Shown: positions 1 through 64,000 of the stretch, in pieces
Numbering within the stretch: the stretch's first letter is position 1
Layout: each line of letters starts with the position of its first letter
Source: Eledone cirrhosa
Taxonomy: Eukaryota
Reading direction: 5' to 3'
Length of the DNA stretch: 64,000 nucleotides
Assembly: GCA_964016885.1 (NCBI GenBank)
Contig: OZ024741.1
Coordinates: forward strand, 125,364,001-125,428,000
Program-made: the position numbers and the translations under genes
Notes under the pieces: model-generated
The model's database searches: none
Told to the model about the DNA's origin: nothing
What the model saw: only the letters and a program-made list of their open reading frames with translations

Positions 1-159
1 GTGTCCCATCCTTTCATTTTTATATCACTATGTTTGTACATCCCCACTAGTCCTATAACCTACTCACCCTGTTTCTAATACATTGCTATATTGAAAGAAG
101 GGGCCATGGTGGCAATAAAGTCAACATATTATTACTATTATTATCATCATTATCTCTTG

Positions 160-590
160 CCTTCTAACCAGTTTGTTGAAAGGTGGGTGAGAGTGGCAAG
201 CATGGTCCGTGTAAATGGGCCTGCCTTGAGCATACACCTGTAGATTGGAGTAGAAAGACTGTGAGATGGCACATTGCCCTAGCGGACAGGGTGACTGTCG
301 CTTTTTATGGCCCGAGTAAATAGGCCTACTCTGAGTATGTGCCTGTAAATTGAAGGTGGAAAACTGGGAGAAGGCACTTACCCTGGTGGTCAGGGTCACC
401 ATAGCTTTTTTTAATGGACTTTCTCCACGATGGCCCGCGGAAGTCTCCCCCCTATTGGGGAATTTTTCATTGTTCCTTTTTTGTTACATCCTCTGTTTTT
501 GTTATTTTACATGCAGAAATGCCCATTTGTACCGTCCTGTACTGTCCTTAATGTCTACTTTATGTAAACCCTTGTAGTTAATAAAGAAAT
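160..590 (+). mobile_element. Probable L1/Tx1-like LINE 3' ends (tandem fragments); related fragment at about 36500-36840
   Basis: Shared ERWVxVAxMxRV-type C-terminus, T-rich UTR and AATAAAG end. Confidence 0.4.
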
Positions 591-2258
591 CATTATTACT
601 TTTATTATTCGAATTGTTATTATTATTATTGCTGTTGTTGTTATTATTATTGATATTATTATTATCATCATTCTATAATTATTATTATTGTTGTTGTTGT
701 TGCTGCTGCTGCTGCTGCTGTTATTGTGGGTTATTATTATTATTATTAAGCCAGCATTGACTTTCGTCCTTTCCGGGAGGTCAGTAAAAAGAAGTACCAG
801 TAAAATACTGGTGTTGATTTAATCAGTTCTACCCCATCACTAGTTGTTGCTGAATTAGGCTGGCTGTGATAAGCACAGGAAATGACAATTGTTGTAGGAA
901 CATAAGTAGCCATGCTGGTGTAGCAGTAATATATATTCTGAGGTCATAGAAAATATTGAACAAATCTTTAAAATAGTGTAATCTTGAAATACAAGGTGTC
1001 CCCAAAGAATGTATACACACTTTGATTACTGGCACAGGCAATATTTATTAGAATGCTGTTGAAGTGTGTATTCATTTTTGAGGGACTGTATTGTATCATT
1101 TTAGGGTCACCAATGTAGAAAATATATATTCACTAAAGGTAGTGCAAGAAAAATTATAACATGGGTTTATTCTATTTATAATCACAAAACTGAAAAATAT
1201 GTTTTCTACATATCAATAACTTAAATTGGTTGTGTCAAGCCTGATTAGCAAAAAATATTAATATTAAATATAAAATGGTTTTAATTTTCAACATCAAGAA
1301 CATTTGGAAAATAGTAACAATTGTTTGAATAAAAAAAGGAATAAAATATTTTACTACGTTAGTTGTGTCAATACAAGTAATACATTATGGGGTGTATGTG
1401 TGTTTATCCAAGTGAGACTGGATAATGTGTACACACATACAAGTGAGTCTATATGAAATGCAAATCCACTCAAGTGAATGTACATTAGGTAACTCCACAT
1501 AAGTAACACAGTATGATGTATACACACATACAAGCACATCTGTATGACATGTATATTCGTATAAATGAGTCTACATGTGTACACATATATACAAGTGAAT
1601 TTATATAGTATGTGACTCCATACACAGGAGTCTCTATGATGTGCGTGTGCACATGTATATTCATATAGTCATTTAACCTGGCACACAACCATTGCAGTCC
1701 TTACTTCAGAAGTCATTTAATCAAGCACACAAGCAAGTTCATTCCTTTAATAGTCAGTTAGTTAAACAAAACAAGTAAGGCCTGGCATCAGGAAAGGCAT
1801 CCAACCATAGAATTCTATCAAACCCATGCTAGCATGAAAAAATAAGTGTAGAACTGATGATGATGAGGAAAATGATGATAATGATATCCCTTATTCAAGA
1901 CATAAAAGACTATATATTCTGTTATAGAGCTTCAGGAAGACATAGGCAGCATTCCATAGTTGAGTTTTTACCACTTAATGCCCCTGACAGCAAGCATATA
2001 TATGAAACCAAAGAAATGTTTAAAGAAAGGAAGAAAATGACTGTTATAACTTATTATTATTGTTATTATTATTATTATCATTATTATTATTATTATGACA
2101 AGATAATAGATAAGGATTAGTAGTTGACAACATGCAGTAACCGCTTATCCAGTTTTAGCATTTCCAACAACCAGCAAGGCATCTAACAATGCATAAGATT
2201 TGAACCTGGCACATCAAGGTTCCAAGTCTGATGATAAACCTGTTTCAAAATCACTGAC

Positions 2259-2336
2259 CTTCTCCTACTGACGAGGCTCTTCTATTTAGACTCTTTTCTA
2301 TTATCAATAATGCTTCTTCCAGTATGTATGATGTAT
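2259..2336 (-). CDS. Candidate 78-nt phase 1-1 exon of the variable C-terminal region: (D)TSYILEEALLIIEKSLNRRASSVGE
   Basis: Acceptor ttcattcaag and donor AAG/gtcagt; open frame matches the phase-1 end of the exon at 15148. No conserved SLC12 motif confirms it. Confidence 0.45.
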
Positions 2337-2464
2337 CTTGAATGAATAATGAGAATAGATTTTGAAAAATGGATAGCAGAATGTTATTTTTCTTGCTTTG
2401 AAAAAAGAAAAAAGAGCATCATGGTGGTCACATTTTCTCCATTAAAAATCACCTTTTAGTCACA

Positions 2465-3199
2465 TCAAGGATATGGCCACCTCTGTAATGTTGGTGTAAT
2501 GATAACATGTACCCAGAACACTCTGTAAAGTGTTTGCTGTTAGGTGTTAAAAGAAAGGCATCCAACTGTAGAAAACATGCCAAGAAAATGTAGAAGACTC
2601 TCTAGTACAGATGTCATGATAAAATGTACCCAAGACACTGTTAAGTGGTTGGTATTAGAAAAAGTATCCAACAGTAGAAAGCATGTTAAAAAAAACTGTA
2701 GTGAGGACCCTGCAGTGACATCAAAGATATGACAACCTCTATAGTGCTGGTGCCATGATAACAATGCACCCAGTACACTCTGTAAAGTGGTTGTTGTTAG
2801 GTGTTAGGAAAGGTGTCCAGCTGTAGAAAACATGCCAAAATCAATGTAGAGAGGATTTTTTTAATCATATAAAGGACATGACAGCATGATAAAATGTACC
2901 CAGTATACTCCGTAAAGGAGATGGTGTTAGGAAGCATGCCAAAAATGTGTAGAGAAGATTCTTTAGTCACATCACAGAAACGATAATTTTCCCTCTACTA
3001 GTGCCTTGATAAAATGCACCCAGTACACTCTGTAAAGTGGATGGTGTTAGAAAGGGTCTCCAACTATAGAAAACATGCCAAAAAAATGTATGAGTAAGGA
3101 GGACAGTATTTCTGATAAGTACTGACTTTGGTCTGTAATGAACCATCCAACTCATGCTAGCATGGAAAGAGAGGCATAAAAAAATGATAAGGATGGCGT

Positions 3200-3232
<33 letters not shown>

Positions 3233-3545
3233 CAAACACACAAATACTCATTTATATCCTACCAAATAAGGAACTGTGAGAATCCTTCAGTTATGTCAAG
3301 GGCATGACAACCTCCAGTGTGCCAGTGTCATAATAAAATGCTTTCAGTACACTCTGTAAAGTAATTGGCATTTGGAAGGGCATCCAGCAGTAGACACCAT
3401 ACCAAAACTGGAAATTATATAAATGAGATATGCCCCAGCCCACCTGAGAGGACAGTAGTTCTGGTGAAGTACTGATGTGGTATGTAACAACTTGTCCAAT
3501 CCATGCCAGAATAGAATAATTGATGTTAAATGATTATGATGATGA
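2465..3545 (+). mobile_element. Tandem decayed RTE-tail-related non-autonomous repeats
   Basis: Repeated CCAGTACACTCTGTAAAGTGG..GTTAGGAAGGGCATCCAGCTGTAGAAA, shared with the RTE 3' UTR at about 35940-35995; (GAT)n tails. Confidence 0.7.
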
Positions 3546-3654
3546 TGGTGTGTGTGTGTGTGTGTGTGGGTGGGTGTGGGTGTTGGTGTGTGTGGGTGTG
3601 GGTGTGGGTGTGTACGTGTGTTACACATTTAAAACCCAATTGAGCTACAGTTTC

Positions 3655-4345
3655 TTTTTCTTCACCCACTTATTCCTGAGAGGGTCATGAGGCAGAGTCC
3701 TCAAACACTCTTTCCTACGAATCCTGTCTGAAGCAACCATTTCCAACTGATCTGGTTGGATCCCCAAGCGAGACCAGCCAAGATCATGAATATAATCCAA
3801 TCATCTTGCTCAGGGTCAACCCCTGGTTTTCCTGCCAGTTGGTTTTGCCCATATAATCTATCCATCGATTCTTTCCTGAGACATTTTAACCAAAGTATCA
3901 GAGCTGTGATCCCTCAATTCGGAGAAACAGCGGCTCTACCTGGAGCAACTTTCTCATCAAGTATGGCAATGATAGTCAACTTTTTGTAGCCTTGATGTCT
4001 CAAGACAAATCCCGAGTATTTATGTTCAGATAAATGGTGCTAAATTAAAACCATTCAATGTGGAAGTTGGACTTCGCCAATGATACGTACTCTCCTGTTC
4101 ATTATTTTCATGAACAGGATTGACAAGTGCAGCCAGGTTGGAAGTGGTATCATGACTGGCAGGTGTAAAATCAGCTGGTTGGAATTTGCAGACTGAATGG
4201 TGTTACTTAACTCGACAGAAGGTGATCTCTGATTTGCACTTGATAGGCTTGATGCAGAGTGCTGCATGGTTGGAATGAAAATCAATGCTGTGAAAACTGA
4301 GACACTCAGCCTATCAAGGAAGCCTGCGCAGTGCACTCTACAAGT
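3655..4345 (-). mobile_element. Decayed RTE-like LINE (second family); 3' fragments also at about 6780-7000 (+), 21085-21290 (+), 42145-42620 (-)
   Basis: Shared C-terminal IAGQILWAKxTGxxPxGxPxxRWLD segment. Confidence 0.65.
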
Positions 4346-7300
4346 GCGACAGTTTAATATTTTTTATTAAAGTTTTTGTTTTTATTTCTTTACAAGTTCA
4401 TTATGCTTACATTGGAACAGTTGCATTCCTAAACCCATATGTGTATTAACATTTCAAAGCCTTCACAGTTCCATCTTCTGTATCAGAATGGTTAACCTTG
4501 TGGCGTATTGGTCATGTGCTTAGCAAAAGTTAGACAGCATTATGGGAGTAGTAGGGAACTGGGGACACCTGATTTAACATTTCTCAACAGTTGAAGCATG
4601 ACAGTTATTATAATTGACTTCACATAAGATGTATCTGTGAGTTTATTCTAATTTATTTATCTAATCAATTTAAAAGTCTGTATAGAGCTAGTAAGCCATG
4701 ACAGACTTGAGGGAAGTAGCTAGTACTTCTTACAGGTGAGAAACAAAAAAAAAAACAAGATATACAGAGATAAGTGAATACAAAGATAAAAAATAAAAAA
4801 TAAATGAAATAAAATAAAATAAAATAAAACAAAATAAAAAAAATTAAATAGGGAAGGCTAACTGGAGGCAAAATAAGCAAAAAAAGATAAAGAAAAAATG
4901 GGAAGCAGTGGAAGCTGTAAAGCAGCTAGGACATTCTGTTGTTGAATCTTTTCATAACCTCTATGTACTCAAAGATTTTGTTTATAGTTGCTAGATCATT
5001 TACAATATTACTAGCCTCCATAGTTGTGTTATCAAGTAATGTAGTTCAACTAAAAAATTTTCCATGTACTGCATGGAAATATGTTATGATATCTCTTTGT
5101 TTTAAGTGCATGGTTAACTGATGGAAAAGTGTTGTGCTTATGTGACTTAAGTTCACAACAATAATGTTGGCATTGAAATTTGTATAACACATTGGTCATC
5201 AGCAGTACATTCAGATAAAACATTGCTAAGCAATAAGTGACCAATATGCCACAAGTATGACCATTTGATTCTGAAGAAGGAGCTGTGAAGACTTCAAAAC
5301 TCATGGATTTAGAGACACTACACACTAAGCATAAAAAACTAACAAGGAAAATAAACTGAAGTACAATCCTGTTTTCAATATAACATGTTTAAAAGAAAAG
5401 CTATTCCACATATATATATAGGTAAAAAGTAAAAGTAAGAAAGCACATGGCTATATTTAAAGAATGAATATTTTTATAACTGTTACATTAAATGGACTTA
5501 AATTTTGTCAAATATTGCAGGTTTAGATTGATATATCAATCTTTTCAAATATTAAAAGCCTGTTCTCATGTTCTTAGGGCGGTTAGAACAAATGTGAATG
5601 TTCTGTCAAATTTTAATTCTATTTAATGTAGCAATTATAAAAATATTCATTCAGTTGGATTAAAGAAACAAAATAATCTTTAAGTATAACCCTGTGCTTT
5701 TTCATTTTTACTTTTTACCTATAACCTTTGATTTGTATCGAATTTTGCCCCCTTTTTCATATATATATATGTAAATAAATATACACAAGTGTGTATGATT
5801 GTGTATAGAAGATTATATTAATAAAAGGAATTCCAACTTTATCTGATTAACTCGTTTTATTTACAATCCTACCATACTATTTCATTATAATACCATTATA
5901 ATTTTAAAGGATTGTAAATAAAACGAGTTAATCAAAGTTGGAATTCCTTTTATTAATATATATATATAAACCACAACTGAATACTAACCCATACAATCAC
6001 TAATACTCTTTTATTCCTAATTAAACCATTTTTCAACTGTGAACAATTTGTCAGCATTTTCTATTCCGTTTACCAATATATATATATATATATATATACA
6101 CACTCACATGCGACCAGTGCTTTGAGAAAACAACACCATACTTCAGCACTGAGCATATAAAAACATCAAAATAACAGAGGTAAACTTTATTCCATCATTA
6201 TGTTTTTCTGTTTTTTTTCTATTCATATTCTAGCTGTCTGATGAGGTCATAGCTGTTGTATAATAGTAATTACCGAAATATATGACTTTGATAGGTTTCG
6301 GCCACAGTATTGGCTCAGGCCATGTCTAACTTAATAGCACCACCTGGCGGATATGAATAAATGAAGTTAATTTTAACCTGTTGACTTACACTTCTTGTTT
6401 GTTTTTTTGTTTATATATATATATATATATATATATAATACACACATACATAAGAAAGAACCAAATAATAACAAATAATAAACTAATTAAATTCAAAATA
6501 AAATTAAGCATAAAATAAACAGAAATAAAACAAAAACAAATTAAAAATACCTGTGAGCACTGAGATTTTTAAAGAAATTATGTTATATAGTAGAAATGAA
6601 ATGTACAGCTAACATCTATGTAAGACTAACTGATCTCCTACTGAGCTGCATCTCATCTGTGGTTTATCAGGTGATTTAATGATAGGTACCCCAGTCCTAT
6701 CATGGCAAGCCAGATAAAATAGTGCACATATTGCAAAACAAACTGCAGCCCCATGAGTTTGAAAAAAAAAAGAAATTTAACAAAATAATTGCTGGACAGA
6801 TTCTATGGGCAAAACTGACTGGCAGGAAACCCAGGAGTATACCTCAAGTAAGATGGTTGGATCACATCTATGAGATTGGTCTGGCTTGGGGATCCAATCA
6901 GATCTATTGGAGGGAGTTGCTTCTGATAGAACCCGCTGGAAGGAGTGCTTGTGGACTCTGCCCCCACAACGTTCCCAGGAATAAGTAGGCAAAGAAAAAA
7001 AGAAGACATATCACCTATGTAAGTTCTGGTGGTCTTCTTGTGGTGAAATGAAACATCTTGCTCAAGAACATAATATAGCAACTGGCCCAGGAATCAAACC
7101 CTCGACTTTTATGATCATGAGCCCAATACACTAACCTCAAGGCCATGTGCCTTCATTAAAATTAATTAATTAATTAATTGAATGAATAATTAAATGAGTA
7201 AATGAATGAATTGGCCATTTGCCTATCAGAATACACACCATTTTCCAGATAAACAGATATTGGTCTTCCTGTAGAAAATGTTGGAACAAATAAAATAGAA

Positions 7301-9044
7301 TAGGATTAAGGCAAACCAAAAAAGTAATTGAAACAAAAAAAAAATATGAAAGTAAGCAAATCATGACAAAAAGAATTATAATGAAATACAGTCATCCCTC
7401 AAGCATTTGATACCAAACTGCTTGAAACCACCTGTGGCATTACAATCAGGGCTGAAGCCTTAAGCTATATGAAATATGACACCCTTCTCTAAAAAAAAAA
7501 ATTGAGTAAAAAATATTCAAAATAATTATACATGATTATTATTTATTAATGATTACAAAATTAAATTAATTATAAAATGTTCCTAAAAAATAAGCCACAT
7601 ACAAAAATAAAAAATATGTTGTTTTGAAATGAGGACTCTGAAGGTGCGTGGCCTTAAGCTATAGCTTATTTAGCTTATAGGTAAGTCCAGCACCGACTAC
7701 GATACTAAGATGTATATTTTAACTTTTTTGTTAACCTATTTCTAATTAATGACATTGCTTAACTTTTCTCAAATAATTTTGAAAACAATCAAGAATTTGG
7801 AGAAGATGTTATATAACTAACTTTCTCATTATCTATCTGCTGTTTGGAACATAACTTAACTAATGTTCTTACAGAGAATTAAGATAGGTTTTTATATAAT
7901 TATATACATTAAAGTTAAATTTTGTATCATAGAACCGAAGGCAGTTTCAATTGGTTTTAAATCAAAAGTTTGAAATATTTATATTTATCTAAAAACCTTC
8001 CGTGAAAATTGTAAGTTATGTTCCTATCACCAACTTAATAATGAAAAGGTTAATTATATTACTAAATCACTCCAAACTTTTGATCATTTTCAAAGCCATT
8101 TGAAAATTATAGGAAGTGTCTTCCATTAGAAATATGCTGTGGAAAGATTTAATGTGTGATTGTTCAAAAATTGATGCATGTGGATGATTGTTAGGTGAAC
8201 AAGTGCCAGGAGTACCAAGTGATAGGTGAATGTGGTAGAGGTAGTTCAATGAAGAAAGCGGGTTGCTGAATGTCACAGAAGACAAAAAGGAAAGATACAA
8301 ATAGATGGACACTGTACTGGAGAAACATAGCTTCAATGCTTGCAATGGAGTGGACTCTGCTCAGGACACCCAGGGGCCAAGTGGTGGTCTAAATCAGGTG
8401 GTGTTTTAAAGAGATCATGATCCCAATAAAACAAAGTGAAATTTAAAGCTTACACTTACTGCAAATTCAGCTGGTCTTTTATGAGATTGGATCTCATAAG
8501 ATGTTTCTTAAATGTATCATGAAAAGCAATGTGAAATGGAGTGCCTTGCTGAAGAACACCACATACTTCCCAGACTAGAAATTTGACCCATGACCTTATG
8601 AGCATCAGTCCAGTACTTTAATCAATAGGCCATGTCGCTTCACTTGATGATGACGATGAGAAGGAGGAGGAGGAAGATAATGATGATTTATATTTATTTA
8701 CTAACACAAAGATAAGAAATTTGAGAGGGTTGGATGGAGTCAGATGTGTGTAAGGGGGAAATTGCATAATTCTGGATTGATCCAGCATATTGCTAATGTA
8801 AACTTATTTATTGAATCCAGAGAGGGCTACAATACACAATCAATCAGAGCAGGAAATGAAACACTAAACATAGATGAGATGAGATTACAATATGTAAAGT
8901 ATTCTAACATGTAAATATTATACTAGTTCTGAGATAACTCTCTATTCATAATAATGATAATAATAATAAGAAGAAGAATATTATTGTAGGTAATGAGCTG
9001 GCAAGTGATGCTATAAAACCACGTAAGAAGGAATAATAATCATA

Positions 9045-9910
9045 ATTTAGGTACAAGGCCAGTAATTTGGGGAAATAGAAAGTTCATTAAATTGACTTCA
9101 GTACTTGACAGATATTTTATTTTATCAGTTGCATCAGGATGAAAAGCAAAGATGACCTTGGCAGGATTTGAATGCAAAATGTAAAATGTCAGGACAAATA
9201 CCATCAGGCATTTTTATAACTCTAAATTTTTCAGTCAACCCACTGCTCTCATAATAATAATAATTGTTTCTACTTTTGGCACAAGGCCAGCAATTATCCC
9301 AGTGCATTACTGGTACTTCATTTTATCAACATTGTAAGGATGAAAGGCAAAGCTAACCTTGGTGGGATTTGAATTCAGATGATACAGGGCCGTAACTATG
9401 CTGCAAAGCATGGTGTCTGACTCCACTGATACTGCCAATCCACCCCCCATTAATAATATTAATAATAATAATGATTTCTAGTATAGGCACAAGGTTAGTA
9501 ATTTGTGTGAGGGGAAAGTCGATTAAATCGACCCCAGTACATTACTGGTGCTTTATTTTATCGAACCTGTCAGGATGAAAGACAAAGCTTACCTCGGCGG
9601 GATTTGAACTCAGACTGTGAAGAGGCGTAACTCTATGCTGCAAAGCATGGCATTCAACCCATCACTGATACTGCCAATCCATAATAATGATTTCATTTAT
9701 TGGCCACAAGGGTCGACATGTAGGGGACAATAGGCACGAGGCCAGCAATTTTTGGGGAGTAGATTAAATCGACCCCAGTGCACGACTAGTACTTTATTTT
9801 ATTGACCCCATAAGGATGAAAGGCAAAGCTAACCTCAGCGGGATTTGAACTCAGAATGTAAAGGCCCATAACTCTATGCGGCAAAGCATGTTGTCCGACA
9901 ATCTAATGAT
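9045..9910 (-). mobile_element. Cluster of four tandem SINE family 1 copies separated by (TAA)n
   Basis: Repeated GGATGAAAGGCAAAG..ACCT.GGC.GGATTTGAACTC. Confidence 0.85.
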
Positions 9911-10022
9911 ATTCATAAATAAAGTATGGGCTAACTTTAGGAAGTGATGCATTCAGCCATAGAAATATAGGTTTACGAATTCCCATCCAACCAATGCCAG
10001 CATAGAAAAACAAACATAATAC

Positions 10023-10053
<31 letters not shown>

Positions 10054-10340
10054 AACCCTTATCCTGTCATAGAATTTTTACCATATATTGACAAAAAAGA
10101 ACAATGATGACGAATATACCCAAAAGAAGGAAAAGAAAAACAGTCATAAACAGATAACTTTTTCCGTCTCTAAGGATAATTTATTTTAACTGTTATCTGT
10201 AGGGATCTACTGATATTACTGTCATTTTCTGTGTTTGGGACACTCATATATTGAAATTATTACTATTATTATTACATAGTGATGATGTTAACTACCAGAG
10301 TTGTTCTTCTTACCACCAGGCTCCATTTCAGAGCACTTAA

Positions 10341-10557
10341 CCCTTTAGCATTTACATTATATATACTATTGTATTTTTGTGGTAAAGGCTTTTATCTTAC
10401 ATAATTATCTCAAATAATACTGAGTCTACAAGATTTTTATGTTATTTATTTTCAGAACAACAGCTCAACGTCAGTATGAGCAGCCAGTTATGGTCAGTTT
10501 GAATAGAAAGAGGTGAGATAATTCTGGTCGAATACAGCCGGTTTAAGTGCTAAAGGA
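10341..10557. mobile_element. piggyBac-like MITE; copies at about 36203-36424 and 57804-58020
   Basis: TTAA flanks, TIR CCCTTTAGCA / TGCTAAAGGA. Confidence 0.7.
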
Positions 10558-10639
10558 TTAAGATAATAAGAATTGCTTTCTGCTCTTCTAGTTGGTGTCC
10601 ATCACATTTCTGATTATTATGGCAGTGACAGTCTTTATA

Positions 10640-10835
10640 CCAAAATTAAATCAATTTATTGTAAATTTTAGAAAGATATATCTGTTACACATCCTAGTGC
10701 TCCTATAATTACTGGTACCAATATTACCTTAGTTATTTCACCCTTCCATACTTTCATATTTGAGGCCATTGTAGTAGTTTTTCTTCTCATTTTCTTCATC
10801 CTTTATTCTTGTGTCAAAAGACCAGGCTACATCCA
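10640..10835 (-). mobile_element. Decayed R4/Dong-like endonuclease fragment
   Basis: Minus-strand FDTRIKDEENEKK...VILVPVIIGALGCV. Confidence 0.55.
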
Positions 10836-11605
10836 TATTATTATTATAATCAATAGTAAGAATATACTAGAAATCATTATTAATAGTAAGAATCATGCAA
10901 ATACCAAAAGACAGGCATTATAATAAAATTAACAGAATCCATCAAGCATCATGCAACTCCATAAACACGGAATTATATATTGAAAGGTAGTAAATATCTG
11001 CAGAGTTCCAATAATTTCTAGATGATCATTGGTTAACTTAAAACGACATTTAAACTTTTATTATGAAAAGCTACCACAATTCACATATTCAACTATAAGT
11101 CAACCAAGTCAGGTAAATTATGGCTAGAGACATTATAACCATCCAGCATAAGAGCAGATGTGTGGTTCAATTCCTGCAAGTTTTTCTTTCAACTTTTTTT
11201 TCTGTCTCCAAAAGCATTTACCTGACTTATTCAATTGAAATGAGTTGGGCTCTGCCAGGTTTAAAATGCCCAAGAAATGCTGTACATCAATATGGCACCT
11301 CCACAACGCCATCAGGAGTTATGGGACCATACCATATGAACTGTGACAGTTTTACATAATAAAAGCAAATAAATTTCGAATTTACAAATTTGCCCAATTT
11401 CTTCGCAAACTTATGTTTATTATGTTTACATTGTTTTTTTGATTTGTTTTGTTTACTTTTTGTGGGGGGGGGGGGGTTATTTTGTTATAAACAATTAAAT
11501 GTTAAAGATAACAAAAAACGAAATTTTGGTCTTCAAAAAATACATAACCCTTTGGTACACTAATTTATAATTTCAAAACTAATCAATCAATATCTACCCT
11601 CCCTA

Positions 11606-11649
<44 letters not shown>

Positions 11650-12424
11650 ATGAAAGCATATCTGTACATTCACAATCTAAAAAAACACTATTACCATATA
11701 TGCTTGAGTATAAACCAGACATTTTTTCAAGAAAACACATAAGAAAACATCATATGATTTATCTACTAGACCTACAAATATATTCAACACTGTAAATGCT
11801 GTATATAAAATGATGGTGTGATTTATACACACATTTATACAATATATATATATATATCACACACGAGCAAACAAACACATATACTCTGTATATACGCATG
11901 TATAAATTGCACTTTTCTCTGCAAAAATACAATGTTTAAACTATGTAGTACATTAGTAAATAGTGTATGTAAAAAGGAGATGCGACTTCTCTTTATGTCC
12001 TATACCATATAAAACCACATTTGGGGAGAAGAGCGAGGAAAGTCAGTTATATCAACCCCAGTACTTGACAGGTATATTATTTTATCCATATAAAGAAGAG
12101 AATCGATCGACAAGAACTCAGACCTCACTCTCTTACCGAGTGGAATGAAACTAATCAAATAAGACCAAGAAGACAATGTTTCCAAAGGTCTTTCCATTGC
12201 TGATATCATCTGCCTGTTGCAACACCTGGCAGAAAGAGCAATGTGAAATAAAGTGTCTTGCTTAAGGACATAACACGCTGCCCTGTCCAGGAATCAAACT
12301 CACAATCACATGATTGCAAATCCAACTCTCTAGCCACTAAGCCATGTGCCTTCACATAAAGAACCAGTGGAAATACTGTAAACCATTTTGTTCAACACTC
12401 TTACAATTCTGCCAATAACAAATA

Positions 12425-12612
12425 ATTATTTCTACTTTTGGTACAAGGCCAACAATTACCCAGTGAATTACTGGTACTTTGTTTTATCGACCCCGTAAGG
12501 ATGAAAGGCAAAGTTAACCTTGGCGGGATTTGAACTCAGAATGGCAAGGGCCGTAATTCACTGCGTCAAAGCATGGCGTCCGACTCTCTACCGATACTGC
12601 CAATACACCGCC
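12425..12612 (-). mobile_element. SINE family 1
   Basis: Full-length match to the 41534 copy. Confidence 0.88.
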
Positions 12613-12755
12613 AATAACAAATAATGTGAATTGATAATTATCAAAAGTAGGATAAAATTGGAGTTTTATTGGGGAAGGGGGTTAAAAATATTATTCAGAT
12701 AAAATTATATATATACATCTTTCAGATAATGTTATATATACATTTCATTCAAATA

Positions 12756-12790
<35 letters not shown>

Positions 12791-13085
12791 CTTCATTTAG
12801 ATTAAGTTATATTGACTTTATTCAAATAAAATTATATATGTCACAGATAAAGTTGTATATACATCGTTCAAATAAAATTATATACATTTCACACAAATAA
12901 AGTTATATACATTTCACACAAACAAAATGTATATAAAGTATATACATTTCATTTGGATAAAATGATATACACAACATTCAGAGACAAATATATACACATC
13001 ATTCAGATACAATTATATACACATCATTAAGATAGAGTTATATACACTTCATTTGGATATGATATATGCAACATTCAGAGAAAGT

Positions 13086-13116
<31 letters not shown>

Positions 13117-13365
13117 TTCAGATAGAGTTATATATATATATATATATCATTCAGATACAATTATACACACATCATTCAGATAAAATGATATATTCATGAT
13201 TTAGATGCAATTATATACACATCATTTAAGATAAAATTATATACACATCACCTAGATACAATTATATACACATCATTCAAGTTATATACACATAATCCAA
13301 ATAGTTATATACACATAATCCAAATAGTTATACATACATCATTCAGAGAAAGTTATATATATATA

Positions 13366-13757
13366 TCATTCAGATAAAGTTATATATACATCATTCAGAT
13401 AAAGTTATATATACATCATTCAGATAAAGTTATATATACATCATTCAGATAAAGTTATATATACATCATTCAGATAAAGTTATATATACATCATTCAGAT
13501 AAAGTTATATATACATCATTCAGATAAAGTTATATATACATCATTCAGATAAAGTTATATATACATCATTCAGATAAAGTTATATATACATCATTCAGAT
13601 AAAGTTATATATACATCATTCAGATAAAGTTATATATACATCATTCAGATAAAGTTATATATACATCATTCAGATAAAGTTATATATACATCATTCAGAT
13701 AAAGTTATATATACATCATTCAGATAAAGTTATATATACATCATTCAGATAAAGTTA
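13366..13757. repeat. 25-bp minisatellite (TCATTCAGATAAAGTTATATATACA), about 15.5 perfect copies; degenerate copies from about 12690
   Basis: Directly visible. Confidence 0.95.
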
Positions 13758-13804
13758 CACATATGTCATACAAATATAGTATGTATAAAGACTTCATTAA
13801 AATA

Positions 13805-14140
13805 ATTGTTTCTACTTTAGGCACAAGACCAGCAATTACCCAGTACATTACTGGTACTTTATTTTATCGACCCCGTAAGGATGAAAGGCAAAGTTAACCT
13901 CGGCGGGATTTGAACTCAGACTGTAAAGGGACGTAACTATGCTAGAAAGCATGGCGTCCAACCCTCTACCGATACTGCCATTAAATAATATGATGTAGAC
14001 TTCATGCAGATAATGTATATATTCTATATTTAAATAATTGTTTCTACTTTTGACACAAGGCCAGCAATTACCCAGTGTATTACTGGTGCTTTATTTTATC
14101 GACCCCGTAAGGATGAAAGGCAAAGTTAACCTCGGTGGAA
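13805..14140 (-). mobile_element. SINE family 1, one full and one partial copy
   Basis: Match to the 41534 copy. Confidence 0.85.
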
Positions 14141-14444
14141 TGATGCATATATATATATATATACACACACGTGTAGTGCACCTGAGCACTTTACACAATA
14201 ATTTCATTATTATTATTATATATATATATATAGTGTGTGTATTATATATATAAATATATTCACACTATTCAAATAAGTATATATATATACTTCATTTAAA
14301 TAAGATATATGTACCTCATTCAAATAAGTATCAATAATCAAACAATGTACCTCTATATAATTTATTCAAATAAAGTATGTATATATACTTTATTCAAATA
14401 TATAATATCATCATCAACATCATCATCATCATCATCATCACCAT

Positions 14445-14882
<438 letters not shown>

Positions 14883-15147
14883 TGTATCCCGGGTTCAATC
14901 GGGGATAACCACAATAAGTAAGGTACTCAATACATAGCAGAGTACAAATTTTTAATATAGAAATGGGATCTTCAGAACTAGAACTGTTTTATTCGAAGGA
15001 AATCATCAGGAAAGCCCTGATGGTTTCCTTTGAATAAAACAGTTCTAACCCTGCAGAAGCCATTTCTCTATTAAATGTATATATATATATATCTGTGTGT
15101 GTGTGTGTTTAGTGTGTTTAGTGTGTTTAGAGATGAGGTGTTCATAC

Positions 15148-15266
15148 CTTCTTCTGGAGGTTCTTCCCGAATCTCCTTCCGTGGAGGATCCACAAAATCG
15201 GGGTCGCATTGAAAACCTTCCTTCACCCGTAGAATACCAACACCAAATTGCATATCAAAGCCATCA
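15148..15266 (-). CDS. SLC12A2: SLC12 exon: HDGFDMQFGVGILRVKEGFQCDPDFVDPPRKEIREEPPEE
   Basis: acag/gtatga, 119 nt, phase 2-1; resembles NKCC1 HDAFDxQYGVxxIRxKEG. Confidence 0.93.
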
Positions 15267-15650
15267 CTGTAGAATGATAATAATAATAATAATAGTTTAT
15301 TTTATTTGCCACAAGGGCTCCAAAAGAGTGGATATTACAAAGACAAATTTCATTGTATTTCCTGGTATCAAAGACACTATTTTTTTTCCTAAAACAAGTC
15401 TCAAAAATCTAACATGCGTCCTAGAGGCCAAAGGTTGTTTTTTATTTTTTTTTTTATTTTTGGTTGTCAAAATTAGGGTGCGCCCTCAAAGACGAAATAT
15501 CTTTGGCGCCGGGAAATACAGTAGTGTATAACAACAACAAATCAAAGGGAAAACAATTTTGTACCCAGATCGTTATATATATATTCAAAATAAACAAAGG
15601 AATATAACAGCCCATGGATTTTATCTGTTATATTCCTTTGTTTATTTTGA

Positions 15651-15708
15651 ATACCTGATGATGTCACCAGATTCATACTGAACCCGGTCATTGAAATGAT
15701 CATAGTAT
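15651..15708 (+). ncRNA. Type I hammerhead motif, palindromic GAUC loop III
   Basis: AUAC-CUGAUGA-U...U-GAAA-U-GAUC-AUA-GUAU; second copy at 62115-62172 (-). Confidence 0.62.
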
Positions 15709-16056
15709 AATAAACCTTTCAAGGATTTACACCAGTCCAGCCTCCTGTTATTTTATAATAATTAACTCCGTACTCACACCACCAACTACACTAAAGACGG
15801 GCGAGTTGGATTACGTTGAGTGCTCTCCATAATATTACATCAAGGTTGACCATATGGAAGGACCAATTCTAGCTAGTGGTGAACCAACAAACCTAAATAA
15901 ATATATATATATATATATATAACCATCCTCCTGATACAGGAGAAACTCCAATACAGTAAGTGCCTCTTCCAATTTTCCTTCTTTCAACCCCATGCCAACA
16001 GCTAAAATACTGATTATGATAATGATGGTGAATTTGAAAATAGTTTTATTACTTAC

Positions 16057-16163
16057 TGAATGGTGTTAAAATAGTCTTCAACTTCTTTTGGTTCTCCTTG
16101 TCTCCATCGATTCTTAAAACCAATAACCATTGTGTTTGGACGTAATTTACCAATTCCACATGT
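16057..16163 (-). CDS. SLC12A2: SLC12 exon: TCGIGKLRPNTMVIGFKNRWRQGEPKEVEDYFNTI
   Basis: atag/gtaagt, 107 nt, phase 0-2; GxGxxxPNT motif. Confidence 0.95.
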
Positions 16164-16319
16164 CTATAGAAAAATAACATACACACACCATTAAATTATG
16201 TCAATACAGCTGTATTCAGAGGCAAAACTGGCCATATAGGTATTTGAGAAATGCTCAGTGGGCCACTTGACTGAACAAAACAAACAACAAAAAGAACAGT
16301 TAAAAAATACGGAAAATGA

Positions 16320-16820
16320 TGAGTGATGGAGCTTAATGGGACACTGGATGGATAAGTGGTAAGACAGGATGGGATCTTTCTAGATGGTTAAAGATCATGA
16401 GATATGGTGAATGGAGGTGTTTCAAGGGAGAAAGGAATGACATGGGTGACAGGACAGGGTGGGGTCTTTTCAGATAGTTAAGGTCTGTGATATGCGATGA
16501 AGTACTTCATGGGACAAAGAACTGGGTGTGTGTGGCAAACAGGGTGGATATCTCCAGATGGTTAAGGACTGTGGTAAATGGTGAACAGAGAAGCTTAATG
16601 GACAAAGGACTGGGGTGTGTGGCAGGACAGAGTGGAATCTTTTCAGATGGTTAAGGGTCATGGAATGTAATGAGTAGAAAGTCCTCGTGGGACAAAGGAC
16701 TGGGGTGTGTGGCAAGACAAGGTAGATATCTCCAGATGGTTAAGGAATGTGGTATGTTATGAATGGAAGGAGCTTAATGCGACAAAGTATTGGGGTGGGT
16801 GCCAAAGGATTGGGGTGGGT
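16320..16820. repeat. Degenerate tandem repeat of about 90 bp
   Basis: Recurring CAGATGGTTAAGG and GGACAAAGGACTGGGGTGTGTGGCA. Confidence 0.75.
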
Positions 16821-17013
16821 GGAATCTATCCAACACATACTAGTATGGAATAAAACAGATGTAATATGATGATGATGACGGTGATGGTGATTGTGATCAT
16901 GGCAATGATGATGGGAATGATGATGATGACAATGGTGGTGATGATATAAAGATGACAACAATAATGATGATATAACAATCATTAAAAAACATATAAATTT
17001 AAAGATAATATAC

Positions 17014-17148
17014 CTGCATGAATGCTTGGACACCTAATCGGAAATCAGGAGAAACAATCGGCGCATAAAAGCATTTCACTTTTCTTCGTTGAAGCCAACT
17101 GTATTCTTCCTTGGTCTTTTGTAGTTTTAAACTTTCGACATTTGGGTC
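17014..17148 (-). CDS. SLC12A2: SLC12 exon: DPNVESLKLQKTKEEYSWLQRRKVKCFYAPIVSPDFRLGVQAFMQ
   Basis: ccag/gtatat, 135 nt, phase 0-0; matches the NKCC WLxxxKxKAFY pattern (here KCFY). Confidence 0.92.
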
Positions 17149-17219
17149 CTGGCAGAGGATAGGAAGAGAACACCCAATAATATAAAGTTTAAGCTACATT
17201 AATATATATATAACAGAAA

Positions 17220-18235
17220 TAGTGTTGGTACCACAATAAATAGCAGACAGTCCACTCTGTAAAGTGGTAGTGTTGTGCCATGATAAAATGCAGTCAGTCC
17301 GCCCTGTAAAGTGGTAGTGTTGGTGCTATGATAAAATGCAGCCAGTCCACCCTGTAAAGTAGTAGTGTTGGTGCCATGATAAAATGCAGACAGTCCACTC
17401 TCTAAAGTGGTAGTGCTGGTGCCAAGATAAAACACAGTCAGTCCACTCTGTAAAGGGGTAGTGTTGGTGCCATGATAAAATGCAGACAGTCCACTCTCTA
17501 AAGTGGTAGTGTTGGTGCCAAGATAAAACACAGTCAATCCGCCCTGTAAAGTAGTAGTGTTGGTGCCATGATAAAATGCAACCAGGCAACCAGTCCACTC
17601 TGTAAAGTGGTAGTGCTGGTGCCAAGATAAAACACAGTCAGTCCACTCTGTAAAGTGGTAGTGTTGGTGCCATGATAAAACACAGTCAGTCCACTCTGTA
17701 AAGTGGTAGTGTTGGTGCCATGATAAAATGCAGACAGTCCACCCTGTAAAGTAGTAGTGTTTGTGCCATGATAAAATGCAGACAGTCCACTCTCTAAACC
17801 AGTAGTGCTGGTGCCAAGATAAAACACAGTCAGTCCACCCTGTAAAGGGGTAGTGTTGGTGCCATGATAAAATGCAGACAGTCCACTCTCTAAAGTGATA
17901 GTGCTGGTGCCAAGATAAAACACAGTCAGTCCACTCTGTAAAGGGGTAGTGTTGGTGCCATGATAAAATGCAGACAGTCCACTCTCTAAAGTGGTAGTGT
18001 TGGTGCCAAGATAAAACACAGTCAATCCGCCCTGTAAAGTAGTAGTGTTGGTGCCATGATAAAATGCAACCAGGCAACCAGTCCACTCTGTAAAGTGGTA
18101 GTGTTGGTGCCATGATAAAACACAGTCAGTCCACTCTGTAAAGTGGTAGTGTTGGTGCCATGATAAAATGCAGACAGTCCACTCTGTAAAGTGGTAGTCC
18201 TGGTGCCTCAATAAAAAGTACCTAGTACTCTGTAA
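17220..18235. repeat. 48-bp minisatellite (about 20 units, with 56-bp variants) derived from the RTE/SINE tail
   Basis: Unit GTGTTGGTGCCATGATAAAATGCAGACAGTCCACTCTGTAAAGTGGTA runs directly into a normal tail ending near 18390. Confidence 0.93.
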
Positions 18236-18655
18236 TGTGGTTGATATCAGGAAAGGTATTCAGCCGTAGAAACCATGCCAAATATGGAATGTATAAACAA
18301 GAGGAAGTCTTTCCGACCTGTCTGATCTCAAACTGAGACAACCCATCCAACCCATACCAGCATGGAAAGCAGACATAAAAATAATGACAATGATCATATT
18401 AAATTTAAATGACAAGTCATAATAAATACCTACAACCATGTACTTTACAAAGTACATAGGGTACATTTTATAGTAAGACCAACACTAGAGCAGCTGTCTT
18501 GTTACAAAACAATTGCAGTTGAGAGAGAAAATGGGGGGGGGGGGGACTAAAGAGAGAGTATAAGAGTAGGAAGAGAATTTTGCTACAATCTCATGTGTTA
18601 CAAGATGAGAAGAGTTAGCTAAAAAGATAATGTTGAAAATAAAAATTTTACAAAC

Positions 18656-18767
18656 CACGATAACATTACAGCACATCATCAAACTGGAATTACGAGTAAA
18701 ACTTGATGCAAAGTCCACCAAAGCAGGACGGCTACTGGGTAAACCACTTAGAAGGAGTACCTGAGGT
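18656..18767 (-). CDS. SLC12A2: SLC12 exon: RPQVLLLSGLPSSRPALVDFASSFTRNSSLMMCCNVIV
   Basis: tcag/gtttgt, 112 nt, phase 2-0. Confidence 0.93.
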
Positions 18768-20825
18768 CTGAATTAAAAAATAAAACAAAAAAATAATTGG
18801 GTTATAGTAAGATTCATAAAATAAACAGAAAATAAGAAAAATACATAGCAAAAAGAAATCAACAGATGCAGGCATGGTTGTGTGGTTAAGGAGTTCTTTT
18901 TACAACCGCATGGTTGTGGGTTCAATCCCACTACATGGCACCTTGGGCAAGTGCTTTCTTCTTTAGCCTTGGGTTGACCAATGCCTTATGAATGTAATTT
19001 TGTAGACAGAAACTTTAAAAGAAGCCATATATATATATATATACTAGCTGAGGTACCCAGCTTTGCCCGGGTGAACAGTTAAAAGAAGACGGGTAGAAGA
19101 GAAAACGACTGTATTAGATTTGTTGTCTGGTTCGCAGTATGAGGTGAGACCATGGTGTGTGCGTGTAAGACAAAAACAAAAAACAATCATAAAACTTCCA
19201 GATACACCAGATTCTTTGTTTTACTATTTGTGCATAGTATATGAAGATTTCTAGGTGTTCTGACTCATGAACAACCAACATATAACAGCCCATGAGTAAA
19301 ACCTGATTCTTTCAGATACATGCTCCAGCCAACGGGCTGAGGTCATGCTAGGGCACAGTACACATTTTCAAAAAATGTTACTGAGCTTATAATTATTCAT
19401 TTCAAATGGCAAAATTAGAAATACACTCGGTAGGTGCAATAGATAACGGTTTCTGATTTAGGCAAAAGGTCGACAATTGGGGGGGGGGGGGGGGGGGTTA
19501 AATCAACCCCAGTGCATTACTGGTACTTTATTTTATCGATTCCATAAGGATGAAAGACAAAGCTAACCTCGGGAGGGATTTAACTCAGAATGTAAAGGGA
19601 TGTAATTCTATGCTGCAAAATGATGACTGACACACTACCAATACTGCCAATCCACCGCCCTCTTAGGTGCAATAAATGATAAAGCTTGAAGTAGAAATTT
19701 GTTGATAACAATTGTTTACCAATAATGTTTGATAGATTGACAATATTTGTTATTTGGGAATCAGTGTTTGTCTCAAAGACAGGAAATTGATAAACTGAAT
19801 TAACAAAGGGATTGTATGTATGAACCCGTAGGGGCATCACATTGACATACTGTTTCTAGAGCATTTTTTAAAACCTGGCACAGCCTGTCTTCTCTCCAGG
19901 TCTGAATATAGCAGATTTCTTCCAGAAAATGAGATAGAGTAATAGAGTGGAAGTGAGAAAGGGATATAGAGGAAGAATCGACCCCAGTATTTGACACAAA
20001 CGTTTTTTTATTAATCTTGTTAGGATGACAGGCAAAGTTGACCTCAAAATTGACAGGCAAAGAAGATTTAAATGCAGAGAGCAGAGAGCCAAAATGAATA
20101 TCACAAAGCAATCTATCAAACATTCTAACAACTCTGCCAATTCACTGCCTTATAACAAAGGGACTACTTAAGATCTACTACAAGAAACTGAATAATGTAA
20201 TGAAATACGTGTGAAAAATCGAGATTTTGATGAATAACAAGGAACAAGTTTACAAAAGATATATACACATAGCTGTAGTCTGGGGGTAGTATAATACACA
20301 AGGATGTAATTTTATCCATTTTTGTTTTAGCTTCAGAAATATGGGTTGTATTATACTCAAGTCATTTTACAAACAAAGAAATTAGTTGATAACAATTGTT
20401 TACAAACAATATTTGATAGATTGATAATATTTGTTATTTAGAAATCAACATAACTGAACATTTGTTTGAAAGACAGAAAGTTGATAAAATAAATTAAGAT
20501 CTGTTGTTTTACATTCCTTAACATCATGAGTAACTGAATATTGTGGTGAAATATCTGAGAGATGGAGAGTTAGATGGATAACATGGTACAAGTTAACAAA
20601 AATGTGTACCTAAACAATGGCTGTACTACAGGTTAGTATTATATACAAGGATGTAATTTATTCCCAGTCGTTTTTTGCTTATTTTTTTCCCAGCTTGGAA
20701 ATAGGGGTCATATTATATGCAAGTTGTATTATATACAAAGATGCAATTTTTCTCAGCTTTGGGTTATTTTAGTTTGTTTTTTACTTGTTTAGACAAAGAA
20801 ATATTGTATTATTGTTTGAACTCAC

Positions 20826-20925
20826 CTGAAATTTTTTATATGGTCCTCAACAGCTACTAATTTGAGTGTAGATTGTAAAGCATTTTTATATACATGTGCT
20901 TGTGTTGATGATCCCCAGTTGACAT
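20826..20925 (-). CDS. SLC12A2: SLC12 exon, start of C-terminal domain: [17 protein letters not shown]...EDHIKNF
   Basis: ctag/gtgagt, 100 nt, phase 1-2; VNWGSS and DHxKNFRPQ motifs. Confidence 0.96.
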
Positions 20926-21589
20926 CTAGCATAGAGGCACACAGACAGAGCAGAAATAGAATAAATAAGGTTAAAATGAAGCTGATTAATTATTATAATT
21001 ACTGGGTGGAAGAGTCATTCTAGCCATTTAAAAAACAAACAAAAACTGTTATCTTTACTTTACATTTATCATTTATTTCCAGATTTAACGGACAAAATCA
21101 ACTGGCAGGTAATCCAGAGGTAGACCCTAAGCAAGATGATTGGATAACATCCATGAACTCAGCTGGTCTCACTTGGGCTTCCAGCCAGATCAATTAGAGA
21201 CAGATACTTCTGATAGAACCCACTGGAAGGCATGTTTGAGGACTCTGCCATCAAGGCTCTCCCAGGAATAAGTGGATGAAGAAGAAGGTTTCCTTATGTC
21301 AAAATTTTTGTCCCACTGTTTGTGACTTAATCACTGACACAGTTCCACTGCAACTCAGAGGCCCAGTGCCAATGGCCAGATCACAAACAGTGTGACAAAA
21401 GTTTTGACATCAAAAGATACATGATAAATATAAAATAAAGATAACAGATTTTGTGTTTTTAAATGGTTAAAAATGACTCTTCCACACAGTAACTGTTTTA
21501 ATTTCAACACATGGTCTCAGATCAAGTCACTGGCCAGACAAGTAAAACTCCAAAAAGATTAATTTGTTATTAACTCTTAATATCCTTAC

Positions 21590-22335
21590 CAACAGATATC
21601 CGATGCAGCTGCTTTCTACTACAACAATGCATTAAAAAAAGTGGTTTTAGTGAGAAGCTAACATATATTCAGCTTACCCATACCAACAGAACACACAGAG
21701 CCAGGAAAATCATCTGGTATAACCCTCCCTACAGTCTCAATGTATCTACCAACACAGCCAAACATTTCTTTCCCTTATAAGAAAGCATTGTCCCACCATA
21801 CACCACTACTATAAGATATTCAACAACAATATGGTTAAGGTAAGCTACAATAATATAAGATCATAAATCCTAAACAAGTATACCACACAACTAACAACAC
21901 ATCTCAGGCATCCCAGGAATGCAATTGTAGAGACCAAACTCAATGGCCACTGGAGAATAAATGCCTGTCCAGGGAGTTTGTATATAAAGCAGAAGTACAG
22001 GGGAAAAAATCTACATTGGACTGATAGAAAATACATTTAAATCCCACTTTACTTAACACCTGTATACATTCAATAACAGACAATTGCAGAATTCAACATC
22101 TCTGTCAAAATATATTTGGCAATTGAAAGACAGTGGAATGACAAACCCTACCATCAAAATGGAGTATTGTGGCAAAGGTGAAAGCCTACAATGAACTGAG
22201 CACGAGATGCTACTTATGTATCACTGCAAAACTAAATATCCTAGCCTCATCAACCACATCTTGAACTCTCAAGAGGAAACACTTCTCCTGCTTAACACAC
22301 AAAAAAGTTCTGCTTATGTAAATGTCAAAAGACAC
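21590..22335 (+). mobile_element. Decayed Penelope-like element ORF fragment (RT-EN linker and GIY-YIG)
   Basis: Frameshifted RKIIWYNPPYSLNVSTN...YKIFNNNMVKVSY...YKAEV...IYIGL...STSLSKYIWQLK...CYLC. Confidence 0.78.
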
Positions 22336-22646
22336 CACCAACCCCCACACAGTCTAGACTTTATATCTCACCAACCACTTGAAGTCCCTAAGCCTCACCA
22401 ACTGCAGATAATCCAGTATCAAAAATAATCTGTTTCATACATTTCACCATTCTTATGTGTTCTATGTCATTCTGGTGAAATGAGATATTTTGCAAAAGAA
22501 AACAAACAACACCTGGTCCAGGAATCAAACCCATATCCTTATCATTGTTAGTCCAACACTCTAACCTCTACGCCATGTATCTTCAAATAGTGTCAACTGC
22601 TGAACACAAAGTATAATGTGCTTATATTATAAAGAGTTAAGCATAC

Positions 22647-22802
22647 CTGGTTTTCTGTGATGTACATAAATATACAGTGAAGCTATGACAGCGAATGTGA
22701 GTAAAGCAGTCCACCATTTAATGATGAACATCACAGCAATGCATAATATGGCCCCTAATAAACTTATCCACATAGAATAAAATCGGAATGCTGGCCTCCA
22801 CC
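22647..22802 (-). CDS. SLC12A2: SLC12 exon, TM11-12: [21 protein letters not shown]...YVHHRKP
   Basis: acag/gtatgc, 156 nt, phase 1-1; WRPAF motif. Confidence 0.96.
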
Positions 22803-22840
22803 CTGTATAAGAAAAAAAATAATAATATCAATAATAATAA

Positions 22841-23445
22841 AGCAAGTTTTATGGCATAAAAACAGAGGAGAAATGGTACAAGCATCACCAACATTCAGTA
22901 ATAGGAGATGATAATGTGACAAATTTATGGGATTTTCCTGTAAACACTGACAGAACGATCAAGGCCAATAGACCTGATATAATTGTGAAGAACTATAAAA
23001 AGAAAACAGGATTTTTAATTGACATGAACATTCCACCAGATCATAACATCTTCTCAAAAGAGTTCCTAAAAGCTTAGTAAATAGAAAGATCTGATAATTG
23101 AAATTGAGAAAATAAGGCATCTTAAAGCATGTACAATACCAGTGATAGTTGGCGCACTTGGAATGATAAAAAGGGAAACTGAAAAATATTTGAACCGGAT
23201 ACCTGGAAAGCCAGTTCTGCATGAGATTCAGAAAACAGTGCTGACAGGAACTGTCCATGTCCTGAGAAGGGCATTTTCAATTTAAATACCTTGGAAAGAC
23301 ATTTACTGTTGTTTATGCTATTATTGTATCATTTGTTTGACAATTGATTGTTAAATGTGTGTGTTACCAAATTTTGCCTCAGGTGTCAGGTTGAAACTCA
23401 GAAGAAGCAGAATTCAGAGGAAGTTTCAAATAATGATAACAATAA
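22841..23445 (+). mobile_element. R4/Dong-like non-LTR retrotransposon fragment (restriction-like endonuclease domain)
   Basis: Frameshifted LWDFPVNTDRTIKANRPDIIV...LIDM...PVIVGALGMI; (TAA)-rich flanks. Confidence 0.8.
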
Positions 23446-23738
23446 TGTGGTGATAAAAGGGTTAAAGTGTTTACATAAATCTAAAAACCTTCCATCATGA
23501 TTAGATTAAGAACATTTGTTAAGTTTTGTTCCAAACACCAGCTTCATATTCTCAATTATTTCCAAACTAATTAGAAAATTAAAGGCAGTCTTTCATTAGA
23601 AATATTGTCATGAAAGACCTGAATGATGTTTGTATTGGTAGTGGTGATGATAGTGATGGTGTTTAAAACAGAACAAAAAGGTACATAAGGCAATGCCCCA
23701 GACTGATGACTTGAACAAGTAAAAGAGTATATACATAC

Positions 23739-23840
23739 CTGGAGAGTTAGCCAAAGAAGCATCAAAACAGGAATAGTTGATGAGAGCATAAGACATGAGG
23801 AAAAAATTAGATATAATTGGAGCAATAGCATTTAGTTCAC
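23739..23840 (-). CDS. SLC12A2: SLC12 exon, TM10: [34 protein letters not shown]
   Basis: tcag/gtatgt, 102 nt, phase 1-1; [13 protein letters not shown] motif. Confidence 0.96.
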
Positions 23841-24030
23841 CTGAGGAGAGAAAGAGAGAAAAGTAATAGAGTCATTAATGAAGAAATAATGCAAGGTATG
23901 ATGTAATTTATAACTGTCAGCAACAACTGAGGAGATAACGTCCTATATATATATATAACGGCGATGAATTAGTTTTGCGAGGTTTTTTATATGAAATCGT
24001 GTGTCGAAACAAATATTGTTATACTTGGGG

Positions 24031-24068
<38 letters not shown>

Positions 24069-24200
24069 ATATATATATATATAGGTAAGTTATTCCGGGT
24101 TGAATCGGAGGTAACCACAGTAAGTAAGGTACTCAATACATAGAGTATAAAAGTTTTAATATAGATGAGATTCTACAGAACTAGAACTGTTTCATTCTTT

Positions 24201-24257
24201 ATGAGATTCCTGATGATTTCTAAAGAATGAAACAGTTCTAGTCCTGTAGAATCTCAT
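24201..24257 (+). ncRNA. Type I hammerhead ribozyme with U.U at 10.1/11.1
   Basis: AUGAGAUUC-CUGAUGA-U-UUC-UAAA-GAA-U-GAAA-CAG-UUCUAGUC-CU-GUA-GAAUCUCAU; 9-bp stem I, 4-bp stem III. Confidence 0.72.
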
Positions 24258-24280
24258 CTATATTAAAACTATATATATAG

Positions 24281-24312
<32 letters not shown>

Positions 24313-24457
24313 GTATATGCATGTATATATATCTATATATATATATATGTATATATATATATGTATATGTATGTATATATATCTATATATATATATATAT
24401 ATGTGTACGTATATATATCTATATATATATATATGTATACGTATATATGTGTGTGTA

Positions 24458-25090
24458 TGACAATGCGAAGAAATACCTATGATGTCTAGTAGACAACTGA
24501 TGATGGATATTCCTAACTTCTATTTCTAATTCTTCATTTTTTATACATAATTGCAACAACACAGCTTGCCATTTTTTATTCATATATGCTTTCCCCTTTG
24601 CTGTAACCTGTCTTTTTTCTCTTCCCTTGCTGCTATCCTCTTTCTCTCTCCCCCTTCTCTCTCCTTCTCCCTCTTACTTTCACTCACCCCCTCGGCTAGC
24701 CTCTTCCTCGCACTTTCACTCACTCACTCTCTGCTACTCACCCTCTCTCTCATTTCCTCCATCTTCTCGCTCACATCTGTACGGTTAAGATGTGTCTTTC
24801 GTCTCCTCGTTAATATTCACCTGTTCGAAATGAATTGATTTTTTCATTTTTTCCTCTCTTTACGTTGCCTCACCATTCGTGTGTTTACCTGTCTTTCTCT
24901 TTCTCCACCCAGCTCTTTTTATCCCAATAACTTATTTTAGTTATTGTATCGCCCTAGACGGAGGTATATTGTCTGTACTGCGAAGAAATACCTATGATGT
25001 CTAGTAGACAACTGATGATGGATATTCCTAACTTCTATTTCTTCATTTTTTATACATAATTTCAACAACACAGCTCGCCATTTTTTATTC
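24458..25090 (+). mobile_element. Non-autonomous Penelope-like relic with direct repeats (about 24464-24582 and 24979-25091) among TA/CA microsatellites
   Basis: About 110-nt direct repeat around a pyrimidine-rich spacer; carries the rearranged hammerhead. The PLE assignment is inferred from the architecture. Confidence 0.55.
24949..25019 (+). ncRNA. Putative rearranged (non-circularly permuted) hammerhead ribozyme with kink-turn, copy A
   Basis: GGUAU-A-UUGUCUG...A-GAAA-UACC-UAU-GA-U-GUCUAG-UAGACAA-CUGAUGA-U; covaries with the copy at 40851. Confidence 0.7.
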
Positions 25091-25890
25091 ACACACACAC
25101 GCACACACACACACACAAGTTTGACCATCTAATAACCCTGTAAACATACAGGAGAAACACCAGAGTAAAATTATTAATCTTTGTGATATTGAGTACTTAA
25201 TCTCAGGTTTGTCGATACTAAACACACACAGACACACACATATAAGATGTTACTTCATACATCATATTAAGAAAAGTAGACTGTAGACTGTAGATATTTT
25301 TATAAGATAGAATGCCAGATGTTCAAGCTTAAACTGGCTTAAACTGGTTTAAACTTGACCATCAAGCACGTTATGGTTTATAATAGTGATTTCTAATTTT
25401 GGCATAAGATCAGGAAGTTTGGGGGAAGAGCAAAGTTGATTAAATCAACCCCAGTGTAGTCTCTAATAATTATTTCTAATTTTGGCATAAGGCCAGCAAG
25501 CTTGGGAGAGGGTAAAGTTGATTAAATCAACTCCAGTTCATAACTGGTACTTTATTTGATATAACCCAGAATGATGAAAGGCAAAGTTGACCTCAGTATT
25601 TGAACTCAGAATGTAAAATTGTCAGAACAAATACAATGGCATCTTATTCGAAGCTCTATCAATTCTTCCAAGTCACTACACTTTTCTTGTCTATCATAAT
25701 AATTCTTTCTAAAATTATCACAAATCTATCAATTTGGTGGGAGAGAAGAAAGTTGATTATTTTGACCCTGGTACATAACTGGCGCTTCTTTTTACTGACC
25801 CCCAGAAGGATGCCTGGCAAAGTTGATCCCAGAAAGAAGGATATGAAGTCAGAATGTAGAAAGTCGTAACAAAATACCTCACAGCATTTT

Positions 25891-26221
25891 GTCAGACACT
25901 CTACTTCTATTGCCAATCTACTGCCCTCATAGTCAGACACTCTACTTCTATTGCCAATCTACTGCCCTCATAGTCAGACACTCTACTTCTATTGCCAATC
26001 TACTGCCCTCATAGTCAGACACTACACTTCTATTGCCAATCTACTGCCCTCATAGTCAGACACTCTACTTCTATTGCCAATCTACTGCCCTCATAGTCAG
26101 ACACTCTACTTCTATTGCCAATCTACTGCCCTCATAGTCAGACACTCTACTTCTATTGCCAATCTACTGCCCTCATAGTCAGACACTCTACTTCTATTGC
26201 CAATCTACTGCCCTCATAGTC
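25891..26221. repeat. 41-bp minisatellite x8 made from a SINE 5' head
   Basis: GTCAGACACTCTACTTCTATTGCCAATCTACTGCCCTCATA. Confidence 0.95.
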
Positions 26222-26577
26222 TATTATTTCTATTTTTGGCACACAGCCTGCAGTTTGAAACAGAGAGTATGTTATTTAAATCAACCCCACTGCATTACTG
26301 GTACTTTATTTTATCAACCCCGGCAGGATGAAGACAAAGCTAACCACAGTGGGATTCAAATTCAGAATGTAAAGGGATTTAACTATAAGCCACAAAGCAT
26401 GTTGTCCAACACTTTACAGGTTACAGCCAACACATCACCCTCTTATAATAGTAAATTATAGTAATAATAATATGTGTGTGTGTGAGTGTTTAGCTTTAGC
26501 AAGAATATCTAATGTTTTAGTGTGTTAATACAAAAGATAATAAGTACAAGAAGAAATGTATAGTATGCTATACTCAC

Positions 26578-26701
26578 CTATGCAAATGAAGGCAATGCCG
26601 ATGAAATAGGCAAGAAAGTACAGCCTACGGGGATTATCCCCCTTACCGGCACCTTTGGCAAGAACGTGGATTCCTGGGAAGATTTTATCCTTGCAAACAG
26701 C
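26578..26701 (-). CDS. SLC12A2: SLC12 exon, TM9: AVCKDKIFPGIHVLAKGAGKGDNPRRLYFLAYFIGIAFICI
   Basis: tcag/gtgagt, 124 nt, phase 0-1. Confidence 0.95.
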
Positions 26702-26851
26702 CTGAAAATTAGATTAAATGTTAATACATATATACTCACACACATACATTAGTGTGTGTGTGGTGTGTGTGTGGTGTGTGTGTGGTGTGGTGTGTGTGTG
26801 TGTGTGTGTGTGTGGTGTGGTGTGGTGTGTGGTGTGGTGTGGTGTGGTGTG

Positions 26852-26946
<95 letters not shown>

Positions 26947-27328
26947 AATAGAAGGCACTATGTTTGAATGTCACCACATTTATAAGCATTTTATAGCATC
27001 CCTATGCATGAACAAATCATTCTTTATATTAACTTTATCTTCTCAATGCCTTGTGGCAGTCTGAGGGATTGGCTAAGTGTGCACGTTGTTTACATACAAT
27101 GTTTGTTGACATCTGAAAGCTATGATTCAGCTATCTAATTTAAGATGGTAAGCATTGTCATAGTCCTTTGGCTTAATGGTTTAAAGCACCTAACTGTTAT
27201 CTGGGAGATATGGGCTTCAATTCTTCGTAGCAGGCAATGGCAACATCTTTTTCTGTCTTTAAAGGTCTTCACTCTATCTTATAGCATATCCATGCAGGAA
27301 CACATCGTTCTTTATATATATATATATA

Positions 27329-28516
27329 CTAGCTAAGGTACCCGGTAATACCCAGGAACGGGGGTATTGCCAGTTCCCATTAAAATGCCCAATGCCTCTC
27401 AGACCAAAAATGAAATCAAAATATAGGACTGATATTGAAAAGTGAAGACATCTTTTACAAAACAATAATACAAACAAATATTGCTGATTGCATTGGTCAG
27501 GCGAAAAAATGTTTGTCTGAGAAGTTGACAAACGGCCATTAGGATCATCATCATCATCACCGTTTTACGTCCGTTCTTCCATGCTAGCATGGGTTAGACG
27601 GGTTGTCCTGCTGTTGGCAGTGTCTGGTCGGCTGACCATGCCTTGATCATACAGGAACTGATTTTGGCTTGATTTCTACAGCTGGATGCCCTTCCTTACA
27701 CCAACCTCATTTACAGTGAGTGCTGGGTGCTTTTTTGTGGCGCCTACACGTCCACTTTACAGTGTGGGCTGGGTGCTTTTTTGCCGTGGCACCTCCATGA
27801 CCACCTTGCAGTGGGAGGGTGTGGGGGCATATTGTCTATATGCTTCAGCTTGTACCCATGGGAGGTCGGGTACTCTGTATTACTGCGTGACGCCAGAGAT
27901 CACGGTCATGTGTCATCACCTTTGAGAGGTGTAATTGGGTAAGGATATCTTAATATTATTGAAACTTGCTGAAATGTTGTGAATAAGCATCATATCTTGT
28001 CATTTACCTATGGTTTAAATTTCCTATAAAGCGAAAGGAAAAGATTTTGTTGTTGTTGTTGGGGGGGGGGGGGTCCAGCCCCGGGGAACTCTTTGGTTAA
28101 AATGAAATATACTTATCCAAGTACCCTGGGCAATGTAGTTTCAGAATATATATGGTTATGGGGGTCTATCTCCAAAACCATAGGAGGAGTTCGTGAAATC
28201 TTGTTCCATTTATTGGCCAAAATTTTCACTATAAGGCGTTTAACCCACATTAGGGTGTGTTAATTTTATTGAAATTTGTTGAAATTTTGTGAATAGGCAT
28301 CATATCTTGCCATTTCCCTATGGTATAAATTTCATATAAATCGAAGGGAAAAAATGTGAGCCCCTGGGGAACTCTTTGATTAAAATGAAATATATGCAAG
28401 AAATCAAATGGGCATGAGCCCCACACACGTGTCGAGTTTCATAAAGATCGGTTTGGTAGTTTTTGAGTTTTAGGTTCATAAACAAACAGACAGAAATTGC
28501 CATTTATGTATATAGG
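27329..28516 (-). mobile_element. Non-autonomous Helitron with nested RTE tail; a related 3' end lies at 19044
   Basis: CTAG terminus at 27329-27332 next to a GC-rich hairpin; the far end reads ACAAACAGACAGA...TATATAG. Confidence 0.6.
27544..27942 (-). mobile_element. 3' end of the same RTE LINE, inserted inside a Helitron-like element
   Basis: Closely matches the reverse complement of about 35715-36115; (CAT)n tail. Confidence 0.85.
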
Positions 28517-28570
28517 TATATATATCTATAAAGTGACAATAAGAATTGCAGCTTTTTGTAAACTTTATTT

Positions 28571-28655
28571 CATATTACAATTGTTTCTATTTCGATCAGC
28601 CGGGTTTGATCATGTGATCGGATCCCGACTCTTAATCAACACTGCTTCAGATATG
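28571..28655 (-). ncRNA. Decayed type I hammerhead of the 39936/61547 family
   Basis: CAUAU-CUGAAGC (A9 lost)...GAAA-C-AAUU-GUA-AUAUG; shares the GAGUCGGG and GCUGAUC inner blocks. Confidence 0.55.
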
Positions 28656-28987
28656 AGAGTTTACATGGTTGGTCCCATCCAAACTATATACACACACACA
28701 CAGCTCCACAGTGATAATATCATACAAGGTAACAACACAGAAGTATGAAAGTTGAATAGTAACAAGTAGATATGTTTTTGTGGTTAAGGAGTTTGCTTTA
28801 TATATCATACTTTCCAGTTGAATAGACTAAGTGGATTAGAGCAATGTGAAATGAAGTGTCTTGCTCAAAGACATAATATACTGCAGGACAGGAAATCAAA
28901 CACTCTAACCATTAATGTAATGCCTTCTTAGTTTAAAAATAATGATATTATATTTTTGAAAAAATAAACAAAAGTTACTTCACCTAC

Positions 28988-29095
28988 CTGAAAGACTTTG
29001 GGAGCAGAGACGAGACTTGCAAGAGCAGAAGAAAGTGTTGCAGAGAAAATACCAGCTGTTACCAAAGGTCCAAAGACTGCAATACGCTCCATTAT
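28988..29095 (-). CDS. SLC12A2: SLC12 exon, TM8: [36 protein letters not shown]
   Basis: gtag/gtaggt, 108 nt, phase 0-0; [23 protein letters not shown] motif. Confidence 0.97.
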
Positions 29096-29413
29096 CTACA
29101 ATTAATAAAAGGAAAAACCTAGTAATTTATGCAATAACAAAATGATTATTAAATTATTAAGCCCCCTGCTCCACATAACGTGGTGGGTGAACGGAACAAC
29201 ACAACATTGTTTTGAGTGGGCAATCTGGCTCAGTCAAGTATCTTACAACATTTCTAATGTTGGTGCCACAATAAAATTCACCCATCTGTAAAGTAAATGG
29301 TGATCTGGTAAAATATAGGGTAGAGACTATCAGTTCCTTTCCTTTTTTTTTTAAATGGATTTGGAAAAAAAGTCATTGTGAAAGCAGAAATGGTAAATAT
29401 TGGTTGAACTTAC

Positions 29414-29698
29414 CTGGAAGTCATGCAGAAGACCATATTTACACATGCCATCTTCACCCAAGGAACAGTTACGTACAATAGGAAAGGAAACAAACGGTAC
29501 CTTCTTCACACCATCATCTACTGTGGAATTATACAGTGTCATATCACCATCAATTGTAGCATTTACTGCTGCATAAAGAATCACACCACTTGCATCCCGT
29601 ACAATGCAGGCACCTAATGACCAGGCACAAAGAATATATACAACTGAACTGATTGCAATAGCCAATAGCGTTCCTTTCGGGATGGACACTTGGGCATC
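29414..29698 (-). CDS. SLC12A2: SLC12 exon, TM7 plus large extracellular loop: DAQVSIPKGTLLAI...NCSLGEDGMCKYGLLHDFQ
   Basis: gtag/gtaagt, 285 nt, phase 0-0; IPKGTLLAI motif. The loop carries NAT, NST and NCS sequons and CxYGL, placing the large loop between TM7 and TM8 as in NKCC/NCC. Confidence 0.96.
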
Positions 29699-29901
29699 CT
29701 ACAGAAAAAGACAAATATTGAAAAAATATATAATTTCCATATCTACTCATATATAATTCACACTATATTCTATGAATATACATATAACAAAAAAATAATA
29801 CATGTGTATACATACATATCTGTGTGAGTGCATACATGTTTATACACACCCACCACATATATATATATATAGAGAGAGAGAGAAAGAGAGGGAAAATATA
29901 C

Positions 29902-30026
29902 CTTCAGATCCCCAGAAATATTTGCACCGGCAAGAATTCCTGTTGCAGCAGGAAAGAAAATGGAAAACACCGAGAAGAATTCTTCATTATGAAAATCTGG
30001 CAGGAAATTTTCTTTGAAAACATCAA
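29902..30026 (-). CDS. SLC12A2: SLC12 exon, TM6: [12 protein letters not shown]...[26 protein letters not shown]
   Basis: acag/gtatat, 125 nt, phase 1-0; [18 protein letters not shown] ion-binding motif. Confidence 0.97.
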
Positions 30027-30135
30027 CTGTAAATAAATAAATAAATAAAATATGACAGTGAAATTCATTAATTTCTTCTCCGACCACACCACTCTACCTC
30101 AAATGACTTTATCAGATGTTATACAACAATAACAT

Positions 30136-30506
30136 ACCATATTTCCTGGCACCGAAGACGCTTCTCCTCGAGGACACACTTTAATTTTGACAACCAAATA
30201 TTTGGAAAGAAATAATTGTCTCTACTTTAGGCACAAGGCCAGCAATTACCCAGTGCATTACTGGTACTTTATTTTATCGACCCCGTAAGGATGAAGGGCA
30301 AAGTCAACCTCGGCGGGATTTGAACTCAGATCGTAAAGGGACGTAACTATGCTGGAAAGCATGGCGTCCGACCCTCTACTGATACTGCCAATCCACCACT
30401 ATTTGAAAAGAAATAATAAACAATCTTCGGCCTCCAGGATGCATGGTAGATTTTTGAGACTTATTTTAGGAAAGAAATAGCGTCTTCGACGGCAGGAAAT
30501 ACAGTA
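30136..30506. mobile_element. Tc1/pogo-like MITE; other copies at about 15355-15525 and 47177-47372
   Basis: TA-flanked TIRs CCATATTTCCTGGCACCGAAGACGC / GCGTCTTCGACGGCAGGAAATACAG. Confidence 0.7.
30214..30398 (-). mobile_element. SINE family 1 nested in a Tc1/pogo-type MITE
   Basis: Full-length match, flanked by a GAAAGAAATAAT-like duplication. Confidence 0.88.
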
Positions 30507-32193
30507 AGTGTTTTAATACCAAATCACCTGAAACTCTCCCTGGTTCTATGATGTTGTTCTGTTTTCTTTTTTTTAAGTATTTATTTACTGAAAATTTGAC
30601 ACTGTCAACCTTTTCCATCCATGGTTTTTATACCCAATTTGTTAGACAATTTTTCATAGTTAAAAAAATACTTTGAAGCTTCAAATTTTCAATAAATACA
30701 TATCTGCACAAAGTTTCTAAAAGTATATTAAAGTATTTATATTTTACCCTTTTGTGGTTGTATTTTCAATGTAATAATTTCAGTTAATTTATGAAGTATT
30801 TTGAAAGATTTACTAATATCAATGATTATTTCATTACTAAGATGATAATTATATGAGGTTAACTTTGCCTTTCATCCTTACGGGGTCGATAAAATAAAGT
30901 ACCAGTAATACACTAGGTATTTCCTGGCCTTGTGCCAAAAGTAGAAACAATTATAATGTAACATTAAGTTAGAAGATTTTAATATAAAGGGGCAGTTTTC
31001 TTTCACAGAACCCAATCCATTTTGGGGTGGATTATTAAAAGGGTTAAATTTAAACCTTGCATCATAATTTTATTCAAGAAAATCTTGTCAAGTCATATTT
31101 CAGAAGACCAGTTCCGTAATGAAAACACCAGTTATATTACTAAATCCATTCAAATCCTTGATTATTTTCAAGAAAATTTCAATATATAACTTGTCTGGTG
31201 ATCCTGTGAGTGTACAGGTGAAACTCCAGAGTAACAAGACTCACCACAGCCACAATAAAGAATACTCTGGTATTGAGCACTCATTCTCACATCCAATAAT
31301 ATCACACAGATGTGTGTGTGTAGCAAAGTTGCATATGGAAAAATAAAAACAGATCATCATCATCATCGTTTAACATCTATCTTCCACGCTAGCATGGAAT
31401 GAACTAGATAGGATGAACAAATGCATCCAACATTTTCGTGAGCAACCCCATGAGCAATATATAACAAATGTAATTAGGTCATTAGGCACCATAACATATT
31501 CATCATGGGAACCTTTTTGAGGCAATGGTTAACACATAGATGCCCTTTAGATGCCAACCCCTTTGGTTGCTTCTCCTGACAAGTGGAGACACAGTGAACC
31601 CTATTGTAAACCAGACACAAACAACAGGTTTATCAGGCACAGTTGTTAAATTAAATTGTTATTCTAGAAATGTAGAAAGAACACTAAATCAGCAGCAGAA
31701 ATGCCACAAACAACAAAAACAATGTTATGTTTCTTTCTCTGCTGGCCTGGGTTGAACTGGCAGTTCTTATGAACAGCCAGTGATATCTGCTACATCAGTC
31801 ATTCCACCTCACATGATAGGCTCCTTCTTTGATTTAATAAAGGAAAATGGAAGTTTAGAGGTCTGAATAAGGACCAATACAAAAATGAAGGAGTCGATCG
31901 ACAAGATCCCAGACCTCATTCGCTTAATGAGTGGGATGGAGCTCATCAAATCGGACTAAGGAAACATTGGTCTTTCCAATTGCTAATACTGTCTATAGGT
32001 CACAAATTCAGGTAGAAGGAGCAACCTGAAATAAAGTGTCTTGCTCAAGGACATAACGCATTACCCGATCCGGAATTGAACTCACAACCTCACAATTGCG
32101 AATCCAATTCTCTAATTGCAACACAAAAAAGGAAAGAGTAAGTTAATACCTGGTGTTAATAAAGAAACAAGAAAACAAAACAAACAAACTTAC

Positions 32194-32305
32194 CCCTATA
32201 GCCAGTATAACCTTTGGAGAAGTTATCATTGTTTGGTGAGAGGAATGTTCCAATGATATAGGCAGACATTGATAAAAGTAAGATTCCCATTAATATCAAC
32301 TGAGC
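32194..32305 (-). CDS. SLC12A2: SLC12 exon, TM5: AQLILMGILLLSMSAYIIGTFLSP...KGYTGYR
   Basis: tcag/gtaagt, 112 nt, phase 0-1, in frame with its neighbours. Confidence 0.94.
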
Positions 32306-32865
32306 CTGAAGTAGAGAGAAATTAGGATATATTACTTCTGATGGACAATAAAATTTTATTAAGGTGTGACCTTCAACATAATATTACGGGGTTGATGAAG
32401 TGAAGCATTGGGGTCAATGTAATCAACTTTCCTCTTCCCAAAATTGTTGGCCTTGTGCCTTGATCAGAAACAATTATATTATTATATATATATATATATA
32501 AGTTGACGGAACTAGCATGGGTTTCACCTCTAGTACCGGTTTCATCTCAGCGTACTCAATAGGTAATGTAAAATAAACTCCCAAAGTAGACACATTCAAT
32601 CTTTACTCCTACTCGAGTGAAAAATCAGTTATTAGAAAAATTCAGTCTCCAATTGCTGTACAATAGAATGGTAGCATTCGGCTCCAGTACCAGTACCATG
32701 GCGAGAAATAATGCGACAGTAACAGTGGTAGTGCCTAAAATCTTTCCAGACATTAAATGCTAACCAGTGATTAGACAGCGATATAGAGGTAGCGATATAT
32801 ATATATATATATAAAATGGGGGGGGGGGGGGGGGGGGGCAAAATAAGATAAAAAGTCAAACTTAC

Positions 32866-32976
32866 CCGTGCCTCCCATTCCATACCAATGATTGCTATCC
32901 CCAGTAAAAGAGTTATTGTTATCACTCCAATGATCCGAATATCATTCACTTCATCAATTAACAAAGCATCATTAGC
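32866..32976 (-). CDS. SLC12A2: SLC12 exon, TM4: ANDALLIDEVNDIRIIG...GMEWEAR
   Basis: gcag/gtaagt, 111 nt, phase 0-0; NDIRIIG and GMEWEA motifs of NKCC. Confidence 0.96.
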
Positions 32977-33724
32977 CTGCAATCAAAAAAATAACAAACA
33001 AAATAAACGTCTTTGTTAAATACATGGTGCGCCAGCATGACCACTGACAGAGAATAAAAAAATATATATATTTTTTATTAAAAAAAAATGACCACTGTCA
33101 AATGACAAAGAATAAAAAAAATATATATTTTTTATAAAAAAAAAATTAAAAAAATTATGACAACTAAAAAGTCAAGCACAAAAACATTGTTGATAACAAT
33201 ACGGCTAATTACATTAATTGAAGATTTGATTAACTGTTTATTTCTAATAATAACGAGCACCACATTATCTGTGCAAGCTTACTGTCTATTTCAGCTATTA
33301 TCTAAAATAAACCTCCTCTACTAATCAATAGAAATATTTGGATCAATCAAATCAATAGACTTCATTCAGTTACCGAGTGGGGTGGAACTTAGCAAATTGG
33401 ACCAAGGAAATAATGTTTCCATTGGTCTTTCCAATTGCTGATACTATCTACTGGTTGCAACTCTTAGCATAAAGAGTAATGTAAAAGGACATAACATATC
33501 ACCTAGTCCAGGAATCAAACTCACAACTTTACAACTGGGAACCCAATTCGATATTTAATAATAGAAAAACAAATTTGAGTATTTTCTGACATTCCACTAA
33601 AATAATTAGTAAGGAAAAAATTAAACAATTTTACAGTTGTTTCTTTTTGTTTGTTGGTTTGTTTTTAATTATTTCAAACCACTTTACTATCTTCATAATG
33701 CTTTAACCATCTTCATAATGCTTT

Positions 33725-34400
33725 ATGGTGGCAAATTGGCAGAGTTGTTAGAATGTTGGCTAGAATGCTTTGCAGCATTTGTTTTGGCTCACTGCTCTCT
33801 GAGTTCGAATCCCGCCGATGTCAACTTTGTGTTTCATCCATTCGAGGTCGATAAAAAAAATACCAGTCTAGTACTGGGGTTAATTCCTCCTCTAAATCTC
33901 TTTCTCACTTCCATTCTCTCACTCTCGATCATTCTCTAGAAGAAATCTGCCGGAGAAGAGATGGGCTCTGCCGTGTTTAAAAAATGCCATAAACATAATA
34001 ATTATTTTTACTTTTTGGCACAAGGTCAGCAATTACCCAGTACATTACTGGTACTTTATTTTATCGACCCCGTAAGGATGAAAGGCAAAGTTAACCTCGG
34101 CAGGTTTTGAACTCAGATCGTTAAGGGACGTAACTATGCTGGAAAGCATGGTGTCTGACCCTCTACCGATACTGCCAATCCACCTTAATAATTGTTTCTA
34201 CTTTTGGCACAAGGCCAGCAATTACCCAGTGCATTACTGGTACTTTATTTTATCGACCCCGTAAGGATGAAAGGCAAAGTTAATAATGGTTCAAATTTAG
34301 GCACCAAGCTAGCAATTTCAAGGATTTGATTGGTGCTTTATTTTATCAATACTACAAAGATGAAAAGCAAAGTTGGCCTTGGTAGGGTTTAAACTCAGAA
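33725..34400. mobile_element. SINE family 1 cluster: one (+) copy followed by tandem (-) copies
   Basis: Central domain present in both orientations. Confidence 0.8.
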
Positions 34401-34840
34401 AGAAAAGAGCTGTGAATATAGCTACAGCAGATATAGTAGTTATAGCAAATAAATATAAACACTATAAAATATGCAGCTTCGATAGTGTAGAACAGGGAGC
34501 AGTTTCAGTTTAGTATCAAAAGTGTTTAAAATTCATTCTTATTTCTTAAACACTTTTGCTTCATCAATGATCTAGAAAATTATTTGATATTCTTTCAACA
34601 AAATTATATAACAGCAGCAAATATTTTAAGACCATTATCCCTGTTAACACAGTAGACTTGCAGGCCCCCTTACAGGTTTCATATGCATCATGGGGTCTTT
34701 TACAAGGCCATGATTTACAGTTAGATGCCCTTCCTGATGCCAACCCTTTTAGTCAGTGCTACTATGTTAATGATTAAAACTAAAAGTATAGAGTGAAAGA
34801 AGAAAATGTCACAAAAGAGAAAAGATCTTCAGTTACTTAC

Positions 34841-34980
34841 TTTCAACAAATCTCTCACAGTTTCAGCAAATCCTACTACATACATGGCTATGGCTACAGC
34901 ATTAGCAATAGAGAACACTATACCAATGGCACCACCAAACTCAGGCCCAAGGCTTCTGGATATCAAATAATAAGCACCAC
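34841..34980 (-). CDS. SLC12A2: SLC12 exon, TM3: [20 protein letters not shown]...[11 protein letters not shown]
   Basis: gcag/gtaagt, 140 nt, phase 1-0; [14 protein letters not shown] signature. Confidence 0.97.
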
Positions 34981-35039
34981 CTGCAATGAAATAACAGAAT
35001 AACAATGAATTACTGCTACAAAAAAAAAAAAAAATAAAG

Positions 35040-36128
35040 ATGGAAAAGATTCTTATAAAATGCCCCAAATGCAAACAATGGGTACACAAGAGATGTAGCG
35101 GGATTTCAGGAAGCTTAATTAAGAATGTAGGCTTCACATGTAGCAGCTGTGCTGGGACAGCAAGCAGCAAACAGCCACAGGAAACAAGTACCAGCAATCT
35201 CTGGGAGGGCTCTGTAAAAACAGTAGACAGCTTCTGCTACCTAGGTGACCGAATTAGCAGTGGAGGTGGGTGTTCAGAAAGTACAATAACTAGGGTAAGA
35301 ACAGGATGGAAGAGGTTCAGGGAGCTACTGCCACTGCTAGCTGCAAAAGGCTTTTCCCTCAAAATGAAAGGCAGACTGTATGATGCATGTATCCGAACAG
35401 CAATGTTACATGGTAGTGAGACCTGGGCGCTGAAGGTGGAAGACTTACGTAGATTAGAAAGAAACGAAGCCTGCATGCTCCGATGGATATGTAATAGTAA
35501 TATACGCAAACGGCAAAGCATAAATGAATTGAGATAGAGATTGAGCATAAGAGGAATCAAATGCTGTGTGCAGGAGAGGCGGTTGCGTTGGTATGGACAT
35601 GTGATGCGTATGAAGGATGACAGCTGCATAAAAAAGTGCAGAGCACTAGAAGTCGATGGAAACCGCGGAGTGGGGAGACCCAAGAAGACCTGGGATGAGG
35701 TGATAAAAGCCGACCTTACCCAATTACACCTCTCAAAGGCTATGACACACGACCGTGACCTCTGGTGTCACGCAGTAATACAGAATACCCAACCTCCCAT
35801 GGGTACAAGCCGAAGCTGAAGCATATAGACAATATGCCCCCACACCCTCCCACTATAAAGTGGTCGTGGAGGTCCCACGGCAAAAAAGCACCCAGCCCAC
35901 ACTGTAAAGTGGACGTGTACGCGCCACGGAAAAAAGCACCCAGCACTCACTGTAAATGAGGTTGGTGTTAGGAAGCGCATCCAGCTGTAGAAATCAAGCC
36001 AAAATCAGTCCCTGTATGAGCAAGGCATGGTCAGCCGACCAGAAACTGCGCACAACAGGACAACCCGTCTAACCCATGCTAGCATGGAAGAACGGACGTA
36101 AAACGGTGATGATGATGATGATGATGAT
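35040..36128 (+). mobile_element. 5'-truncated RTE-clade LINE (RT C-terminus with Cys-rich finger, 3' UTR, (GAT)n tail)
   Basis: ORFs 35040-35537 and 35541-35819 share one frame, split by a single TAG; FCYLGD, MLHGSETW, RLRWYGHV and RGVGRPKKTW motifs; CPKC..H..C..CSSC. Confidence 0.9.
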
Positions 36129-37379
36129 TACTACCATTCTGATTCTACCAAATAGTGGATGGAACCATGTAACAAAAGGAAATTAATTGAATTTCTTGTT
36201 AAACCCTTTAGCATTTACATTACTCTATAATAACTATTGTATTTTCGTGGTAAAGGCTTTACCTCACATAATTATCTCACATAATATCGAATCTATGAGA
36301 TTTTGATATTATTCATTTTGAGAACAATACCTTAACATCAGTATGAGTGGCCAATTACGGTTAGTTTGAACAAAAAGAGGTGAGAGAATTTTGGCCGGAT
36401 ACAGCTGGTTTAAATGCTTACGGGTTAAAAATGGTATTTATTCTATTTACTAGAAAGTAATTTTCAAATTTTTCAAAAGCATCAGTAAAACTTTGCTTCC
36501 CTCCTGTTTGTTTGTCTACACCCCAGTAAATTAGTTGAAAGGTGGGTGAATGTGGCAAAAATGGCCCGAGTGAAACCTGTAGGTTGAGGAATATAAACAG
36601 AGGGAAGACGGGAACACCTGCAAAACGTGTTCCTGGTGTTGAGGGTTGTTCTATCCACGGGGTGTAAAACAACCCTGCAGTAACGTTCCCCCTACTGAGG
36701 ATTTCAATTGTTATTTTATTATAATAATTTATTGTTATTTATTAATGTTAAAGTTATATGATTTTTATGTAAAACCCCCCGCCGTCACGTCTTGTAATGT
36801 CCCATTTTTGTACGCCCCTGTGGCAAATAAAGAAAGATATCTGTTTGACTCTCCTCCCTCTCTGTCTTTCTATGTATTTATCTTCTCTCTTTCTCCATCA
36901 TTCTTTCTCTATTTGTCTATCTCTCTTCCTTTCTCCTCCCACCATTTATCTTGCTGTCCATCTGCCTGTATATATATATCTATTCCTGTCCCTTTCACTC
37001 CAGTTATGTATGTGTATCTCTTTCTCTCTCCCCTCTCTATCTATCTATCTCCTCCTTGCTGTTTCTCTCTCTTCTCTCTCTCCTTTCCATTTTCTGTATG
37101 TGTATCTGTCTCTATCTCTCTTCTTTTCTATCTCTTATCCATATTCTCTCTTTTTTCTTCCCCCCATTTTTCTCCTAGTCCATCAGTGTGTGTATTTTAT
37201 CTCATTCAACAGTGATGGTGAAGGTGAGTTACATGTTATAATGAAAGAAGAGGGACATTTAATATAAATTCATATCTACACAAACAGTACAGTTTTTTAA
37301 CTGAAGCTGCAAGAAATATGCATGTAAACACACATTTTGTATATATTTAAGCATGTTAAACATATCTTAATTATGTATG

Positions 37380-37630
37380 ATGGAGGTGCATGGATTAGTG
37401 GTTAGAGAATTGGATTTGCAATCATGAGGTTGTGAATTCAATTCCCAGATTGGGCGATGTGCCATGTCCTTGAGCAAAACACTTTATTTCATGTTCTTTT
37501 TGCCAGGAGTTGCACCCAGTAGATAGTATCAGCAATGGAAAGACCAATGGAAATATTGTTTCCTTGGTCCAATTTGACAAGCTCCACCCCACGCAGTAAG
37601 CAAATGAGATCTGGGATTTTGTGGATAGAT
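37380..37630 (+). mobile_element. tRNA-derived SINE family 2; other copies at about 12095-12355 (-), 31885-32115 (-), 33345-33550 (-), 62285-62490 (-), 62893-63045 (+)
   Basis: Family consensus TGGCTTAGTGGTTAGAG A box, GTTCAATTC B box and TCCTTGAGCAAGACACTTTATTTCAC core. Confidence 0.8.
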
Positions 37631-37734
37631 TCCTTTTTTTTTTTATATCTAAACACACAATGCAGTTTTTTTAATAGATGCTGTGAGAAATATGTATGTA
37701 AACACACATTTTAAACACGTTTAAGCATGTAAAC

Positions 37735-38387
37735 ATTTGTCAGCCGCTCTCCAGCTATCTATTTAAGGTTGTATGGTGCGGCCACACTTAGAATTTGCAT
37801 CACCAGTCTGGAATCCCTATCTTGCTCAGAACATTGACCGCCTGGAAACTGTTCAGAGACATGCAACCAAGCGAATACCCTCCATCAGGCATCTACTATA
37901 CTCTGAGCACCTTGCTTCCCTAGGCATGGATGCATTGAAGCTCCGACGCCTGGCAACTGACTTGGTAAACACCCACAAAATTGTTAACCATCTTGCCAAC
38001 AACAACCCTGAGTACCTTTTTGATTTACATGTGTCTAACACACGTGGACATGCCCACAAAGTCAGAAAACAGCACAGTTCCCATGACTTTCGGAAACATT
38101 TTTTCACGCTCAGAGTTGCTGAAGCATGGAACAAACTACCTGCATCGGTTGTTAGCTGTCGAGACACTGCATCCTTTAAAACCTCCATGCTTCCCGAGAT
38201 TCGCCAACACTACACCTGATGTCCCCCCTCCATACACATACACACATGTATATCATGACTCATACACTATTCACTTCCCTGACATTTGTATATTATTCTA
38301 TGTACTATACATGCACCTTTGACAAGTTGTAGTGCACCTGAGCACTTTACACAATAATTTCATTATTATTATTATTATTATTATTAT
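37735..38387 (+). mobile_element. CR1-clade LINE 3' fragment with (ATT)n tail
   Basis: VRPHLEFASPVWNPY...LETVQRHATK...TRGH...FFTLRVAEAWNKLP; an isolated 3' tip of the same family lies at about 14171-14218. Confidence 0.88.
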
Positions 38388-38412
38388 TTAAATTAGTTAT
38401 GTATTTTGTATT

Positions 38413-38630
38413 CGGGTGGTGAATTGGCAGTATTGGTAGAGTGACGGACAATATGCTTTACGGCACAGAGCTACGTCCCTTGGCGTTCTAAGTTCAAATC
38501 CCGCCAAGGTTAGCTTTGCCTTTCATCCTTACAGGGGTCGATAAAATAAAGTACCAATAAGCACTGGGTTGATTTAACTGACTTTCCCCTCACCCCAAAA
38601 TTGTTGACCTTGTGCCTTAATCAGAAACAA
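38413..38630 (+). mobile_element. SINE family 1 (longer subtype)
   Basis: A/B boxes and central domain. Confidence 0.8.
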
Positions 38631-38794
38631 TCATTTATGTATTTCTCCCTGAATTGAAAAAGAAGTTGATTGGAGTTTCGATCTTTGTTGAGACCTTCAT
38701 AAGAAACTGACTAGATTTTTTCCAATCCATCAAGAAATATGCAACGAAAGGCTTTATATAGCCATAGATACAATAGAGATTCAGCTGAACTTAC

Positions 38795-38966
38795 CTCCTT
38801 TAACTTCTCCATTGGTACAAATAGCTGACATTGATAAGGTGGTAATCGTTGTCACAACAGCAGCTAACAATATGACTACCGTAGAGAGTCCAATGCCAGC
38901 TTGACCGACCACCCACGACAGACGCAGAAACAGCATCACGCCCCAAATATTGAGCAGACATCGTAC
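38795..38966 (-). CDS. SLC12A2: SLC12 exon, TM1-TM2: [26 protein letters not shown]...[12 protein letters not shown]
   Basis: ttag/gtaagt, 172 nt, phase 0-1; invariant [11 protein letters not shown] and SAIxTNG motifs. Confidence 0.97.
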
Positions 38967-39935
38967 CTAAGGATGGAAGAACAGAATGAAAGTGAGTTTT
39001 AAAAATGTGAACCCTTCATCATTATTTGAACGTCCATTTCCCTACTAGCAAGGGTTGAACGGGTCACTACAGATGGTCTACATAGACGGCCATGCATTCT
39101 ATTGAGCGTACAGGAGATGTTCTCATGTCTTTGACACAACTGAAGGGTACCCCCAACCCTTCGGCAAGCTTCTATAGCTGGATGCCCTTCCTATCACCAA
39201 TCACTTTACAACGTACTAGGTGCTTTTATTGTGTAGATTACCATATTTCCAATAAAATATACTTCATTTAAAATGATTAATTAAGAAGTTGGAGGGATTG
39301 ATTAAATTTATTAATCATTTCATTAGTAAGCTGGTATTTTTAACATAACTTAACAAAAGTTTCTTTTACCAATAAGAGCTATTTTAACCAAATAATCCGA
39401 TGAATTTATGCTATATAATTATTATATCTCTTTCATGACCATATTTCTAATGAAATACACTGCATGTTAATTGATTTATGAAGAATTTTTAGGGATTTAC
39501 TAGATTTATTAATTATTTTATTATAAAGATGGTATTCATATCATAACTCAATAAAAGGTTTTTATATCAAATAATGCTGAAAGCTTTTAATTTAAATAGG
39601 AAGCATTTAAAATAGCTGGTTTTGTTTCACTGAAACCGAGGTGGTTTTGGAGTGGGTTGGTATCAAAACAGTTAAGAATCAAATTCTCAATATATAATTA
39701 TAATGTGAACACAGGGCCAGACTTTCACCTGCTAAGGCCTTAAGCTATATGAAATTGGGAGCTCATCTATAGAAAATTTCAGGTAAAATTAATTTTGAAT
39801 AATTATAGATGTTTATCATTTTTTTAATATTAATGATAAAGAATAAATAATATAGATACATACATATATATACACACATATATAAGTAGGATGAAAGTCA
39901 CTGGAGTAGCATGCATATATATAAACTTTATTGGT

Positions 39936-40021
39936 ATATTACATTTGTTTCAATATCGATCAGCTCAGGGTACAATTATAATGACCGGGGCCTGACTCTT
40001 CTGCGACATCTCGTCAGATAT
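39936..40021 (-). ncRNA. Type I hammerhead ribozyme (same family as 61547), sense to the SLC12 pre-mRNA
   Basis: AUAU-CUGACGA-GAUGUCG...CGAUAUU-GAAA-C-AAAU-GUA-AUAU. Confidence 0.72.
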
Positions 40022-40236
40022 GTGAGTTTACATGTGCACATAGAAACTCGCATATCAGAACAGGGTTGACCTACACCAGAAACAACACCAGAAACAACCA
40101 AAATGAATCTAGCATATCAGATTATGATAGTTTTCTTTGTCTCAGGGGAAGTGTTTTCTTTTTTGTTTTGTTTTTTTTTGGAATGGGGTGGGAGATAAAG
40201 CAGAACTGTAAATATATAAAAAGAGAGGATCCTTAC

Positions 40237-40368
40237 CAAAACACCCTTTATCCATCCAAACTTTGTAGCAGCTTGAGGTGCACTTGAAGAAGTAGTATTA
40301 ACTTCATTACCTCCCCTTTCTTCATCTTGTAATAATGGAGCAGCAACTTTATTTTTCTGTTCATCATC
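40237..40368 (-). CDS. SLC12A2: NKCC/SLC12 cotransporter exon (end of N-terminal tail): DDEQKNKV...AATKFGWIKGVL
   Basis: Acceptor ttgcag, donor gtaagg, 132 nt, phase 0-0; KFGWIKGVL is the SLC12 pre-TM1 signature. The symbol means NKCC-like; exact orthology was not tested. Confidence 0.93.
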
Positions 40369-40850
40369 CTGCAATGAAATAGACAAAATTATATAAATAT
40401 GCATGTTTATTAAAATCACAGACTCACAGAAGAGATGACGAAGGAATATGACGAGTGGAGAGATGCTGTGCTGAGAAGAACCCATCCAACTCTTCTAAGC
40501 ATGGAAATGAACATAAAAATGATGATGATGATGATACACACACACACACACATATGTAGTTGGTGGATGAGAGAAAAGAGTACTCAATACCAAGTAGAGT
40601 TTAAATATTCATTTATTATGTCTAAGTAGTGAGTCTTGTAGGCCCATATATATATATATTCCTTCCTTGCTCACATTTCAACCAGGTTTGATGGTCTTTA
40701 TTCTCTCGTTCACGATTTCACCAAATTTATATTCATAGAAATCTGGGACTTGTCTCTTTCTTCATCACTTTCTGTTGCTTAAACCATTTTGTTTGTTTAC
40801 CCTAGCGTCCCCTTTATTTACATGTCCCAACGACTTTTTTTAGCCGTTGC

Positions 40851-40921
40851 TCGCACCAACCTGAGGTATATGGTCTTTAAAGCGATGAAATGCCTATGAC
40901 GGTTGGAAGACCACTGATGAA
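40851..40921 (+). ncRNA. Putative rearranged hammerhead ribozyme with kink-turn, copy B
   Basis: GGUAU-A-UGGUCUU...U-GAAA-UGCC-UAU-GA-C-GGUUGG-AAGACCA-CUGAUGA-A; ungapped alignment to copy A with compensatory changes. Confidence 0.7.
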
Positions 40922-40980
40922 GGACAAACTTCTTCATATGTAACCCATTTGCAACGCCGCAGCTCCATTATTATCATATT

Positions 40981-41052
<72 letters not shown>

Positions 41053-41533
41053 GCTAGCAAAAAAAAACTACCCTTCGGGTGGTTTTCTGCTAGCATGTGT
41101 GGTGTACATATTGATATTACATGAAAATATACATATATACATGCATATAGATATGATATATCAAATAAAATCATAATTGAGAATATGCACAGAAATTGAA
41201 GAGAGACTGTGTTACACTCTCTTCTGTAATCAGTAAAGTAATCCATGATACATTTAAAAAAGACGATATTATATATAAACGAAACAGGAGAAAATTAGCG
41301 ATGGAAATATAAATCTTATATAACTATGCAAATATATGAATGTTTACATAAGTGATGTAATAAAGTGTTCTGATATAACTGACGCTAACCGGAAGTGAAG
41401 ACATTTGAAAATTTTTCAAGCAATGAATCTTACATTAAGCAATCATTATATATAAGAATATTTATGTTTAATCAACAGCCACGAAATTTAGTACAAAAAT
41501 TATGTAATGTTCCTTCATTATTTATTCAAAGAA

Positions 41534-41912
41534 GGGCGGTGGATTGGCAGTATCGGTGGAGGGTCGGACGCCATGCTTTCCAGCATAGTTACGTCCCTTT
41601 ACCATCTGAGTTCAAATCCCGCCGAGGTTGACTTTGCCTTTCATCCTTACGGGGTCGATAAAATAAAGTACCAGTAATGCACTGGGTAATTGCTGGCCTT
41701 GTGCCTAAAGTAGAAACAATTATTAGGGCGGTGGATTGGCAGTATCGGTAGAGGGTCTGACGCCATGCTTTCTAGCATAGTTACGTCCCTTTACAGTCTG
41801 AGTTCAAATCCTGCCGAGGTTAACTTTGCCTTTCATCCTTACGGGGTCGATAAAATAAAGTACCAGTAATGTACTGGGTAATTGCTGGCCTTGTGCCTAA
41901 AGTAGAAACAAT
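41534..41912 (+). mobile_element. Two tandem near-consensus copies of tRNA-derived SINE family 1 (about 190 bp)
   Basis: A box TGGCAGTATCGG, B box GAGTTCAAATCC, central GCCTTTCATCCTTACGGGGTCGATAAAATAAAGTACCAG, tail AGTAGAAACAATTATT. Confidence 0.9.
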
Positions 41913-42760
41913 TATTTATTCAAAGTAATCTAACTTATTTTACGAATGGGATAAAAAAATATATTCAGGACACAGTCCCACACTCCTCTTTTATTATATT
42001 ATGATTGTCATGTAGGCCCAAATATTGTTATTGTGACGATAATGAAAAACAGAAATTACTAGTTAGAATAGCTGAAGATGTTGAGGGCAATAATTCACGG
42101 TCAAATTACAACAGAAAGTGGGGTTACATCGAGTAAAAACAATACTTCTTCACCCACATATTCCTGGGAGGGTCGTGAGAGCAGAGTCCTCACACACTCC
42201 TTCCAGCGACTCCTGTCAGAAGCAACTCTCTCCAACTGATCTGGCTAGGTCCCTAAGCATGACCAGCCAAGCTCATAGATGTTATCCAACCATCTTGCTC
42301 AGGGTCTACCCTTGGGTCTCTTGCCAGTTGGTTTTGCCCATAAAATCTGTCCAGCAATTCTTTCCAGAGACATTCTAGCCACATGTCCATAGTACCGGAG
42401 CTGTGATCTCTCAATTCAGAGAAGTAGCAACTCTACCAGGAGTGACTCTCTTATTGCTGAGCTATGCATGTTATCATGTAACATTACTCCAAAGACCCTT
42501 CGGAGGAATCCCATTTCGGCCGCTTGTAAACGTGATCATATTATTTCAGTCATTACCCAAGATTCATGACCATAGGTAAGGGTTGGCACGAATACCAAAT
42601 CGAAGATAGTGAGTTTGGCAATACAAACAATACATGTAACAATAAATTTCCAACAAGAAAAATCCCCCTATGGAAAGTGGGATGACTATCTTTGATAATT
42701 CAGGGATAAAATCCCACATAAAATCCCAGGTTATTCTCTATCACCAGAGGCATTGAAAGT

Positions 42761-42833
<73 letters not shown>

Positions 42834-43069
42834 CTAGCTAGTAGGGAAATCAGACATTAGATGATGATGATGGTGATGATAATGATGTAATAATGGAGAT
42901 GAAGATATTGATAATATGATGAAAATGACCATATGATGATGATGATGATAATAATAATAATGATGAGGAGGTTAATGTTAGAAAAGCATAGAGTAAGCTC
43001 ATTTAATCTTGTCAATCTTGCTGTTCTTTCCCATCTTTCATGAAACAGTCTAGATTTATTGTAATAATA

Positions 43070-43290
43070 ATTGTTTCTACTTTTGGTTTGGCACAAGGCC
43101 AGCAATTTGAGGGGGAGGGGAAAGTCAGTTATATCAGCCCCAATGCATTACTGGTATTTTATTTTATCGACCCTCATAAGGATGAAAGGCAAAGTTAGCC
43201 TTGGCAGGATTTGAACTCAGAATGTAAAGGGCCATAACTATATGTCACAAAGCATGTTGTCTGATGCCCTACTGATACTGTCAACCACAC
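43070..43290 (-). mobile_element. SINE family 1 (longer subtype)
   Basis: A/B boxes and central domain. Confidence 0.8.
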
Positions 43291-43671
43291 CTCCACTCGC
43301 CACACAACCATGAACAACATTAATGCAACCAACACTACCACCAACAACACGAACACTACTAACACCAACAACAACACTGACACCACCAACACACCCACCA
43401 ACAACACAGACACCACCATCAATAACACTAATGCCAACACAGACACCACCATCAATAACACTAGTGCCACCACTACCACCACTACCACCACCACCAACAG
43501 CACCATCACCAATAACACTAACGCCACCACCACCAACAATACCGCCAATTCTATCACCACCATCACCAACAACACCAACTCCACCACCTCCACTAACAAC
43601 AACTTTTGATTATTTATTCCTTTTCTTTTCTATTTTGGTCAGTAAAATCACTTTTTCAATATGTTATTTCT

Positions 43672-43752
<81 letters not shown>

Positions 43753-43982
43753 GGAATGTGTATGCACACAAACATGTGTATGTATATTAATCTCTCTCTC
43801 TCTCTCTGTTTATATAATACCCTTTATTGCATTGACGAACTTGATTAACAACAACAAGGCAAAACAATATATAGACTAAATATCAAAACACAAAAACGTT
43901 TTAGATGGCAGGATGAGAGGAGGGAGGGTGAGAGACAGACAGATACAGAGAGAGGGGGGATACAGAAAGTGAAACAGAAAGG

Positions 43983-44062
<80 letters not shown>

Positions 44063-44339
44063 GGTATGTTGGTGAACAGAAGCCATATCGTAGAATGTCA
44101 AGAGCATTACAACAATCACAACAACAACAACAATAGCAATGAAAATAACACCAACAACAACAACGACAATAGCAACAGCAGCAGCAACAATAACATCGAA
44201 AATAACAACAATGACAATAATACTCGACGACAATAACAACAACAACCAGAAGGGGAAGAGAGAAGCCATGATGTTGACAGTTGAAAGAAACCTCAATAAT
44301 AAGACAAAGTGAGACAATACCAATGACATATCAAGTGGC

Positions 44340-44885
44340 AGGGTGACATCTGTTATAACCATGGGATAGATAAACGGCATGGTCATTGGACCTGCTAGAA
44401 ATAACAGCCAAAACCATTTAAATCACATCTCTGACAATCCTGTAGCAGATGTATGTGACATGTTATAACAATGGGATGGGTAGACAGCTTGGACATTGGA
44501 CTTGCTAGAAGTAACAGTTAAATCCTATTCAATCACATCTCTGACATCCAATAACAGATGTGACATCTGTTATAACCATGGGATCGGTAGACACCATGGT
44601 CATTGGACTTGCTAGAAGTAACAGTTAAATCCTCTTCAATCACATCTCTGACACCCAATAACAGATGTAACATCTGTTATAACCATGGGATTGGTAGACA
44701 ACTATTCATTGCACTAAATAACAGCCAAATCCCTGTCAATCACACCTCTGACATCTGTTATAACCATCAGCCAGGTAGACAACTAGGTCATTGGACTTGC
44801 TTGAAATAACAGCCAAATCCCCTTAAATCACACCCCTGATATCTTTGTCTAGTAACAGGCCTGATATATGCTATAACCATGGTAT
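44340..44885. repeat. Degenerate tandem repeat of about 100-120 bp
   Basis: Recurring GACATCTGTTATAACCATGGGAT...GGACTTGCTAGAA. Confidence 0.8.
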
Positions 44886-45400
44886 TGACAGATTTCTGGA
44901 TCGTATTAACAAAACATTCATGAAAAATATCAAACAGTATTATTGACTGCATCACATCAAAACTTCAAGTCTTAACTCTAATCCTGAAAATGTCTCAATA
45001 AACTGTCCAATAAATCATTACAAGATGTTAAGAGTTTAAGCTGGTGTTTGGAACATAACAGATTCTTTTATATAATACTGGTTTCTGATTTAAGCAAAGA
45101 ACAATTTTTGGTGGGAAGGGAAGTCGATTAAATCAACAAAAGTATGTTACAGGAACTTTATTGACCCGTAAGGATGGAAGGCAAAGCTAACCTCAGTGGG
45201 ATTTGAACTCAGAACATAAAGGGACATAGCTAGCATGGAAAATGGACGTTAAATGATGATGATGGTGCAAAGTATATATTCCAACACGATATAATATTAA
45301 GATAGGTTTATAGATAAATATTAATACTTTATCCCTCTAGTTACCAAATTTCTAATGCAACACATTGCTTATAGATTTTCAAATAATTTTTTAAATACTT

Positions 45401-46013
45401 AAGAATTTGGAAGGGTTTAGTATATCTCATTAAGAAGCTGGTGTTTGGAACACAACTTCACAAAAGTTCTTACATAAATTATGATGGAAGGGTTTTAGAT
45501 ATATATAAATGCTTTAAAACCTCAAGAATTTGGAAGGGTTTAGTATATTAACTTTCTCATTGTGAAGCTGGTTTTTGGAACACAACTTCACAAAAGTTCT
45601 TACATAAATTATGATGGAAGGGTTTTAGATATATATAAATGCTTTAAAACCTCAAGAATTTGGAAGGGTTTAGTATATTAACTTTCTCATTATGAAGCTG
45701 GTTTTTGGAACACAACTTCACAAAAGTTCTTACATAAATTATGATGGAAGGGTTTTAGATATATATAAATGCTTTAAAACCTCAAGAATTTGGAAGGGTT
45801 TAGTATATTAACTTTCTCATTATGAAGCTGGTTTTTGGAACACAACTTCACAAAAGTTCTTACATAAATTATGATGGAAGGGTTTTAGATATATATAAAT
45901 GCTTTAAAACTTCAAGAATTTGGAAGGGTTTAGTATATTAACTTTCTCATTATGAAGCTGGTGTTTGGAACACAACTTCACAATAGTTCTTACATAAATT
46001 ATGATGGAAGGGT
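45401..46013. repeat. 130-bp tandem repeat, about 4.7 near-identical copies
   Basis: ATGATGGAAG recurs at 45481, 45611, 45741, 45871 and 46001. Confidence 0.93.
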
Positions 46014-46804
46014 TAGATAAAAATACTTTAACGCTTTCATTGCACTATTTCTAATGAAAGATTGTGTCTCTGACTTTCAAATAATTTTTTTAATAATCAA
46101 GAGTCTGGCTGGATTTAGTAATGTGTGTGTGTGTGGTGTGTGGTGTGGTGTGTGGTGTGTGGTGTGTGTGTGTGTGTGAAAGAGATAAAGAGAGAATGAC
46201 AAAAACAGTTCATACCTATACAGGTTGTGTAACATCTAGATATTACTATAAGAGGGAGTGATGGATACTTAGCAGGTACTACAAATATTATACACACAGG
46301 TGAGGCTGTGTGTGTGTGTCTGTGTGTGTATATTTACAAACATATATATGTATGTGAGTGTATATATATACACATACATATATATGCATGCATGTATGTA
46401 TGTATATGTGTATACAAACATATATATGTATGTGAGTGTATATGTACACACATACATATATATGTATGTATGCATGTATATATGTATGTATATGTGTGTG
46501 CATGTGTGTGTGTGCACGCGCATCTATAATTATTGTATAATAATGTATAGAACTTTTCCAAAAAAAGTCAGCAAATTTGAAAAATCCTAACATTTACCTT
46601 TTGGACATCAATGCTAAAATCCTGAATGTTGTTTCTGTTATTGTTGTTATCACTGTTATCATTGTTTTTGTTGTTAGTATCACTGTCGAGTGATACACCT
46701 AGGTTGTTGATTGAATAGAGAACCATACTGAACTAGATTCCCCACAGCAGCTACCAACCAAATAACCAAATGCAACAAACAGTATCGTTTTTGTCACAAA
46801 CCCA

Positions 46805-46921
<117 letters not shown>

Positions 46922-48029
46922 TGTGTAGCTCAGAGGAGTAACATGGCAGGTAAGTATGTTGTTGTTTTTTGCTATTATTTGGCTCTTACACTTATAAACG
47001 TGTTACCCCATATGATATGGAGGCATGGTGGGGTTGTTGATGAAGAAAGCAACAGAAATGGCCTTCAATATTATCAGGCAACCAATCCTCAGAAACATCA
47101 TTATCATAATCATCATTATTTAACAGTGGATTAGCAGTATTGGTAGAGCATCGCACAACATCCTTTGTGGCATAAACCGTATTTCCTGGCGTCGAAGACC
47201 CTACTTTTTTCCTAAAATAAGTCTCAAAAATCTACCGTATTGTCCTGGAGGCCGAAGGCTGTTTATTTTATTTTATTTTATTTTATTTATTGATTTTTTT
47301 CAAATTTTTGGTTGTCAAAATTAGGGTGCATCCTTGAGGACGAAGCACCTTCAGCGCCGGGATATACAGTAGTTACAGCCCTTTATGTTCTGAGTTCAAA
47401 TTATGCTGGGGTTACGTTTGCCTTTCATCCTTACGGTGATGATCTTCCAAACAGTTTCAATCTACCCAATTTTACTCACAATTGAGTTGATTCGTGTCTA
47501 TGGTAAAGAACACTTGCCCAAGATTCCTAACAGTGGGATTGAACACAGGACTTAATATTTGGAAAATGAACTTCTTAACCATTTGCTATGTTGCGTCCAC
47601 ACATCATATACACCAACCATGGAATATAAACTACGAAAGCAACTTGGATTTCAGAGTTATAGAAATTTTAAATCTGAGGCAACAATTATGTTGGTCACAA
47701 AATTACACCTGTGATCCTTTGCTGTTAATGGTAAAACTGCAGCAATAACAACACCATTATCATCTCTTCATTCAGAAGACGATAATAAGAAGGTTTTGAA
47801 ACATTATTGGACTTCAAAAACTTTACTATTCCAAACTAATGTAAAAATGTAAAGACTCACTTCGGTAACAAATGACCACAGGTTTTTGCACCTAGAAAGT
47901 TCCCCTCTGAGGCACAAGTTTAGGCAAGGTTGTTTGAGGAAGACCCACAGTCTTTCCTCTCCTTTGCCACCCATGTTGTCCAAAGCACAATAATAAAAAA
48001 AAAACTAACAAGGAAATAATGCAGTCATA

Positions 48030-48500
48030 TACCTTTGTGGGGCCCACAAAACAAGCATACACCTCTTAGCAATACCCTCCAGATATCTTGAAGACTTGCT
48101 ACAGTGTGGATATTTGGTCAGCTGTGCTATTTCCAGTGTGAAAACCCCATTGTTCTTCAGCTAGCTTGAACTCAACAACATCCCTACATCTCTTTGTCAG
48201 GCACTTATCATAGACTTCACTTCCTCGATAATTAGAGCACAATTTCTTGTGTCTCTTTCTGAAAATTGGAATTGCCACTCCCAATTGCCATTGCTTTGGT
48301 CCTTTCTAGAGATCCAAGCCACATGGCTCACACAAATCAGCCAGAGCATATCTTCTCTAATTATGGCTTTTAACATCTTTGCTGAATTTCATCCTCCCAA
48401 GAGGTCTTGCCACATTTGATCATTTTAATTGCTCTGAAGATCTCAGTCTCAGAGAGGTTAATCTTTACTCCTAGATGCACCTCATGTACATAAATCACTG
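48030..48500 (-). mobile_element. Decayed RTE-like RT N-terminal fragment
   Basis: EIFRAIKMIKCGK..ED and IPIFRK...CSNYRG...EEQWGF...STADQI. Confidence 0.7.
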
Positions 48501-49202
48501 GAGACAGAAAATAGTAGACAAGTGATGCCTGTGAGGTATCAAACCATGAATCTCTCATATACCAGGCAAATGTATTTAACAATCATACCAAATGGTCCCT
48601 GGATGCTAATTGCTGTTTTACAGGAGATTTAAGACTGAAGCTAGAAGTGTAAACATCTGGTTGACTTACAAAAGTCTGACACCCAAACCACTAAGCCACG
48701 CAGGCACAGTTTAATGGCTTAGAACCAGTATTAGTAACAATAAAATCCATAACAATTAACGTTGCAAGAAAATGAATTATGAAGAGAAAACTAATACTGC
48801 TGAACACATGATCTTTAATGAAGACAGATCTGTTTGTGGTTTAAATAGCAACTGAAGGGGAAAAGAGAAAATAATTACTTCAATGAAAAAGTTAGAAGAG
48901 AGAAAATATAAATCACAAAAGTGTTTATGAAGTAAAAAGGAAAAATTTCACATTTTTCTTCAATTAATGTTCTAAATTTGTTTTTCCGCCCTGATATTAC
49001 TGAGATAGGTCTAGACATATATATTTGTGGCCACAGGGTATAGCTGTGTGGTTAAGAAGTTCACTTCGTAATCACATGCTTTAAGGTTTGGTTTGGTCCC
49101 ACTGCATAGCATCATTAGCAAGTATCTTTTACTATCTATAGCTTCAAGTTGACAATACCTTGTGGGCAAAATTTGGTAGACAGAAACTGTGCAGAAGCCT
49201 GT

Positions 49203-49257
<55 letters not shown>

Positions 49258-49628
49258 AATTGATATTAATGCTATTTACTTAAAAGTATGTCTCCTGACT
49301 TAGCAGTTCATCAAATAGAAATTGATTAAATAAGCACCAGGCTTTAAAAAATAAATACTTATGTACTGTAATAAGTACTTGTGTACTACAAATTCCATAT
49401 AGTAAGAACACATGGAAGACAGAGGAGCTTCTTGAGGTGGTGAAGAATTAATTGTATTGTAATGTTAGGTTTGAAATTCAGAGAGAAAAACAGAATTGAA
49501 TATAAAAGAAGCAGTAAGACAGGTTATGTCCTCGATGTGACTGAAGAATCCTGTCTATCCTTCTAGATTCCAGACTTTATATTACATGAAACAATAAAAT
49601 TTTGTTTGAATGCATAATTAGTTATATT

Positions 49629-49812
49629 AGGGCAGTGGATTGGCAGTATTGATAGAGTGTCAGACACAATGCCTTGCAGCATGGTCCTTTGCGATCTGAG
49701 TTCAAATCCCGCCAAGGATGACTTTGCCTTTCATCCTTACAGGGTCGATAAAATAAAAGTACCAGTAATGCACTAGGGTAATTGCTGGCCTCGTGCCAAA
49801 AGTAGAAACAAT
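49629..49812 (+). mobile_element. SINE family 1
   Basis: Full-length match. Confidence 0.85.
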
Positions 49813-52012
49813 TATTAGTTGTATTAAAACCTTCTTTAAATCTGATATCAACCCAACCAAACCTGGCTCTGGTTCTATGAAACAAAACCACCTATTTTAA
49901 AATGTTCCTATTTAAATTAGAAGTTTCCACTGTGATTTGATATAAGAACCATATGTTGAATTACTATCTCAGTAATGAAATAATAATTTTAGTAAATCAC
50001 TAAAAATAAAGTGTATTTCATTAGAAATATGGTAATGAAAAGGTTAACCCTTTTGATACAAACCCATCCAAAACTGGCTTTAGTTCTAAGAAACAAAACT
50101 ACCCATTTTAAAGGATTCTTAATTAACCTTTTTGATAAGAACCCAACCAAAACTAGCTTTGGTTCTATGAAACAAACTACCAATTTAAAGGGTCCTCATA
50201 TAATCCTTTTGATACAAACCCAGCCAAAACTGACTCTGGTTCTATGAAACAAAACTATTGATTTTGAATTAAAAATATAATTTTATATAAGAACCTTATG
50301 TAAAGTTACTCTCTTAGTAATGAAATAATTTTAGTAAATCCCTCAAAATTCTACATTGAATAATTAAATAGATAGAATGTGTTTCATGAGAAATATAATC
50401 ATGAAATGGTTAGATTTCAGGATAGTGGAAAGAGATGGTAGGACTTAGTTTACACAGGGGCTACTTTAGGGGTCAGTCTATATTTTCTAGTATTTTTGTT
50501 TGTTCAAGTAATGGCTTAGTCTCAAGGTTGCCTTGAATAGTTTCATAGAAATATTACTTCATTCTCTATTCTGTATGTATTCTACTACCTGTATCTGGTT
50601 TATGCAATGTGTGTCCAATTTATGAGGTGTCTGTCCAGTTTATGAGGTGTGTGTCCAGTTTATGCAGTGTGTGTCCCCTGTTTATTAGGTTTAGATTTAG
50701 TTTAAAATAGGGACACAGTATCCCTGCATGTCAAAAGAAACAACTAAAAGGTTTGGTGTCAAGAAAGGCATCTGGCTGTAAAACATTGCCTCAAAATGAA
50801 TATGAAACCTGTCATGAGACCAGCAAAGCTAACTGTTACTTCCTCAGTGAAAATGGCTTTAAAACTTATGGTTGTTGTGCCTCTATTCTGTAGATGGTTC
50901 TCATGTAACTGCATGTTTAAAACTGATGAAATATAATATAATAAAATAATCTATGGAAAGTTTATCAGAAAGATATAATTATCGTTAATCAAAGTCAAAA
51001 GGAAAAAAAAATGTTCTTTTCTTTTAAAGTTAAACAAAGTTAAGCAAAGTTATATATAATAAAACATGATTGGACTGGTTCAGACAACAGCTGGTTGTGA
51101 AATATTTCTAAGTGAGCTAATATACAAGAATATGTGATAGAACTCTGTCTATGATAATGTGTGTGTGTGTTATTTTATAAGTGGGTGTATGGATTTTCTT
51201 TGTTCTTTAATCACTTTTGAAACCTGCTTAATGGTTAGGGTGTTGGACTCATGATAAATGCAGTAGGTTCAATTCCTGGACCAAACAGCACATTGTGTGT
51301 GAGAGAGAGAGATAGTCCATGACTACCCAGTAAGGTGGTGGATGAACAAACTGAAATAACAGCCTAAAACACAGAAGACCCTCTGGCCTTGTCAAGAACC
51401 TAAGACCCTTGCTAGAGTTAATTCCACAAGAGTACACACTGTAAAGTGTTAGTGTTTGGACCACAATAAATGTACCTCATTCACCCTGTAAAGTGATTGG
51501 TGTTAGGAAGGAAATCCAGCCATAGAAACCCTGCTAAATAAGGAATGCATAAGCAAGGCAAAGTTTCTCTGACCCATCTATAATCTCAGATTGTAGTAAC
51601 CTGTCTAACCCATGCCAGTATGGAAAGCATACGTAAATTGATGGTGATAATGATATATATATATATATATAGAATGATGATGGATGAGAAACCTGAAATA
51701 TAGGGATTAATAAATCAATTCCAAGGTAACTTCATCTCTGGTTTTTATTTTATTTTACATTTCTTTTTTCTATTTCCTCCCCTCCTCTCTTATCCCCCAT
51801 TCTTCCACCTGATTTTGTTGTCCAGAGATTTAACCCTCTGCATTGTAGAGGTTTCCAAAATGACAATTTTTTACTATTCCACAATGCTTCAAGCAAACTT
51901 CAACACTCTCTTATAAATATATATATAAATAAATTAATTAGTGTAGATAAATCAAATTATTGTGTGATAGGTAGTAAAATACTGATTTTTATTTTTTTTA
52001 TTTTAAAGCCAG

Positions 52013-52388
52013 TACAATGCAGTAGGAGATACGAAGGGTAAATGATGGTAAATGAAACAAAACAAAACAGAAATTCATTTTCACATATAAAAACTGGAAA
52101 GATGTAATTGAAAAAGTTATATCAGCTCAAAATTCAATACTTAGAGAGAGAGGCGGGGAGATAAATAGATAGATAGATTGGAAATACACGAAGCAGATTT
52201 GCTACTATAACAACCTCCAATTAAAGAAGAACACATTGATCGCTATTTTTGTTTAGAACTGTTTCTGTTCCCTTTTGAAAAGAGGGTAATAGCCCTAAAA
52301 TATCATGTTGAAATATACTGGGTAAAATATTACTTTATTTTGTTTTATTTGTCATCCATTACCCTTTATATATTTCTACTGCATTGTA
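52013..52388. mobile_element. MITE-like element with about 55-bp imperfect TIRs
   Basis: TACAATGCAGTAG...AAGGGTAA / TTACCCTT...CTACTGCATTGTA. Confidence 0.55.
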
Positions 52389-52434
52389 TCGCTCAATGTT
52401 TCATATTAAATATATCTATATATATATAAAACTG

Positions 52435-52822
<388 letters not shown>

Positions 52823-53183
52823 CCTCATTTTTGCAAAGTCTATACAAATTCACATTTCTACTCCGATTGACATTTATATATTCTTGCATTTATATATTCC
52901 TTGCAGTCTAAAGATTAACTGCAGCTTTTATTTTTCAATTTTCTGTTGTTAAAGAGGAGTTAGGCGCCGGTTATCCATCTCCGTCGCGCTCTTATAATAT
53001 CTGTCTGTATGCCTGGTTGTCTGCATTACGACATTCTGACGAACATTGATGACGTATTATGTTCACTATTTTCCGTTCATTGCCAGGGAACATCTTCACG
53101 AACCAAAGTATCGTCTTCCTGTTTTCCTTCGGTTGCAACGTTTTTCAAAATATTTACTTCTGCGTTCACAGATTGATGTTTTT

Positions 53184-53234
53184 AGTGTCAGAAGATCCCA
53201 TTAAGGGTGAAAGCAACGATTCTTTGCTTAAACT
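53184..53234 (+). ncRNA. Hammerhead-like motif with CAGAAGA core (copy 2)
   Basis: AGUGU-CAGAAGA-U-CCC-AUUAA-GGG-U-GAAA-GCAA-CGAUUCU-UUG-CUU-AAACU. Confidence 0.5.
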
Positions 53235-53251
53235 TTAATCTGTTATTTTAA

Positions 53252-53776
53252 TCTATATATGTATATATATAAAACTGAGGAAGGATGGATGTATGTGTGT
53301 GTGTGTGTGCGTGTGTGTGTGTGCGCGCGCGTGCGTGTGTGCATGTGAAACCTGAGAAGTACCCAACCGATCTTTTTCAAACTTTACATGTGTATTACTT
53401 ATATTTCAGGGTGTTATGCACATTAAACAAATTCAACTTTTTGATCCCCTGGGGCCCGCATTAGGTGAAAAACTGCGTTTTTTCCAGCTTTTTAGGGCTT
53501 TTTTGAGGCGTTACGTCTACCGATTTTCCCGAAATTTCAAGGCTATTTATGCACATAAAACAAAATTCATTTTCTTGATCCCCTAGGGCCCGCATTTGGT
53601 GAAAACCTGCCTTTTTCCAGCTTCATCGAGGAAAATCTTAGATTATCCAGCCATCAGAGTATTCGGTTTATTTTCTTTACATATTGTCCAGGCATGCAGT
53701 TTTTCAATGATTAGGTCTGTTGGCAGCCCATGTTCCAAAATATATTATCCCGTGCAACGCCGGCTACCACTGCTAG
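53252..53776 (+). mobile_element. Non-autonomous Helitron
   Basis: 5' A|TCTATATAT, internal (GT)n, imperfect subterminal GC hairpin CCCGtgcaacgCCGG, 3' CTAG|T. A second 5' end at 52415 precedes the (GCGT)n array. Confidence 0.75.
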
Positions 53777-54300
53777 TACTACATATAACAATAAGCCAGC
53801 TATAGCTAATTACGGGTCAATATTCAACTTTATTCTGAATCACTCAGTGTTAGAGACAGTTGGCATACAACATTAACAAGAAAAGGAAAGGAGCTGATCG
53901 TTAGCTCAGGCCAAAAGAAAGAAAAATGATTTCATTGTTCTTTACATTGCAGAAGTTATCTGACAGTTGCAGAAGCAGCAACATGAAATGAAATATTTTG
54001 TTCAGAAACACAACAAACTGTCCAGATCAGTAATCATACCCATGACCTTATGATTGAGAGAGTCCAACACCTTAACCACTTAAAAGGCCACGTGCTTTTA
54101 TTGTAAAGCCAACAGGATCTGGCACACAAATCATAATAACTAGCTGGTTGCAATGACAGATTTTGAGAAATAAGTGTTGGATAGCTTTTGGCAGAAATAA
54201 AACAAAATCCTACTATATAGCTGTTGGCTATGAATAGTGTAGAGAAGTGTCATATCTTAAGAAAGGAAAGATGAAGAGAGGATGGCAGGAGGGGGGGGGT

Positions 54301-54450
54301 GAAGAAGAAGAAGAAGAAGAAGAAGAAGAAGAAGAAGAAGAAGAAGAAGAAGAAGAAGAAGAAGAAGAAGAAGAAAAGAAAAAGAAAAAGAAAAAAAGAA
54401 AAAGAAAAAGAAGAAAAAGAAAAAGAAGGAGAAGGAGGAGGAGGAGGAGA
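54301..54450. repeat. (GAA)n / purine-rich tract
   Basis: Directly visible. Confidence 0.97.
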
Positions 54451-55134
54451 AACAACAGCCTTGGGCGTTATTGTCATTTGTGGACAGCATTTAATATTAG
54501 CATTACTATTGTTGTTTAAAAAAAAACACAATGGTAAAAATAAAATCATAATTATCACTATCATTATCATTATTTCTTTAAATAATCCAAGAGTTTTGAA
54601 AGATCAGCACGAGACGTAAATGGTAAAAAGAAAAGAAAAGGAGGGGTTAGTTTTGAACAGCTGTTGACTAAGAGGGGACAAAGGACAAGATGATGAGCTG
54701 CGAAATTTCAAAGGATTTGATAGCTGGCCAGTCTTCTTATCATTTTTGTTTTTTCTTGGGGATGGGGAATGGGGGGGGTAATTGTATTGTTGTTCAAGCT
54801 CCCCCACCCCCATCACCCCATCCACCCTGCAATAAATTGGTTTGTTTAGTTATAATACACTGTCATTATCAACAGAGTGAACAAGAATCAACAATTTGAA
54901 AGACAACATCAAGAGATTTATAACAAAGGGCATTCTTAAATAAGGACACAAATCTATTGTTTATGTGTGGCTATAGGTGGATATATATATATATATAATT
55001 AATACTAGGCATATATATATATCATCATTGTTGTTTTAATGTCAATATGTATATATATTTCCCCTTCTTTACCCTATTCCATATAAAGCGTGAAACTAAT
55101 AAGACTTTTTGCATCTCTGTTTGTTGTTTCTTTG

Positions 55135-55200
<66 letters not shown>

Positions 55201-55262
55201 ACATAAATATAAGCAGACAGTTTTTACATATCTCTTACTCATATGATGTAGTAGGGAAAGAG

Positions 55263-55298
55263 TCTTTACGTTTCAGACACTAGTCCTTCATCAGAAGA
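55263..55298 (-). ncRNA. Minimal type I hammerhead (dimer-type, loopless ACGU stem III)
   Basis: UCUU-CUGAUGA-A-GGAC-UAGU-GUCU-GAAAC-GUA-AAGA. Confidence 0.72.
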
Positions 55299-55415
55299 TA
55301 GAATGAGAAATAAAAGATGAAATAGAAAGAATGAGAGTGGGAAGAGGAAGGGACAGAAAGTTTTTTTGAAAAACAACACGTGTATTCAGTCAGCCATTAT
55401 ATATATATATATATA

Positions 55416-56226
55416 TCATCATCATCACTGTTTTACGTCCATTCTTCCACCTAACATGGGTTAGACGAGTTGTCCTGTTGTGGGAAATGCCAGGTCGGGT
55501 GACCATGTCTTGCTCATACGGAACTTATTTGGGCTTGATTTCTACAGCTGGATGCCCTTCCTAACACCACCCTCATTTACAGTGAGTACTGGGTGCTTTT
55601 TTACCGTGGCGCCTACACTACCACTTTACAGTGTCGACTGGGTGATTTTTGTCGTGACACCTCCATGACCACTTTACAGTGGGAGAGGGTGGGGGCATAC
55701 TGTCTATATGCTTCAGCTTCAGCTTGTACATATGGGAAGTAGAGTGTTCTGTATTACTGCGTAACGCCAGAGGTCTCAGTCCTGTGTCATAGCCTTTGAG
55801 AGGAGCAATTGGGCAAGATCAGCTTTTATCACCTCATCCCAGGTCTTCTTGGGTTTCCCCACTCCAAGGCTTCCAACTTTTAGTGCTCTGTACCTTTTTA
55901 TGCAGCTATCATCCTTCATATGCATCACATGTCCATACCTCCTCTCCTGCACACAGCATTTGATCCCTCTTATGTTTAGTCTCTCTCAATTCTTTTATGC
56001 TTTGCCGTTCGCGTATATTACTATTACATGTCCATCAGAGCATGCAAGCTTCATTTCTTTCTAATCTACGCAAGTTTTCTACACACAATGCTCAGGTTTC
56101 TCTACCATGTAGCATTGCTGTTCATATACACACATCATACAGTCGGCCTTTCATTTCAAGGGAAAAGCCTTTCGCAGCTAGCAGTAGCTCCCTGAACTTC
56201 TTCCATCCCATTCTTACCCTGGTTAC
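55416..56226 (-). mobile_element. Second, more decayed copy of the same RTE LINE
   Basis: Collinear with the reverse complement of about 35290-36120, with small deletions. Confidence 0.85.
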
Positions 56227-56228
56227 TG

Positions 56229-56264
<36 letters not shown>

Positions 56265-56442
56265 ATACATATAATCTTATAGCGATTCTTTCTAATGTCA
56301 ATTCTCAATATGTCGTACATTGTCAGACATCTTAACATGAAAATCAACAGAAGTAATCATGTTTAAATATGCTTGCTTACTTCTGTCAATTTTCATAATA
56401 CTCTTATATTTTCCACTCCAAGGGACATTTATACTCATTTGT

Positions 56443-56531
56443 TTATTCCTGATGAGATTGGTGAAAATTAATCAATCGACATGTAAATATTATCGATTAT
56501 ATTTTTCGTTAACGAAATGTACGTCAAATAA
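56443..56531 (+). ncRNA. Type I hammerhead motif with long stem II
   Basis: UUAUUC-CUGAUGA-GAUUGGUGAAAA...UUUUCGUUAAC-GAAA-U-GUAC-GUC-AAAUAA; the first stem I pair is mismatched. Confidence 0.58.
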
Positions 56532-57063
56532 TAGATGGTTCTGTGGAGAGATGATGTGCTGAGAAGTATCTTTCCAACCCATTCAAGCATGGAACAACGG
56601 ACATAAAATGATGATATATATGTGTATGTATATATATATATATATATGTGTGTGTGAGTTACGACAGCTGACCTCTTGCCGTTTCAACAGCTAGTTCCTG
56701 ACTCATTCATATAACCATACTCTACTACCCCAAGTATTGAGTACTCTGTTGAGTAATGTTCTAACCAGTTTCTAACTGAATCCATCCTGGTTTAGATATA
56801 TATATATATATGACTGCAGCTAAGGCGTTTCATATGAATTTGCACTAATGAAATACTGCTACACCCATGGTTTCATCATCTTCAGAGATGTAGTAAAGGC
56901 GGGAGCAATCATGGTTCTTTAGTCACCTGTGCTGATGTGTTGTCAGTGCCTGGGTGTGGGGTCTTGTTTTTTTGTTTTTGTTGCTGGATTGAAAAGTCAC
57001 CTAGTAGGGTGTGGACTTGCAAGAATGATTGAGATTTATCATCTGGCAAGACAGTAATCGTCC

Positions 57064-57188
57064 TATATATATCATTATATATAACATCATCATTATATAT
57101 AACATCATCATTATATATAACATCATTATATATAACATCATCATTATATATAACATCATTATATATAACATCATTATATATAACATTA
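57064..57188. repeat. 15/18-bp minisatellite (CATCATTATATATAA)
   Basis: Directly visible. Confidence 0.9.
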
Positions 57189-57356
57189 GGAAGAATGTTT
57201 GGAACACGGCGAGAGAAGTTAAGAATTGAAATAGAAACTTCACCATAATATTTTTTACTATACAATGTAGTCTAATAATGGGGCATATAAACCCATTGAA
57301 CAGAAAAAGATGGATATCAGCACACATTCAGTGGGTTTATACACCCTATTATTAAG

Positions 57357-57737
57357 GATGGTGAAGTGGCAGTATCAGTAGAGCATCAGGCACCTGCTTT
57401 GCAGCATAGAGTTATGGCCCTTTAGATTCTGAGTTCAAATCTGCCAAGGTTAACTTTGCCTTTCATCCTTACGGGGTTGATAAAATAAAGTACCAGTAAT
57501 GCACTGGGGTATTGCTGGCCTTGTGCCAAAAGTAGAATTTCATTTTAAGGAGGTGGATCGGCAGTATCGGTAGAAGGTTGGACACCATGCTTTGCGGCAT
57601 AGAGTTACAGCCCTTTACGGTCTGAGTTCAAAGCTCACCGAGGTTAACTTTGCCTTTCATCCTTATGGGGTTGATAAAATAAAGCACCAGTAATGCACTG
57701 GGATAATTGTTGGCCTTGTGCCAAAAGTAGAAACAAT
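57357..57737 (+). mobile_element. Two tandem SINE family 1 copies
   Basis: Full-length matches. Confidence 0.85.
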
Positions 57738-58889
57738 TATTAGGCTATATTATAGTAAAAAATATAACAGCAAAGCTTCTATGTCTATTTCAATTCTATT
57801 TAACCCTTTAGCATTCACATTACTCTATATATACTATTATATTTTCATGGTAAATGCTTTATCTCGCATAATTATCTCACATAATATCGAATCTATGAGA
57901 TCTTGAAAGTATTTATTTTGAGAACAATACCTTAACATCAGTTTGAGTGACCAGTTACAGCCAGTTTCAACAGAAAAAGGTAGAGAATTCTGGCCGGTTT
58001 TGGCCGGTTTGAACATTAAAACATTAGTTTTCCCTGCAAGCAAGAATTGGATGTGTCTTTACAAACTGAGTCAGTACACAAGCAAAGCTCCTGACCTCTC
58101 AGATGGGTTGGAGGTATGCATTTCACTTATATAAGGAAGGTGTCATTTCTTAAACACAACTGAAGGGTCCTCCCAACCTTTTCTTTGGCTAACTTTCTTT
58201 AGAGAGGTTGTCATAACTGAAGAGACATCTTGACCATTTTTGGTATGTTTTCTACAGTAGGGTACCCTTCCTATCACCAACAATCTTACAGGGGGCTTTT
58301 TTGTAGCAACAGCAGTTGACAGATCGTCAGGTCAGTTATTCCCAAAACTGAAGACCCCACTTTGCTCTGTGGAAGAGAGAGGGAAGGTAAGTTTGATGAT
58401 ATGAATGTATTGGCAAGTGTGATGTGATTTGAAAGGGAGATGTGTAAGATAGTAGGGCTGAACTCCGAAAATGTAGTGGGTAGGCACAGGTGTGTCAAGA
58501 TGTTTTGAGGGAGATGTAGTGAAGGTGAGAGTAGCTAAGGTGAAAGTGATAGGGGACATGGATGGAGTGGTTGATAACATGAAGGATTTTGCATAGGTTA
58601 GGCAGGTTATCACATTCTGGGATTAGACAAGTCTGCTGACTGTATGTTGCTCATATTTTCCATTCTGTAATGTAATGTTCAAAGTATGACAAAATTTTGT
58701 ATATAACAATGAAAAAAGAAACAAGCTCAACAACGATGACAATAACAACAACAATGGCAATAAAAACAACAAAGAGACACAGCAACAGCAACAATGATAA
58801 CAACAATACTTTTTATATAAGAAATAATAGAAGAAAAGTGAAGCGGAAGTTTCTGGTCAACCAGAAGAATCCAGCTTGTTAGAGAAAGG

Positions 58890-59008
<119 letters not shown>

Positions 59009-59753
59009 CATACAGTTCTCTCTCTCTCTCTCTTATATATATATATGTCACGTGTATATATATATACTGGTATGTGGTAGCAACCTATAATTAGTGGAAA
59101 AACTTTTGGACAAATGTCTTCGCATGACATTCATGTGGCCAACTAGTAATTGATTGATATAGAAAAGAAAAGGTGGGGGGAGGTTAGAGGAAAGAGAGAG
59201 AGAATGTGGGAGAGATAGAGAGAAAAAACAAGAGAGAGGAGGGAGACAAAGAAACAAAACAATAGTATGACAACAACAATGTACTAACATCATTTAATAG
59301 ATCCTTTATAAGCTGGCATGGGTTAGACAGGTAATATAGTAAACTCTGGAAAGCATATACATATATAAACACATCATATATACATATATATATATATACA
59401 TCATCATATATACACATATATTTACACACACATACATACATATATACACATACATCATATATATATATTTACTTCATTCCTCTACACACTACAGTCTCAT
59501 ACATACCATGCATCTCAACGTACACCCACTTACATCTCTCTCTCCACCACCGGATCTTGTTACCCGGAGATTTACCCATCTGCATTGTCGAGGCTTCCAA
59601 ACGACTTAAAGATATTTACCTATTATTCCACAATGCTTCAAGCAAACTTCAATACTCTCTTATATATATATATATATATATAGTAATAATAATAAATTTG
59701 AAGACTAAAATCCAAAGTGGGCTCGATAAGGATAAATATATATCAAATATATT

Positions 59754-59808
59754 AGAGTTTCAGAAGATCCCGTTAGGGGTGAAAGCAGCGATTCTTTGCT
59801 TAAACTTT
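59754..59808 (+). ncRNA. Hammerhead-like motif with CAGAAGA (U4A) core
   Basis: AGAGUUU-CAGAAGA-U-CCC-GUUAG-GGG-U-GAAA-GCAG...UUG-CUU-AAACUUU; second copy at 53184-53234. Confidence 0.55.
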
Positions 59809-59817
59809 AATCTGTTA

Positions 59818-59885
<68 letters not shown>

Positions 59886-60405
59886 CACAAACACACACAC
59901 ACACATACACATATGTTTGGATATAACTTTATTTTTAATAAAGTGAAGCCCAATGTATTATTAGAGTCAATAGCATGCAGGAATACAAGTCACTTTATAG
60001 GAATATGCCCCTCTACTATGCAACTGAGCCTCTAGTGCTTATAATATACTATTCTCTGCTTATACAAATCAGCTGCTCAATTTTTCTTTTTATTTGTTCC
60101 CTTCCCATTTCAAAAGCGTTCTTGTACTTTTTTTAATTTATATTCTTCTGGATGTATTAAGTAACTCAAGTCATCTATCTATTCTTTCCTAATAAAATGG
60201 AGATTTTGGTCTGAATGTTATTTAAAATAGTAATTATTAATTGTTTGACTGATTAATTAATTGATTCTATGTACACTGGAACTACATTTATCTCCATAGA
60301 AACAATTCTTGAAATTAAAGATGGAATTTGAAACATCTTCGTTTTCATTTAGTATTATTTATATATATACGCGCGCGCGTGCACACACACACACGTGTGT
60401 GTGTA

Positions 60406-60464
<59 letters not shown>

Positions 60465-60528
60465 GCGAGGGTTTTTTTTACAAAATGAAAAATAACCGAG
60501 GTGTCCAACACGAGTGAAAGTATAAAGA

Positions 60529-60779
60529 AAAAAAGATGAAATCGAAAATGCAACTGGAGTCTTATTTTTTTTAAATATATTTATTTGGTTCCTTTACCGG
60601 TTTTGCAGTTCTTCTGCTTTTCAAAAGTAGAGTTGAGATGGAGGGTCTGTGGTTAAAAACCACAGACCCTCCATCAACTCTACTTTTGAAAAGCAGAAGA
60701 ACTGCGAAACCGGTAAAGGAACCAAATAAATATATATATTTTTTAAAAAATAAGACTCCAGTTGCATTTTCGATTTCAT

Positions 60780-60786
<7 letters not shown>
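60529..60786. repeat. Near-perfect palindrome of about 258 bp (head-to-head Penelope-like LTR fragments)
   Basis: Arms of about 125 bp centred near 60655, differing by a few small indels and a substitution. Confidence 0.92.
60683..60718 (+). ncRNA. Minimal hammerhead, U3-A8 core variant
   Basis: CUU-UUGAAAA-GCAG-AAGAA-CUGC-GAAAC-CG-GUA-AAG; the inverted twin at 60592-60627 has GAAA changed to AAAA. Confidence 0.65.
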
Positions 60787-60816
<30 letters not shown>

Positions 60817-61233
60817 ATACATATATATATATTTATCGATTATATGGATTTGTGTCGTTCGGAGATGGTCCAGGTATGAAAAACCTTTTTGTATAAATCA
60901 TTATTTTGTTGTATGGATAGTTTGTGCCTTTGGTTGGTTATCTTGGTGTCACATTTTATAACTACAGTGTTTAACTCTAGACCTAATGTTTGTTTTTAAC
61001 TTTCAATCCATTGAGTGTTCTGTGATTGCCTCAAACCAAATAAAATTATACATGCTGTACTGCAGCTAAAGTTTGATTTCACAAATAGTATATATATATA
61101 TATATATACCATAAAGAGAGACAAACAGATAGATACATACATGCATTCAAATCACAAGGAAGAAAAAAATATTTTCCTTCAGTTACTTTGACTATAAGGG
61201 ACTAATGTGAGTTTTTAACTCAATATATACTTT

Positions 61234-61304
<71 letters not shown>

Positions 61305-61546
61305 TATATATATATCCAGGGAGTGTAACGTGGAGTTACTGTAGGTTCACCCAGCTTTTGATTCCAGAGTCAGGCCAGATCAAACCTTGAGCTGATCATG
61401 CTCACCCCCACCCCACCCATCACATATGCCAAAACATCCCTCATAGCTAAACCACAAATCAAAACTACATAAATTGACCACCATATGAACGCAAAAGTTA
61501 AAAATGTACATTCCTTATATGTTCATTGTGTCATTTCAACAGCAGA

Positions 61547-61631
61547 GGTCTGACGAGCTTTTGATTCGAGAGTCGGGCCAGATCGATTCAGATTGAACCT
61601 AGAGCTGATCAATAGCGAAACATGCGTCACC
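61547..61631 (+). ncRNA. Type I hammerhead ribozyme, canonical core, long stem II
   Basis: GGU-CUGACGA-GCUUUUGAU...AUCAAUAGC-GAAA-C-AUGC-GUC-ACC. Confidence 0.8.
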
Positions 61632-61668
61632 AATCAATAAACGTAATGAAGGGTTAACAAATAGTCCT

Positions 61669-61845
61669 GGGGGATTGGTAGAGGGTCGGACGCCATGCTT
61701 TGCAGCATAGAGTTACGCCCCTTTATGGCGTGAGTTCAAATCCCACTGAGGTTAACTTTGCCTTTCATCCTTACAGGGTCGATAAAATAAAGTACCAGTA
61801 ATACACTGGGATAATTGCTGGCCTTGTACCTAAAGTAGAAACAAT
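61669..61845 (+). mobile_element. SINE family 1
   Basis: Near full-length match with (ATT)n tail. Confidence 0.85.
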
Positions 61846-62021
61846 TATTATTATTATTATTATAGACTACCAGACAAAGCAGTCACTGCAACTTCTGTGT
61901 CATTGCCACCTTAATCTTCAGAATATATATCTTACACTCTAGTCACATGTATTGAATTCTCATTCAGTTAATGCTTAAATGTTTAATGTACACTGGTATT
62001 TAGAATAACCACTTCAGTGTG

Positions 62022-62071
<50 letters not shown>

Positions 62072-62114
62072 AATAACAGGAGGCTGGTCTGGTGTAATTC
62101 CTTAAAGGTTTATT

Positions 62115-62172
62115 ATACTATGAACATTTCAATGATCGGGTTCAGTATGAATCCGGTGACATCATCAGGTAT
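62115..62172 (-). ncRNA. Type I hammerhead motif (copy of the 15651 family)
   Basis: AUAC-CUGAUGA-UGUCACCGGAUUCAUACUGAACCCGAUCAUU-GAAA-U-GUUC-AUA-GUAU. Confidence 0.58.
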
Positions 62173-62240
62173 TCAAAATTTAACAAAGGAATATAATCCA
62201 TGGAGCTGAAAAGGCAGATTGATAAGAAGGCGGCCACCCA

Positions 62241-62278
<38 letters not shown>

Positions 62279-62487
62279 TCGACTTTCGTCAAATCAGACC
62301 GAGGAAACAACATTTCAATTGGTATTTCCAATTGCTAATACTATATATCAGTCACAACTCCAGGTAGAAGGAGCAACGTGAAATAAAGTGTCTTGCTCAA
62401 GGATATAACGCATCGCCCGGTCCGGGAAACAAACTCACAACCTCATGATTGTGAATCCAATTCTCTAAAACCACTAAGCCACACACC

Positions 62488-62526
<39 letters not shown>

Positions 62527-63726
62527 GTAAGTATACATTTGTATACGTACATACATATATGTATACTTACATACATATATGTATACAGACGTACAGTAGT
62601 ATGTATATATATACATACATGCACACATATATATATGCACGTATCCTTTTACCAAACATTTATTATAATGTTCGGTTTGTTTGTAAACAAACAAACAGCC
62701 CAAATTATATGTGTGCATGTATATATATATATGTACATACTACTGTACGTCTGTATACATATATGTATGTACGTATACATACATACATACTTACATTTAA
62801 GTAACTGCCGTACTAAGAGTGAGAAATGAAATTTCGTTTCATTCTATTCCATTTATATAGATATATATATAAATATTATATATGGAGGCACATATGGAGG
62901 CACATGGCTTAGTGGTTAGAGCATTGGCCTTGCAATCGAAAGGTTGTGAGTTCAATTCTCAGACCGGGTGATGTGTTGTTTCCTTGAGCAAGACTCTTTA
63001 TTTCACATTGCTCCAGTTTACTCAGCTGTAGAAATGAGATGATAGGGACTGGGGTCCCTATCATTCCACTGTAAAGTGGACGTGTAGGTGCCACGGCAAA
63101 AAAGCACCCAGCACTCACTGTAAATGAGGTTGGTGTTAGGAAGGGCATCCAGCTGTAGAAATCAAGCCAGAATCAGTTCCCGTCCCACCCTTGCAAGCAG
63201 GGAAAAAAAAAGCGGACGTAAAATGAATATAATATATATACGTCTAACCCATGTTAGCATGGAAGATGGACGTTAAATGAAGATGATGAAGATGATGATG
63301 ATGATATATATATATCACCATTATCATCATTTAAAGTCCACTGACCCCGCTAGCAAAGGTTCACCAGGTCTTCATGTACTGAAGCAGGACTACAGACATT
63401 CCAGACAGGTCGCATGTTCCCATCTCGCTTACATATGTTTCCAAGTCCTGAGTGTAGTTATCATGGCACCACTACTAGAGAGATTGTCATGTCTTTGACT
63501 CAACTTGCAACAACCACTATATCACTATCACCAACCACTTTACAGTGTGTACTGTGAGTGTTTATTGAGTAGATCACCAACACTACACTTTGACAAACCT
63601 GCAAAGTCCTCCCAACCCTTTGTTTGGCAAGCTTTCTACAGCTGGATGCCCTCCCTATCACTAACCATTTTACATCATGTGTATGTATATATACATATAT
63701 ATATATATACACAAACATACATACAA

Positions 63727-63788
<62 letters not shown>

Positions 63789-64000
63789 TAGTACCAGTGC
63801 CAAAAATTGAGAAATTGAGGAATTATTGGGAGGGGGGGGGGGGGAGTCAATTAACCAGGAAGTCTTTAAATAAAGATATACTTGTGTCTGTGTGTGTCTG
63901 TGTGTGTGTGTATATATGTATATATATTCACTCTCTGCTACTCCCCCCTATCTCACTTCCTCCTGTCTGAAATCCTTTTCTCGCTCACATCTCACCCAGG

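What the first reader, a model, noticed from the sequence alone, without database searches (positions are those of the whole stretch)
40640..40980. Second, independently diverged element carrying the rearranged hammerhead (copy B)
Seen: upstream of the 71-nt motif this locus shares little with 24600-24948 beyond pyrimidine richness. Downstream only short blocks are shared (GGA, TTCTTCAT, TTGCAAC..CAGCT..CCATT), yet the motif length and pairings are strictly kept. Both loci lie beside TA/CA microsatellites. Inference: two subfamilies of a Penelope-like (or retrozyme-like) element in which selection acted on the RNA fold during replication. The motif would then mark a retroelement lineage rather than a chance local duplication.
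Basis: partly seen in the sequence, partly recalled or inferred. Interest (0 to 1): 0.75.

Follow-up and report, generated by a model that had tools for sequence, protein, structure and literature searches.

The report
Rewired hammerhead of Naiad-type mobile repeats
This is one of over ten thousand copies of a small protein-less jumping repeat whose RNA carries a likely self-cutting hammerhead with its parts strung in an unusual order, and the same layout sits at the tail of many Naiad retrotransposons that were reported to lack a normal hammerhead; cutting has not been tested.

Summary
The motif is real. Copy B (40660-40985) is a 5'-truncated unit of a 627-bp non-coding repeat; a core pattern matches 12,727 times in the genome (control 0). 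Copies show Penelope-like marks: two fixed 3' ends about 49 nt apart (60 of 77 segments), inverted arms, (TA)n targets. The hammerhead blocks run cleavage site, GAAA, CUGAUGA (type SGC, so far reported from environmental RNA), but the stem II strand sits at the 5' end of the motif and a kink-turn joins stem III to the helix that ties stems I and II. 13 of 23 pairs change on both sides. Of 49 Naiad loci from metagenomes, 18 carry this order (17 with the displaced stem II) and 3 type CSG; antisense and shuffled controls give none. Cleavage and expression are untested, and the protein that moves the young copies is unknown, since all Naiad copies scored here are broken. Not found in the papers searched; this scan noted the same fold before, in this and other genomes.

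The parts
40660..40985 (+). Copy B: 5'-truncated single unit (unit positions about 415 to 121, counted from the predicted cut) of a 627-bp non-coding repeat
   Evidence: 40 scored copies 97-100% identical
40851..40921 (+). 71-nt permuted hammerhead motif, strand order: stem II 5' strand, interaction helix, cleavage block, GAAA block, CUGAUGA block
40851..40854 (+). Displaced 5' strand of stem II (UCGC), pairs with GCGA at 40882-40885
   Evidence: 98% of cells paired but almost invariant in this family; 5-6 bp equivalent with varied sequence in 17 of 18 Naiad loci
40856..40861 (+). Interaction helix 5' strand, pairs with 40901-40906; ties the outer ends of stems I and II
   Evidence: 4 of 6 pairs change on both sides
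40862..40864 (+). Predicted kink-turn, non-bulged strand (UGA); bulged strand at 40895-40900 (3-nt bulge, then G-A)
   Evidence: both G.A pairs in 97 of 105 distinct copies
40865..40870 (+). Stem III 5' strand and cleavage triplet AUA; pairs with 40890-40894; predicted cut after 40870
   Evidence: sequence; 99% of cells paired, 1 of 5 pairs changes on both sides
40871..40877 (+). Stem I 5' strand, pairs with 40907-40913
   Evidence: 6 of 7 pairs change on both sides
40886..40890 (+). Position 11.1 (U40886, pairs with A40921) and core GAAA
   Evidence: pair types UA 18, AU 6, UG 6, CG 4, other 5 of 39
40914..40921 (+). Core CUGAUGA and position 10.1
40940..40985 (+). Tail between the short and the long fixed 3' end of the family
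   Evidence: 21 and 39 of 77 segments end at unit positions 72 and 121
40976..41052 (.). (TA)n target tract on the 3' side (a short (TA)n lies at 40647-40659 on the 5' side)
24583..25090 (+). Copy A: full unit of an older subfamily; motif at 24949-25019, predicted cut after 24968
   Evidence: (relatives 80-95% identical)
24461..24582 (+). Partial tandem copy upstream of A (period 515 bp), lacking the cleavage block
40237..40368 (-). Exon of the host gene (SLC12/NKCC-like, name from recalled motifs); both copies lie antisense to this gene, outside the exons found

Best explanation
Copy B is a truncated insertion of a non-coding Penelope-like repeat, likely descended from the 3' end of a Naiad retrotransposon, whose RNA is predicted to fold into a self-cutting hammerhead with reversed strand order and a stem II strand supplied from the 5' end of the motif. 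Shown: family size, unit length, two fixed 3' ends in (TA)n, scattered 5' ends, tandem and inverted arms, covarying helices, and the same layout behind Naiad reading frames. Inferred: the RNA is transcribed through tandem units; the four helices and a kink-turn rebuild the standard hammerhead core (stem II stacked on stem III, stem I held beside stem II by the interaction helix); it cuts after A40870 and gives unit-length RNA that may circularise; a Penelope-type RT-endonuclease acting in trans nicks (TA)n and starts reverse transcription about 72 or 121 nt downstream of the cut, reading through the uncut or religated ribozyme, which yields monomers, multimers and inversions. Which protein moved the young B copies is not known.
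For: Copy number 12,727 against 0. 627-bp tandem unit, no reading frame. 60 of 77 segments end at two positions 49 nt apart, inverted pairs with one arm of each, matching the tail described for these elements (PMC8557442 passages; PMC11167929 passages). Structure: 96.7% of 896 cells paired against 87.2% shuffled and 32-47% when slid; 13 of 23 pairs change on both sides. Kink-turn: 97 of 105; 85 of 105 have the 3b.3n pair that allows folding in Mg2+ by the rule in PMC4382518. Two more distant families in G000 keep the layout with other stem II sequences. Naiad link: 18 SGC-order and 3 CSG hits in 49 metagenome Naiad loci, 0 canonical, 0 of 49 antisense, 0 of 245 shuffles; displaced stem II of 5-6 bp, closed by G-C, in 17 of 18, against 3 of 144 decoy windows. 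Broken Naiads of G000 carry an SGC-ordered motif about 600 nt behind the frame, with a U3-A8 core, a compensatory variant known from natural hammerheads (PMC3088659 passage). Published Octopus Naiad consensus ends show, by eye, the same layout, a kink-turn and a 12-nt block shared with copy A.
Against: No cleavage or expression data. The displaced stem II is only 4 bp and nearly invariant in this family, so its support comes from other families. Only 6 of the top 25 mutual-information pairs are predicted pairs; subfamily descent inflates covariation. Most copies were fetched by patterns that demand the core, so core conservation (93 of 105) is partly circular. 28 of 49 Naiad loci gave no hit, some with 800-1,000 nt of 3' sequence. 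BLAST finds no homology of units A or B to the Naiad 3' regions held here, apart from a nested B copy in L199; descent from Naiad rests on shared layout and a by-eye comparison. All 150 Naiad RT matches listed for G000 lie in frames under 300 aa (150 of 3,281 candidates scored), though B copies are 97-100% identical. In copy B a hairpin of -8.2 kcal/mol can bury the core. In another Penelope-like element the ribozyme was not needed for insertion in vitro.
Confidence: 0.78

Rival explanations
1. The fold is real but is kept mainly as a binding or start signal for the RT (or an L7Ae-type protein at the kink-turn), and cuts poorly or only with protein help.
For: Stem II is short and split; a competing hairpin covers the core in copy B; insertions read through the motif; in the Anolis element cutting needed the protein and was not needed for insertion (PMC11167929 passages).
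Against: The catalytic letters, the A15.1-U16.1 pair, a non-G at the cleavage site and the compensatory U3-A8 change in Naiad remnants are what cutting requires; tested SGC and CSG ribozymes cut (PMC10085705).
Confidence: 0.12
2. The repeat did not descend from a Naiad; it is a separate retrozyme that gained the same layout independently or by capture and uses canonical C-terminal-endonuclease elements.
For: No BLAST homology to Naiad 3' regions held here; Naiads of G000 are broken and carry a different variant; frames of 844-1,096 aa exist for canonical elements; the kink-turn is absent from 18 of 18 metagenome Naiad hits.
Against: The layout is found behind Naiad frames across the RT tree and in none of 35 stretches 3' of C-terminal GIY-YIG hits (strict threshold); published Octopus Naiad ends share the kink-turn and a 12-nt block with copy A (by eye).
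Confidence: 0.08
3. The strands pair between two RNA molecules or two tandem units, as in dimeric Penelope hammerheads, so no pseudoknotted monomer forms.
For: Tandem arrays are common; dimer cleavage is known for minimal Penelope hammerheads (title seen in the supplement; content recalled).
Against: Stem III is not palindromic; linker lengths (0-1 nt at the helix junctions in most of 18 loci) and the kink-turn fit a compact monomer.
Confidence: 0.05
4. Chance resemblance in a satellite or local duplication.
For: Rfam gives no hammerhead match.
Against: Dispersed copies, compensatory changes and recurrence in unrelated Naiad sequences.
Confidence: 0.01

Closest known systems
Type-SGC hammerhead ribozymes (HRIMA-1 and variant; Eckert et al. 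2023, PMC10085705; read: parts 1-6 of 8 and supplement passages)
   Same: Block order cleavage site, GAAA, CUGAnGA; short linker from stem I to stem II; a helix that joins the other sides of stems I and II; same core letters.
   Different: There stem II follows CUGAnGA directly and the blocks were assumed unbreakable; here stem II and the interaction strand lie 5' of the whole motif, leaving 0-1 bp after the core. There no SGC example was found in genomes of known organisms; here over 12,000 copies sit in an animal genome. A kink-turn is added. Their search patterns demand CGAAA, CUGAUGAG and 2 or more pairs behind it, which this motif fails.
Type-CSG hammerhead (same paper; two similar metagenome sequences tested)
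   Same: Same reversed ring of strands; 3 of 49 Naiad loci here carry it, and nematode Naiad consensus ends show it by eye.
   Different: CSG opens the ring before stem I; the window motif opens it right behind the core, at position 9/10.1 or 10.1/10.2.
Non-LTR retrozymes of animals (PMC7229834, part 2 of 6 read; bioRxiv 2026.07.22.740005, part 1 and passages read)
   Same: Non-coding tandem repeats, monomers to multimers, one hammerhead per unit, tied to Penelope-like elements.
   Different: Those carry type I hammerheads in 150-450 bp units; this unit is 515-630 bp with a permuted fold. RNA circles are shown there, untested here.
Naiad Penelope-like elements (Craig et al. 2021, PMC8557442; passages and supplement parts read)
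   Same: (TA)n targets, 5' truncation, partial tandems, inverted arms, tail at one end, permuted hammerhead in the 3' region.
   Different: This repeat encodes no protein; Naiads were described as lacking canonical hammerheads, with 8 'half-core' cases left unexplained.

Membership tests
Hammerhead ribozyme | Core CUGAnGA, GAAA and UH cleavage site | tested here: met
   93 of 105 copies (sample biased to intact cores)
Hammerhead ribozyme | Stems I and III flank the core and covary | tested here: met
   6 of 7 and 1 of 5 pairs change on both sides
Hammerhead ribozyme | Site-specific self-cleavage | not testable with these tools
   no assay; no RNA reads
Canonical types I, II, III | Circular order C-G-S of the three blocks | tested here: not met
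   order is S-G-C; no Rfam hammerhead match
Type-SGC hammerhead | Block order S, G, C | tested here: met
Type-SGC hammerhead | Helix joining the outer sides of stems I and II | tested here: met
Type-SGC hammerhead | Stem II strand (3 bp or more, G10.1-C11.1) directly 3' of CUGAnGA | tested here: not met
   1 bp in the window family; the rest comes from 40851-40854
Standard kink-turn | 3-nt bulge followed by tandem G.A and A.G between two helices | tested here: met
   97 of 105 copies; definition from PMC4382518
Standard kink-turn | Kinked shape, L7Ae binding | not testable with these tools
   no structure or binding data
Non-LTR retrozyme | Non-coding tandem repeat with a hammerhead in each unit | tested here: met
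Non-LTR retrozyme | Type I hammerhead | tested here: not met
   permuted fold
Non-LTR retrozyme | Linear and circular unit-length RNA | not testable with these tools
   no RNA run available
Penelope-like element insertion | Fixed 3' ends with a tail at one end, 5' truncation, tandem and inverted arms | tested here: met
Naiad (autonomous) | Frame with N-terminal GIY-YIG and C-terminal RT | tested here: not met
   no such frame in the unit or attached to copies examined
Naiad-derived non-autonomous element | Sequence descent from a Naiad 3' end | tested here: inconclusive
   no BLAST hit to held Naiad 3' regions; shared layout and by-eye likeness to published Octopus Naiad ends

The most novel reading that the evidence does not exclude
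An active hammerhead of an undescribed wiring, the reversed ring opened inside the core behind CUGAUGA, with stem II completed by a remote 5' strand and here bent by a kink-turn, is the usual ribozyme of Naiad retrotransposons across animals and of abundant parasites derived from them, which have outlived their own Naiad and ride on another Penelope-type protein.
Probability: 0.65. Interest if true: 0.88.

Novelty: new variant of a known kind. Interest (0 to 1): 0.8.

Why it matters
It would move non-circularly permuted hammerheads from a rarity of environmental RNA to a common part of animal genomes, show that a block held to be unbreakable can be split, and explain why Naiads were thought to lack hammerheads, which restores the ribozyme as a near-universal feature of Penelope-like elements. 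It offers a 71-nt construct with thousands of natural variants for cleavage assays and structure work, and a way to trace how SGC, CSG and the split form arose as different openings of one ring in tandem or circular RNA.

Tried and rejected
Rfam: no hammerhead or other ribozyme match in the window. Single-strand folding cannot show the pseudoknots. No RNA holder listed; the four runs laid were contigs and say nothing on ends or expression. Canonical C-terminal-endonuclease elements as the coding parent: SGC motifs near them (L082, L084, L088) are separate insertions (L082 read in full: split off by a long (TA)n tract); several carry their own type I hammerhead. A pattern for the published Octopus Naiad motif and one for the RT peptide GIPMGGNCSP found 0 in G000; a DFSTLYT pattern gave 3 matches against 3 in the control, yet all three proved to be Naiad remnants on translation. 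A homologue search with a remnant RT found nothing; the profile search did. Viral contigs hold no Naiad relative. A profile search of G000 for intact Naiads could not be run, so an intact, distant Naiad is not excluded. The RT tree is the quick tree, with long branches; it groups the 3 CSG loci but gives no direction of change. An alternative stem II register with G.U pairs in copy B was set aside because it does not carry over to copy A. Mutual information alone does not isolate the helices.

Full report
1. Observation. The sequence at 40851-40921 holds the three hammerhead blocks in the order cleavage site (GGUA UA), GAAA, CUGAUGA. It aligns without gaps to 24949-25019, 53 of 71 identical. 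Rfam has no hammerhead match. A strict core pattern matches 4,348 times in G000 (3.0 Gb) and a looser one 12,727 times, with 0 for the reversed controls. Over 28 subfamily pairs identity is 0.69 upstream, 0.77 in the motif and 0.63 downstream; only the motif is free of gaps (pairs whose upstream part was truncated or microsatellite were dropped).

2. The element. Copy B has 40 scored relatives at 97-100% identity (40 of 2,533 candidates scored); copy A's relatives are 80-95% identical (40 of 2,561 scored). Arrays show a 627-bp non-coding unit; A has period 515. Mapping 90 loci on the B unit gave 77 distinct segments away from locus edges: 39 end 121 nt and 21 end 72 nt behind the predicted cut, mostly running into (TA)n, while 5' ends are scattered; inverted pairs usually have one arm of each kind. 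This matches the tail, partial tandems and inversions described for Penelope-like elements (PMC8557442, passages) and the two RT start sites measured for one of them (PMC11167929, passages). Copy B is a 5'-truncated monomer with the long end. Both copies lie antisense to an SLC12/NKCC-like gene, outside the exons found (gene name from recalled motifs), so they would not cut its pre-mRNA.

3. The fold. From 155 loci, 227 profile hits gave 142 full-length motifs, 137 in register, 105 distinct, 8 clusters of 3 or more. Five pairings recur: stem I (40871-77 with 40907-13), stem III (40865-69 with 40890-94), a 6-bp helix (40856-61 with 40901-06), UCGC/GCGA (40851-54 with 40882-85), and one pair 40886-40921. 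On 39 distinct rows chosen across clusters (at most 5 per cluster) 96.7% of 896 cells pair, against 87.2% in shuffles and 32-47% when slid; 13 of 23 pairs change on both sides. Caveats: subfamily descent inflates this, only 6 of the top 25 mutual-information pairs are predicted ones, and UCGC/GCGA hardly varies. After a lead from earlier scan notes I tested a kink-turn between stem III and the 6-bp helix: both G.A pairs are present in 97 of 105, after a 3-nt bulge, and 85 of 105 have 3n=G or 3b=C, the condition for folding in Mg2+ alone (PMC4382518, abstract and introduction). A sharp bend there would let that helix reach from the end of stem III to the end of stem I (inference). A looser pattern found further families in G000 (414 matches against 58 in the control); two of them keep the layout with other stem II sequences.

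4. Comparison with known permutations. Eckert et al. 2023 (PMC10085705; parts 1-6 of 8) named this block order type SGC, showed cleavage at 0.007-0.19 per minute, found it only in metatranscriptomes and reported none in genomes of known organisms. They assumed that CUGAnGA and its stem II strand cannot be separated, and their patterns demand this (supplement passages). Here that strand and the interaction strand stand at the 5' end. The motif is thus a circular permutation of the SGC/CSG ring opened just behind the core. It works like an SGC hammerhead (inferred) but fails one defining feature.

5. The Naiad link. Craig et al. reported that Naiads lack canonical hammerheads and listed 8 half-core cases. 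Reading parts of their consensus file by eye (part 24 and search passages; not all 54 sequences), I saw the split SGC layout at the 3' ends of two Octopus Naiads, three Acropora ones, and entries placed with cubozoan, hydrozoan and ostracod sequences, and type CSG in nematode entries; others showed nothing clear. To test this with tools I found Naiad remnants in G000, used 9 RT fragments as a profile, confirmed N-terminal GIY-YIG in 6 of 10 long hits, and fetched 61 metagenome loci. Twelve had under 150 nt behind the frame and were dropped. Of 49, 18 have an SGC-order and 3 a CSG hammerhead on the sense strand, none a canonical one, 28 none; antisense 0 of 49, shuffles 0 of 245 (the score credits a displaced stem II for SGC only, equally in the controls; some loci are near-duplicates). 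In 17 of 18 the upstream strand gives a 5-6 bp stem II closed by G-C next to GAAA, against 3 of 144 decoy windows, and 17 of 18 have an interaction helix of 5 bp or more. None of the 18 has the kink-turn. SGC hits occur in several parts of the quick RT tree and the CSG loci group together. G000's own Naiad remnants carry an SGC-ordered motif about 600 nt behind the frame, with a U3-A8 core, a compensatory change known in nature (PMC3088659, passages).

6. What is open. Units A and B have no BLAST match to Naiad 3' regions held here except a nested copy; descent rests on layout and on a 12-nt block plus kink-turn shared by eye with the published Octopus Naiad ends. The 150 Naiad RT matches listed for G000 all lie in frames under 300 aa, though B is young; canonical elements with frames of 844-1,096 aa exist and are the likely, unproven, helpers. 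That the host is an octopus-like cephalopod is an inference from these resemblances. Cleavage and expression are untested.

7. Novelty. Eight literature searches found type-SGC only in the 2023 paper and no report of permuted hammerheads in Naiads or animal genomes; passages of two 2026 preprints do not mention it; retrozyme background is from PMC7229834 (part 2 of 6). The library lacks most subscription papers. Earlier notes of this scan (14 findings, at least 4 genomes) reached the same reading; they are not independent support. Verdict: real, a new variant of a known kind, interest 0.8.

Noticed in passing
window 24162-24265: Palindromic insertion with a canonical type I hammerhead (core at 24210, + strand) right beside copy A; the same family occurs in L081, L083, L088 and L170.
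   Followed up: partly
window 15655 (+) and 62168 (-): Two copies of a repeat with a likely type I hammerhead that has a branched stem II and a self-complementary stem III (by eye).
   Followed up: no
window 55294 (-): Minimal type I hammerhead-like motif with 2-bp stem III, of the Penelope kind (by eye).
   Followed up: no
window 18772-40368 (-): At least 11 exons of an SLC12/NKCC-like cation-chloride cotransporter gene (motifs recalled).
   Followed up: partly
window 41533-41916: Tandem dimer of a 192-bp dispersed repeat, likely a SINE.
   Followed up: no
L076:3809-6622, L077:3388-5919, L078:2675-5962: Penelope-type elements with open frames of 938, 844 and 1,096 aa; candidates for the helper protein; no hammerhead seen in the 900 nt behind the frames.
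   Followed up: partly
L248, L198, L227, L230, L235, L202 (3' of the RT): The Naiad remnants of G000 have a hairpin inserted between stem I and GAAA and a U3-A8 core, a further variant of the permuted fold.
   Followed up: partly
L157-L182: Two older non-coding families (unit about 540 bp in one) with the same split layout; one takes all of stem II from the 5' strand, the other keeps one pair behind the core.
   Followed up: partly
L253-L255, L263, L270, L271: Naiad loci with 500-1,000 nt of 3' sequence but no hammerhead core; they may carry another ribozyme or none.
   Followed up: no
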